Source: Flaccisagitta enflata (taxonomy: Eukaryota). Taken from it: a stretch of DNA of 64,000 bases. The notes beneath the pieces are model-generated. The model was not told where the DNA came from. It ran no database searches and worked only from the letters and a program-made list of their open reading frames with translations. The position numbers were made by a program, and so were the translations under genes. How positions within the stretch are numbered: the stretch's first letter is position 1; every line of letters begins with the position of its first letter. The stretch lies in NCBI GenBank assembly GCA_965153355.1, contig OZ231126.1, positions 31,248,001 to 31,312,000 of the forward strand, written 5' to 3'. This document shows positions 1 to 64,000 of the stretch, in pieces.

Positions 1-1059
1 GTATGTGCAGTATTCAGTCAATCATGAAAAACTGAGCGTCCGGTTTTTATTTTGGCCACTGTTAAATGATTCCACCTCATTCTGATATGAATCTTTGTGG
101 ATCGCCAGATCCACTTAGTCCTGGGAAAGTTTTTTTTTAATTTTTTTAATTTTTAATTTTTATTTTTTTTATTTTTGTCTGTGCGTCCTTACTTTTTCTC
201 TTTTTTTTTGCATCTTCATATTTTCTTTTTTTTCATCTATTGTACCAAGTAATCTTTTTTATCCAAATGATGTGTCCTCACCTTAGTCTTTTGTTTGTAT
301 TATTTTTTTTCTCTCTCAAGATGCCTCTACTTGTCTCTATGTAAATCTTTTGTTTCATCCATATCATTCAGTTATTTTTTTGATCCCCATAATGTGTCCT
401 CACCTTAGTCTTTTGTTTGTGTTATTTTTTTTCTCTCAAGATGTCTCCACCTATCTCTATTTAAATCTCTTGTTTCATCTTTATCATTCATTATTTTTTT
501 TTCATCCCCAGAATGTGTCCTCACCCTAGTCTTTTGTTTGTTTTATCTTTTTTCTTTCAAGATGTCTCTACTTATCTCTATGTAAATCTTTTGTTTTTTC
601 ATCCATCATCAATCATATTCTGTTATCTTTTTAATCTCAAGAATGTGTCCTCACCTTAGTCTTTTGTTTGTGTTATTTTTTTTCTTTCAAGATGTCTCCA
701 CATATCACTGTAAAGGTTTTTTGTCTTTTGCTTTCTAATCATCTATCATATTCCGTAGTTTTTTTATCCAAAGAATGTGTCCTCACCTTAGTCTTTTGTT
801 TGTTTTTTTTCCTTTCTAGATGTCTCCACTTATCTCTATGTAAATCTTTTGTTTCATCTATATCATTCAGTAATTTTTTTTCATCCCCAGAATGTGTCCT
901 CACCTTGGTCTTTTGATTGTTTTATTTTTTCTCTCTCAAGATGTCTCTACTTATCTTTATGTAAATCTTTTGTTTTTTCATCCTCATCATCAATCATATT
1001 CTGTAATTTTCTTTATCCCAAAAATGTGTCCCAACCTTAGTCTTTTGTTTGCGTTATTT

Positions 1060-2984
1060 TTAGTCGCGTGCACGCGACTCTACAACCCGCTTTGTCCGTC
1101 GGTCGGTCGGTCGGTTGGTCGGTTGGTCGGTTGGTCACACTTTACTTTTTTTATCAATTTTATTTCTTTAAGTCACTTTTAGTCATATTAAGTCATTCTA
1201 AGTCATTCTAAGTCATTCTAAGTCATTCTAAGTCATTCTAAGTCATTCTAAGTCATTCTAAGTCATTCTAAGTCATTATTGTCATTTTAGTCAATATAGT
1301 CCTTTTCATCATTTTAAGTCATTCTAAGTCATTTTAAGTTATTTTAAGTCATTTCAAGTGATTTTAAGTCATTTCAAGTGATTTTAGGGCATTTTAAGTC
1401 ATTCCAAGTCATTTTAAGTCATTATTGTCATTTAAGTCATTATAATCCTTTTAATCATTTTCAGTCATTTTAAGTCATTTTATGTCATTATAAGTCATTA
1501 TACGGCATTATAAGTCATTTTAAGTCATTTTAAGTCATTTTTAGTCATTCTAAGTCATTCTAGGTCATCTAAGTCATTCTCAGTCCTTTTCGTCATTTTA
1601 GTCAATATAGTCATTTCACTTTTTATTTACATGATTATAGGTATAGGTCATTATGCAATTTTTGGTAATCAAAGGTAATTTTAGGTCATTATAGGTCATT
1701 ATGCAATTATAAGTAATCATAAGTCATTTTAGGTAATCATAGGTCATTGTTGGTAATTATAGGTCATATTGTAATTATACATAATTATAGGTCATTATAG
1801 GTTAGTAATGGTTATTATGCAATTATAGGTATTATAGGTTATTGGTAATTAAAGGTCAGTATGTAATCATAGGTAATTTTAGGTAATTATAGGTAATTAC
1901 AGGTCATTATAGGTAATAATAGGTAATTTCAGGTAATTATAGGTCATTATAAAATCATAGGTAATTATAGGTCATAATATGTAATTATAGGTCATAATAG
2001 GTCATTATGCAATTATAGGTCATTATTGGCAATTATAGGTCATTATGTAATTATAGATGAATACAGGTAATTAAAGGTGATTATAGATCATAATAGGTAA
2101 TCATAGGTCATTATGTAATTATAGGTAATTATAGGTCATTATAGATAATTATAGGAAATAATAGGTCAGTATGAAATTATGGGTAATTATAGGTAATCAA
2201 AGGTCATTAAAGGTAATTATAGGTCATTATGTAATTATAGGTAATTATAGGTAATCTTAGGTCATTATAGATAATTATACGTCAATAGACAATTATAGGT
2301 AATTATAGGTCATTATTCAATTATAGGTAATTATAGCTAATCATAGGTAATTATAGGTAATTATAGGTCATTATGCAATTATAGGTAATTATAGGTAATC
2401 ATAGGTCATTATAGGTCATTATGTTTTTAAAGGTAGTTATGGGTAATTATGGGTAATCATAGGTCATTATAGGTAATTATTGGTCCATATGTAATTATAG
2501 GTAATCATAGGTCTTTATAGGTACTTATAGGTCATCATTGAATTATGGGTAATTATAGGTAGTTATAGGTAATTATAGGTAATCATAGCTCATTATAGGT
2601 AATCATTGGTCATTCCGTTATTATAGGTAATTGTGGGTAGTTATCAGTAATCATACGTCATGATAGGTAATTATTGGTCCATATTTAATTATAGGTAATC
2701 ATAGGTCTTTACAGGTACATATAGGTCATCTTTTGATTATGGGTAATTATAGGTAATTATAGGTCATGATAGGCAATAATATGTCAATAGGTATTTATAT
2801 TCATTATTGTCATTACATTACATTAACGTACATTACATAACATTACTTTACATTACATTACATTACTTTACATTACATTACATTACATTACATTACATTA
2901 ACATACATTACATTACATTAACGTACTTATATGATCAGGCGATTATGTAAGTCTCGCACGCGACTTATAGGTGTTGGCCTTGTT
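1060..2984 (+). mobile_element. Helentron-associated non-autonomous element (HINE/DINE-1-like, family A long form) with internal 10-bp/5-bp tandem arrays
   Basis: 5' T-tract, subTIR agtcgcgtgc with adjacent IR acgcgact, (CGGT)n, aagtcattct/taggtaatta/cattа-type arrays, 3' subTIR gcacgcgact, then ...ggccttgtt. Inserted in a T-tract with no TSD. Confidence 0.8.
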
Positions 2985-3103
2985 TTCTCAAGATGTCTCC
3001 ACATACCTCTATATAAATCTTTTGTTTCATCTATTTCATTCATTCATTTTTTTTCATCCCCAGAATGTGTCCTCACCTTTAGTCTTTTAATTGTGTTATC
3101 TTT

Positions 3104-3283
3104 TTAGTCGCGGACAAGCGACTCTATAAGAGGCTTTGTTTGTCCGTCCGTTGGTCGGTTGGTTGGTTGGTTGGTTGGTTGGTTGGTCGGTCCGTGGTGA
3201 TCGAGTTGGAAAGTGTGAAAACGTGCATTTCCGCCCCTGCCCACCCGTCCGCGACTGGTATTGGCCGTGTATCCGGCCTTGTT
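3104..3283 (+). mobile_element. HINE family A' (short)
   Basis: subTIRs agtcgcggac / gtccgcgact, (GGTT)n, 3' hairpin ggccgtgtatccggcc followed by ttgtt. Confidence 0.8.
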
Positions 3284-3358
3284 TCTCTCAAGATGTCTCC
3301 ACTTATCTCTATGTAAATCTTTTGTTTTTCTCATCCTCATCATCTCTGATATTCTGTT

Positions 3359-4295
<937 letters not shown>

Positions 4296-4317
4296 TTTTT
4301 GCATCATTCTGTTACAT

Positions 4318-5165
4318 CAGATCCCTCCTCTCCGCCATATTGATTCTCCTCCTTCCCTTGGATCCCTACTCTCCGCCATTTTGACTATCCTCCCTCCCTC
4401 GGATCTCTCCTCCCCGCCATATTGATTCTCCTCCTTCCCTTGGATCCCTCTTCTCCGCTGTTTTAACTGTCCTCCCTCCCTCGGTTCCCTCCTCTTCGCC
4501 ATATTGATTTTCCTCCTTCCCTTGGATCCCTCTTCTCCGCTGTTTTGACTGTCCTCCCTCCCTCAGATCTCTCCTCTCCGCCATATTGATTCTCCTCCTT
4601 CCCTTGGATCCCTCTTCTCCGCTGTTTTGACTGTCTTCCCTCCCTCGGTTCCCTCCTTTTCGCCATATTGATTTTCCTCCTTCCCTTGGATCCCTCTTCT
4701 CCGCTGTTTTGACTGTCCTCCCTCCCTCGGATCCCTCCTCTCCGCCATATTGATTTTTCTCCTTCCCTTGGATCCCTCTTCTCCGCTGTTTTGACTATCT
4801 TCCCTCCCTCAGATCTCTCCTCTCCGCCATATTGATTCTCCTCCTTCCCTTGGATCCCTCTTCTCCGCTGTTTTGACTGTCCTCCCTCCCTCAGTTCCCT
4901 CCTCTCCGCTATATTGATTTTCCTCCTTCCCTCGGATCCCTCCTCTCCGCTATTTTGACTGTCCTCCCTCCCTCAGTTCCCTCCTCTCCGCTATATTGAT
5001 TCTGCTCCTTCCCTTGGATCCCTTCTCTCCGCTATTTTGACTGTCCTCTCTCCCTCGGATCCCTCCTCTCCGCCATATTGATTCTCCTCCCTCCTTTGGA
5101 TCTCTCCTCTCCGCCATATTGATTCTCCTCCTCCTTTGGATCCCTGCTCTCCGTTATTTTGATTC
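4318..5165. repeat. 82-bp minisatellite made of two diverged 41-bp subunits (~10 units)
   Basis: gatccctcctctccgccatattgattctcctccttcccttg alternates with gatccctcttctccgctgttttgactgtcctccctccctcg. Confidence 0.9.
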
Positions 5166-5471
5166 TCTTCCATCCCTTGGATCCATTTTGGAATTTTTCC
5201 CCTCTTTCCTCACGAGGATCTTTTCACCTTATAGATCCTTCATCCTTACTGACCCCTCCTCCTTGCTTCCTCCACTTTATTGATCCCATCTTCTTCCTTT
5301 CTATTCTATCTGATCCCATTTTTAGGTGTGCCATAGCACCTCTATAAGAGCCTCTGTCTGTCGGTCAGTCGGTCACGCTCAAGTTGAAAATCGCAGAAAA
5401 TGCTTGAAATCACCTGAAAACTCATCCTGTACATCATCCATACTACTCATCATTTCTTTCAGTGTCATATT

Positions 5472-6292
5472 CAGGCCTGAAAATAGAGCGTGCCCGCGTG
5501 CCCGGTGCACGCAGTTTGGCTGTCGGGCACGCAGCTTTTACTAGCTGCGTGCCCGGCGTGCACGCTCTTGTGACTTGTCTCTCTCATTTATTTGATCTGT
5601 CGCACTTTCATGAAAAAAAAGAAAAAAAAAGAATGGGCATTCTTTGCATTCTTTTTCTACTCCCGTTTTCATTGCTTTGATCAATCTTTCATTTTTCATT
5701 CATTCATTTATTCATTCATTCATTCATTCATTCATTCATTCATTCATTCATTCATTCATTCATTCATTCATTTATTCATTCACTCATTCATGAATTTACT
5801 CATTCATGAATTGCGAAGCGCATGTATTTGCCTTATTCTTTGCCTTTTCCTCTGCATTTAAAAGTTTGTAATTTCACCCTCATTTGATGAATTGATGTTA
5901 TTTTTTTTCAACTGAAAAAACAATGGGCCATTTATTGCCATTATCTGTTATGTGTGCGTCACTGATTACAAATGTATGAATGAACGTTTTTGATGAGTGA
6001 ATGTTTCTAATGAATGGATGAGTGCATGAATGAATAAACGAATAAATGGTGTTCTATGAGAACCTAGTTTTTATGAAACCCAGGCTTTAAAACGCTCCAA
6101 AATTAAGAATGTTGTAGTTATTTTACTAGTAGCTATCTCTGTCTCTTTTGAAAGCTTAAAAAAAATTACTGAGTTAGAAGTATGGTGAAATTGATACTTC
6201 TACCGGGCACGCTCTCTTCCTGTCGGGCTCGCTATAATTTTGGGAGGCGTGCCCGGCGTGCACGCTCAAAAAAAATCCTAATTTCAGGCCTG
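5472..6292. mobile_element. hAT-type non-autonomous DNA transposon
   Basis: TIR caggcctgaaa / tttcaggcctg, perfect 8-bp TSD gtcatatt (5464-5471, 6293-6300), subterminal gcgtgcccgg motifs. Confidence 0.9.
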
Positions 6293-7312
6293 GTCATATT
6301 CATCTACGGTTAGGTCAATAGAGCTTGGGATAGCTCTGATAGAGCTCGAAAAAGGTCTGATAGAGCTTGGAATAGGTCTGATAGAGCTCGGAATAGGTCT
6401 GATAGAGCTCGGGATAGGTCTAAAAATTCATGTTCCTAGTCATTTCATTCATCATCACATTCATCTATGGTAAGGTCAATAGAGCTTGTTTAAAATAGGT
6501 CTGATAGAGATAGGGATAGGTCTAAGATAGAGTTTACCTATACGCTTTTCATACGCCACCTCTACCGGAAGTGGCAGATGAGACGCAAAAACGTATTTGG
6601 CACTAAAATGAGTTTCTTGTTGGCGTTTTTCAGGTTTTTCACTTGGCAATGAAGGAGTAGTAAGATTCAGGGAATTCATAGTGAATTTTCTGTGATCATT
6701 TTGAAAATTTAGTTAAAAATTTCCAGAATTTTTTTGCTAGCATCAAAAGATTATTTTCATTTCTTATTTCTATTAATTTTTGTTATTTTCATCAGTTCTC
6801 ATATTTTATGATTCACTTTTCATTTTTCATTTTTCATTTTTTACTTTTCACTTTTCACTTTTCACTTTTCACTTTTCACTTTTCACTTTTCACTTTTCAC
6901 TTTTCCTTTTCCACTTTTCACTTTTTACTTAACACTTTACACTTTTCACTTTTTTTTCACTTCTCATTTTTGACTTTTCATTTTTTATTTGTTTTTTTTT
7001 TCTTTTATGTTTCATTCATTACTTTTTATTATTTTTTTTTCTTTTCAATGTACCATACTTTTAATAATTCTGTTGTCACTTTTTTTATCTTTTTCATTTA
7101 TATTTTTACTCATATTTTGTTAATCAAATTTATTGTAATTATCTCATTTATTATATTTCATAGTTATATATATTTCACAAGTTGATTTGTTTTGATAAAA
7201 CAGAAAATAAAGTAAAATAGATGATCGATGATTCTCCCTCATGCTAATATCAAGATTGTATCATCCCAAAAGAAATGCTAAAATGAGTCCAGAATCAAGT
7301 TCTTCTTGTCTA

Positions 7313-7914
7313 CAGTGGGGTTCATGGAATAGCAGCCTAAATTGGAGGAAGGTATTTAAGTGTCTTAATTTCATTTGACAAACTTGATATTTGAAATATA
7401 AGTTGTTCACTTGACGCTTTTGTCCCTGAGTTTTTCAGTTGCTATGGAAACCAAAATTATTTTTTCAATCATTTATAACCGCTAAAATATCAATATTTTG
7501 AGAAATATTATCAGGGAACATTGCTCAAAATTAAATTTGCTACAACTTTCCCACAGTATGTTCTGTGAGAATATTGCTCGTTTGGCCGTTGCTAGGGGGC
7601 ATCACACCTAGCAACCGCTAAATGATGCTCCCTAGCAACGGCTAAACGAGCAATATTCTTACAGAACATACTGTGGGAAAGTTGTAGCAAATTGAATTCT
7701 GAGCAATGTTCCCTGATAATATTTGTCAAAATATCGATATTCTAGTTGTTATGAATGTTCAAAAAAATAATTTTGGTTTCCATAGCAACCAAAAAACTCA
7801 GGGACAAAAGTATCAAGTGAACAACTTATATTTCAAATATCAAGTTTGTCAAATGAAATTAAAACACCTAAATACCTTCCTCCAGTTTAGGCTGTTATTC
7901 CACGCACCCCACTG
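7313..7914. mobile_element. Fold-back Tc1/mariner-type MITE
   Basis: ~600-bp imperfect palindrome, ends cagtgggg...ccccactg, flanked by TA. Confidence 0.9.
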
Positions 7915-7928
7915 TATGTCTGTTTGTG

Positions 7929-8004
<76 letters not shown>

Positions 8005-8098
8005 TGCACCTGCAATAATGCCATTTCCGATTTTTGTGGACCATGTGTTTTGGTTAGATCGATCCTCTGATTATATGAAGTGACGACCAAATCGATCT

Positions 8099-8188
<90 letters not shown>

Positions 8189-8328
8189 AACAAGGAAAGA
8201 ATATCACAGGACCCATAGATGAGACTGAGTGGAAAGAAAAAATCAAATGGCCAATCATTTTTTCATGGATTGTCCTTTATTCTGTTCCAGTCGATCTTGG
8301 TATTGGTCTGTCTGTCTGTCTGTCTGTC

Positions 8329-8395
<67 letters not shown>

Positions 8396-8399
8396 TTAT

Positions 8400-8628
8400 T
8401 TAGTCGCGTGCTACGCGACTCTACACCCCGCTTTGTCGGTCCGTCCTTCGGTCGGTCCGTCGGTCGGTCCGTCGGTCCGTCGGTCCGTCCGTCGGTCCGT
8501 CACACTTTACTTTTTTTGGGTTTTCGCGGTCTTTGGCCTCACTGCTCCTGCCCAAATGATCAAGTGGCCTCAAATACAGCCCCTGCCCACCCGCACGCGA
8601 CTGGGGTAGCCGTGTATCCGGCCTTGTT
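8400..8628 (+). mobile_element. HINE family A (short, ~230 bp)
   Basis: agtcgcgtgctacgcgact, (CGGTC)n, gcacgcgact, gccgtgtatccggccttgtt. Close copies at 31094-31336, 41076-41272 (-), 54612-54865, 55103-55315 (-); degenerate copy at 46080-46285. Confidence 0.85.
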
Positions 8629-10782
8629 TTTCTCTCTCTCCCTGTAACAAAACGGAGATAGCATGACGATGGCCATGCTCTTAATAATCCTAATCCATAA
8701 CTAGAAAATGGTAACAAAACTTCTATTTTCTTTTATTATATGGACGAAAAGCAAATGAGAACATTTGAATGAAAAAACACCACCATGCTTTGCTTAAGTA
8801 TTCTCCTAAAGAGTCAACGATGCATCACAGGCACTGGGAAACTCATTTCATCTTTAAAAAAAAGTAGTAATTGTGATACTAGTAAAAAAAAACGTTAAAA
8901 AGCGTTTTTTAGGCTAAAAACTCCACTTATACGCAACCTACTATGCATATAATCTCATTGAGATTAAATCTCAATTTTACGTCCGTTATATGCCACTAGA
9001 TGATTTTGTTTGAGACTCCAAACTCTAGTCTAAGAATTAATTACGCCGGCGCACCATCTTGGCCCGTGTATCCGGCCTTGTTATTATTCTTGTTGATCCT
9101 TCCTCCCATCTGTTTTATCTCATCCTTCCTCCTTTCTTTTACCTTCAGATCCTTTTTCCATTTTATGAATTCTTTCACCTTCCTCTATTCTTTTTCATGC
9201 AATCCCTCCATTCTCCTTCCTTCCTCTTCCCTACCTTCTGATATTTCCCTCCTCCTTTCTCTCTTATCCGATCCCTTTGTTTCCTTCCTTCCTCCTCCCT
9301 CCCTTTCTTTTTTTTTTATCCCTCCTCCATACTGTCTTATCTGTGATCCCTCCATTTTCCTTCCTTCCTCCTCCCTCCCTTTCTGTTTTATTTGGTCCCT
9401 CCTCCTTTCTTCTCCCCATGGATCTTTGCTTAAAGCGTATTTTGCGCCGTAATTTTGGGTCGTAAAAAAACTCGTTGGAGTTGTTGCCTTGCCAAAATGA
9501 GGTTCAATGTCTCTGAATGTGGTCTAAAGTGGGCCTGAAGCCTCCGAGGGGAATAACCAACAATTCCGCTCTTTTTGTACCTGATGATCCTCATCATTTT
9601 ATCTCGACTTGTTCATGTGCTTGTTCTTGTGCTTGTTCTTTACTTCCTTACTTATTTTTTTCTTTATTTGATTATCTTTACTCCTCTTTCATGATCAGCA
9701 TCTGTTTATTCTGTTTATTTAGTTCTGCATTTTTTCTTCTTCTTCTTTCTCTTCTTCTTCTTCCTCTCCTTCCTCTTTCTCTTCTTCTTCTCTCTCTTCT
9801 TCTTTTTTCTTTTCTACTTCACTGTCTTCTTCTTCTTTAATTTCTTCTTCTTCTTTTTCTTCTTTTTCTTCTTTTTCTTTTTCTTTTTCTTCTTCTTCTT
9901 CTTCTTCTTCTTCTTCTTCTTCTTCTTCTTCTTCTTCTTCTTCTTCTTCTTCTTCTTCTTCTTCTTCTTCTTTTTCTTCTTCTTCTTCTTCTTCGTCATC
10001 TTCTTCTTCTCCCTCTTCTTCTCCAATCTTAATGATTGAACAATGTAACAGACAAATAGATAGGTACATCGACTTAAATGGACAAGCCAGTTGAGTGAAG
10101 TGAAATATCAAAGAAATAAGATAATAGGAAAAAGAAACACCGGAAGAAAGCGGGAAAGAAAAGGGGAAAAAGTAAATAATGAAACATTTAAAACTGAGGA
10201 AAGAAATGGAAATTAAAAGAAATTAACGAATTAAATCTTCTGCTGTTAGGCAAATTCAGCAAAATGGAAAATAAGAGACGATGAAAAAGGGAAAATGAGA
10301 GGAGAAAAGGAAAAGTAGATTGTGGCTTCATTAAAAGGGAAAATCTTTATCTAAGAGAAGAACAGTCAGATGCATGAAGTGATGAAAGAGCATATGAGGG
10401 AGCCGATGAATTGGTAGTTAATGAGTTTATGAGTACTGAGTAACCACATAATTGAACAGCTGAATATGTGAACTCGATAAGTTATTGAAAAACTTTTAAG
10501 AGAGTTTGGACAAGGGATCAGAATAGGATTTAAGGAAGAGAACTAAAAGAAACATAATGAGCTAGAGAAAAACAATTTATGGAGAATGAGGAAAAACATG
10601 AGGAAGAGAAAGAAGCGGTGGAGAGCAAAAGAGGAAATAAATGCGGAATGGTTTGTTTACTTGAAGACTGGGATTAAGAGGGAAATGGGGGAGGGAAAAG
10701 AGGAACAGGAGGAAGAGGAAGAAGAAGAGGAACAGGAAGACGAGCAAGAGGAGATCTGGGCGAAGGTGGCTAGAGAAGCAGG

Positions 10783-11663
10783 TAGTCCGCCAGCGAATTT
10801 GGGTGCGTTCAGCAACGGGGAATGAACGTCTGTTCAGCAACAATGCCATACAGATGTTGATGAACACAATAAAAGAGACCTTTGCCCAACGATGTTGTTC
10901 AGAGAAGGCTATAAAAAGCGCGTTCATGAACGGCTAAAAAATCCACTCCACCAATAATTTTGTTTTCATGCCCAATGTGTATTATCTTCAGTCTTCACTG
11001 TAATATTTATCTACTCAATGAACAAAACTGTTCATCAAAAGGTAAAATTTGGTATTTCATGAACAGCCAGATAAGCATCATTTATGGTTTAAAAATTATG
11101 AAGCTAGTGTCAAGTCTAATCCATTTATGGCAAAAAAATCTTTTTCATATGTGCCCATAAAAGGTTCACTCAATCACTGGATTTTTCATCCACTCAATGA
11201 AATTTTGCTATTCATGAGCAGCCAAAAAACATTATTGATGAACATAGTCCTGAGATCACTTCATTTCTAACAAAATATCTTTTAATCTAGCCATTTATGA
11301 AGAGTCAAAAAAGTTTCCTTGATAAACTCTTTGTTAAATTAAACTAGATGCTCAAAACTGTTATCAAAAAACTTTTTTTTTGCTGTTCTTTAACAGCCGG
11401 ATGAGCATGTGTCATGAATAGGTAAAAAACCCACTCCACTAACAAAACCATTGGTGGAGTGATTTTTTTTTTACCTGTTCAGCAATGGCTTTTTTTACCC
11501 CTCAATGAACGGTCGTTCATGAACAGGTCTTTTTGGGCCCTCCATGAACAAAATTGTTTGCCAAGAGCTTCTTTTTAGTCGTTCATGAACAGCTCTATGG
11601 CATTGTTCAGCAACATGCGTTCATTCCCCGTTGATGAACACCCCCAAATTCGCTGGCGGACTA
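10783..11663. mobile_element. MITE with ~80-bp TIRs (superfamily uncertain)
   Basis: tagtccgccagcgaatttggg...cccaaattcgctggcggacta. The terminal TA may be TSD or part of the TIR. Confidence 0.85.
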
Positions 11664-11851
11664 TCTCTAGAGAAGTGATATTAGTGTTTGTGGTTGTACA
11701 TCGGTCATTTGGACTCCTGAAAACTGTTCAGTGTTTTCCATTAAATAAACAAAAGCGAGCGAGAGAGAGAAACAGGACGAGAACTAACAACGCTGAGGAC
11801 GTGGTTGCTCATGACGTTATGACGCGTGCAACCAGTCGCCCAAGGGCAGTA

Positions 11852-13165
11852 CACTTTTTTTTATAAGAGACCAGTTTATAAGAGACATGGGCCTGAGATT
11901 TGCCGAAGTTTTAAGAACAAAATAAAAGAATGCCCAGGCTGAGATTCAGCTTCGGCCATTTTCAAAAACAATTTTATTCAAGTTTCTTATCTGAAAAATG
12001 AATTTAATTCAAAATTTTCAGAATATGATAGGTTGTTTATCTTTAAAAATAACTTCTTTTTTTAACTTGCCTATGAAATAAGGCATTATATTAAAAGAAA
12101 TATAACAGTTATCAAGTTTAAGATACAACTGCTCTAAATAAGGTATTTTTATGAAGTTTAAACATTTATGAACATCGAACAAATTAAGAACACTTTGAGA
12201 GAATTTCAGGCTTTAAACAGATGAAAATTTAAGAACACCCAGGCTGAGTTCAAAAAAGCTGTCTCTTATATAAATAGTCGCAAAAGCGTTACATGGTCAG
12301 CGGTACCCGATGCCCCTATGTTAGTTCATTTTGCTACGAGATGATGAGTGGGGCAGCGGCCCCGGAGGAGCCGATGACCTATGATTCCACGCTGGACAAT
12401 TGCAGGGTCTCTAATACCTGAATTTGGGTCTAAATAACCTAATTTGAGGTCTTAATTGCCTGATTTAAGGTCTAAGATAACTGATTTGAGGTCTGAGAGG
12501 TTTGAGAACCTTGTTTTGGGGCTTAAAGGCCTGATCTTGGTTCTATTTCAGGGTCGGAGGCCTGTTTATGGGCTGGGAAGGGCTGATGTGGGTCTGATAG
12601 GCCTAGTTTGAGGTCTAGAAGATCTAACTTTGCGTTTGAAAGGCCAGATTTGGATCTGAGAGAACTGAATTAGGTACTGAAATGCATGAAGTAGGGTCTG
12701 AGAGGCCTGATTTGAGGTCTGGATGGCCTGATCAGAGGCCCAAAAGGCCTGATAAGGGGTCTGTCAAGGCCTGATTTAGATCTGAAAGGCCTGATTGGGG
12801 TTCTTAGAGGTCTGGTTAAGATTCAGGAGGCCTAATTTGAGGTCTGGGAAGCCTGATTTGGGGTCTAGCAGGCCTGATTGAGGCTCTGAGAGGCCTAAAT
12901 TGAGGTCTGGAAGGCTTGAGTTTGGATCTGATAGGCCTGATTGAGGTCCTGAGAGGCCTAAATTGGGGTCTGGAAGGCCTGATTGAGGATCTGATAGGCC
13001 TGATTGGGGGTCTGAAAGGCCTATTTTGAGGCCCAGGAGGCTATTTTCTAGGCTCGGGGGGGGGGGGACAGACGGACGGACGGACGGACGGACGGAAACC
13101 GGAAAATATGCCCTATGTGGAATCATGGGTCATCGGCCCCTCCGGGGCCGCTGCCCAAAAAAGTG
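11852..13165. mobile_element. Tc1/mariner-type MITE (TIR cactttttttt-tataagagac) with a HINE-B in its right TIR
   Basis: ta|cacttttttttataagagac ... gtctcttatataaa[insert]aaaaaagtg|ta. Confidence 0.75.
12276..13160 (-). mobile_element. HINE family B (inner copy) with a ~21-bp internal tandem array
   Basis: gggcagcggcccc subTIRs at both ends, (GGAC)n, aggcctgatttgaggtctgag repeats, tail cgcttttgcgact. Confidence 0.75.
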
Positions 13166-13355
13166 TATGCGGTAAGCGTTATCCGTTGCCCTGCTTTATC
13201 AATATAGGTGATGGTTACCAAGGCAGCGGCCCTGAAGGGGACGATGTCTGAACGAACAAACAAACAAACAAACAAACAAACAAACAAACAAACTAACAAA
13301 CAAACCAAAGTCACCCTGTGTTCTACAGGACATTGTCCCATTCGGGGCCGCTACC

Positions 13356-15540
<2,185 letters not shown>

Positions 15541-15672
15541 GAGTTATGTGCAGACACTTATGCAAAAACATCATCATCATCATCTTCATCGTCATCATCA
15601 TCACCATCATCATCATTATCATCATCATCAACATCATCATCATCATCATCGTCATCATCATCATCATCATTA

Positions 15673-16437
15673 CGCCGATTGCAACCCGGGGCTTTGCTGA
15701 ATCGCTCCTATAGCTGTGCATTGGCTTGTTTGAAATAAAATCGTGAGTGTCACATTATGAAGGGGGCGCACAGGAGCTTTCTACCTTGATGGAAACCTTT
15801 TTTAGTCTCCATTTTAGATTAACAAAGAAACTAAAAGGATTTTCTTAATGGGACTCTTAAGGGGATTTTTAGTCGCGTGCACGCGACTCTACACCTTGCC
15901 GTGTCGGTTGGTAGGTCGGTAAGTCGGTCCGTCCCTCGGTCCGTCCATCCGTCACATTTTTAAAACCATGACTTTTTAAGGTAATTCAAGGTACTCTAGG
16001 GTATTTCCGGGTACTTTAGGGTACTTCAGGGTACTTTAGGGTAATTAAGTTGTTTTGGGTACTTGGGGTACTATAGGGTACTTATGGATATTTTTGAGTA
16101 TTATTGGATATTTCTGGGTATTTTTGGGTATTTTTGGGTATTTTTGTTTTTTTTTGGGTATTGTATTGTATCGATATTGTATCGACATTGTATCAATACA
16201 TATCGCGCGTCCTTGGGGGGAGGAAATCTTTTGTTTGTTATTTCCAGAAGCACGCGACTGTTGCCCTCTTGGGCTTGTTTCCCATTGATTTCAATGTAAA
16301 CTTTAAATAGGCCCTAAAAAAGGTTCCTATCAAGCTAGAAAGCTGCACATTGGGTCATTGGAAATGAAATTGTAAGTGTCATATTATGAAGGGGGCGCAT
16401 AAGAGCGATTCAGCAAAGTCCCGGTATGCAATCGGCA
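15673..16437. mobile_element. MITE inserted in (CAT)n, containing a HINE at 15867-16280
   Basis: TIR gccgattgca..cgggRctttgctgaatcgctc at both ends. Inner arms agctttcta.cttgat..aacctttttag. Confidence 0.75.
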
Positions 16438-16455
16438 TAATCATCATCTTCATCT

Positions 16456-16508
<53 letters not shown>

Positions 16509-16586
16509 GTCGTCGTCGTTGTCATTGTCATCATCGTCATCATCTTCGTCATTGTCATCATCTTCGTCATCGTCGTCATTGTCATT

Positions 16587-16633
<47 letters not shown>

Positions 16634-16642
16634 TGTCATCGC

Positions 16643-16789
<147 letters not shown>

Positions 16790-16914
16790 TTTTATCATTC
16801 ATAAGCACGACTAGGCAAGTATTTCTAATTTGACGATATTTGCTAGAAAAAGTAACAAAGGAAAACAGTTTGTGATTATCGCTTCGCTGTGATGCAATCA
16901 CTGCCAGTCTGTAC

Positions 16915-18371
16915 CTGTAAAAGTTAGTTTGACGATGTTCTTTTTGCCCGGCAGATATTTCAAGATGAACATCGAGTCATTTTCGGCGATTTTCGTGTTT
17001 TTGCATTTGAGTCTTTGATCTTCGCAAATCGAACATCGAAAACGACTTTGTAGCATGTCGCAATCCAAAGGGAGGAGAAGCTCAAGAGGAGAAGAGGGAG
17101 AAGAGGGAGGAGGTTGAGGAGAAGGAGGAGTGGGAGGTTGCTGCAAAGGGGCGCCGCGACGAGATCGTGAGGAAGATGAGGAGTTGACAATTTCGGAAGC
17201 GGAAGAAGAAGAGGAAGAGGAGGAGGATATTTGGAGGGTGGATAAAGATGAATTGATTGGAAATGGGTAAGCAGAAAAGGATATGATTGAGGAAGTGAAG
17301 TTTGAGGAAGACGAGAGAGGAAAGGGAGAGGGAGAAGGAAAGGCCGGAGAGGGAGAAGGAGAGGAAGTGGAAGAGGGATAGGGATAGGGATAGGAAGAAA
17401 GAGAAGAAGAGTCATGGAAATATGCTGAAGGGGAGAAGTTAGATAATGGGATTGGAGTTTTGGCAGAAGCATAGGAATGTCTCGCAGCTGCCTGTGTCTT
17501 TTGATTCATTATAATTGACTCGTGAGGAACGGTTTCATTGGTGTTGAAATTCGAAAAGAGGGAATTTTGGGGTGAAATGAATTCAAATTTGTTTACATTT
17601 TTTGAAAGATGAGATACTTTCGCTTTATGGGTTTTTAAAACATCGGAATTAATTTCATGTTTGGAAGATTTGAAGAGTTTTACGAGTTTAGAAAATGGAT
17701 TAACACTCGAGTTATTTGCATAGATTGTATCGTTTTTCAGCGCGAACACATTTGGAACGACTTGACGTTGTTTTATCGAGGATGATTTATTTGAAAAGAC
17801 GGATGCAGATGGGACGAAAGGGAAGAGTCGTATTCGTCGCTTCCTGGACGCAGGTGCCCCTTGGCCAGAATGAGGAAACAATTTGATTGGTTTTCTCCAC
17901 AATGGGTTAGTCGTAGTGGAAATCAACGGCGGCGGAGATCGCTTTTGTGTGGGGAACTCGTTTCGACTGTTCGTGGAATTAAGGACGGGCTGATGAATGG
18001 TTAACGTAGAATGATGAGTGGAAGGATTCGAAAGCTGAGAGAATGTGGAAGATTCTTTGTTCATACTAGGAGTAAGTGTTTCATTTGCAATGATCTTTAC
18101 ATGAGAGTCTCTGAATGAAACAGTCGTGATATTTCGAATGTTAAGCGAAACTGGCGTTGATGTTACCGAATACTCGGAAGTAATTGCATGAGTCTTGGAT
18201 AAAATGAAAGAAGATGATTCCGGGACTACATTGACTCGTTTGCCACGCGCTTGATACTCCTCGTCGTTTCTCGCTTTGGAAAATGTTTTCTCGAGTAAAT
18301 CAATTTTGACGTTTTCTTCTTTGGAGTCATGATCGATTTCGTGTTGTTGCTTTTGCGCCTTGAAGAAATTC
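16915..18371 (-). CDS. Large internal exon (~485 codons) of an unidentified gene: Ser/Pro/Asn-rich region followed by a Cys-rich LRR-N-cap-like motif
   Basis: The frame stays open 102 codons upstream of the ORF-track ATG, up to acceptor tttccatctttacag|g (18371). Donor acag|gtacag at 16915. C-terminus LDCDMLQSRFRCSICEDQRLKC...LKYLPGKKNIVKLTFTG. Confidence 0.65.
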
Positions 18372-18540
18372 CTGTAAAGATGGAAATGAAATACTTACTA
18401 GATGTAAATCTTATTCTGAGTTGCTTTCAAACCTTTTAACCATTAGAGGTAAGAAAAAAAAAAGAAAGAAAAAAGGCACACATTTTTACTTGCGTCGTGG
18501 AGAAGTGCGCACACATTATTGACGCGCGCACACGTTAATG

Positions 18541-18840
18541 CAGGGGTGTATATTCTTGAGTCGCTTTTGATTTCCCCCCCCCCTGTCTTTGATTTTCTTC
18601 CCCCCAACGCGTCGCATAGCGTTTTTATATCCATGATTTTCTTCCCTATACAGCAATAAAACTGTAGTTAAGATTTGAATGGTGTTAAATTGTGTTTTAC
18701 TAATTGAGTTTTATGATTTGGTACTGAAAAAAGTTATATTTTCCCCAAATTTCCTTTTTTTTCTCTTTTTCCCCCCTTTGATTTCCTTCCCCATCTCCAG
18801 ACCCTTTGATTTCCCCCCAACTCAAGAATATACAGGCCTG
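18541..18840. mobile_element. hAT-type MITE
   Basis: TIR cagg(gg/cc)tgtatattcttgagt, perfect 8-bp TSD cgttaatg. Confidence 0.92.
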
Positions 18841-19439
18841 CGTTAATGACACGCACGCACGTCAATGGCATCTCTCACGTGCATCACTGGAACCATTCAA
18901 CAACGGTCAATTCATTCTCAAGATTAACCTCTTAATTTGGCTCTTATCTTTTGACTCCGTTAGCTACTATAAGTTTCTTTATCCAGCTTTTGCTGTTACA
19001 CGCTCATGTACTTTATGATTTTGCTGAGGCGTAAAAGTTCAAACGTCTCTATAGATATATCTCCCGTGAATTCAGCCATTTTCTACTTAATCGTCGCATT
19101 ATGATAATTCTCTGTTTTTGTCGCTTCCACCTTTCCTTATTTTGTATAAGTCTATCCTGCATGCAGTGTGTCATTGATTGCTCGATTGCGTAGAAATGCT
19201 TTTTCATTTGCGTAAAAATGCCATCGCTTGCTATACTGCATGCAGAGCGTACTTGCTGGCACGATTGAGTACAAATGCCATTGCTTGCTCGATTATTTTC
19301 AAATGCCATTGCTTATACAATTGGTTAAAAGTGTCATTACTTGCTCGATTGCGTACAAACGCATTACATGCTCCACTGCATGCAGTCTGTCATCGCTCAA
19401 TCGATCGCATGCAGTACTCGATTTCCCGGTCGACCGCGC

Positions 19440-20539
19440 GCACTCCGCTATTGCCTTAAGCAGCCTACCATCTAAACTTTTTGAGTTTGCCATTCAGATC
19501 AAAACTTCCGATTTATTGCAAACGGATGAACTTCAGTTTGGATTCAAACGAAAAACCAGCACTAGTCATGCAATCTATTGTCTCAAATCAACTGTCGAGC
19601 ATTTCACTACTCACAACTCAAGGGTCTACGTGGCGTTTCTGGACTGCACGAAGGCTTTTGACAGAATTTCTCATTTTGGTCTTTTCACTGAACTAATGAA
19701 AAGAGGGATTCCCTTATGCATACTTTTATGCCTATTTTTCTGGTATGGGAGTATGTTTTCGGAAGTGAAATGGAGTTCGGAAAGAAGTCGTTCATTTCCG
19801 GTGCCTCTTGGCATAAAGCAAGGGGGTATCAACTCTCCGGATTTCTTTGCATGTTATTTCAACGGGCTAACACAGCTACTACGTCAACTGAAACTTGGTT
19901 GTCACGTCGGTAACCTATTCCTCGGCTCTCTATTCTTTGCCGATGACATTGTCCTTCTTGCCCCAACTCGATCTGCACTTCAACAAATGATAAACTGCTG
20001 TCAAGGTTATTGCAGACAATATGGCTTGGCTTTCAATGCTAAAAAGTCAAAGATAATGATCTTTTCAAAAACGTCCTTTGACAAAAATGCCATCGAGCCC
20101 CTGAGAATTGGAGACACACCTATTGACTGTGTTGACCAAATCAAGTACCTTGGGACCACCATAATAAGTAAGCCCTCTTTTTGTTTCTCACATGAAGATG
20201 ACTTACGTTCCTTCTATAGAGCATCAAACTCGGTTTTGAATCAGGTTGGTTCAGCAAACGAGCCCATACAAATGAAGCTTCTTTACTCGCATTGCGTCCC
20301 ATGCTTTTCCTACGCCTCCGCAGCAAAAGAATATTCCTCGCGACAGATGAACGACTGTACTGTTGCTCTGAATGACGCTATCCGGAAGATATTTACTTTC
20401 CATCGGTGGGAAAGCGTCCGCACATTGAGAGAAGAATTGGGCTACCCTGCCCTAACTGATATTTATGCTCAGGCTAGAAACAGATTTGAAAAATCGCTTC
20501 CTGGCCATCTCAACTCCACTGTTTCGCGTCTATTTCACC

Positions 20540-20619
<80 letters not shown>

Positions 20620-20681
20620 CCGTAGAAACAACATCTCTGGGCTCCTTCCCTTGATTCCACAATGTGGCCAAGGGGAGTCCC

Positions 20682-20772
<91 letters not shown>

Positions 20773-20989
20773 CTACAGCAACAAGTACCGCAACAACAGA
20801 AACAACAGAATTAACAGTGAGAAAAACAATTTGTAGTCGCCTTGTTGCATTGAACTGTTGAAAAAAAAACATCATCTCTATTTATTTATTTTTGGCACCT
20901 TGAAATCTAAATTTCACTTGCTCCTTTTATGTATGTTTGCTGCGTATTTGTATGAATCTGTCGCTTTATTGCTGACGAATTAAACAAAC
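19440..20989 (+). mobile_element. 5'-truncated non-LTR retrotransposon, RTE-X-like clade
   Basis: RT region starts at IALSSLPSKLFE. No endonuclease upstream. The AT-rich 3' UTR ends gctgacgaattaaacaaac. TSD not found. Confidence 0.85.
19441..20625 (+). CDS. LINE reverse transcriptase, C-terminal part of the ORF (open frame; poly-Q end comes from (CAA)n)
   Basis: Motifs QFGFK, FLDCTKAFD, GIKQGGINSP, LFFADDIVLLAP, FNAKKSK, KYLG. Confidence 0.92.
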
Positions 20990-21065
20990 CTCATTGCGTG
21001 GGACTCTGAGGCCATTTCCCGTTCAATTGAGTTTGGGAACGACTTATCATCGAAGATTGTTTGAT
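20990..21065 (-). CDS. Putative small exon upstream of the 16915-18371 exon (DQTIFDDKSFPNSIEREMASESHAMR)
   Basis: The phase-2 donor gag|gtttgt matches the phase-2 acceptor at 18371. The acceptor is either ccgttag|atc (21065) or ccag|tta (21240). Confidence 0.35.
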
Positions 21066-21109
21066 CTAACGGCCCAAAAGGGTTTCGAGTAAGTATGTCA
21101 CAAAGCAGC

Positions 21110-21170
<61 letters not shown>

Positions 21171-21691
21171 GAGGAGGACGACGACGAAGAAAGAGGGTTC
21201 TACTTTTTTTGCTGGTTTGGGAGATCAATCGTAATGGTAACTGGTATATGGTATATGATATATGATATATGGTATATGGTATATGGTATATGGTATATGG
21301 TATATGGTATATGGTATATGGTATATATTTTATAGAGTACTAGTAATGGTAGTGGTTATGGTATTGATATATGGTTTATGGTAGATAAGTTGGATGGTTT
21401 AGTGGTAGGGCTAAAGTGGATGGGTGTCAATCATGAAGATGGGAAATGGTTATGGCTTGATGAAGGATTGATGAAGCAAGGCTGCCAAAGTGAATGGCTG
21501 GAAGGGTAATTGAGGGCATGGATGGGCTGGGCTGGGCAAAAGGATGGGGGGGATAATCGAGAGGTTGGGAGACGATGTGAAGATGGATGATCGTATTGCT
21601 AGGAAATGGCATGGATGTAGGGGAGCTCCAAAATTTGCCACGTCCGCTTAGCATTTCAAGACCGAGTCAGAATTATGACCAACTAATATAA

Positions 21692-22259
21692 AACTAGTCA
21701 TCCAAGGATCGCACATGGTCAGCGGTACCCGATGCCCTGCTTGGAGTGATTAGCTGAAGAAGCTGAGTGGGAGCAGGGCAGCGGCCCCAAAGGGCCGATG
21801 TCCTGTAGGACACAGGGGTGAATTTCCAGACGTCCTGAGAAAGCACATTTAAGGACTGAGTTGATTGATTGGAGAACAGTAATGAGATCAGGGATGAGGG
21901 CAGATTTGAACCTGAGAGGGTCATTTTGAGGGCTGAATTGAGACCGATTTTAGGTTTGAGAGGTCTGATTTCAAGCCTGAAATGGTTGATTTTGGGCCTG
22001 ACAAGGCTGATCTAGTACCTTAGTGGGCTGATTTTGGGCTTGAGTGAGCTAATTTAGGATCTAGAAGGGCTGATTTTGGGTCTGAGAGGGGTGATTTTGG
22101 GTCTGAGAGGGCTGACTTAGGGCCTGAGAGGGCTGATTTGGGGTCTGAGAGGGCTGATTTGGGGCCTGAGAGGGGCCTGGGGGTACGGACGTACGGACGT
22201 CTGGAAATTCACCCCTGTGTCCTACAGGACATCGGCCCTTTGGGGCCGCTGCCCGAAAA
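21692..22259 (-). mobile_element. HINE family B
   Basis: ~60-bp inverted subterminal repeats gggcagcggccccaaagggccgatgtcctgtaggacacaggggtgaatttccagacgtcc and a 20-21-bp internal array. Confidence 0.75.
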
Positions 22260-22283
22260 ATGTAGAAAAAATTGTAATTTTCC

Positions 22284-22780
22284 TTTTGGGCAGCGGCTAC
22301 AAAGGGGCTGATGACCTATGCTTTCACACAGGGGAATTTTCTCCTTTTCCTTCTTCTCCTCCAGCATACCCCCCCCCCTCCCCTTGAGGCCCAAATCCTA
22401 GCTTCGAGGCTCAAATCCCAGCCTTGAGGCTCAAATCCTAGCGCCGAGGCTCAAATCCTAGCCTCAAGGCTCAAATCCCAGCCTGGAGGCTCAAATCCCA
22501 GCCTGGAGGCTTAAATCCCAGCCTCAAGGCTCAAATCCCAGCCTCGAGGCTCAAATCCTAGTCTGGAGGCTCTAATCCTAGTCTCGAGGTTCAAATCCCA
22601 GCCTCGAGGCTCAAATCCCAGCCTCGAGGCTCAAATCCTAGCCTCAAGGCCGCAATGCTCAAATAAAAATAGCATAGGTCATCGGCCCCTTCAGGGCCGC
22701 TGCCCCTCTTACCACCTTACACCCACATACTCACATAGGGGCAATGGTTACTGCTGACCGTCTAACGCTTTTGCGACTAT
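22284..22780 (+). mobile_element. HINE family B (head-to-head with the previous copy)
   Basis: ttttgggcagcggc head, 21-bp array gaggctcaaatcccagcctc, ggccgctgccc, tail cgcttttgcgact. Confidence 0.75.
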
Positions 22781-23201
22781 TTTTTTTGCATCATTCTCGA
22801 ATAAAAATCTTCCATCTAAAGGCTTTTTTGTAAAATTTCAAACAAGCTCAGTTGAATTTTTATCTTTTCAGGTTGTTTTTCAAAGAAATTTTTACTTTTT
22901 CAATCCTTAATCACTCCTAATTCAAGACTGACTTGCTTATCGAAACCGAATCGAAATCGAAATCGAAACATGGACATGGTGGACGTGGCGTCCCCTACAT
23001 CCATGGGCAAAGGATGGATGGTTTCATGAAGAAAACATTTGGAATTCATTGTTTTAATCTCAGAGAATAAGGAGAAGGAGGAGGAGAAAGAGGCGGTTTG
23101 GAAGGAAGAACTGGAACCCAAATTGTTTTTTTATCTGCTAGCAACGAGAGAAGACGATCATCACATTGCTTTGCCCCAAAAAGAATGTTGAAGAACAATG
23201 G

Positions 23202-23270
<69 letters not shown>

Positions 23271-23893
23271 GACAGAGAGAGAGACAGAGAGAGACAGAGA
23301 GAGAGACAGACTACGAATAACGAAAACTAAACAGTTGTGTGAGTTTTCTTAACTTCTCACATCGCAGTGAACATCTCTCTTTCAGACTTTTTACGTAACT
23401 TGATCGAGCAATTACGAATCAATCGATCACCACCACTTTTGTATCTTTATCTATTCTTCAATCATTGACCGTGCCATTAAACTGTTCTTTATCACTAACC
23501 TTGTCATTTGACCATCCTTTGTCACTGACCTTGTCATTTGATAATGATTCTATTTTCGTCAACGTGTAGATGTGACAATCCAAACAACATTCAGACAACT
23601 CAATTACAAGGCTACAATTCTACTACAGGAAATCAAATGTCAGCTAAAACGAGTTGATTATTAAAAGTCAAGGAGTCCGCTTTGCTTCCACCTCTTCTTC
23701 TTCTCGTAACAAAGAGGCGTCATTTGACCATTCATTATCACACAAAGAGGCGTCATTTGACCATTCATTATCACTAACCTCATCATTGGACCACCCTTTA
23801 TCCCTAACCTTGTCATTTGACCATTCTTTATCACTAACCTTGTCATTTGACCATCCTTTATCATTAACCTTGTCATTTGACCATTCATTACAG

Positions 23894-24607
<714 letters not shown>

Positions 24608-24612
24608 CATTA

Positions 24613-25203
24613 CAGGGTGTTCAATCTCAAATTCGGGAAAGTAAAAAGCTTACATTTCTAAACGCTATAAGTCAGTGATTTCAAACCATTTTTCTCTTGT
24701 AGTATTAGGTTTGACCTTTTTTTGTGTAAAAATTTCATTGGTCTAGCTTAAATAATTTGTCCACAACATCAATTTGAAGTAAAACAAGTATTTACAGTTG
24801 AAGCTCAAAAACTCATATTTTTATCAACATTGTTTTTCAATATTCTGCCTTAAATTTTCAAACGGCTTGATAATCGGGGCCAGATTGGTCACAGATGTAA
24901 ACATCTTCAAATTATACTTAATTTGAGACCAATCTGACATTTCTACTTCAATTCGTTTAGAAACTAGAGCAATTTTAAGAAAAGCTATTATGATTGAAAT
25001 GAGAGATTTTTAGCTCAAACTTTATATTCTTGTTTTACTTAAAATTGATGTGGTGGGCAAACTATTGAAGCTAGACCAATGAAATTTTTTTACAAGAAAC
25101 GTCAACCATATTACTACCATGAAAAAATGATTTGAAATCACTGACTGGTTGCATTTAGAAATTGAAAGCTTTTACTTTTCCGACTTTGAGATTGAACACG
25201 GGG
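24613..25203. mobile_element. Fold-back Tc1/mariner MITE
   Basis: ta|cagggtgttcaatctcaaa ... tttgagattgaacacgggg|ta with long imperfect arms. Confidence 0.88.
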
Positions 25204-25437
25204 TATCACTAACCTCATCATTTGACCACCCTTTATCCCTAACCTTGTCATTTGACCATTCTTTATCACTAACCTTGCCATTTGACCATCCTTTATCACT
25301 AACCTTGTCATTTGGCGATGAGACGTCAAATCTTTTTCCCATTTCCGCAAATTTCCTCCCCCAATTTTTTTTTCTCCTTTTTGCCTTCTTTTGGCGTCAA
25401 ATTCTCTCTTTTCTTTTCCGTTATCGTCGTCGTCGTT

Positions 25438-25468
<31 letters not shown>

Positions 25469-25675
25469 TCATCGCCATCGTCGTCATCGTCGCTGTCGTC
25501 GTCGTAGTTGTCACCGTCGACATCTTATCTATCTTCCCTTCTGAAGGCGATTCAGAATTGGTTTCATTACTCGAAATAGTCTGTCGTTGAGTAACCGGGA
25601 GAAGCAACCGAGGAGACAAAGTGTCTTTCCGCTGATTTGGCTCTCGTTGAGCAACCGGAAGAAGCATTGTGGGAG

Positions 25676-26471
25676 CACTCTGCTTTTAAAGAGATTCTGA
25701 GTGAAAAATCACATAACAGTGGGTTTCTCTGCATTTTTAGTTGCGGACACGCAACTCTATAAGAGGCTTTGTCCGTCGGTCCGTCCGTCCGTCGGTCCGT
25801 CCGTCGGTCCGTCCGTCCGTCGGTCCGTCCGTAACCATCGAGTCGAAAAGTGGGAAAACACACATTTCCGCCCCTGCCCACCCGTCCGCAACTGATGGCC
25901 GTGTATCCGGCCTTGTTGTGTAGTGTTGGGGTGTAATAACGTGTAACTAGCCAAAATAAAATCATTCACCGAGCGCTTTTTGAATGATCTTCAAAATGGA
26001 TGAAAATCAAACCTATTTTCTATGAAGATTCTACTGAGTTGTATTGACTTATTTTTTGACTCCATATTGTTATGCTATGCCAAATTTTCTTTCACTGGAT
26101 AGGTCACATCATATGGGTTTATCAAAAAATAAAGTTTTTATTTTTTGAGCCACCGTTACTTTTTTGTAACGGTGACTCAAAAAAAAAAGGTCTTAATTCT
26201 TTGTAAAACTATGGAGTGCGACCTATCAAACGAGAGGGAATTTTGCATAGATTAACAATATGAAATAAAAAATTGAATCAAAACACCTCAGTAGAATCTG
26301 CATTGAAAATAGATCTAATTTTTTATTTATTTTGAAGATAACTCAAAAAGCGCTCGGGGAATGATTTTATTTTTGCTAGTTACATGTTATTGCACTCCAC
26401 TACTACACAACACTGCAGAAAAACCTACTGTTATGCGACTTTTCACTCAAAATTGTTTTAAAAGCACAGTG
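25676..26471. mobile_element. Fold-back CACTA/Chapaev-like MITE with a HINE (25737-25916) in its left arm
   Basis: Ends cact(c/g)tgcttttaaa, 3-bp TSD gag. HINE subTIRs agttgcggac / gtccgcaact. Confidence 0.8.
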
Positions 26472-28668
26472 GAGACAAAGTGTCTTTTGGTTCATTTGAC
26501 TGTTACATTGTAGGAGACAAAGTGTCTTTCTGCTGATTTGGCTCTTGTTGTGCAACCGGAAGTAGCATTGAAGGAGACAAAGTGTCTTCTGGCTCATTTG
26601 ACTGTTGCATTGTAGGAGACAATGTGTTTTTCAGCTAATTTGGCTCTCGTTGTGCAACCAGAAGAAGCATTGAAGGAGACAAAGTGTCTTCTGGCTCATT
26701 TGACTGTTGCATTGTAGGAGACAGAGTTGCTTGGCTCATTTGACTGTCACACTGTAGGAGACAAAGTGTCTGTTAGCTTATTTGACTGTTGCATTGTAGG
26801 AGACAATGTGTCCTTCAGCTTATTTGGCTCTCGTTGTGTAACCGGAAGAAGCATTGAAGGAGAAAAAGTGTCTTTTGGCTGATTTTACTGTTGCATTGTA
26901 GGAGACAAAGTTGCATGGCTCATTTGACTGTTGCATTGCAGGAGACAAAGTGTCTGTTGCCTCATTTGACTGTTGCAGAGCAACCAGATAAGTTGAAGTA
27001 GACATTGTTGGTTGACTTGATTACAATGAATCCGTTGTGTTCATCAATCGTCTTCTTCCTGTGTGATTTTTTGGATGACTTGGCGTGTTGTTGAGCAACT
27101 GAAAGTGTTGACGAAAAACTCGAAATGTCTTTTGGTTGAATTAACTGTTGTTGGGCGACCGTAAATGTTGACTCGTTGAACGTGGACAAAAACTCACTCT
27201 TTGTTTGCAAATTCAATTTTCTTGGTGGCGACGAGTCAAAAATGTCATTATCTAGAGACAGATAAGACAAATTGTCGTTTACAGACAATAAAGGTGACAA
27301 ATTGCCAGTCACAGACAACGTAGGTGACAAATCATTAAGAGGCAGCATATGGGACAAATTACCATGTTCAGGCAACAAACGAGACAACTTGCCACTGTAA
27401 TGCATTATTTGTGAGAAATTGCCACTCGTAGGCGTCGGACGAGATAAATTGCCATTTCCCGTAAGCCAAGTGGTGTTTCGTAAGGGTGGAGTGTTTTCCA
27501 CGGCCCTAATATATCTTGTCACATGTTTTCCTCTTTCTGTTCCTCTTTCTCTTCCTCCTCTTCCTCCTGCTCTTCCTCCTCTCCCTTCTTTCACCGGCTG
27601 AGTTGTTTTCTTTCCCAAATTCGATTTTTCCGGCAAAAAATCCAAATCGGTTTTTGGAATGGAATTTGCCGAGGAAATTCCGGCGGCAGATATACGACGT
27701 GAATTTCCTGTTGGTGACAGTTTGGATGCCATTTTTTCAGGTGATATCTTAGATGCCATTTCTTCCGGTGACGGCTCGGATGTCATTGCTTCCGGTGACA
27801 GTTTTGATGGCATTTCTTCAGGTGACATCTTAGATGCCATTTCTTCTGGTGACAGCTCGGAGGGCATTGCGTCTGTTGACAGCTTAGATGGCATTTCTTC
27901 AGGTGGCAGTTTCGATGGCATTGCTTTAGGTAATAGCTCGGATGCAATTGCGTCTGTTGACAGCTTAGATGGCATTTCTTCAGGTGACAGTTTTGATGCC
28001 AATTCTGCAGGTGACAGTTTCGATGGCATTCCTTCAGGTAAAAGCTCAGATTCATCTCCTGTAGGTGACAGATTAAATTCAATTTCTGCTGGTGGCAGCT
28101 TAGATGCCACTTTTTCAGGTGACAGCTTGGATGTCATTGCTTCAGGTGACTGTTTCAATTCAGTTTGAGCAGGTGACAGCTTTGATACCATTTCAGCAGG
28201 TCGCAGGCTAAATTCATTTTCAGCCAACGAAAGCTTAGTCTCCTACGTCATGCCTAGATGCATTTTTTGTCGGTGACAGTATCGCTGTATTTGATGTCAT
28301 GTTCCGCGTTGAATCCAGCATATCTGTCATCTCTTTTTGCTTCGCTAAAGCTAGATTCGGATTTGTCAACTCTGTCTCCATTTGACTTGCGGCTGTCATC
28401 ATTTCATATGAACGTTTCATCAGTTGATTCGAGGTTGTCATCTCTTGACATCTTTTGACTCAGGCTTGTCATCTTTTGACTCGTGGATGTCATCTTTTGC
28501 TCCGAGGTCGCCATTTTCATGTCTTTGATCATCATCGATTTTCTTCCGGTTGAATTTTCTTCAATTTCGGCTCCAAACTTTTTTGGCATCGGACCCATAA
28601 AAGATGATGAGGCTGATGATGATGATGAAGAGGGTAGAGATGATGATGATGATGATGAAGAGGGTAGA

Positions 28669-28761
<93 letters not shown>

Positions 28762-29260
28762 AATGATGATGATGATGATGATGGTGGATTGGTGGTGATG
28801 ATGATGAAGGTGGTGATGATAAAGATGATAATGGTAAAGATGATGGTGATGATGATAGTGACGGGGATGACGGTGTAAATTAGGGTGATGAAAAGGATGA
28901 AGTTGGGGATGGCAATGATGATGATGATGAAGATGAAGATGAAGATGACGATGAATATGAATATGAAAATGAAGATGAAGATGAAGATGAAGATGAAGAT
29001 GAAGATGAAGAAAAGATTGCCGATAACAATAATAATGAGAGCGTAGGTGTTAATGATGGTAATAATGATGTTGCCGTCGATGGTAATCTAGTTTCTTCTT
29101 TTCTACTCTCTTTTACAAAGTGTCTCCTCTTCTGTGACATTGAGATTTGTCCCTTTTGTCCGCGTTTTTCACTTTCACTCATTTCATTTATTCTCCGCTT
29201 TTCAAACGCCACTTTTTTTCTTGCTCACTGACTTTTTCATGTCGTCGTTCTTTTCTACTT

Positions 29261-29560
29261 TTTAGATGCGTCCGTCAGGAACTCATCTGTAGAAGAGGGT
29301 CTGTCCATCGGTCCGTCCGTCCGTCCATCCGTTGGTATGTCCGTCCATTACACAAGTGCAAGAACCGCGCTTCTCGGCTGTTTTTGGCCACGATGAGATC
29401 CTATACTGAATCAAAAGACCAACAAACATGTTTTGAGAGCCCCATTTATTACTCTTGTCGTTTCATCTGTCTGTTTGTCCATCTGTCTCTCCATGTATGT
29501 CTTTGGTTCAATTCACGCTGAGACTCGGCCCGGACGCATCGTTGCCCGGTCGGGCTTGTT
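29261..29560 (+). mobile_element. HINE family D
   Basis: ttttagatgcgtcc ... ggacgcatc, hairpin gcccggtcgggc, ttgtt. Relatives at 47812-48043 (-) and from ~42876. Confidence 0.75.
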
Positions 29561-30192
29561 CAAATTTTCTTTCTTTTTCTGCTTTATTCTATCACTCCGC
29601 TCTTCTGTCCATTCCTCTTCACTATCACGTCCGTTTCTTACTTGCTCCTGTAAATCTCTTGTCACTCTCTGCTTCTTAAGTAGTCGTTCCTCCACTTCGT
29701 CAGTCTTTTCACTCCCTACTTGCTTCTGTAACTCTATTTTCTCCCTCCGCCCCTCTTGCTGCTGCTCCTCATCTTTTCTTCCTTCATTTGCTCCTCCAGA
29801 CATCTGTTTACTCTCTGGAGCATGAGTCGAAAAGTGGGAAAACGAGTGTTTCAGAAACTTTTTTTGTATGCGTCTGTGTTGGAAAGGGGGTCGCGTGGGG
29901 AGTTGGGTGTGGATGGGTTTGGCTGCCCCTGCCCATCCGTCCGCAACGACATTGTTACCCCGCGTCACTTATTCCTTCCTTTGACCATTTGGTTCTCTTT
30001 CTATCGTTTCTGTCTTACTATTAGTATTTCCCACTTCCCGCGTCCCAAATCGATTCCAACCCAAATATTTTTCCCCAAAGCTTTCATTCTTTCCCTTATC
30101 AGCATATTCTTCATCCCTTCGAGTCGCCTTCGCGCCTTTATCTCCTGCCTTTTCTGCTCGCTCAGTCATGTCTTTATCTCCGTCGGTCTTTT

Positions 30193-30907
30193 TTAGTCGC
30201 GTGCTACGCGACTCTACACCCCGCTTTGTCCGTCGGTTGGTCGGTCGGTCACATTTTACTTTTTTTTATGTTTTTTGGGCATCGGCCCCAAAGGGGACGA
30301 AGTCCTGTAGAAAACAGGGGGAATCTATCTGTCCGTCTGTCCGTCCGCATGTATGTCTGTCCGTCCGTCCCCTCCGCCCCATCCTCAGGGCCTTGTCTCC
30401 TTTGGAGCCTATTTTGACCCAATTTCTGCCAAATAGCCCAAATCCAGGCAATATGGATCAAATCAAAGCAAAATGGCCCGAATCCAAGCAAAATGCCCTA
30501 AATCTAGCCAGAAAACCCTAATTCCGACCTGAGTCCATCATTTAGATCTATATTGTGGCCAGATTTTGTCCATTTTGCTTGGATTTGGGCCATTTTGGTT
30601 ATACTTGGGCCATATTGCTTGGATTTGGGCTATTTGGCAGAGCAGATGGACGGACGGACGGATGGATGGACAGATCTTCCTGTGTTCTACAGGACTTTGT
30701 CTCCTTCTGGGCCGCTGCCTTGCTCCCCCCCAACTTAAATCACACACTACTAAAGCAGGGCACGGGTACCGCTGACCATCTGCCATACTGCCTTTGAGCT
30801 GCTATTATTCTTTGACCTCACTGCTCCTGCCAAAATGCTTTAGTGACCTCAAATACGGCCCCTGCCCACCCGCACGCGACTTGGATAGCCGTGTAACCGG
30901 CCTTGTT
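30193..30907 (+). mobile_element. HINE family A with a nested HINE family B (~30272-30810)
   Basis: The A head and tail are intact. The B copy sits in the internal T-tract. Confidence 0.75.
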
Positions 30908-31951
30908 TTCTTCTTGTCCCATCTCGGTTTTCCTCCATCGGCTGATATTTTTTTCCCCTGATTCGCTTTTTTAGCTTCGACGATTCAGGGAAACTTTTCT
31001 TCTGCTCTCTTTTCTTCCTTCCTCCTTTCAGTTTGAGACTCGCCGTCGCGTTTAAAACCTTTTCCGCTTTTCCTACTTTCGTCTTTTCAATTTTCAGTCG
31101 CGTGCTACGCGACTCTACACCCCGCTTTGTCGGTCCGTTGGTCCATCGGTCCATCGGTTCGTCGATCCGTCGGTCCGTCGGTCCGTCGGTCCGTCGGTCC
31201 GCCCATCCATCACACTACTTTTTTTGGGTTTTTGCGATCTTTGGCCTCGCTGCTCCTGCCCAAGTGAGCAAGTGACCTCCAATACGGCCCCTGCCCACCC
31301 GCGCGCTACTGGGGTAGCCGTGTATCCGGCCTTGTTGCTTTTTTCATTTGATTTGCTTCTTTTTTTTTCATCAGACTTTTTTCGTTTTTCATTGTATTTC
31401 TTTTTTTTTTCTTTTGACTTTCTCCTCTGTCCATTTGACTTTTTTCGGTTTGCTTCAGACTTTAGAAACCTTTTTTTGACTTTTTCCTGTTAACATTGGA
31501 CTTTTTTCCTTCCTTATTTGACTTGTTTCTTTTTCGATTTGACTTTTTTCTTTTTCGAGTTTACTACTTTCATTTTCCGTCGGACTTTTTGACTCTTTTT
31601 ATTTGACTTTTTTCTTTTTTCCATTGGCCGGCTGACTCTTTTCAAATCACTTTTATTCATTTTCATTTGACTTTTTGGTTTCATTTGACTTTCTCCTTTT
31701 CCTTTTCCATTTTTTCCTTTTTCTGTTTTTCTTTTTCTTCGTTGACGTTTCCTTTTTCCCTTTTTGCTCGAGGCAAAATCAGTCGTTAAGGTATTCATTA
31801 GTTTTTCGATACCGCCTACCTCGGCTACCTCGACTATCTTGACTATCTTGACTACCTTGACTTTCTTTACTCTCTCACTTTCCCCGCCTCCTCTCTTTCC
31901 GGCTAGTGATCCTCCTCCTGCAGACAGAACCTCTTTCCCTTCCCTCCGTTT

Positions 31952-32629
31952 TTAGTCGCGTGCTACGCGACTCTACACCCCGCTTTGTCCGTCGGTTGGT
32001 CGGTCGGTCGGTCGGTCGGTCACACTTTACTTTTTTTATCCGTTTTATTCCTACTAACTCATTTTCAGTAAATTAGATCATTTAAAGTCAAATTAGATCA
32101 TTTTAAGTCATTTTGGGTCATTTATAGTCAGTTTAAGTCATTTGAGTTATTTTAATAGTTTTCAGCATTTTAGTGATTTTAGGTCCATTTAAGTCAATTT
32201 AGTTCAGTTAAGTTCAATTTAAGTCATTCTTGGTCAATTTAAGTCATTTAAAGTCATTTAAAGTTATTTTAAGTCAATTTAAGTCAATTTAAGTCATTTT
32301 AGTCACTGGGTCATTTTAGTCATTTTAGGCCAATTCAAGTCAATTTAGGTCATTTTAAGTCATTTTAGGTCATTTTAAATCATTTTAAGTAATCTTATAT
32401 CAATTAAATTCAATGAAAGTTATTTTAGTTATGTAGTTATGACAGGTGGAACAACATCCCTCACTATACCCAAACTAAAGATATGGAAGAGGGCCTTGTG
32501 AGCCCTCACTGACTAGTTACTACGCGCATCACTCCTAGTTTTCCATTTAGCATAACCAACTTAGCAAACTTCTTATGTAATAAAGTAATCATTTAAGTCT
32601 CGCACGCGACTTATAGGTGTTGGCTTGTT
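31952..32629 (+). mobile_element. HINE family A long form (aagtcatttt array)
   Basis: Same tail as 1060-2984 (aagtctcgcacgcgacttataggtgttggc(c)ttgtt). A third copy is at 37041-37314. Confidence 0.8.
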
Positions 32630-32713
32630 CTTTTTCTTTTTCCCTTTCTCCTTTTCTTTCTTTTTCTTTTTCACTATCTTCTCTCTTCTTTTTCCACTCT
32701 TCTTCAACGTCCA

Positions 32714-34510
<1,797 letters not shown>

Positions 34511-35626
34511 CATCTACCTATGCATTCTCCCTATCCCTTACCTCTCCTTCTTCATCCCCACCAGCAGTCCCACCAAATCCGACTCACTTTCCTTTCTCAT
34601 CCAAAGTTTTGGTCTTTTTCGGCTTATTTTGTGTCGATTGAATTGGATTCAGAAAAGCGTCACTTTTTCCTCGACTCGAGTCGACAAAAGTCTGGTTGCC
34701 GACGTGAGCAACTTCGATTCCAGTGTGTTTGAAGCTGTCGACCTAAGTCTGGTTGCCTACATAAAAATCATAACTTTGATTGTGTTCTACGCTGTCAGCA
34801 TAAGTCTGATAGCCGACATGAGCAACATTGCTTCCAATGTGTTTTAGGGTGACATAAGCACCATCATCGTCCCATATCAGTTTACCGACTTGAGCAAAGG
34901 TTTCATTGATGTCAATATCCTGCAGTTTGCCGACATGAGGAATTCTTTCCAATTCGTTGTTATCAATACTGCCGCGGTTTTCATTTTTGCTTCCTGATTT
35001 TTTAGACTTGCCGACGAAGTTAGCTAAGTTGTAGAGGTTGTTAATGTGTTTTTTTTGCTTGTCTAAGCTGCCATCATTTTTGCTGACGTAAATTTCATTG
35101 TGGCCGAAGTATTTGTCATTATTGCCGACATATTTGTCATTGCTGTCGACGTAATTGTCACTGTTGAAGATATAATTTTTAATGCTGCCCACAAAACTGT
35201 CATCGTTGAATTTGTCATTCTTGCCAACTTATTTGTCCATGCATCCAACATACTTGTTAACCTAGCCGACATATCTGTCATTGTTGCCGATGCAATTGTA
35301 AATGCTGCCCACATACCTGTCATCGTTGCTGACAAATTTGTCATTCTTGCCAATGTTTTTGTCCATGCTGCCAACATACCTGTTGATGTAGCCGACGTAT
35401 TTGTCATTGTTGCCAACATAATTGTCAGCGCTGCCGACATACCTGTCAACGTTGCCGACGTATTTGTTATCTTTGCCGACGTATTTGCCAAAGTTGCTGA
35501 CGTATTGGTCATTGTTGCCCAAATATTTGTCATTGTTGCCGACGTATTTGCCAAAGCTGTTGCTCTCCGTTTTTCCACCTAAAATAAAAAGGATTTGAAA
35601 AATGTTTCAGAACCCCGGAAATGATA

Positions 35627-36135
35627 CAGTAGATGTCGTCTAGACTTAGAAATACAGGGGCCCTCATATCTTAAATATCATTTATGTAACTGAAATGAAA
35701 CTGTGTGTGTATGATGCTTATGACCTGAAGGGTTGACGATGGGGTATGGCAGCTCTGTGAATGGAAAACACTCTTGAATACACACAATCAAATTCTCTCT
35801 ATTTAACCAGCTTCAAAAGTTGGTCTAGTGGTTAACTCACTAGACTTCAGATTTATCAGTCACAGATCTTTTCATTTAAGGTGCCAGGTTTGATTCCTCG
35901 GCTGGTTTTGCTATTTAAGCGAATAGATGAAGTTGAAATTCTGCAAAAAAAAAGATTGTTCCCACAGTTTTATACTAAAAGTCGTTTTCCTAAGGTAAGC
36001 CGTAGGAGGATACCATACCCCATCGTCAACCCTTTAAGGTTTACACATTACACCTGCAAAATATCAGCCCCCTCACTTTACTAATTCTCAGGTTATGAGC
36101 TCCCCCGTATTTTTAAGTCTTGACGACATCTACTG
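35627..36135. mobile_element. TA-flanked pogo/Tc1-type MITE with an inner inverted repeat (~35728-36035)
   Basis: TIR cagtagatgtcgtc.agactta. Inner aagggttgacgatggggtatgg / ccataccccatcgtcaaccctt. Confidence 0.8.
35807..35905 (+). pseudogene. Degenerate tRNA-like sequence (pseudo-tRNA or SINE head)
   Basis: A-box-like tggtctagtggtta, B-box-like ggtttgattcc, ccagc/gctgg ends. Acceptor stem and T-loop are damaged. Confidence 0.4.
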
Positions 36136-36784
36136 TATCGACAAAAATGCCACTCGCATGCGCTATCCATGTCTGTCTATCTGCCGGTTTGCCTGTCTGT
36201 CTGTCTGTCTGTCTGTATGTCTGTGTGTCATACTATCTCACTGTCTGACTGTCTGTCTGTCTATCTGTTGGTCGGTCTGTCTGTCTGAATAATCCGATGT
36301 CCGTGTGCCTGTCTCCAACTCTTGGCTTCCTTTCTCATTCTGTCTACATGCCTGTTTGTTTTGTTTTTGCTTCGTTATATTGATTTTCGTTTTTTTTTTT
36401 TGTTTTTTTTTTTAGAGCATCTCTTTAAGAGGCTATGTCAGTTCATTGGTCTAATCTTCCGGCCGTCAGTCTCTCATACTCGAGTTAAAAGTCGCAAAAG
36501 CATTAGATGGTCAGCGGTACCCGTGCCCTATCTAAGTAGGTTATGATTAAAGTTAAAGTAAGTATTAGCATAAGATATTGAAATGGTTTTCGTAGCCTTT
36601 CGAGACCATGATTTTCGGATTCCCCGACGAAAATACTGCGGACTAGCTGAAAATGGCATATTTCTAGCAATATCAAAACCTTTTTTGTCCATACTGTTCA
36701 CAAGACCTTAAAGTGAATATTTTGCTGCCTATTTGCTTTGTAGATTGAAACTGATTGACTGAATAAAACCAGTGAAAGAGAGAT

Positions 36785-36876
<92 letters not shown>

Positions 36877-37588
36877 AAGAAAGTGAAAGAGAGAAAGTAA
36901 GAAAGAAAGTAAGAAAGAAAAAGATAGAGAGAGAGACAGAGAGAAAAAGAGTGAGAGAGAGATGCTTGAAGATTTTTGTAAATATTGTCTTTTTCTTCTT
37001 CTTCTCTCTCTCTCTCTCTCTCTTTATTTCGAAATATTTTTTAGTCGCGTGCACGCAACTCTACAACCCGCTTTGTCTGTCGGTCGGTCGGTTGGTCAAA
37101 CTTTACTTTTTTCATCACTTTTATTGCTTTAAGTTATTTCTAGTCATTCTAAGTAATTTTAAGGCATCCTAAGTCATTTTTAGTCATTTTAAGTCATTTT
37201 AAGTCATTTTTGGTCATTTTAGGTCATTCTAAGTCATTCCAAGTCATTCTTAGGCATTCTAAGTCATTTTCAGTCAGTAAGTCTTGCACGCGACTTATAG
37301 GTGTTGGCCTTGTTTCATTACATTTACTTAACTTGCATATTTGAGTAATATCTTTGAACACAAGCTGATGCTAGCTGACACTACTGATCAGGATGAGATT
37401 TTGCATAGGAATGGATATATATCAGGGGCAGTTGAATCTCGGTCTGCAGCTTTATGCAAGCACTGGAAGTTGGTCAAATCAATGTTTTGATATTTCATGT
37501 ATTCAAAATAGTGTTAGGAAAATAAAAGAAATTTCTCAAAATAAAAGAAATTTCTCAAATTTTGCTTGAATCCATATCATGTCATGCT

Positions 37589-38202
37589 TACGCTGAGGAG
37601 AATACACTTTTTTTCATGCAGGGACCCAGAGGAGGGCCCAGATCTTTGTATTTTGATGTAACTAATGTATTCCATAAATTTCAGGACCATAGCCATTCTT
37701 AAACCTTCATCATATTGCACTTGAAAAATGGTTCATCCTTAAGGGGGCTAAAATTTCAAAATCATTTTTCCTCAAATCTGATGCTAGATTCAGATTCCTT
37801 GTAAAAAATTATGTCCGATACTATATTTTCTTTTTTTGAAATTTTGTTTTTAAGCTGGAAAAAATGCAAAAATCCTTTAAAAAGACCTTGTTTTTTAAAA
37901 ACCTTTATTTTTGGAGGTTTTTTGCATTTTTTTCAGCTTAAAAACAAAATTTTGAAAAAAGAAAATATCGTATCCGACATAATTTTTTACAAGGAATCTA
38001 AATCTGGCATCAGATTTGAGGAAAAATGATTTTGAAATTTTGGCCCCCTTAAGGATGAACCATTTTTCAGGTGCAATATGATGAAGGTTTAAGAATGGCT
38101 ATAGTCCTGAAATTTTTAGAATACATTAGTTACATCAAAATACAAAGATCTGGGCCCTCCTCTGGGTCCCAGCATGAAAAAAAGTGTATTCTCCTCAGCG
38201 TA
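37589..38202. mobile_element. Fold-back palindromic element (~610 bp; inner ttaagggggc...gcccccttaa, Kolobok-like)
   Basis: Arms tacgctgaggagaatacac... / ...gtgtattctcctcagcgta. Weaker symmetry continues outward. Confidence 0.85.
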
Positions 38203-39095
38203 GTCATGCTGCACAAGATTCCAGAAAAATAAGAGGATATTTTGAATTATTAATTGCATATTATTTAGCTAAATGAAACACGCATAAATGATATTTTGTT
38301 ATAAACGATTTTTGTATGTAACAAACATTACAGCAAATCTATAGTCTATAGTCTATAGTCAAAAGTCTCACAATTCTAGATATACTTTTTATTCCTTATT
38401 ATCTTTATATTAACCATTTCAAATTTAGAAAAGGACTCAACACTTGATCCAATGACAGCAAACATTATTCCAGAGGACATTCCGCTCTTCTGCAAATACT
38501 TAGTTAAAGGGGGAACAGGGCAGCTGCCCGAAAGGGGTTGATGACCTATGCTTTCACACATATGGGGAATTTTTTCTTCCTTCTTCTCCTTCTCTTCCTC
38601 CACTGTCCCCCTCCCCTCTGACTCAGATAGCCTCAAGGCAAATCCCAGCCTTCAGGCCCAAATCCCAGCCTTGAGGCCCAAATCCCAGTCCTGGGGATTC
38701 AAGGATGACATTTGAGCATCAAAGCTGAGATCTGGGCCTCAAGACTGGGATTTGGGCCTGAAGGCTGGGATTTGGGCCTTGAGGCTAGGATCTGAGTCAG
38801 AAAGGGGGGGGGGGCAATAAGAAGGGGAAGGAGAAGAAGGAGGAAAAAATCCCCTATATGTGTGCAAGCATAGGTCATTGACCCCTTCGGGGCCGCTGCC
38901 TGTGTGAGAACACGATTTCCGCCCCTGCTGTTCCCTATCCGCAACGATTTTGCGACCACGGGCTACTTCTTCATCTTTCTCACTGACGGTTCTTTAAAAC
39001 GTTAACTCTCTCATAAGTCATAATCTATCTCTATTTCTTTTGGCCTCACTATCTTTCTGTTTCTCTGTCTGACTTTCTCACTCACTCACTGACTC

Positions 39096-39323
<228 letters not shown>

Positions 39324-39342
39324 GTACGTGTCTCTGTCAGTT

Positions 39343-39419
<77 letters not shown>

Positions 39420-39484
39420 CATCTCACACTCTATTAGAAATTTCAGTTGGAGCCCTTTGCTTTGTCTTTTTGATGAAAATTCTT

Positions 39485-40222
39485 TTTGGTCGCGTGAACG
39501 CGACTCTAGAAGCCGCTGTGTCGGTTGGTCTGTCGGTCGGTCGGTCGGTCACGTAACTTTTTTGAAATATGGCTCTAATCTTCATTTTGAAGGTACTTTA
39601 GGGTACTTAAGGGTACTTAAGGGTACTTTAGGGTAATTCCAGGTACATTAGGTACTTAAGGGTACAGTTGAACCCCGCTCTAACAGATTTCAGGGGACCA
39701 ACAGTTTTCTTCTGTTATAGGCGGACTTCTGTTATTGCCAACAAAGGAAATAAAAGAAATTAACTTGAAGGGACCATCAATTTATGTCTGTTATAGGCGG
39801 GATTCCGTTGGTGGCAGGTCCGTTAGAGCGGGGTTCAACTGTACTTTAGGCTAGGAGGTACTTAAAGCACCTAAAGTACCTAAAGTACCAAAAGTACCTA
39901 ACTAAAGTACCCTAAACTAAAGTACCCTAAAGTACCTTAAGTACCCCAAAGTACCCTTAAGTACCCCAAAGTACTTAATGTACCTAAAGTACCCTTAAGT
40001 ACCCAAAACTACCTTAAAGTACTCTAAACTACCTTTAGTACCTAGAATACTTTAATGTGATTTTATTGCCTTAATTACCTGTATTACTTTTATTACCTTT
40101 ATTACCTTTATTACCTTTATTATCTTTATTATCTTTATTACTTTTATTTCTTTATTACTTTTATTACCTTTATTACCTTTATTACCTTTATTACCACGCG
40201 ACTAAGGTTCGTTGACCTTGTT
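39485..40222 (+). mobile_element. HINE family A-related long form (gggtacttaa arrays)
   Basis: ggtcgcgtgaacgcgact head, cacgcgact, hairpin aaggt..acctt, then gtt. Confidence 0.7.
39665..39841. mobile_element. pogo/Tigger-like MITE (177 bp)
   Basis: Perfect 20-bp TIR cagttgaaccccgctctaac, TA TSD. Relatives at 63494-63774 and ~63276-63449. Confidence 0.92.
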
Positions 40223-40253
40223 TTTTCTCTAATGGGTTAATCCGAAATTGAAC

Positions 40254-40479
<226 letters not shown>

Positions 40480-42265
40480 CTGAATGAAATTTCAATCCCA
40501 GTAAATCTGAAATCCGAGCAGATTGACAAAATTGAATATTGTAGTGATGCGGTGTGATGCCAATCAATCTTTTAATCTTCCAATTCGATTTAATTCGATT
40601 CAATTCAGTTCAATAAAGAAGAGAAAAGAAAAGAAGAGAAACGAAAAGAAAAGAAAAGAAAAGAAAAGAAAAGAAAAGAAAAGAAAAGAAAAGAAAAGAA
40701 AAGAAAAAAAAAGTAAAGAAAAGAAAAGAAAAGAAAAGAAAAGAAAAGAAAAGAAAAGAAAAGAAAAGAAAAGAAAAGAAAAGAAAAGAAAAGAAAAGAA
40801 AAGAAAAGAAAAAAAAAGAAAAGAAAAAAGAAAAAACAAAGAAACCATCACGGACGACTCACAAGGTAAAGGCCCAGAGGAAGCAAGATATGTGAAGACA
40901 GATGAGGTAAATAATGATACAGACAATGATGAAAGCAATCAAAGGTTTATAGAAACAAAGAGTGAGAAAAATCACAGGAAAAAATGAGGTTAAGGAGGAA
41001 GCGGAGGAAAATTGATGAGAAGGTGAAGGAGGAGGGGAAAGGAGTTGTTGAAAGAAGAAGGTAGATAAGGAAAAGACAAGGCCGGATACACGGCTACCTT
41101 AGTCGCGTGCGGGTGGGCAGGGGCAGTATTTGAGTTACTAAAGCACTTGGGCAAGTGCAGTGAGGCCAAAGACCGCAAAAACATAAAAAAAGTAAAATGG
41201 GGACCAACCAACCGACCGACCGACCGACGGACGGACAAAGCGGGGTGGAGTGTCGCGTAGCACGCGACTAAAAAGAAGAGGAAAAAGAACAATTTCTAGC
41301 TGGGCCACTTGTCTTAGGTTTTTACTTGCTTCTTCGTTTGTTCGTTCAACTTTCTCAATTCCTCTCTGAAGTTCAGGTTACCTAATTTAATGCAGATATA
41401 CACATACAGCAACTGAAATCATCAGAGAATTTCCATTTTACAGTTAGCAGACAAATTCTCATCTGGGTATACAGATTCCAGTTTGTCCATGGTCCAGTTG
41501 GCTGATCATTTAAGAGTTATAAAAATTTCAAATACAACGTCTTGGTCACATTCATGCAACACATATTTGGATAATTGTATGAGTAGGGAATGGAGAGAAC
41601 CAAAATCTTTCCCAGTAGGCGACTAAACTCTGGTGGAGTAACATCCTGAACGATCTGCATCATTTCCTGTGCCCAAAGTTGCTGAAAAGTTGCATCTATA
41701 CAAGTTGCTGAAAAGTTGCATCTATACAGGACCTAAGAATTTTTGGCTAAAACTCAAGTTTGTCATGTCTCTTAGATCCTCTGAGTCTCATGTTACATGA
41801 TAAATGCTTTGGTTGTAACAATAAATGATAGTTGGTAATGCTGTTTGGTGTAGCTGTGTGCAGAAGACAGTGGAACATGCAAGAATACAGCGGTTGCTGC
41901 AAATTGCTGCACTTTGGGTGATTAATTACAGCAAGTTCCCGTCGTTTGAGAATTTGATGAAAAATGCAATGCAGAACTTGATTTAAAGGTAATGATTTCA
42001 GTGATTGCAGCTTTTATTTTGTGAATTGATGCTTGCTCAGGAAATTTTACCTTTTTCAAAGCCCTTACTGCAGCAAAAAGCTGCTGAAGCTTATCTGGTT
42101 TACAGCAATGTCCTGATTGTCCTAAAGATTTTGAAAATTAGATCAAAAAGAGGATGGAGACCACAATATAGTGGACGTGATGTACTGAATGATCTCAGTT
42201 AGAGCTTTGTAACATATTTCTACTGGGTATATTTTACCTTTGTAACAAGCTGCAGCAAGCTGCAG

Positions 42266-43700
42266 TAAGTGTGCAGAAAGCCACAGTAAGTTGCAGCAAG
42301 CAAGCAAGATCCTTGTGATATTTTACCATTCCAGCTCTCACTGCTTTTGAAAATTTGGTCAAAAATCTTATTAAAGTCAGTTTTATCCTCTTGATTGTCT
42401 GCTGGAAAACATTTTTTTTTGCTGCAAGCTGCTGCAAGCTACAGCAAGTAAGCTGCATTGGATATTTTTCCCTTGCTACAGATTGACACAGGGAAGCATA
42501 AGGCAAGCTCTTTGAGACATTTTATTTCATAACCTGTGCAGCAAACATACATTAGTGCAGGGGCATATACTTCCCCCCCTCCCCAGACACTCACACATTC
42601 CTGGGCATTCATAATGGACTGGCAGGCAATTGACGGACCGACAAACAGATAGAAAATGCCTTCAACTGAAATTGTAATCAATGTAACAAGAACGCTTCCC
42701 CATTAATGTGTGGGTGGGCAGGGGCAACATTTGAGGTCATTCAAAACCGACTAACTGACTGACCAACTGACTGACCAACCTACAGACTAACAAAGTGGGG
42801 TGTAGAGTCGCCTAGCACGCGACTAAAAATAGATTTGAATAACTTTGTAAGTTGCTACAATCAGGATTATATTGTTTTAGATGCGTCCTTCAGGAATGCA
42901 TCTCAATAGGAGATCCATTTTGTCGGTGCCTTCCATCTGTCCCTTTCACCTGTGTAAAAACTACTTCTTGGCTTTCTTTAGCCACAGTAAGATCCTACAC
43001 TAGATAAAAGGATCAACAAACATGGTTTGAGAGCTTCATTTCTACTCTGTCATTTGATATGTCTGCTCGTCCATGTGTCTCTTGATATAAGTCATAAGTG
43101 TGCAGAAAGCCGCAGTAAGTTGCAGCAAGCAAGCAAGATCCTCGTGATATTTTACCATTCCAGCTCTCATCGCTTTTGAAAATTTGGTCAAAAATCTTAT
43201 TAAAGTCAGTTTTAACCTGTTGATTGTCTGCTGGAAAACATTTTCTTTTGCTGCAAGCTGCTGCAAGCTACAGCAAGTTAGCTACATTGGATATTTTTCC
43301 CTTGCTACAGATTGACGCAGGGAAGCATAAGGCAAGCTCTTTGAGACATTTTATTTCATAACCTGTGCAGCAAACATACATTAGTACAGGGCCATTTACT
43401 TCCCCCCCTCAATGTAACAAGAACGCTTCCCCATTAACGTGTGGGTGGGCAGGGGCAACATTTGACGTCATTCAAAACCGACTAACTGACTGACCAACTG
43501 ACTGATCTCAATAGGAGATCCGTTTTGTCGGTGCCTTCCATCTGTCAGTTTCACCTGTGTAAAAACTACTTCTTGGCTTTCTTTAGCCACAGTGAGATCC
43601 TACACTAGATAAAAGGATCAACAAACATGGTTTGAGAGCCTCATTTCTACTCTGTCATTTGATATATCTGTTCGTCCATGTGTCTCTTGATATAAGTCAT
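42266..43700. repeat. Tandem duplication (~830-bp offset; second copy has internal deletions)
   Basis: taagtgtgcagaaagcc.cagtaagttgcagc... at ~42266 and ~43095. ctcaataggagatcc... at ~42902 and ~43507. Confidence 0.85.
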
Positions 43701-44476
43701 AAGCGTTTAGCAGCCAATTGGGCTTGTTATTGAGTAGGAACATCCGACCTAAAAATTTAAGTCAGTGCCATTTTTAGATGCAGGCTATGCAACTCTTTTA
43801 TCAGTTAAGTGAGTCTGTCATTGGTTCCATCTGTAGATAAAAAAGTGCAGAGGGATGAATACCAGGGGATTTGACAAAAAAACATAAGATGAGAGGCTTG
43901 TTCTCAGTATGATGGGTTTTAGTCGTGTGCTATGCAACGGTATACACCACTGTCTGTCCATTCATTGGTTGGTTTGCAGCGGCTCCAAAGGCGTTGATAA
44001 CCTATGCTTCCACACATATGGGGAATTTTTTCCTTATTCTTCTCCTCCGCACCCCCCCTCCCCCAAGTCCCCAGGCCCATATCTCAGCCTCGAGGGGTGG
44101 TACAATGAAGAACAGGTCACCCAAGGGCAATATGTGGTCAGTGATACCCGTTGCCCTCCTTGAGTGATTGTGAATTGGAGTGAGGGGGAGCAGGGCAGCG
44201 GCCCCTAAGGGGACAAAGTCCTGTAGAACACAGGTGGAATTTTGTTCGTCCTGCCTGAAGAAGTGAATGAGATGCTATAGAGGGCTGACTGAAGGCCTTC
44301 AAGAGCCTAAAATGAGGTCTAAGAGGGCTGATGTAAGGCCTTATAATGCCAATCGGAAGCTTGAGAGGGCTAACTTGAAATTTAATAGAGCTGGATGAAG
44401 GCTTGAAAGGTCAGAGGACTAAAATGAAGCCTGAGCGAAATGAATTGAGGCTCAGATAGCTGACTTGAGGCCTGAG

Positions 44477-44792
44477 CAGAGATTAGGTATCGAGATCCGG
44501 CAATCCGTGTAACGGATAGGATATAGGGGTTGTCGCATTGGGCGTATTATCTAGATATCATCGAGATATTTCCTATGTAATATCTCGAAAATGTTCCCAA
44601 TGCGACAACCCCTTCGATGGGATAACGGATAACGGATAAATCACCATGAAAACCGATCGTTCCTCTTCCTCCTCCTCCTCTTCTTTTTCCTCCTCTTTCT
44701 TCCTCTTTTTCCTCCTCTTTCTTCATCTTCTTCTCTTCTATTCTTCCAAGATCCTTTGTTTCTTTGAGTTTGATCTTATACCGCTTTTGGTG

Positions 44793-44840
<48 letters not shown>

Positions 44841-45271
44841 GTCTCTCTCTCTTTCTTAATCTCTCGCTTTTAACAGTGTTTAGGCCAAAGTATGATAGGT
44901 GGAACAATATCCATCTCTTTACCCTAACTGAAATGAATAGAAGAGGGCCTTGTATAGTACGTATAGTAACTATAGAAAGTATTGTAAGAAAAGTAAGAAT
45001 AGTAAGTATAGTAAGTATAGTAAGTATAGTAAGTATAGTAAGTATAGTAAGTATAGTGGTAATGTTGTCCATCTTTCATAACGAGGATTTCCATGAGTCC
45101 AATGCAATGAACCTTTTACAAAATCTGTTCCTTTTACTTAGATAATGTGTAACTTTATATAAATAACGTCCAGTTATTTAGGGATAACGACCTTAGAATA
45201 AAATGGCGGATTTTTACCATATAACGACCTTATAACGGCCGACCACTGACGCTCAGTAATGCTAATCTCTG
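44477..45271. mobile_element. hAT-type element nested in a minus-strand HINE-B (~44130-45540)
   Basis: TIR cagagattag / ctaatctctg, 8-bp TSD ggcctgag. Confidence 0.88.
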
Positions 45272-46944
45272 GGCCTGAGAGGCCAGGTTTGAGGCCTGAG
45301 AATTTAAATTTGAAGCCAGAAAAGCCTAATTTGAGACCTGAGAGGCCAGGTTTTAGGCCTGAGAAGTTGGATTTGAGGCCTGAGAGGCCAAATCTGAGGT
45401 CTCAGAGGCCAGATTTGAGGCCTGAGGGGCCTGATGGGGGGAGGAACAAACAAACAAATGAACAAACGAACAAACGGAAGAACAAAAGTCCCCCTGTGTT
45501 CTACAGGACTTTGTCTCCTTCGGGGCCGCTGTCCAAAAAGGAAAAAATTCCCCATATGTGTGAAAGCTTTGGTCATCAACCCCTTCGGGGCTGCTGCTAA
45601 AAAGGGGACCAACTGACAAACCATCCGACGGACCGCCAAAAGACAATGAAAGAAAATTTTGGGAAATTTTGGCGGTAACGAGTCAAAAAACCGGATTAGT
45701 AAAACACAATTTAACACTATTTGATTTTTAAACATAGTTTTATTGCTTTATCATAGAAAGTCAGAGATTTGATGATGCAACAGGATGAGTCTCAGGGAAG
45801 AAAATCAAAGGTGGGGGGGGGAATAAATCAAAGGTCATGGAACTATATTCACCACTGAATGAACATGATAGAAAATGGTGAAATATATTTTTGAACATAC
45901 GCAATTTGTAGTCACATGATACACCACAACTCAATATCCCGCTATGTTGGTTGGTTGGTCTGCTGGCTGGTCTGATACCATTAGCTTTTTCAGCGTTGTT
46001 GGGCAAAGCTCCTGATAGAGTTGCTAGTTTAAAACTAAAGACTCAATTGCCTATCAATGTGTTCTCAGATTTGCAACATTTTTTGTCATGTGCTACGCGA
46101 CTACACCCCGCTTTGTTGGTCCATAGGTCCGTCTGTTGGTCCACTTGTTGGTCTGTCACCCTTTATTTTTTTTTGTTTTTTTGCGGTCTCTGGCCTCACT
46201 GCTCCTGCCCAAATGATCAAGTGACTTCAATTACGGCCCCTGCCCTCCCGCACATGACTTGGGTGGCCGTGTATCCACCCTTGTTTGGCTTAAATTACCA
46301 TGTTGCCTGCAGCAACATGCTGTAACTTGCAGCAACTTGCAGCAATTTTGAGTTTTGTTTTATTAATCAATCACCTGTTACATTCCATATCAGCAATCAC
46401 ATAAAAAACACTTGGTATTGTTGAAAGTGATCAGGAATTGAAACTTTTTGTGGCGAAAAGCCCTAAAAATGCAGCAATCTTAATGGGAATTTCGATAATT
46501 CACATAGATGAGAAAGATGCTGGATGAGGGCGATTTTTTCAACATTTTTAAGTCCATCTGACGTTTCAGATTGTTGAGAGGGATGTTCCACCAGACATTG
46601 GTCGCCTACTGGGTGGTGTATCTCTCTTATTTACCCCTTTGGGGCTCCGCAGTCCCCCTGCTAGTATGAGTCACATATAGGATGAATTGTTGCACTCGTC
46701 ACTATATGCCAATTTAGTTGGCTGATAAGTCTATCCATGGAACTATCACATTTGTCTATCATAGGTGGATTTTAGTTTGTTTCTATTGCCTTAGCCCACT
46801 AAAGTCCTTTTCGTTTGGGTGACCTAGTTTTGATGGCGAGCTTGGGACTCCATTGGTCGGGGAGTATTGAATGGGAGCTAGTCACTGAATCACGAACTTA
46901 GACTCTAAGTTAGAGCTGGAAATGAAGCCAGTAAGGCCCCATTC

Positions 46945-47482
46945 CACTGAAGCACGACTTCGTACTTGAGTGAAATTGGAATTCGTGCTTCATTGGATTT
47001 ACTCTTGACCTCTTTTCAAATCGCAATGAAACAAAAAGTCAATCCAGTTTTTCTTTGATTGATAGTTACAATTCATTTCAGTGTAATTAGAATTTTCTTC
47101 ATTCAAATAAAGATAGGTTTTCTCAGAATACGAATTTTTCTCATTCAAATAAAGTTCCTGTCACATGAATTTATGTCCTTATGAAAACAAATGAGTTTTC
47201 CACACATTAATTTTTCATTGTGATAAAAACTTAGTAGATGAAAAAAAATATTTTGCTTTTGATGTCAACATTCTCTTTACCTAGAAGGTCTACTTAGGTG
47301 ACGATAAAAAGTAAGAGGTAAAAAGAAAGGAGAAGATTTCTTCAGATGAAAGTTAATGAAGGTTACTTTGATTGTCTTTGCTACAATGACGAAATCAGTC
47401 ATTTCCAATTCCCCTGAAGCTCGAATTGTAAAAAGCACATGTCATTCTTCATTCCAATGAGGCACGACCTCGTGCTTCAGTG
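46945..47482. mobile_element. Old MITE
   Basis: cactgaagcacga / tcgtgcttcagtg inverted ends. Confidence 0.55.
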
Positions 47483-49949
47483 GCAATGATCTTAACTCAA
47501 GCAAAAATTTCGTGATTAAATGGTTGCCTGGATAAGCCTTCTTGTTGGTCCATAACGCATGAGTAAAACGTGTTAAAACATGCAATTCCCCCCCTCCCAC
47601 CGTGTCCACAAGTATTGTCAAATTTTCACACTGTGTTACTTGTTTAAAAACCACATTTCACTTTTACAGTAAATGACCAACCAATTAACGATCAATACTA
47701 GTTGAATTGATTGTCCACATAACCCATCACTGATCAATTAAATGTTAAATTCACTAATTCGATAATGATTTTGTTAATCCAATAACTGTTTAGTCTGGAC
47801 ATAGACAGATAAACAAGCCCAGGCGGGCAACTCGATGCGTCATCTGCATGATATTAGAAAAGGCGAAACGCATGGACGAACGGACGGACGGACGGACGGA
47901 CGGACGGACGGACGGACGGACGGACCGACCGACGGACGGACGGACGGACGGACGGACGGACGGACGGACGGACCGACCGACGGACGGACCAACGGACGGA
48001 CCGACGGACAGACCCTCTTATAGAAATGCGACGACGCATCTAAAGAAAAGAGATGGAAAGGAAAACAGGCCGAGGACATTGCCATCTAGGTAACAGTCGA
48101 GAAAGAAAAGATAAAGCTGTAATGCAACACAGGTGTCGGAAGAGAAATGAGTAGGAGAAAGCGGAGGAGGAGGAAGAGGAAGAGAAGGAGGATGAGGAAG
48201 AGGAGGAGGAAGAGGAGAAGTAAAAGGGAGGTAAAAGGAGGCCGGCGGCAGATACTATGCCCTGAGGATAAATGAGATTCGCGATAAGGATGGAAGAAAG
48301 ATGAGCGAAGAGCGTAATGAAGATCTATTGGTTATGACGGTGGGGAAGGACAAGGAGAAGAAAGGAAAAGGACGGAGAGTATAATGAAGATCTGTTGGTT
48401 ATGACTGGGAAGGGGAAGGAAAAGGAGAGGAAAGGACAAGGACGAAGAGTGTAATGAATATCTATTGTTTAATAAGGTTGGGGAAGGACAAGGAGAAGAA
48501 AGGACAAGGAAGGAGAGCGTAGTGAAGATCTATTGGTTCTGACAGTGGGGAAGGACAAGGAGAAGAAAGGAAAAAAATAGAGATTGTTATGAAGATCAAT
48601 CATTTATGACGGCGGGGAAGGACATAGAGAAGAAAGGACAATGACAAAGAGTGTAATGAAGATCTATTGTTTATCACTGTAGTCTGTTGGGAAGGACAAG
48701 GAGAGGTAAGGACAAGGACGAGGAGTGTAATGAATGAGGCGCAGATGTGAGTGAATATTGTAGTAAAAATAGATTTGCTGTTATGATTCAGAATTATGAA
48801 GAAAGAACCAGGACGAGGTAGGACAAGGACAAGTCGGAAAATGAACATACATGAATTATGGAGGTGAAAAGGGACAAGGAAGTAGAAAACAAAAAACATG
48901 GGAGGACACAAAAAATCTTTCATTATTAAATTGGAGCAAAAAAAAACAAGAAAAAAAAATAAAGACAAGGACAAGGAAAAACAGATTGTAGACAAGAACT
49001 AGAAAAGAAAGAACAGAATAAGGGAAGACAGAAATCAAACAAGTTGAGGAAAAAAAGAACATAGACAAGGGCATGGAATGGACATGGAATGGACATGAAA
49101 TGAACATTAACAAGGACAAGGAAAAGAAATAGAATGAAACAAGGACAAGGAAAAAAGAATATGGACAAGGACAGGACAAGAACAAAGAAAGACAGAACAT
49201 AGATAAGGACAAGAACAAGGAAAGACAGATGAGAGACATGTTGAAAAATAAAGATCAAGGGCAAAGGCAAAGAAAAACAGTGACTATGGATGGAATGGTC
49301 GGGAAGAACAAGGCGAGGCGAGGAAGGAATGAATGAATGAATGAATGAATGAATGAATGAATGAATGAATGAATGAATGAATGAAAAAATGTATGAATGA
49401 AAAAATGAATGAATGAATGAATGAATGAATGAATGAATGAATGAATGGATGAATGGACGAATGGATGAATGAATGAATGAATGAATGAATGAATGGATAA
49501 ACATCTACATGTCTTTTTACATGTTTGAAGGAATGTTTGTAGGTTGTTTTGTCTGTATGTCTGAATGAATGATTTATTGATTGAATGAATTATTGAATGA
49601 ATGAATGAATGAATGAATGAATGAATGAATGAATGAATGAATGAATGAATGAATGAATGAATGAATGAATGAATGAATGAATGAATGAATGAATGAATGA
49701 ATGAATGAATGAATGAATGAATGAATGAATGAATGAATGAATGAATGAGTGAATGAATAAATGAATGAATGAATGATAGAATGAATGGATGGTTAGATTA
49801 GAAGTTGTAAGTTACAATTGTGGACCAGGACCAGGACAGAGTGCAGTGAAGAAAGGAAACAATGGGAGGGGAATGAATGAATTTGACTTATGAATGTTAA
49901 AACGCCTCGGTCCAAAAAGACGGGAAGAAGAAGGACAAAGTTGGGAAAT

Positions 49950-53680
<3,731 letters not shown>

Positions 53681-56135
53681 AGAATAAGTACTGCTTAGTG
53701 CGCCTCCAAACATATGTGAAATTGAAAATAGAAATAAAATTCAAAGTATCATTGGTAAGAGAATATTTTTCCTAAAAAGGGAGGGGGGTTGAGAGACTGA
53801 GGGGCGCTAATTAGAAGGTGGTGCTAATTAAAGGGAGGGCTCAAAGTGTCAGTGTTCGAGAAAGGAAGACGTCAAAGGGAGATTGTGTCCAAAGTTTAAA
53901 GGCGTCTTGTGAGCATGCACGAAGAGGATTCTGTCTACAAAGGAGAAAAAAACTTGCAACGACTATTGTAGGATTTCTTTTCTGAGGAACATGTCTTGAA
54001 TATCAAAACCGTTTCCGAAACTCATAAACGAGGCTATGTGGGAGCCTCATCCGGACTGTGTTCACATTGAGAGCAATATCCCGGATTAGACCAAAAGAAA
54101 GGCAAATAGATCATCCACAGATCAAGTCAGGCCAATGCAATGGTACCATAGCCCTGCTCTGCATACTTTACAGGAGTTCCATCAACAACAAAATTGTACC
54201 CCCCAAAAATCCTGTCCTAACCTGGCTTCTATATGCATCTTAAAAAGGCAACTGTACCTTCAGTTGAATACAGCATTAACGGACCTTCAGGGAGAAAAAA
54301 ATGTATCTCTTACAAGCAGATTTATTCTAAAACTAACTTAGAATATAAAGAGAACGAGTTGAAAAGACCACAGAATTACATCCATTGTCTACAGAGTTCC
54401 TTTACTGAAGTGTCCGCTGGAGCACCTGCAAGTTTAGCTGTATCAAGTAATCAACTCTTCCCCCTTTTCAAATCTTCAATCCTCTCATTTATATCAACAT
54501 GATTTATCTCGTCCATTCTCTCCTCTTCCTTTTCCTCTTTCTTTTTCTCTTCCCCTTCCACCCAACCCCGGAGGGGCCGGCAACCCCCCAAACATGCCGT
54601 AAGAATCGATTTCTAGTCGCGTGCTACGCGACTCTACTACCCACTTTGTCAGTCCATCCGTCAGTCCATCGGTCTGTCGGTCCGTCGGTCCGTCGGTCTG
54701 TCCGTCGGTCCGTCCATCCGTGGGTCCGTCCGTCTGTCACACTTTACTTTTTTTGGGTTTTTGCAGTCTTTGGCCTCACTGCTCCTGCCCAAGTGATCAA
54801 ATGACCTCAAATACGGCCCCTGCCCACCCGCACGCGACTGGGGTAGCCGTGTATCCGGCCTTGTTTTTTATTGTTTTGCATAGATTAATGTTCAACTAAG
54901 AAGAATCTGCTGCCAAATCAATTCCTACGATCCAAGAAGATAGCTAGAATTAATTTTGGTAATATCAAAAATTAGGAAAACCAGATTGCAATGGCAATCG
55001 TCACATAAGAGGTTAGGGAAATATTTGATTGTTCTTAACAAAGCGCAGCAAAGGATATCTCATCAATGTTTCACTTCTTCCTCAACCGCACTTTGACATG
55101 CAACAGGGCCGGCTACACGGCTACCCCAGTCGCGTGCGGGTGGGCAGGGGCCATATTTGTGATCAGTGGAGCATTTGGGCAGGAGCGGTATAGCCAAAAA
55201 CCCCATAAACGCTGAAAAAGTAAAGTGTGACGGACCGACGGACCGATGGACCGACAGACCAATGGACCAACGGACCGACAAAGCGGGGTGTAAAGTCGCA
55301 TAGCACGCGACTAAAAATCGGTTTTTGTTAGTAATCATAGATTACAAATTGATCAAAGAATTTCTCGGTGACTTTTCCTGACTGTAAAAAGCTGAAAAAT
55401 CAAAACTAAGAGGTAGAATTTGTTCAATAGAAAATAGTTGCACCCTAAAAGAGTCCTTTAGACATTATTAGCCTCCTTCCTCCTCTGCCCCCAACCACCC
55501 GGATGTAATTCCCATTCTCCCTTCCTTTTCAGCTTTTAACTAAAATCATAAATAGTTGGAAAAACGGGTAAAAATCCAAATGTGGAAACCCCGAGAGGAA
55601 TAACAGATGAAATGAAACCATAAACATAAAAAAAGAAGGAAATAAAACAACAAATAAAATGAAAACAAACCGGGAATCCGCGACTAAAAGCTTGGAAAAC
55701 CACCTAATCCTCTTTGTTTTCTAAGTAGGATTATACTCCACAATAACGGATGTCAAGGTCTTACCAATTCTTTTTGTTATAGGTGGATTTCCGCATTACC
55801 AATATAAGAAACAACTAAAAAAAACTGTAGGGTTAGAAGTTCTATTTGGATAGCGTATATGGTTTCAATGGTATTTTGCGCCTTATTTTTTTTTTCTTTT
55901 TTTATGAAAACATAGCTTATCCGAGCGTTTTTAAGAAAACTATGGCTAGAAAAGTCTGCTGGAAAAAAGAATGAAAAAAAGCGCAATAAAAGCTTACTGT
56001 AAGAACCGTTTGAAATCGTTTTCGATTTTGTCTTCTGCTTTATAATCAAAAAACTGCTCGACCTGGAGATTTGTGAAAATGTAGGGTAATACCCAAGCCC
56101 GGGCCATTTTGCATTTTCTTTAACAATACAATACA

Positions 56136-56656
56136 TGTGCGGGCTCGCGTGAGCAAGCACTGTTCATTTGTTTTAAGACTTTACTTTGCCTCTAAAAACT
56201 TACCTTTTAGTAGCGCCCTCTATTAATAGTTCACCGCTTCGAAGTGAACGGAAACTAAGTTGGATTGTTTGATACATGCCAAGAGATTTTCCTTATAAGA
56301 GCGTTTACCTGCTGTTTAGTCCATTCGCTCATCTTTATTCCTTCGCTTTAATCGTTTATTCATGATTAAGGAGTAAATAAGCCTACTAATGTTACTCTTT
56401 TTCCATCCTTTGCAGATTAATGATGAATTGATTAGCATTACTTACCCTCTGGTTCCCTGAATGCCGAAATGAGTTGAAGTTTCAGGTACTAAGCCTTCTA
56501 AAGATGTAAATTGATGTGCTAACGATTGCCGTTAATTATTACTGCTCATTGCCTAAGTTGTTAATGATTACTAATGATTGCTAATAAATTATTTCAGACC
56601 GTTAATTGCGTCGTCACTACTACTCCGGTTAGTAAGAAAGGGAGCGAGCGGGCACA
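56136..56656 (+). repeat. 5' LTR
   Basis: Matches 61765-62285 except 2 substitutions seen (gact/gacc; caccg/catcg). AATAAA at 56583. Confidence 0.96.
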
Positions 56657-56669
56657 AGCTTCAACTCAT
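56657..56669 (+). promoter_or_regulatory. Putative non-tRNA (self-priming) primer-binding site agcttcaactcat
   Basis: Abuts the 5' LTR, lacks TGG, and is complementary to LTR 56469-56481 (atgagttgaagtt) with one G-U pair. Confidence 0.55.
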
Positions 56670-56791
56670 CGCTTTGCTGGTTGTCGTCGGCGCCGAGCCC
56701 CGCTGACGTCATTGGTGGCGATGTTACGATGGATGTCAAGAGCTACGTCCTCTGAAGTTTAACGTCGGAACCGATTCCCGCCGACGTAACG

Positions 56792-57223
56792 ATGGACGTC
56801 AAGAGTCACGTCCTTGGAATTTCAAAGTCGGAACCGATTCCAGCCGACTCAAAGATGGGCGTCAAGAGTCACGTCCACCAAGCGATGGATCGGCATCAGC
56901 TTCCTGCCATCTATCAACTACGCCAAGATTCTCTTCTCTCCGCTACGACGCGTTCGCCGGAGACAACCCAAGAAATTTATCACCTTTTTTGTGCTGCTAA
57001 CAACGCCATCAGCTATACCGTTGTCACGCTGCAACTCCAAGACATTTCCTACACATTGTGGGAATATTTCTACGTCGTCATCGAGCCTTACCGTCTCCTT
57101 TTAGAAGAGACACGCCGTTTCATTAATGGACAGTCGCCATTTTGTTTGATGCATTTACCAAACCTTTCCTCTACAATGCTGCCTTCGGCAATGAGCAAGA
57201 GTCTCATGCCACTACGACGATGA
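56792..57223 (+). CDS. LTR-element ORF1, 143 aa, unknown function
   Basis: ATG-initiated. N-terminus comes from a 63-bp repeat. Its TGA overlaps the ORF2 ATG. Confidence 0.5.
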   Translation: MDVKSHVLGISKSEPIPADSKMGVKSHVHQAMDRHQLPAIYQLRQDSLLSATTRSPETTQEIYHLFCAANNAISYTVVTLQLQDISYTLWEYFYVVIEPYRLLLEETRRFINGQSPFCLMHLPNLSSTMLPSAMSKSLMPLRR

Positions 57224-59412
57224 ATGGCCAGGAAGAGGATGAAAGTGGCGGTGGTGTTGACATCAGTCTAAGAGAAAGTGGCGGCGACGGCGTTCTCGAT
57301 GGTGGAGGCGGCGGCCATGATGGTGGCGGCAGAAGTGATGGAGGCGGTGGAGATGTCGATCGCCAAGTCGCGCACAAGGCATCGACGGAAAATCAACATC
57401 GTCCTCTTTATTCAGATCTCTTTGCCACTCACTTAGAATCTGATAACAACAACGACGATCAAGAAAGAAAAGAGTCGTTGTTAGGAAGACTTGAAAGAAA
57501 AATAAACGAAATCCTGAAATTGGATGAAGAAATGAATTTCCGTTTTACGATGAAAAAAGCGGATTTGGAAGAGGCAATGGAAAATGAATTGGACTCTATC
57601 TACGAAGCCATGATGGACGGAGATAGTGAGAAAATTGGCATCATTATGATTAAGATTAAGGAGGAGATGAACAAATTCATGTTGGCGATGGAGAGAGAGG
57701 GAAAAGAAAGATCTGGAGTGAAAGAGAGGAAGAAGGAAGGAAAAGAAATCTTCGACGTCTCATGCATGACCGCCTCACAACCGGAAGTGCCTCCAGTCCC
57801 ATGTCCATCGATCAACGAAGAAAATCAGCTTCTCACTGCCACCAACTTTTCTCTCCCTTCACGTCCTGTTCATCATTCTGACGAGCCTCTTCTTTACGAT
57901 TCATCTTCTTCATCATCTACGTTTTTGAATTTGTCGGCATCTCTCACAAATTTGCCGGCACCTGCCAAGATTTTGCCGGCACCTGCCAAGATTCAGCCGG
58001 CACCTGTTAAGAACACGCCGGCCCCTGCTAAGATTACGTCGGCACCTGCTATGACTTTGCCGGCATCTGATACGAATTCATCTGCAGACTACCAAGCATC
58101 TTTGATCGACCATTCACGTCCGTCGACATCATCTGTAGACCACCAAGCTCCTTCAGTCAATCATCCGTTGACATCATCTACAAACCGCCAAGCTTATTCT
58201 GTCGACCGTCGGTCATCATCTGCAGACCGCCTAGAATCATCTGACGGCCGCCCGTCGTCATCTGGAGACATCCACGTACCTTCCTTCCATCTTCAGTCAT
58301 CATCTGAAGACCACCAAGTATCATCTGTGGATGAACAAGCCTTTACTTTCGATCGTCGGTCATCATCTGTAGACTACCAAGCTTCTTCAGTAAATCATCT
58401 GTTGACAACATCTACAGACCACCAAGCTTATTCTGTCGACCGTCAGTCATCTGCAGACCCTCAAGAATCATCTGACGATCGCCCGTCGTCATCTGAAGAC
58501 ATCCACGTCTCTTCTTTTCATCTTCAGTCATCATCTGAAGACCACCATGTATCATCTGTGTATGAACAAGCCATCACCTTCGATCGTCGGTCGTTATCTG
58601 TAGACTGCCAAGCCTCCGTCAGTCATCTGTTGACATCATCTACAGACTACCAAGCTTCCTCTATCGATCATCGAACATCTGCAGACTACCAAGATTCATC
58701 TGCAGACGGCAAGGATCCATCTGACGGCACTCCGTCGTCATCTGGAAACTACAAAGCCTCTCCTTTTCTCCCTTTTTTCCGAGGGACCACTCGTCGGGAA
58801 CTTTGCGACGAGAAGACTTACGCGAGGGCAAAAAAGCGAAAGAAGAAGAGATTTTTTCCCTCTCAACTTTTCTACGCCAGAAAAGAAAAGAAAAAGCCGC
58901 GTCTTCGACGTTACGAGTTCGAGTCCAGGAGGAGAAAAAGAAAAAAGAAAAGAATTCTCCGTCTCCACTCGAAAAACGGCCTACTAGACCGTACCCCGAA
59001 AAACAACCACGCTTCTGCGGGCCACAACCACGCTTCTGCGGGCCACAACCACGCTTCTACGGGCCACAATCACGCTTCTACGGGCCATCCTTACGACTCT
59101 ACGGGCCATCCTTACACTTCTACGGGCCATCCTTACGCTTCTAAGGGCCATCCTTACGACTCTACGGGCCATCCTTACGCTTCTACGGGTCAAGATATTC
59201 TCGGCAGCTACGCTACGATATTCTCGGTCACTACGCTACGATATTCTCGGCCGCTACCCCACGAGATTTCCGGCCGCCACCCCACAAGATTCCCGGCCGC
59301 CACCCCTCAAGATTCCCGGATGCCACCCCAAGCCTTTTCCCGCGGCAACGATGTCACGGGCCTTCCGATTACGTTACCGACGCTACGTCATCGTGAAGGG
59401 AGGAAAAAGTGA
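57220..59412 (+). CDS. LTR-element ORF2, 730 aa from the first ATG: Gly-rich N-terminus, helical/coiled-coil block, Ser/Asp-rich repeats, basic NLS-like clusters, heptad repeats
   Basis: 2.2-kb uninterrupted frame. No CCHC knuckle, protease, RT (YxDD) or integrase motif recognised. Confidence 0.7.
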   Translation: MNGQEEDESGGGVDISLRESGGDGVLDGGGGGHDGGGRSDGGGGDVDRQVAHKASTENQHRPLYSDLFATHLESDNNNDDQERKESLLGRLERKINEILKLDEEMNFRFTMKKADLEEAMENELDSIYEAMMDGDSEKIGIIMIKIKEEMNKFMLAMEREGKERSGVKERKKEGKEIFDVSCMTASQPEVPPVPCPSINEENQLLTATNFSLPSRPVHHSDEPLLYDSSSSSSTFLNLSASLTNLPAPAKILPAPAKIQPAPVKNTPAPAKITSAPAMTLPASDTNSSADYQASLIDHSRPSTSSVDHQAPSVNHPLTSSTNRQAYSVDRRSSSADRLESSDGRPSSSGDIHVPSFHLQSSSEDHQVSSVDEQAFTFDRRSSSVDYQASSVNHLLTTSTDHQAYSVDRQSSADPQESSDDRPSSSEDIHVSSFHLQSSSEDHHVSSVYEQAITFDRRSLSVDCQASVSHLLTSSTDYQASSIDHRTSADYQDSSADGKDPSDGTPSSSGNYKASPFLPFFRGTTRRELCDEKTYARAKKRKKKRFFPSQLFYARKEKKKPRLRRYEFESRRRKRKKKRILRLHSKNGLLDRTPKNNHASAGHNHASAGHNHASTGHNHASTGHPYDSTGHPYTSTGHPYASKGHPYDSTGHPYASTGQDILGSYATIFSVTTLRYSRPLPHEISGRHPTRFPAATPQDSRMPPQAFSRGNDVTGLPITLPTLRHREGRKK

Positions 59413-60343
59413 GAAACTAGTTCAATTTGTATCTTCGGCAACTTCGCTTAATTCGATGAAAAGAAGACGCCGTTTTTGTGATAACATTTTGATTGATGTT
59501 CTTAGTACTCTCACTCTTTTTAGCTCTTTCTTGTCAGTTAGTTCATGCTGCCATTGATTTTTGCATTTTGTTCTTCAAATTTGCCGACGTGAAAATGTGT
59601 CTCAAGTCTCAATGAAAGCTGCTCTAGTGATAAAAGAGCCCGCCGTTATGATATGAAATATTGCTCCAGTAAGGAGCCTTTGCCGTTGCTCCAGTGTAGA
59701 GCTTACGCCGTTTAGTTTAAGATTATGATTCGACGCTCCTGCATGCTGCTCAAGAACGAGTTTACGCGTCAACGATTATTCTCTGCACCTCCGCTCCTAC
59801 AGACTTTTCCTTCTCTCTCCAACTGCAACTCGCCGACGAGCTTTGGTTCTTTGGGTTAGAATAATATGGAATGAAGGAAGTGGGGGGTGGGAGGGGGAAA
59901 AAGTTTTTGTTTGCGTTAACAATTACATTGCGATTAATTACGCTTACTTTTTCCGTTTTAAGTTTCAAGCTTTTTCTTTGCATCTACTACACAATGCAGT
60001 TAGAGGTGCTTTAATTTTTTACATTCATAAATTATCAACGATCATTTTGATGCTCAAGAGAGTATCATTTTTGAATGTAATTATCATATTTCCCCTTTTC
60101 ACGATTACTCTTTTCATGATACGATCCCGAGTAATTTTCCATTGTTGATTTGCGCATCAACAACCACCTTGAAGTCAATGATGCTTATAAGCGTTTTCTT
60201 ACGTTCATGATAATAAGCAAGTTAAGATTTCATGTACATTCTCTCTTGTTGACAAAGAATTTGCGTCAACAACTACCCTAAAGTTTACGATGCTTACATT
60301 TATCTTTTCCCTATTGTTGACAAAGATTTTGGGTCAACAACTA

Positions 60344-60955
60344 CAGTACCTTCCGAGCAAACCCGGCTAAAACTGGAGGATTAATTTTTTTAATTTTATT
60401 TCCCAAACTTTATTTTTTGTATATAATTTAATTAAAAGATACTTAATTGCTTGAACATATTTGGCTGTCAAAAAAAATAACTTGTGAAATCAAAGTGCAT
60501 GAGGACATCAATATTAAGTGTTCTAACCCAGACCATTGGATTAGGCAGAAAATTTTATGTATCCTAGATTACAAGAACAGCTCAGTCAGATAATTATTTC
60601 AGATTTTACAGCCATTTAAAGTTTTTAAGGACAATTGTCTCAAAATAATTTAGGACAATTGTCCTTAAAAACTTTGAATGGCCATAAATTCTGAAGTAAT
60701 TGTTTGACTGAGCTGTTCTTGTAGTCTAGGATAGGTAAAATTTTCTGCCGAATCCAATGGTCTGGGTTAGAACACTCAATATTGATGTCTTCATGCACTT
60801 TGATTTCACGAGTTATTTTTTTTGACAGCCAAATATGTTCAAGGAATTAAGTATCTTTTAGTTAAGTTTGATGCAAAAAATGAAGTTTGGGAAATGAAAT
60901 TAAAGTAACAAAAATTAACCCTCCAATTTTAACCGGGTTTGCTCGGAAGGTACTG
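60344..60955. mobile_element. Fold-back Tc1/mariner-type MITE nested in the LTR element
   Basis: TIR cagtaccttccgagcaaacccgg, TA TSD, ~610-bp imperfect palindrome. Confidence 0.92.
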
Positions 60956-61146
60956 TACATCCAAGTTTAAGATTTTCATTTTGATTAATTCTTTTTTGTT
61001 TGAGAACGGAATTTTCCCCTCTTTAAAATCGTGACTGCCCCAATCTTTCCCTCACGATCTTTTCACTTTAAAGTAGGATGGGTAATTAATTCCCTAAAGC
61101 ATTTGATAAGATAAAGAGAATTATTTCAGGCATTGCGATGCTCTAC

Positions 61147-61710
61147 CTTTTGGCCTTTTGCTTTCATGCTTTCAAGTTTGGCCTTTTGCTTTCATGCTTT
61201 CAAGTTTGGCCTTTTGCTTTCATGCTTTCAAGTTTGGCCTTTTGCATTCATGCTTTCAAGTTTGGCCTTTTGCTTTCATGCTTTCAAGTTTGGCCTTTGG
61301 CTTTCACGCTTTCAAGTTTGGCCTTTTGCTTTCATGCTTTCAAGTTTGGCCTTTTATGCTTTCAAGTTTGGCCTTTTGCTTTCATGCTTTCAAGTTTGGC
61401 CTTTTGCTTTCATGCTTTCAAGTTTGGCCTTTTGCTTCCATGCTTTCAAGTTTGGCCTTTTGCTTTCATGCTTTCAAGTTTGGCCTTTTGCTTTCATGCT
61501 TGGCCTTTTGCTTTCAAGTTTGGCCTTTTACTTTCATGCTTTCAAGTTTGGCCTTTTGCTTTCATGCTTTAAAGTTTGGCCTTTTGCTTTCATGCTTTCA
61601 AGTTTGGCCTTTTGCTTTCATGCTTTCAAGTTTGGCTTTTTGCTTTCACGCTTTCAAGTTTGGCCTTTGGCTTTCACGCTTTCAAGTTTGGCCTTTGACT
61701 TTCATGCTTG
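61147..61710. repeat. 28-bp minisatellite ggccttttgctttcatgctttcaagttt, ~20 units
   Basis: Head-to-tail units without spacers. Confidence 0.95.
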
Positions 61711-61754
61711 CGCTTACGATTTCTCATGCTTGCGCTGGACATGTTTTACAGTCC

Positions 61755-61764
61755 AGGTGGGGGG
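61755..61764 (+). promoter_or_regulatory. Polypurine tract aggtgggggg
   Basis: Purine-rich run immediately 5' of the 3' LTR; sets element orientation as +. Confidence 0.85.
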
Positions 61765-62285
61765 TGTGCGGGCTCGCGTGAGCAAGCACTGTTCATTTGT
61801 TTTAAGACCTTACTTTGCCTCTAAAAACTTACCTTTTAGTAGCGCCCTCTATTAATAGTTCATCGCTTCGAAGTGAACGGAAACTAAGTTGGATTGTTTG
61901 ATACATGCCAAGAGATTTTCCTTATAAGAGCGTTTACCTGCTGTTTAGTCCATTCGCTCATCTTTATTCCTTCGCTTTAATCGTTTATTCATGATTAAGG
62001 AGTAAATAAGCCTACTAATGTTACTCTTTTTCCATCCTTTGCAGATTAATGATGAATTGATTAGCATTACTTACCCTCTGGTTCCCTGAATGCCGAAATG
62101 AGTTGAAGTTTCAGGTACTAAGCCTTCTAAAGATGTAAATTGATGTGCTAACGATTGCCGTTAATTATTACTGCTCATTGCCTAAGTTGTTAATGATTAC
62201 TAATGATTGCTAATAAATTATTTCAGACCGTTAATTGCGTCGTCACTACTACTCCGGTTAGTAAGAAAGGGAGCGAGCGGGCACA
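61765..62285 (+). repeat. 3' LTR
   Basis: Direct repeat of 56136-56656. Confidence 0.96.
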
Positions 62286-63493
62286 ATACACTATACAATT
62301 TTTCTAAGTATTGGGCCAATACAATACCATACCAATACAATACAATATCTTAAAGAATTGTACCCAATACGTAATAATATTTTAATTCACTTAATAAAAA
62401 ATCTTTGTTGGATCTTCAATGAATAGTTGAAGCTCTAACTAATTTTCTTTTTATATGCTTGATCAAAAAAGATTTTTTGAATATTTTCTTAACTTTCATA
62501 TATCAATATTTTTTTTCATATACTTTTTATCTTTGCCTCTTTAGGTAAGTCTCTTTGTCTGTGTTTGTCCTTGTGTGTGTGTGTCTGTGTGTGTGGGTGT
62601 CTTTCTCTCTCTCTCTTTTTCTTTTTCCCTTTTTCTCCGTTATCATCTCTATTTATCTGTTTGTCAGTCTGTCTGTCTGTCTGTCTTTCTGTCTATCTGA
62701 CTGTCTGTCTGTCTGTCTTTCTCTCTCTTTCTCTCTCTCTGAGTGTACTGACCCAGGATTAGATCTGAGAGAAAATCAATCTTTCCTCCTCCTCATCCTC
62801 TTCATCTTCCAGATCTCATCCTCTTCTTCTTCATTTTTTTTCTGCACTTCCTAAAAAATTGATCTCTCCTGATCCTCCTCATCCACCTAACCTTATCCTC
62901 TTCCTCTTCCCTACTTTTATTTTTCACCAGTTTGTTTGACCTTCCTAAGAATTCCACTAGTTTCTAAAAAAAAAAAAATATTGTATTGTATTGGGAAAAT
63001 AACAATACCCATAATAAGTATTGGGTAAACCCAATACTTATAAGTATTGTAAATACAATACAATACCCAATACGAATCGCCCCGCCTGTAATACCCCATT
63101 GCTAAGCCCTTGCAGTGAAACGATCTTTCTCTGATGTAACACACTGCCCCCCTCCCCGGTTCACTAAGCAAGAAATAAACAAGTAAAATGTAAGGGAGCG
63201 GACTTTTAGTTTATTTCTTTGCCAAAAATGTTTGAATATTTAAAGACATTTAAACTTAACAGAAAATAAAGTTAAAGTTGAACCGCGCCACGAGAGATGT
63301 CAATGGACTAACGAATTTCATCCATTCTAGGCGTATCTATGTTATTGCCAAATTGGAAATTAAAAAAAAAAAACATGAAGTGACCATCAATTCTTACCCG
63401 TTATAGGCGGATTGTCACTGTTCTAGGATAATAGGGAGGTGTAACTGGACGTAAATGCCTCTTTTTTCTTACTCGCGAGGCAAAAAAAATATA

Positions 63494-63774
63494 CAGTTAA
63501 AACCCGCTCTAACGGATTATAAGAGATCAACAAATTTTAACTCCTATAGATGGAATTCTAACATTTCCAATTTAGGAAAAACAAGACTAAGTAGGCCAAT
63601 AAGGTGCGACGTGTTACCCCACAGACCAACCGACCGACCGACCAACGGACACAGCCAGTTATAGAGGTGCTTTGTCGCACCTTAAAAGTGAAACATATTG
63701 AAGGGATAGTCAATTTGCATCAATGACAAGTGGAATTCTGTAAGTAGCGGTTCTGTTAGAGCGAGGTTCAACTG
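63494..63774. mobile_element. pogo-like MITE with a nested HINE family E (63580-63687, minus)
   Basis: TIR as in 39665-39841, TA-flanked. The insert has subTIRs aggtgcgac / gtcgcacct. Confidence 0.8.
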
Positions 63775-64000
63775 TAACTGGTAACAACTTTCTCTGCGTT
63801 TGTTTAGACAATAAAAGCTGGTGGAATAAAAGCTGGTGGCACGGACAAGAACAACTTGAATTGAAAATAAAAGCTTTTTTTCGTATTAAATGATGGTCAA
63901 ATAGAATATCGGAATATCGCCAAACAAACAAATTCCCAAGTTTGTCGGATTTCAATAACACCTCTCACATAATTAGGCGAACTTTATTCAGTGGGTTGAA

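What the first reader, a model, noticed from the sequence alone, without database searches (positions are those of the whole stretch)
56136..62285. Recently transposed LTR element carrying orphan genes instead of gag-pol
Seen: LTRs ~99.6% identical, a perfect 5-bp TSD, a PPT, and a 5.1-kb interior with 143-aa and 730-aa ORFs lacking any retroelement motif I recognise. Established: non-autonomous LTR elements (LARD/TRIM) are mobilised in trans and are usually non-coding. Inference: a parasitic LTR family that keeps its own protein, perhaps a highly diverged Gag, an RNA-binding/packaging adaptor or an anti-silencing factor. This is the best candidate for an undescribed system in the window.
Basis: partly seen in the sequence, partly recalled or inferred. 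Interest (0 to 1): 0.85.

Follow-up and report, generated by a model that had tools for sequence, protein, structure and literature searches.

The report
Non-autonomous LTR retrotransposon with orphan ORF
This is a young copy of a multi-copy LTR retrotransposon from a marine organism that has no reverse transcriptase or integrase but carries one long protein-coding frame of no known family in the place where gag normally sits; plants have comparable elements, so it is a new family of modest interest.

Summary
There are two 521-bp LTRs with 2 mismatches, TG..CA ends, a 5-bp ATACA target duplication, a purine tract before the 3' LTR and a 5,108-bp interior with no protease, RT, RNase H or integrase signal.

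Three things change the reading.
1. The 143-aa and 730-aa ORFs are one ancestral frame of about 885 codons. All 5 sister fragments that reach the junction cross it in one frame. The window copy is frame-broken at about 57160-57166.
2. No tRNA-type primer site follows the 5' LTR. Instead, 11 bases there are exactly complementary to a site inside the LTR, which suggests Tf1-like self-priming.
3. The family is multi-copy in a marine organism. Some sisters are broken at other places.

The frame looks maintained: it has 0 stops against 43-53 in the three opposite-strand frames, and indels are mostly in-frame. The amino-acid sequence looks weakly constrained. No Gag or other family was detected.

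The closest known kinds are plant TR-GAG elements and RLG_Quinta, which are non-autonomous LTR elements that keep a Gag ORF. Interest is modest.

The parts
56131..56135 (+). Left copy of the 5-bp target-site duplication (ATACA)
   Evidence: Contigs with the uninterrupted site carry one copy (table 5).
56136..56656 (+). 5' LTR, 521 bp, with ends TGTGC...GCACA
   Evidence: 2 mismatches to the 3' LTR.
56469..56479 (+). Predicted self-primer inside the LTR. It is the inferred first bases of the transcript, i.e. the U3/R border.
   Evidence: It is exactly complementary over 11 nt to 56659-56669, and 1 of 5000 shuffled LTRs reaches 11. The minimum-energy fold pairs 14 bases here. The transcription start itself was not observed.
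56583..56588 (+). AATAAA, a candidate polyadenylation signal that would place the R/U5 border about 15-25 nt downstream
   Evidence: Read. The role is inferred.
56659..56669 (+). Primer-binding site of the self-priming type, 2 nt after the LTR. No TGG tRNA-type site is adjacent.
56719..56876 (+). 63-nt tandem repeat (2.5 units) that forms the repeated 21-aa N-terminal units of the ORF. The first unit carries a stop in this copy.
56792..57223 (+). It is the N-terminal part of the single ancestral frame and includes a conserved ~90-aa non-repetitive block.
57160..57166 (+). Place where this copy's frame is broken by a one-base length difference from its sisters. Here the sister proteins pass from the ORF1 frame into the ORF2 frame.
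   Evidence: tblastn of P0002, P0009, P0010 and P0011; alignment of 5 sisters; a one-letter length difference listed at 57159 in part of the contigs (table 4).
57220..59412 (+). It is the rest of the ancestral frame.
57400..57789 (+). Glu/Lys/Leu/Met-rich, probably helical block (ORF2 aa 61-190)
   Evidence: Composition. Amphipathic 3.5-3.6-residue periodicity in aa 84-130 is reached by 28 of 2000 shuffles, and is not significant in aa 131-176. The block is conserved in P0010, P0004 and P0005.
57951..58076 (+). Pro/Ala-rich 21-nt repeats (PAPAKI-type units). The unit number differs between sisters.
58066..58788 (+). Ser-rich block built from 42/45-nt units and a 231-nt repeat (2.5 units). It is absent from sister P0006.
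58789..58968 (+). Lys/Arg-rich basic cluster, a candidate nucleic-acid-binding part
   Evidence: Composition: pI 11.8 for aa 560-625. The tail of P0006 continues into this stretch in the same frame. The function is inferred.
59003..59330 (+). His/Gly-rich 21-nt repeats followed by 23-nt repeats at the C-terminal end of the frame
59413..60343 (+). Non-coding interior
   Evidence: No long frame and no Pfam hit.
60344..60955 (.). Nested foldback (MITE-like) insertion with ~256-nt inverted arms, flanked by TA on both sides. The family is extremely abundant in the runs.
   Evidence: Inverted repeat I3; sequence; very high summed depth at 60112-60963; termini resemble the foldback at 7311-7916.
61149..61709 (+). 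28-nt minisatellite (about 21 units) upstream of the purine tract
61755..61764 (+). Purine-rich tract (AGGTGGGGGG) abutting the 3' LTR
61765..62285 (+). 3' LTR, 521 bp
62286..62290 (+). Right copy of the target-site duplication (ATACA)

Best explanation
The stretch 56136-62285 is a recent insertion of a non-autonomous LTR retrotransposon that belongs to a multi-copy family of a marine eukaryote.

How it moves (inferred): it has the cis signals for reverse transcription and integration, namely LTRs with TG..CA ends, a purine tract, and a primer site that pairs with a sequence inside its own LTR. That pairing suggests self-priming of the Tf1/sushi kind. It has no protease, RT, RNase H or integrase, so it must be copied and inserted by the enzymes of an autonomous partner that has not been found.

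What it encodes: one long frame of about 885 codons sits in the gag position.

What the protein does (inferred): I read it as the family's own Gag-equivalent, a structural or RNA-chaperone protein. It has a conserved N-terminal block, an amphipathic helical block for self-association, a long disordered middle inflated by in-frame minisatellite expansions, and a Lys/Arg cluster that would bind RNA. It would favour packaging of the family's own RNA into the partner's particles.

Shown: the anatomy, the single frame, the family, and the lack of pol.
Inferred: mobilisation in trans, self-priming, and the Gag-like role. I put the Gag-like role on its own at about 0.35.
For: Anatomy.

No pol or gag domain: Pfam gave 0 families for both ORFs at E<=1. 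It gave nothing relevant in 9 other interior frames. It gave no Gag family in any of 10 family members at E<=10. No motifs were found.

One frame: 5 of 5 sister fragments that reach the junction (P0002, P0009, P0010, P0011, P0012) are continuous across it. tblastn shows the switch from the ORF1 frame to the ORF2 frame at 57160-57166 for the 4 long enough to give two matches.

Frame maintained:
- The composite frame has 0 stops, against 43-53 stops per 885 codons in the three frames of the opposite strand.
- At that stop frequency, the chance of 370 open non-repeat codons is about 7e-10.
- The ORF2 N-terminal part shows purine-rich first codon positions.
- Between the window and its sisters there are 9-13 in-frame gap events against at least 4 frame-breaking ones. 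A rough binomial P against one third is 0.002-0.02.
- Of the tandem-repeat rows that lie inside the frame, 11 of 13 have periods that are multiples of 3. For those in the non-coding interior it is 0 of 6.

Family: many contigs at 90-99% likeness lie on the whole interior in a DNA run of the organism and in a marine metagenome. Twelve sister protein fragments come from metagenome assemblies, at 46-93% identity.

Self-priming: there is an 11-nt exact complement 2 nt after the LTR, reached by 1 of 5000 shuffles, and it is paired in the minimum-energy fold. The mechanism is described for Tf1 and Tj1 (PMC4600332, passages read). It is predicted for Tf1/Sushi, Tcn1 and TAR lineages (PMC6317226, passages read).

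Precedent for non-autonomous LTR elements that keep an ORF: PMC4350172 (abstract read) and PMC11302176 (passages read).
Against: - No similarity to any Gag or capsid family by sequence or to any solved structure's sequence. The best PDB E-value was 0.016, on a Gly-rich or helical stretch.
- No fold could be computed.
- Of the 15 single-letter differences listed inside the frame, only 2 are synonymous. That is close to a neutral expectation. These 15 come from the 40 rows shown; 287 more were not shown.
- This copy is frame-broken. Three sister contigs appear broken at different places within ORF2 aa 100-190. This is inferred from pairs of ORF pieces with equal contig lengths and abutting or overlapping positions.
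- No sister fragment was found for the C-terminal half beyond about aa 440 of the composite frame, except the short tail of P0006. Conservation of the Ser-rich, basic and His-rich parts is therefore barely tested.
- Open sister fragments are an ascertained sample, because databases hold called ORFs.
- No partner, transcription start or translation was observed.
- The target duplication lies in low-complexity sequence.
Confidence: 0.6

Rival explanations
1. The frame is a decaying relic with no present protein function. On this view the element is in effect a LARD-like non-coding passenger. Its old gag has drifted beyond recognition, and the frame stays open in recent masters by short history, by the stop-free tandem repeats, or because a long frame protects the RNA from decay.
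For: - Only 2 of 15 listed differences are synonymous.
- The window copy and three sister contigs are broken.
- Large parts of the frame are tandem repeats that are trivially open.
- The whole Ser-rich block is dispensable in P0006.
- No family or structure match was found.
Against: - There are 0 stops across about 885 codons, including about 370 non-repeat codons (P about 7e-10).
- Frames of 135-289 aa are open in five sister contigs that are only 65-93% identical to the window.
- There is an excess of in-frame over frame-breaking indels.
- The ORF2 N-terminal part shows codon-position composition bias.
Confidence: 0.25
2. The frame is not Gag-derived. It would be a captured host gene fragment or a newly arisen accessory gene that the parasitic family carries, for example a packaging adaptor or an anti-silencing factor.
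For: - No Gag signal at E<=10 in 10 family members.
- No CCHC knuckle.
- The architecture is unusual for Gag: Gly/Asp-rich acidic stretch, helical block, Pro/Ala repeats, Ser repeats and His repeats.
- LTR elements do acquire extra ORFs (PMC5408684, abstract read; PMC7264820 and PMC13317346, search listings only).
Against: - The frame starts about 135 nt after the primer site, where gag lies, and no other gag is present.
- Only family fragments matched among 1.84 billion representatives, and none was a cellular protein.
- Gag proteins are often too divergent for sequence profiles (recalled). The RLG_Quinta lineages show strongly divergent Gag variants (PMC11302176, passages read).
Confidence: 0.12
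3. The two ORFs are a real two-gene arrangement read through a programmed -1 frameshift in the 97-nt overlap, as in gag-pol junctions.
For: ORF2's frame is -1 relative to ORF1, and the frames overlap over 57127-57223.
Against: - Five of 5 sisters have one continuous frame across the junction.
- Only part of the contigs show the one-letter length difference there (table 4).
- I saw no classical slippery heptamer at the site in the sequence (the motif is recalled).
Confidence: 0.03

Closest known systems
TR-GAG elements of plants (Chaparro et al. 2015, PMC4350172; abstract read)
   Same: Both are non-autonomous LTR retrotransposons with normal LTR features that carry a single ORF in the gag position and no pol, and both are thought to be still active.
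   Different: TR-GAG elements are under 4 kb and their ORF is recognisably GAG. This element is 6.15 kb (about 5.5 kb without the nested foldback). Its roughly 885-codon frame has no detectable Gag similarity. The host is a marine organism, not a plant.
RLG_Quinta / RLG_Cereba pair of Triticeae (PMC11302176; passages read)
   Same: [quoted passage not shown] It keeps an intact ORF encoding GAG plus a domain of unknown function, and its Gag diverges fast between sublineages. Its partner was recognised by shared primer site and LTR termini, which is the test proposed here.
   Different: Quinta's GAG homology is clear and its partner is known. Here neither is shown.
LARD and TRIM non-autonomous LTR elements (definitions recalled; TRIMs in animals from search listings of PMC6934838 and PMC3532108)
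   Same: All have LTRs, a primer site and a purine tract without pol, and are mobilised in trans.
   Different: LARDs and TRIMs have no coding capacity, and TRIMs are far smaller. This element keeps a long frame.
Tf1/Tj1 and the Tf1/sushi group: self-priming LTR retrotransposons (PMC4600332 and PMC6317226; passages read)
   Same: The primer site next to the 5' LTR is complementary to an upstream stretch of the element's own LTR rather than to a tRNA 3' end. The target duplication is 5 bp (the 5-bp figure for Tf1 is recalled).
   Different: Those elements are autonomous Ty3/gypsy elements in which priming was shown by experiment for Tf1. Here there is only the sequence complement, with no RT to place the element in a lineage.

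Membership tests
LTR retrotransposon (structural definition) | Two direct long terminal repeats with TG..CA ends | tested here: met
   521-bp LTRs, 519 of 521 identical, ends TGTGC...GCACA.
LTR retrotransposon (structural definition) | Target-site duplication of 4-6 bp | tested here: met
   ATACA on both sides. Contigs with the uninterrupted site carry one copy. Caveat: the flank is low-complexity and repeated.
LTR retrotransposon (structural definition) | Primer-binding site next to the 5' LTR and purine tract next to the 3' LTR | tested here: met
   The purine tract AGGTGGGGGG abuts the 3' LTR. No tRNA-type TGG site is present, and no tRNA gene in the window was available for comparison. An 11-nt self-complement starts 2 nt after the LTR.
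LTR retrotransposon (structural definition) | Repeated, dispersed family | tested here: met
   Many diverged contigs lie over the LTR and interior in runs X1 and X3. Twelve sister protein fragments were found. There is no second copy in the window.
Autonomous LTR retrotransposon (Ty1/copia, Ty3/gypsy, BEL/Pao) | pol with protease, reverse transcriptase, RNase H and integrase | tested here: not met
   No Pfam hit in any interior frame tested: 2 + 9 + 2 frames. No motifs were found.
TR-GAG | A single ORF and no pol | tested here: met
   One ancestral frame and no pol.
TR-GAG | The ORF is homologous to GAG | tested here: not met
   No Gag family at E<=10 in 10 family members. No capsid among PDB sequence hits. 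Fold comparison could not be run, so remote homology is not excluded.
TR-GAG | Length under 4 kb | tested here: not met
   The element is 6,150 bp, or about 5,540 bp without the nested foldback.
LARD | Large non-autonomous LTR element whose interior has no coding capacity (definition recalled) | tested here: not met
   The frame of about 885 codons has 0 stops apart from one frameshift.
TRIM | Miniature size: short terminal repeats around a short interior (PMC6934838, search listing) | tested here: not met
   521-bp LTRs and a 5.1-kb interior.
Self-priming (Tf1/sushi-type) elements | Primer site complementary to the 5' end of the element's own transcript | tested here: inconclusive
   The complement to LTR positions 56469-56479 is significant and is paired in the fold. 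The transcript's 5' end was not observable, because the runs laid are contigs.
Self-priming (Tf1/sushi-type) elements | RT/integrase phylogeny within the Tf1/sushi clade | not testable with these tools
   The element has no RT, and the partner could not be sought because no genome is held.

The most novel reading that the evidence does not exclude
A parasitic LTR family of a marine plankton organism maintains, under frame-preserving selection, a lineage-specific protein that is not Gag. The protein grows by in-frame minisatellite expansion and acts as a packaging adaptor or counter-silencing factor. The element primes its own reverse transcription and borrows only enzymes from a partner.
Probability: 0.13. 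Interest if true: 0.65.

Novelty: new member of a known kind. Interest (0 to 1): 0.3.

Why it matters
Non-autonomous LTR elements that keep their own protein have been worked out mainly in plants (TR-GAG, Quinta, Sabrina). A marine example with an open but fast-changing gag-position frame and a predicted self-priming site would extend that pattern to a poorly studied genome. It would also give a simple handle for finding the autonomous partner: the shared LTR termini and the 11-nt primer pair. And it would be a case for asking whether such elements gain by supplying their own particle protein. If the protein proved unrelated to Gag, it would be more notable. As it stands, it is an undescribed transposon family of ordinary kind.

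Tried and rejected
Sister DNA and partner search
- No whole genome is held for the window, so copies, partner and dN/dS could not be examined.
- JGI metagenome contigs: the protein scan found no relative among 259 pattern matches.
- A 20-nt LTR-end/primer-site pattern gave one locus, L001. It shares only those 20 bases with the window. I judged it a chance match in what reads like a bacterial protein-coding gene and dropped it.
- Earlier findings of this scan: nothing for this genome, sequence or topic. The three rows concern unrelated LINE tails.

Protein searches
- ORF2 at near lengths gave none.
- ORF2 at shorter lengths gave 3 family fragments only, among 5000 capped candidates.
- PDB sequence searches gave only weak matches to Gly-rich or helical stretches, best E 0.016.
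- Rfam and tRNA scans of the window gave 0.

- As a result there was no fold test of the Gag hypothesis and no test of self-association.

Expression
- The two metatranscriptome runs gave only a few contigs, on the LTR/leader (56203-56750, about 91% alike), on 58507-58658 and on the 3' LTR. Most of the interior had next to no cover.
- One of these runs also covers the single-copy flank at low depth, so DNA carry-over cannot be excluded.
- I draw no conclusion on expression.

Other points set aside
- Runs with small word shares (X7-X20) were not used for habitat.
- A joint 60345 to 61004 in one contig does not coincide with the foldback's ends, so I do not count it as a copy lacking the insert.
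- Partner in the window: the only RT, at 19216-20622, is R2/LINE-like. 45 further window ORFs gave no retroelement domain.
- Amphipathic periodicity was not significant for the ORF1 block, for ORF2 aa 131-176 or for the Ser-rich block.
- PMC7264820 held none of the three terms I searched in it.

Full report
**Observation**

The element is real and sits at the stated coordinates.
- The LTRs at 56136-56656 and 61765-62285 are 521 bp each and differ at two positions, 56180 and 56234.
- They begin TGTGC and end GCACA.
- The five bases ATACA flank the element on both sides.
- The flank is AATAC-like low-complexity sequence, so the duplication alone is weaker than it looks. However, contigs of a DNA run of the organism join 56127 to 62283, which reconstitutes the uninterrupted site with a single ATACA. 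These are 8 contigs in X1, 1 in X3 and 2 in X20 (table 5).
- Because the flanks are repeated in that genome, these contigs may be paralogous empty sites rather than the empty allele. Either way they fix the element's ends.
- A purine-rich tract, AGGTGGGGGG, abuts the 3' LTR.
- With 2 differences in 521 bp, the insertion would be roughly 0.2-1.9 million years old at assumed rates of 1e-8 to 1e-9 per site per year.
- There is no second copy in the window.

**No pol and no recognisable gag**
- Pfam finds nothing at E<=1 in either ORF and nothing relevant in 9 other interior frames.
- It finds no Gag family at E<=10 in any of 10 family members.
- No CCHC knuckle, protease motif or HHCC motif occurs in any of the six frames. 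The only pattern matches are trivial ones in Asp/Glu-rich or repeat sequence.
- PDB sequence searches give only weak matches to Gly-rich or helical stretches.
- The only reverse transcriptase in the window, at 19216-20622, is R2/LINE-like.
- A further 45 window ORFs show no retroelement domain. The autonomous partner is therefore not in the window.

**One frame, not two genes**

An exhaustive profile search with the first 241 residues of ORF2 found 7 proteins. All are short fragments from metagenome assemblies on contigs of at most 1,743 bp. A search with one of them, P0002, found four more.

Five fragments (P0002, P0009, P0010, P0011, P0012) run without interruption from the sequence of 'ORF1' into that of 'ORF2'. 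tblastn places the change of frame at window 57160-57166 for the four that are long enough to give two matches. Read laying lists a one-letter length difference at 57159 in part of the contigs (table 4).

The ancestral gene is therefore a single frame of about 885 codons. It starts about 135 nt after the primer site, and the window copy carries a private frameshift. The break may have arisen after insertion, because the LTR divergence predicts a handful of changes in 2.7 kb.

**Is the frame maintained?**

For maintenance:
- The composite frame has no stop, while the three frames of the opposite strand have 43-53 stops per 885 codons.
- At that frequency, even the roughly 370 non-repeat codons would be open by chance with P of about 7e-10.
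- The ORF2 N-terminal part has a purine-rich first codon position.
- Five sister contigs at 65-93% identity are open over 135-289 residues.
- Between the window and its sisters I count 9-13 in-frame gap events against at least 4 frame-breaking events. A rough binomial P is 0.002-0.02 against an expectation of one third.
- Of the tandem-repeat rows that lie in the frame, 11 of 13 have periods that are multiples of three. For the rows in the non-coding interior it is 0 of 6.

Against maintenance:
- The fragments are called ORFs, so the sample is ascertained.
- Three sister contigs seem broken at different places within ORF2 residues 100-190. This is inferred from pairs of ORF pieces with equal contig lengths and abutting or overlapping positions.
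- Of the 15 single-letter differences listed in the frame, only 2 are synonymous. These come from the 40 rows shown; 287 were not shown.
- P0006 lacks the whole Ser-rich block yet continues in frame into the basic stretch.

My reading is that the frame is selected, but most of the amino-acid sequence is under weak constraint. That pattern fits a largely disordered, fast-evolving protein.

**The protein**

Along the composite frame:
- 21-residue N-terminal repeats;
- a conserved non-repetitive block of about 90 residues;
- a Gly/Asp-rich acidic stretch;
- a Glu/Lys/Leu/Met-rich block, whose first half has amphipathic-helix periodicity reached by 28 of 2000 shuffles;
- Pro/Ala repeats;
- a Ser-rich block made of a 231-nt repeat;
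- a Lys/Arg cluster (pI 11.8);
- His/Gly repeats.

Position in the element, a self-association-like helical block and a basic cluster are what a zinc-knuckle-free Gag would offer. This resemblance is inference, not homology.

**Priming**

No TGG tRNA-type site follows the LTR. Two bases after the LTR, the 11 bases at 56659-56669 are the exact complement of 56469-56479 inside the LTR. Only 1 of 5000 shuffled LTRs reaches 11. The minimum-energy fold of 56469-56700 pairs 14 bases there, although the fold as a whole is not unusually stable, with z = -1.16.

This is the layout of self-priming shown for Tf1, proposed for Tj1 (PMC4600332, passages read), and predicted for Tf1/Sushi, Tcn1 and TAR lineages (PMC6317226, passages read). 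It predicts a transcript start at about 56469. Together with the AATAAA at 56583, this implies a U3 of about 333 nt, an R of about 140 nt and a U5 of about 45 nt. None of this was observed directly.

**Family and host**

In a DNA run labelled with the organism (X1) and in a marine metagenome (X3), single contigs cover the unique left flank with few differences. Many contigs at 90-99% likeness cover the LTR and the whole interior. Summed word depth there is 25-100 times that of single flank contigs, but the tool warns that this is not a copy number. The organism, or a close relative, is thus present in marine plankton samples.

The interior also holds a nested 612-bp foldback flanked by TA, from an extremely abundant family. 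It also holds a 28-nt minisatellite.

**Comparison and verdict**

The element passes the structural tests for an LTR retrotransposon and fails those for an autonomous one. It is not a TRIM by size. It is not a LARD in the strict sense, because it has a long frame. It fails two TR-GAG criteria: size, and detectable Gag homology.

In function it most resembles TR-GAG elements (PMC4350172, abstract read) and RLG_Quinta. Quinta encodes only GAG plus a domain of unknown function and relies on RLG_Cereba, which shares its primer site and LTR termini (PMC11302176, passages read).

I file it as a new member of the known kind 'non-autonomous LTR retrotransposon that keeps a gag-position ORF', with a probable self-priming site. 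Its interpretation is partly supported. Its claim of an undescribed system is not supported by the present evidence, though a non-Gag protein remains possible at about 0.13.

Noticed in passing
window 19216-20622 (+): A 469-codon open frame with an RVT_1 domain (E 1.4e-25). Its closest solved relatives are R2 and LINE-1 reverse transcriptases, so it is a non-LTR retrotransposon fragment unrelated to the LTR element.
   Followed up: partly
window 37583-38208 and 7311-7916: Two more long foldback (palindromic) elements with ~300-nt arms at 92-94% complementarity. The one at 7311-7916 shares terminal sequence features with the foldback nested in the LTR element.
   Followed up: partly
window 55000-55567 and 62100-63235: The stretches flanking the insertion are themselves very high-copy repeats in the organism's DNA run: summed word depth reaches millions against about 130 for single-copy contigs. 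The element therefore landed in repeat-rich DNA.
   Followed up: no
whole window: The window is dominated by micro- and minisatellites with periods of 8-15, 20, 21, 27, 28 and 41 nt. It shows no Pfam-detectable host gene in 57 ORFs tested outside the element, no tRNA and no Rfam family.
   Followed up: partly
window 16898-18394 (-): A 498-codon open frame, Ser/Pro-rich and without any Pfam match, lies next to the LINE-like RT. Its nature is unknown.
   Followed up: no

What the first reader, a model, noticed from the sequence alone, without database searches (positions are those of the whole stretch)
56469..56669. Self-priming signature: PBS is complementary to the element's own LTR, not to a tRNA
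Seen: 56656-56669 (aagcttcaactcat) pairs with LTR 56469-56482 (atgagttgaagttt) over 14 bp with a single G-U, right up to the LTR edge, and there is no TGG. Established: Tf1/sushi-group elements prime minus-strand synthesis with the first ~11 nt of their own mRNA annealed to the PBS. Inference: tgAgtt resembles an initiator, and a start near 56469-56472 would give a 10-13-nt self-primer. A TATA-like ttataag at ~56293 is a competing promoter.
Basis: partly seen in the sequence, partly recalled or inferred. Interest (0 to 1): 0.8.

Follow-up and report, generated by a model that had tools for sequence, protein, structure and literature searches.

The report
Self-priming signature in an LTR retrotransposon
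A young LTR retrotransposon without enzyme genes carries, exactly where a tRNA primer site would normally sit, 11 bases that pair perfectly with a stretch of its own LTR; this fits the already known "self-priming" way of starting reverse transcription, so it is probably a new example of a known trick and not a new mechanism.

Summary
56469-56479 (ATGAGTTGAAG) is the perfect reverse complement of 56659-56669. With one G-U and two A-U pairs the helix reaches 14 bp (56469-82 / 56656-69). It lies in a complete, young LTR retrotransposon (56136-62285): 521-bp LTRs with 2 differences, TG..CA ends, a 5-bp target duplication ATACA, and a polypurine tract.

The paired site starts 2 nt after the 5' LTR, and the first TGG is 22 nt away. 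In shuffles anchored at that position, an 11-bp perfect helix occurs in 10 of 5000. In real sequence about 3 positions in 10,000 give such a match. Chance is therefore unlikely but not negligible.

The element meets the published in-silico criterion for self-primers, and RNA folding pairs the two sites.

Four things remain untested: the transcription start, conservation or covariation between copies, host tRNAs, and the autonomous partner. No genome is held and only assembled contigs could be laid. The only TATA box (56294) points to a start near 56323, not 56469.

The element has no pol, so it cannot be placed in the Tf1/sushi clade.

Verdict: a probable new member of a known mechanistic kind, of modest interest.

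The parts
56131..56135 (.). Left copy of the 5-bp target-site duplication (ATACA).
   Evidence: flanks. In one search table 7, 23 X1 contigs run up to 56135 and continue with the sequence that follows the right duplication, which is an empty-site form.
56136..56656 (+). 5' LTR, 521 bp, TG...CA.
   Evidence: It is 99.6% identical to 61765-62285, with differences only at 56180 and 56234.
56294..56299 (+). TATAAG, the only TATA-like box in the LTR. An Inr-like CCATTC with A at 56323 lies 29 nt downstream. This is the competing core promoter.
   Evidence: motif scan. Its function is inferred only.
56469..56479 (+). Proposed self-primer: 11 nt perfectly complementary to 56659-56669.
   Evidence: Its role as primer, and as the RNA 5' end, is inferred.
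56480..56482 (+). Three further nt that can pair with 56656-56658 (one G-U, two A-U).
   Evidence: pair probabilities 0.99, 0.91 and 0.69.
56583..56588 (+). AATAAA, the likely polyadenylation signal. It would put the R/U5 border near 56600-56615.
   Evidence: The border itself is inferred.
56657..56658 (+). 2-nt spacer (AG) between the LTR end and the perfect complement.
56659..56669 (+). Primer-binding site, complementary to the element's own LTR. There is no TGG.
56756..59412 (+). Family-specific open reading frame with no known domain. In this copy it lies in two frames (56756-57223 and 57127-59412). A related copy (P0002) reads through in one frame. It contains 63-, 231- and 21-bp tandem repeats.
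60342..60957 (.). Nested foldback, MITE-like insertion: a 616-bp palindrome with 89% arm identity, and TA at both ends.
61149..61709 (+). 28-bp tandem array (about 21 copies) upstream of the polypurine tract.
61755..61764 (+). Polypurine tract AGGTGGGGGG, abutting the 3' LTR.
   Evidence: In one search table 7, an X19 RNA contig crosses this junction.
61765..62285 (+). 3' LTR.
62286..62290 (.). Right copy of the target-site duplication (ATACA).

Best explanation
56136-62285 is a recently inserted, high-copy, non-autonomous LTR retrotransposon. It has LTRs, a primer-binding site (PBS), a polypurine tract and one family-specific ORF, but no protease, RT, RNase H or integrase.

Its minus-strand DNA synthesis is most likely primed by its own RNA, as in Tf1. 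The proposed steps are:
1. An 11-nt segment of the R region (56469-56479, AUGAGUUGAAG) folds back onto the PBS (56659-56669), which lies 2 nt downstream of the 5' LTR.
2. The RNase H of a partner element's reverse transcriptase cuts after 56479.
3. The released 3' OH is extended through the AG spacer, U5 and R.
4. The strand transfers then follow as usual.

What is shown: the element's anatomy, the complementarity, its improbability at this exact position, and its formation in predicted folds.

What is inferred: that the RNA starts at or near 56469, that cleavage occurs, and that a Tf1/sushi-like partner supplies the enzymes.

An inference favours an 11-nt primer whose 5' end is at 56469. The pairing stops sharply on both sides (A/C mismatch 56468/56670; G-U at 56480/56658). 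This is what repeated copying of the PBS from a primer of exactly that extent would leave. I put about 0.65 on self-priming in general, and about 0.5 on the specific 11-nt primer with a 5' end at 56469.
For: - Complete LTR-element anatomy with near-identical LTRs, a target duplication and a polypurine tract. Empty-site contigs confirm the left boundary (table 7).
- 11-bp perfect complement, 14 bp with G-U, at the PBS position.
- Anchored dinucleotide shuffles reach 11 Watson-Crick pairs in 10 of 5000, and 14 pairs with G-U in 1 of 5000.
- Real-sequence background is 18 of 56,125 positions.
- No TGG until 56678.
- No tRNA or other Rfam family at either site.
- The minimum-energy and centroid folds of 56469-56700 and of 56323-56700 both close with this helix. 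Pair probabilities are 0.99-1.0 for 56471-56480.
- It meets the published self-primer criterion of at least 10 bp starting 0-5 bp after the LTR (PMC6317226 methods passage).
- It has the same primer length as Tf1, where the first 11 bases pair with the PBS and RNase H cuts between bases 11 and 12 (PMC7175516 passage).
- The primer lies upstream of the AATAAA at 56583, so it would be inside R as the mechanism needs.
- The family is high-copy: 1174 contigs of DNA run X1 were laid. RNA contigs of three runs touch the LTR, and one oligo-dT contig crosses the polypurine tract/3' LTR junction.
Against: - No start-site evidence. Only assembled contigs could be laid, and these cannot show RNA ends.
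- There is no TATA about 30 nt upstream of 56469. The only TATA box (56294) predicts a start near 56323.
- Inr-like matches are too common to count (13 in 521 bp).
- The two extra duplexes of the Tf1 'pretzel' (PMC10085805 passage) are no better than shuffles: 300 of 500 and 126 of 500 shuffles do as well.
- The whole leader folds no better than shuffles (z -1.2 and -1.3).
- A second chance-level 11-mer complement exists (57187 with 56543), so such matches do arise by chance in this element.
- Host tRNAs and fragments could not be screened.
- Conservation or covariation between copies could not be read. One search lists only 40 of 152 variable places. None of the listed ones falls in either site, but that is not evidence.
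- No partner with RT and RNase H was seen.
Confidence: 0.65

Rival explanations
1. Self-priming from an internal primer. Transcription starts at the TATA/Inr pair (about 56323). The RNA folds back in the same way and is cut after 56479. A roughly 157-nt 5' fragment, not an 11-nt one, then carries the priming 3' end, or it is trimmed by a second cut at 56468/69.
For: - The only TATAA in the LTR is at 56294, with an Inr-like A at 56323, 29 nt downstream.
- The fold of 56323-56700 still closes the 56469-82 / 56656-69 helix.
- Anecdote: the single X20 RNA contig on the LTR spans 56327-56479. Its ends lie 3-4 nt from that predicted start and exactly at the predicted cut (table 8).
Against: - That is one contig of 154 nt at depth 3.9 from one study. 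Contig ends are not RNA ends, and the tool's own guidance asks for two studies even for a weak hint.
- An X19 contig runs across 56479/80 (56355-56560).
- By recalled retroviral logic, a long RNA primer would be copied past the PBS during plus-strand strong-stop synthesis. That would leave a 3' tail unable to make the second transfer unless it is trimmed.
- The sharp end of complementarity at 56469 argues for a primer 5' end there.
Confidence: 0.12
2. The primer is a host RNA that could not be screened here, such as a tRNA half, another tRNA fragment or another small RNA. The LTR complement would then be a coincidence, or a stem that masks or presents the PBS.
For: - Half-tRNA priming exists: 1/2 tRNA-Met and 1/2 tRNA-Ile in copia lineages (PMC6317226 passages).
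- No host tRNA set was available.
- No TSS evidence ties the LTR segment to an RNA 5' end.
Against: - It needs the same roughly 0.002 coincidence, or an extra regulatory role, to explain the LTR complement.
- There is no TGG at 0-5 nt.
- No tRNA-like signal on either strand of the element at E up to 10.
- From recall only, and untested: the complement of the PBS does not resemble the conserved cytosolic tRNA whose anticodon it would imply.
Confidence: 0.1
3. Chance complementarity with no function. The element is primed in some unknown way, or this copy's family simply happens to carry the match.
For: - 10 of 5000 anchored shuffles reach 11 bp.
- A second 11-mer match of no obvious meaning exists in the internal region.
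Against: - The match sits at the one position where a primer must bind, starts 2 nt after the LTR, and has the length used by Tf1.
- The family is high-copy and this copy is young (2 of 521 LTR differences). A working PBS is therefore expected, and no other candidate is visible.
Confidence: 0.07
4. A long-range R-to-leader stem that serves packaging, dimerisation or translation control and not priming.
For: Retroelement leaders commonly form long-range stems (recalled). The helix is predicted with probability near 1.
Against: It does not explain what primes at the PBS position, which the stem occupies entirely. The leader as a whole is no more structured than shuffles.
Confidence: 0.05

Closest known systems
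Tf1 and Tf2 of Schizosaccharomyces pombe (self-primed Ty3/gypsy chromoviruses)
   Same: - A PBS just downstream of the 5' LTR that pairs with an 11-nt LTR-derived segment of the element's own RNA, with no tRNA-type PBS.
- The primer segment lies upstream of the poly(A) signal.
(Tf1 facts come from passages of PMC7175516, PMC5341516 and PMC10085805.)
   Different: - In Tf1 the segment is shown to be the first 11 nt of the mRNA and to be cut by RNase H. Here the start site and the cut are unknown.
- The flanking 'pretzel' duplexes are not supported.
- This element has no gag-pol or chromodomain.
Vertebrate and fungal Tf1/sushi-group elements (sushi-ichi, Tj1, Maggy, Skippy, Cft-1 and others) with predicted self-primers
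   Same: An in-silico signature of the same type. Tj1 was proposed on this basis and then shown to be active (PMC4600332 passages). [quoted passage not shown]
   Different: Membership of that clade is defined by RT/IN phylogeny and a chromodomain. This pol-less element cannot show either.
Plant Tcn1 (gypsy) and TAR (copia; Houba, Osr-1) lineages, predicted self-primers
   Same: It meets the same operational criterion: at least 10 bp complementary to the 5' LTR, starting 0-5 bp after it (PMC6317226). These lineages show that self-priming is not confined to one clade.
   Different: Different host kingdom and no sequence relationship tested. Their supplementary lists of self-primers could not be seen because supplements are closed.
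Large non-autonomous LTR elements (LARD-like) and TRIMs
   Same: LTRs, a PBS and a polypurine tract, but no enzymatic domains. High copy number.
   Different: It carries a long family-specific ORF that is conserved between copies at 71-82% amino-acid identity. The bivalve TRIM paper found no clear priming mechanism for its elements (PMC6934838 passage).
GalEa 'conserved hairpin site' (copia elements lacking a PBS)
   Same: An unconventional sequence at the PBS position directly after the 5' LTR.
   Different: The conserved hairpin site is a local hairpin of two 9-bp segments after the LTR, with no complement in the LTR (PMC5445492 passages). Here the partner lies inside the LTR, 180 nt upstream.

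Membership tests
LTR retrotransposon (structural) | Two near-identical direct LTRs ending in TG...CA, flanked by a short target-site duplication. | tested here: met
   521-bp LTRs identical at 519 of 521 positions, and ATACA on both sides. Empty-site contigs are table 7.
LTR retrotransposon (structural) | A polypurine tract abutting the 3' LTR, and a primer-binding position just after the 5' LTR. | tested here: met
   AGGTGGGGGG at 61755-64. The complement starts 2 nt after the LTR.
Non-autonomous LTR element (LARD-like) | No gag, protease, RT, RNase H or integrase domains in a multi-kb internal region. | tested here: met
   Pfam gave no family for the two element ORFs. It gave only two sub-threshold matches (E 0.069 and 0.034) among 10 further ORFs. 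No homologues were found outside the family.
Self-primed LTR retrotransposons (mechanistic class, Tf1 type) | No tRNA-type PBS (TGG 0-5 nt after the 5' LTR). | tested here: met
   The first TGG is at 56678, 22 nt after the LTR.
Self-primed LTR retrotransposons (mechanistic class, Tf1 type) | At least 10 bp perfectly complementary to the 5' LTR, starting 0-5 bp after it (operational criterion of PMC6317226). | tested here: met
   11 bp starting 2 bp after the LTR.
Self-primed LTR retrotransposons (mechanistic class, Tf1 type) | The complementary segment is the 5' end of the element's mRNA. | not testable with these tools
   Only contigs could be laid. The promoter motifs are ambiguous and, if anything, favour 56323.
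Self-primed LTR retrotransposons (mechanistic class, Tf1 type) | RNase H cut at the 3' end of the primer (between nt 11 and 12 in Tf1). | not testable with these tools
   This needs cDNA or RNA end mapping. The one contig ending at 56479 is an anecdote only.
Self-primed LTR retrotransposons (mechanistic class, Tf1 type) | Three-duplex 'pretzel' leader structure. | tested here: inconclusive
   The central duplex forms. The flanking duplexes are no better than shuffles, 300 of 500 and 126 of 500. One stem candidate is partly deleted in the X17 copy, which lacks 9 nt at 56549.
Self-primed LTR retrotransposons (mechanistic class, Tf1 type) | Primer and PBS conserved or co-varying among copies. | not testable with these tools
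   No genome is held. The metagenome scan gave one unrelated contig and the viral-contig scans gave none. One search lists only 40 of 152 variable places.
Tf1/sushi clade of chromoviruses (phylogenetic) | RT/IN sequences that group with Tf1/sushi, and an integrase chromodomain. | tested here: not met
   The element encodes no pol. The only RT in the window is R2/LINE-like. A partner may meet this feature but was not available, so I do not file the element in this clade.
tRNA-primed LTR retrotransposons | A PBS complementary to the 3' end, or a half, of a host tRNA. | not testable with these tools
   There is no host tRNA set. The absence of TGG speaks against 3'-end priming. Halves remain unscreened.

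The most novel reading that the evidence does not exclude
The family self-primes from an internal segment of R and not from the RNA's 5' end. Transcription starts at the TATA/Inr pair near 56323, the leader folds back, and a cut after 56479 releases a roughly 157-nt 5' fragment whose last 11 nt prime on the PBS. That would be a variant of self-priming not described for Tf1. It would be carried by a high-copy non-autonomous element of a marine eukaryote, outside the fungi, vertebrates and non-seed plants where Tf1/sushi elements are reported. The only direct hint is one low-depth RNA contig spanning 56327-56479.
Probability: 0.1. Interest if true: 0.6.

Novelty: new member of a known kind. Interest (0 to 1): 0.3.

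Why it matters
Self-priming has been known since the 1990s. It is routinely predicted from exactly this signature in fungi, vertebrates and plants, so the mechanism itself would not surprise a specialist.

The modest value lies in three points:
- It is a clean, young, high-copy example in a marine eukaryote.
- It sits on an element with no enzymes of its own. An active self-priming partner, whose RNase H can make the cut, should therefore exist in the same genome.
- The sharp 11-nt limits of the pairing give a precise, cheap prediction for 5'-end mapping.

If the start proves to be at the TATA-driven site instead, the case becomes more interesting, because the primer would then be internal to the RNA.

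Tried and rejected
- **Whole genome.** None is held, so I could make no copy census, host tRNA screen or partner search.
- **Earlier notes.** None by place or by sequence.
- **Related copies by DNA pattern.** A 20-mer from the LTR end hit one metagenome contig. Two viral-contig scans gave 0 hits.
- **Other copies in the window.** None.
- **Laying runs.**
  - All four runs are contigs, so there are no RNA starts or ends.
  - Parts of the stretch without RNA cover (for example X19 beyond 56560) say nothing.
  - The X17 RNA contig 56203-56750 spans U3 to leader. It could be an assembly join through R, read-through transcription or DNA, so it does not place the start.
  - None of the 40 listed variable places falls inside either site, but 112 more were not shown, so I do not count this as conservation.
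- **Rfam.** 12 sub-threshold matches, all below gathering. Five of the 12 lie on the palindrome centre. None is a tRNA and none lies at the two sites.
- **ARAGORN.** No tRNA in the window.
- **ORF function.** Pfam gave nothing. The word-index search of residues 1-330 of the 761-aa ORF gave nothing among proteins of 418-1332 aa. The Atlas gave no usable hit. The full HMMER search of the 155-aa ORF gave three family copies and one repetitive 856-aa protein at 34% identity.
- **Pretzel side duplexes.** No better than shuffles.
- **A tRNA-type PBS at the TGG of 56678.** Rejected. It is 22 nt from the LTR, and copies carry indels at 56672-56678 (table 4).
- **Anticodon-arm likeness.** By eye, the LTR segment resembles an anticodon arm. 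From recall, it does not match the conserved cytosolic tRNA with that anticodon. This could not be tested.
- **Papers not held.** Levin 1995, Lin and Levin 1997 and 1998, and Esnault and Levin 2015. Details of Tf1 therefore come from passages in later papers.

Full report
**What is there**

The finding lies in a complete LTR retrotransposon.
- A 521-bp direct repeat occurs at 56136-56656 and 61765-62285. The two copies differ at only two positions, 56180 and 56234.
- Each copy starts with TG and ends with CA.
- The pentamer ATACA flanks the element on both sides (56131-35 and 62286-90).
- A purine run, AGGTGGGGGG (61755-64), abuts the 3' LTR.
- Independent support for the left boundary comes from the DNA run X1. 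There, 23 contigs follow the left flank up to 56135 and continue with the sequence that follows the right duplication (table 7). This is an empty-site form of what is itself a very high-copy flank.
- The LTRs are nearly identical, so the insertion is recent.
- The family is abundant in X1: 1174 contigs were laid on 55900-57900 at 85% likeness or more.

**The internal region**

The 5.1 kb between the LTRs encode no retroelement enzyme.
- Pfam finds nothing in the 761-aa ORF (57127-59412) or the 155-aa ORF (56756-57223).
- Among ten further ORFs, Pfam finds only two sub-threshold matches.
- A full HMMER search with the 155-aa ORF found three proteins at 71-82% identity.
- One of these, P0002, reads through in a single frame from the part matching the 155-aa ORF into the part matching the 761-aa ORF. 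The family therefore carries one long, family-specific, repeat-rich ORF, and in this copy the frame changes between 57127 and 57223.
- No relative outside the family was found.
- The rest of the interior is tandem repeats and a nested 616-bp foldback insertion.
- The only reverse transcriptase in the window (19216-20625) resembles R2 and LINE-1 enzymes, with best E 7.3e-17. It is not a partner.

The element is thus a large non-autonomous LTR element.

**The observation**
- 56469-56479 (ATGAGTTGAAG) is the exact reverse complement of 56659-56669.
- Allowing G-U, the helix extends by 56480-82 with 56656-58, to 14 bp. It then includes the last base of the LTR.
- The perfect 11 bp begin 2 nt after the LTR.
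- There is no TGG until 56678. Copies carry indels around 56672-56678 (table 4), so no tRNA-3'-end PBS is hidden nearby.

**Is it more than chance?**
- Mononucleotide shuffles of the LTR against a 31-nt window: at least 11 Watson-Crick pairs in 1 of 2000, and at least 14 pairs with G-U in 12 of 2000.
- Dinucleotide-preserving shuffles, with the helix required to start within 8 nt of the LTR end: 10 of 5000 and 1 of 5000.
- Real sequence as background: 18 of 56,125 positions in the rest of the window carry an 11-mer with a perfect complement in the LTR. Within the internal region there are two such positions, the PBS site and 57187 with 56543.

An 11-mer match somewhere in the element is therefore expected. 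One at the single position where the minus-strand primer must anneal has a probability of about 0.002.

**Folding**
- The minimum-energy and centroid structures of 56469-56700, and also of 56323-56700, both close with this helix.
- Pair probabilities are 0.99-1.0 for 56471-56480.
- The duplex alone is worth -13.7 kcal/mol (11 bp) or -17.2 kcal/mol (14 bp).
- The leader as a whole is no more stable than shuffles (z -1.16 and -1.30).
- The two side duplexes that make up the Tf1 'pretzel' (passage in PMC10085805) are not distinguishable from shuffles: 300 of 500 and 126 of 500 do as well.
- One candidate stem (56542-54 with 56639-51) is partly removed by a 9-nt deletion in the copy seen in run X17.

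**How it most likely works**

[quoted passage not shown] The present element has the same geometry:
- an 11-nt LTR segment upstream of the AATAAA (56583), hence inside R;
- a PBS 2 nt after the LTR;
- no tRNA-type site.

It also meets the operational criterion used to call self-primers across plant elements: at least 10 bp complementary to the 5' LTR, starting 0-5 bp after it (PMC6317226 methods passage).

The pairing is perfect for exactly 11 nt. It is bounded by an A/C mismatch (56468/56670) and a G-U (56480/56658). I infer that the PBS is repeatedly recopied from a primer of exactly that extent. This points to a primer 5' end at 56469 and a cut after 56479. The AG spacer would be the two extra bases beyond CA on the cDNA end. 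These last steps are inference, not observation.

**What speaks against it, or is missing**

*The start site is unknown.*
- The 'initiator-like' tgAgtt is one of 13 five-of-six matches to TCAKTY in the LTR (the consensus is as quoted in PMC3601003).
- No TATA lies about 30 nt upstream of 56469.
- The only TATAA (56294) lies 29 nt upstream of another Inr-like A at 56323. Promoter motifs therefore lean towards a start 146 nt upstream of the complement.

*The RNA runs do not settle it.* All are contigs.
- An X17 contig spans 56203-56750. It may be an assembly join through R.
- X19 (oligo-dT) contigs cover 56136-56560 and cross the polypurine tract/3' LTR junction. This fits transcription of family members but does not place a start.
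- The single X20 contig on the LTR spans 56327-56479. Its ends lie next to the TATA-predicted start and exactly at the predicted cut. This is curious but rests on one 154-nt contig at depth 3.9 from one study, so I report it only as an anecdote and as the basis of the more novel reading.

*Other tests were not possible.* I could not screen host tRNAs and fragments, read conservation or covariation between copies, or find the partner element. No genome is held, the pattern scans found no relative, and earlier notes do not exist.

**Comparison with what is known**

Self-priming was established for Tf1. It has since been predicted for:
- Tf2, Tj1 and other fission-yeast elements;
- several fungal elements and the vertebrate sushi group;
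- Cryptococcus Tcn1;
- plant Tcn1 (gypsy) and TAR (copia) lineages. [quoted passage not shown]

(Passages.)

The present case works like these. It cannot be filed in the Tf1/sushi clade, because that clade is defined by pol phylogeny and a chromodomain, and the element has no pol.

My two literature searches for self-priming in non-autonomous or invertebrate elements turned up no such report. For one search I saw passages of one paper and only the listing of the other. For one search I saw only the listing. This is not a claim of absence.

**Verdict**

It is a new member of a known mechanistic kind. My confidence is about 0.65 for self-priming and about 0.5 for the specific 11-nt primer at the 5' end. 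Interest is 0.3.

Noticed in passing
window 60342-60957: A 616-bp near-perfect palindrome (arms 89% identical) nested inside the LTR element. TA stands at both ends and the termini begin CAGTACC. It looks like a foldback MITE of the Tc1/mariner type. Its centre gives sub-threshold hits to miRNA-precursor models.
   Followed up: partly
window 56327-56479 (run X20, table 8): The only X20 RNA contig on the LTR ends exactly at the predicted primer cut (56479). It begins 3-4 nt from the TATA-predicted start (56323). It is a single low-depth contig, so this is an anecdote.
   Followed up: no
window 55900-56135 and 62291-62320: The DNA flanking the insertion is itself a very high-copy repeat, with summed contig depth up to about 155,000 in X1. 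It is rich in CAATA-like units. 23 X1 contigs show the uninterrupted (empty-site) form.
   Followed up: partly
window 57187-57197 and 56543-56553: A second perfect 11-nt complement between the internal region (near the ORF frame change) and the LTR. About 1.6 such matches are expected by chance in 5.1 kb, so it is probably meaningless.
   Followed up: partly
window 56573-56593: In the predicted fold the AAUAAA signal sits in the loop of a 7-bp hairpin (56573-79 with 56587-93). This recalls the poly(A) hairpins of retroviral leaders (recalled). It was not tested against shuffles.
   Followed up: no
window 56756-59412: The family ORF has no known domain. It shows a 63-bp coding repeat (MDVKSHVLG... 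units), a predicted helical stretch, and long Ser/Pro-rich 231-bp and 21-bp repeats. It is conserved at 71-82% in three database proteins. In this copy the frame changes between 57127 and 57223.
   Followed up: partly
window 19216-20625: An RT ORF of the R2/LINE type (Pfam RVT_1 at 1.4e-25; best solved relative is an R2 protein at 7.3e-17) that ends in a run of about 30 glutamines.
   Followed up: partly
window 56476-56656 (X1 record 4, table 8): A 516-nt DNA contig matches only 56476-56656, at about 88%, and is unlike the window on both sides. This suggests a related LTR family that shares R/U5 from just inside the primer onward but has a different U3.
   Followed up: no
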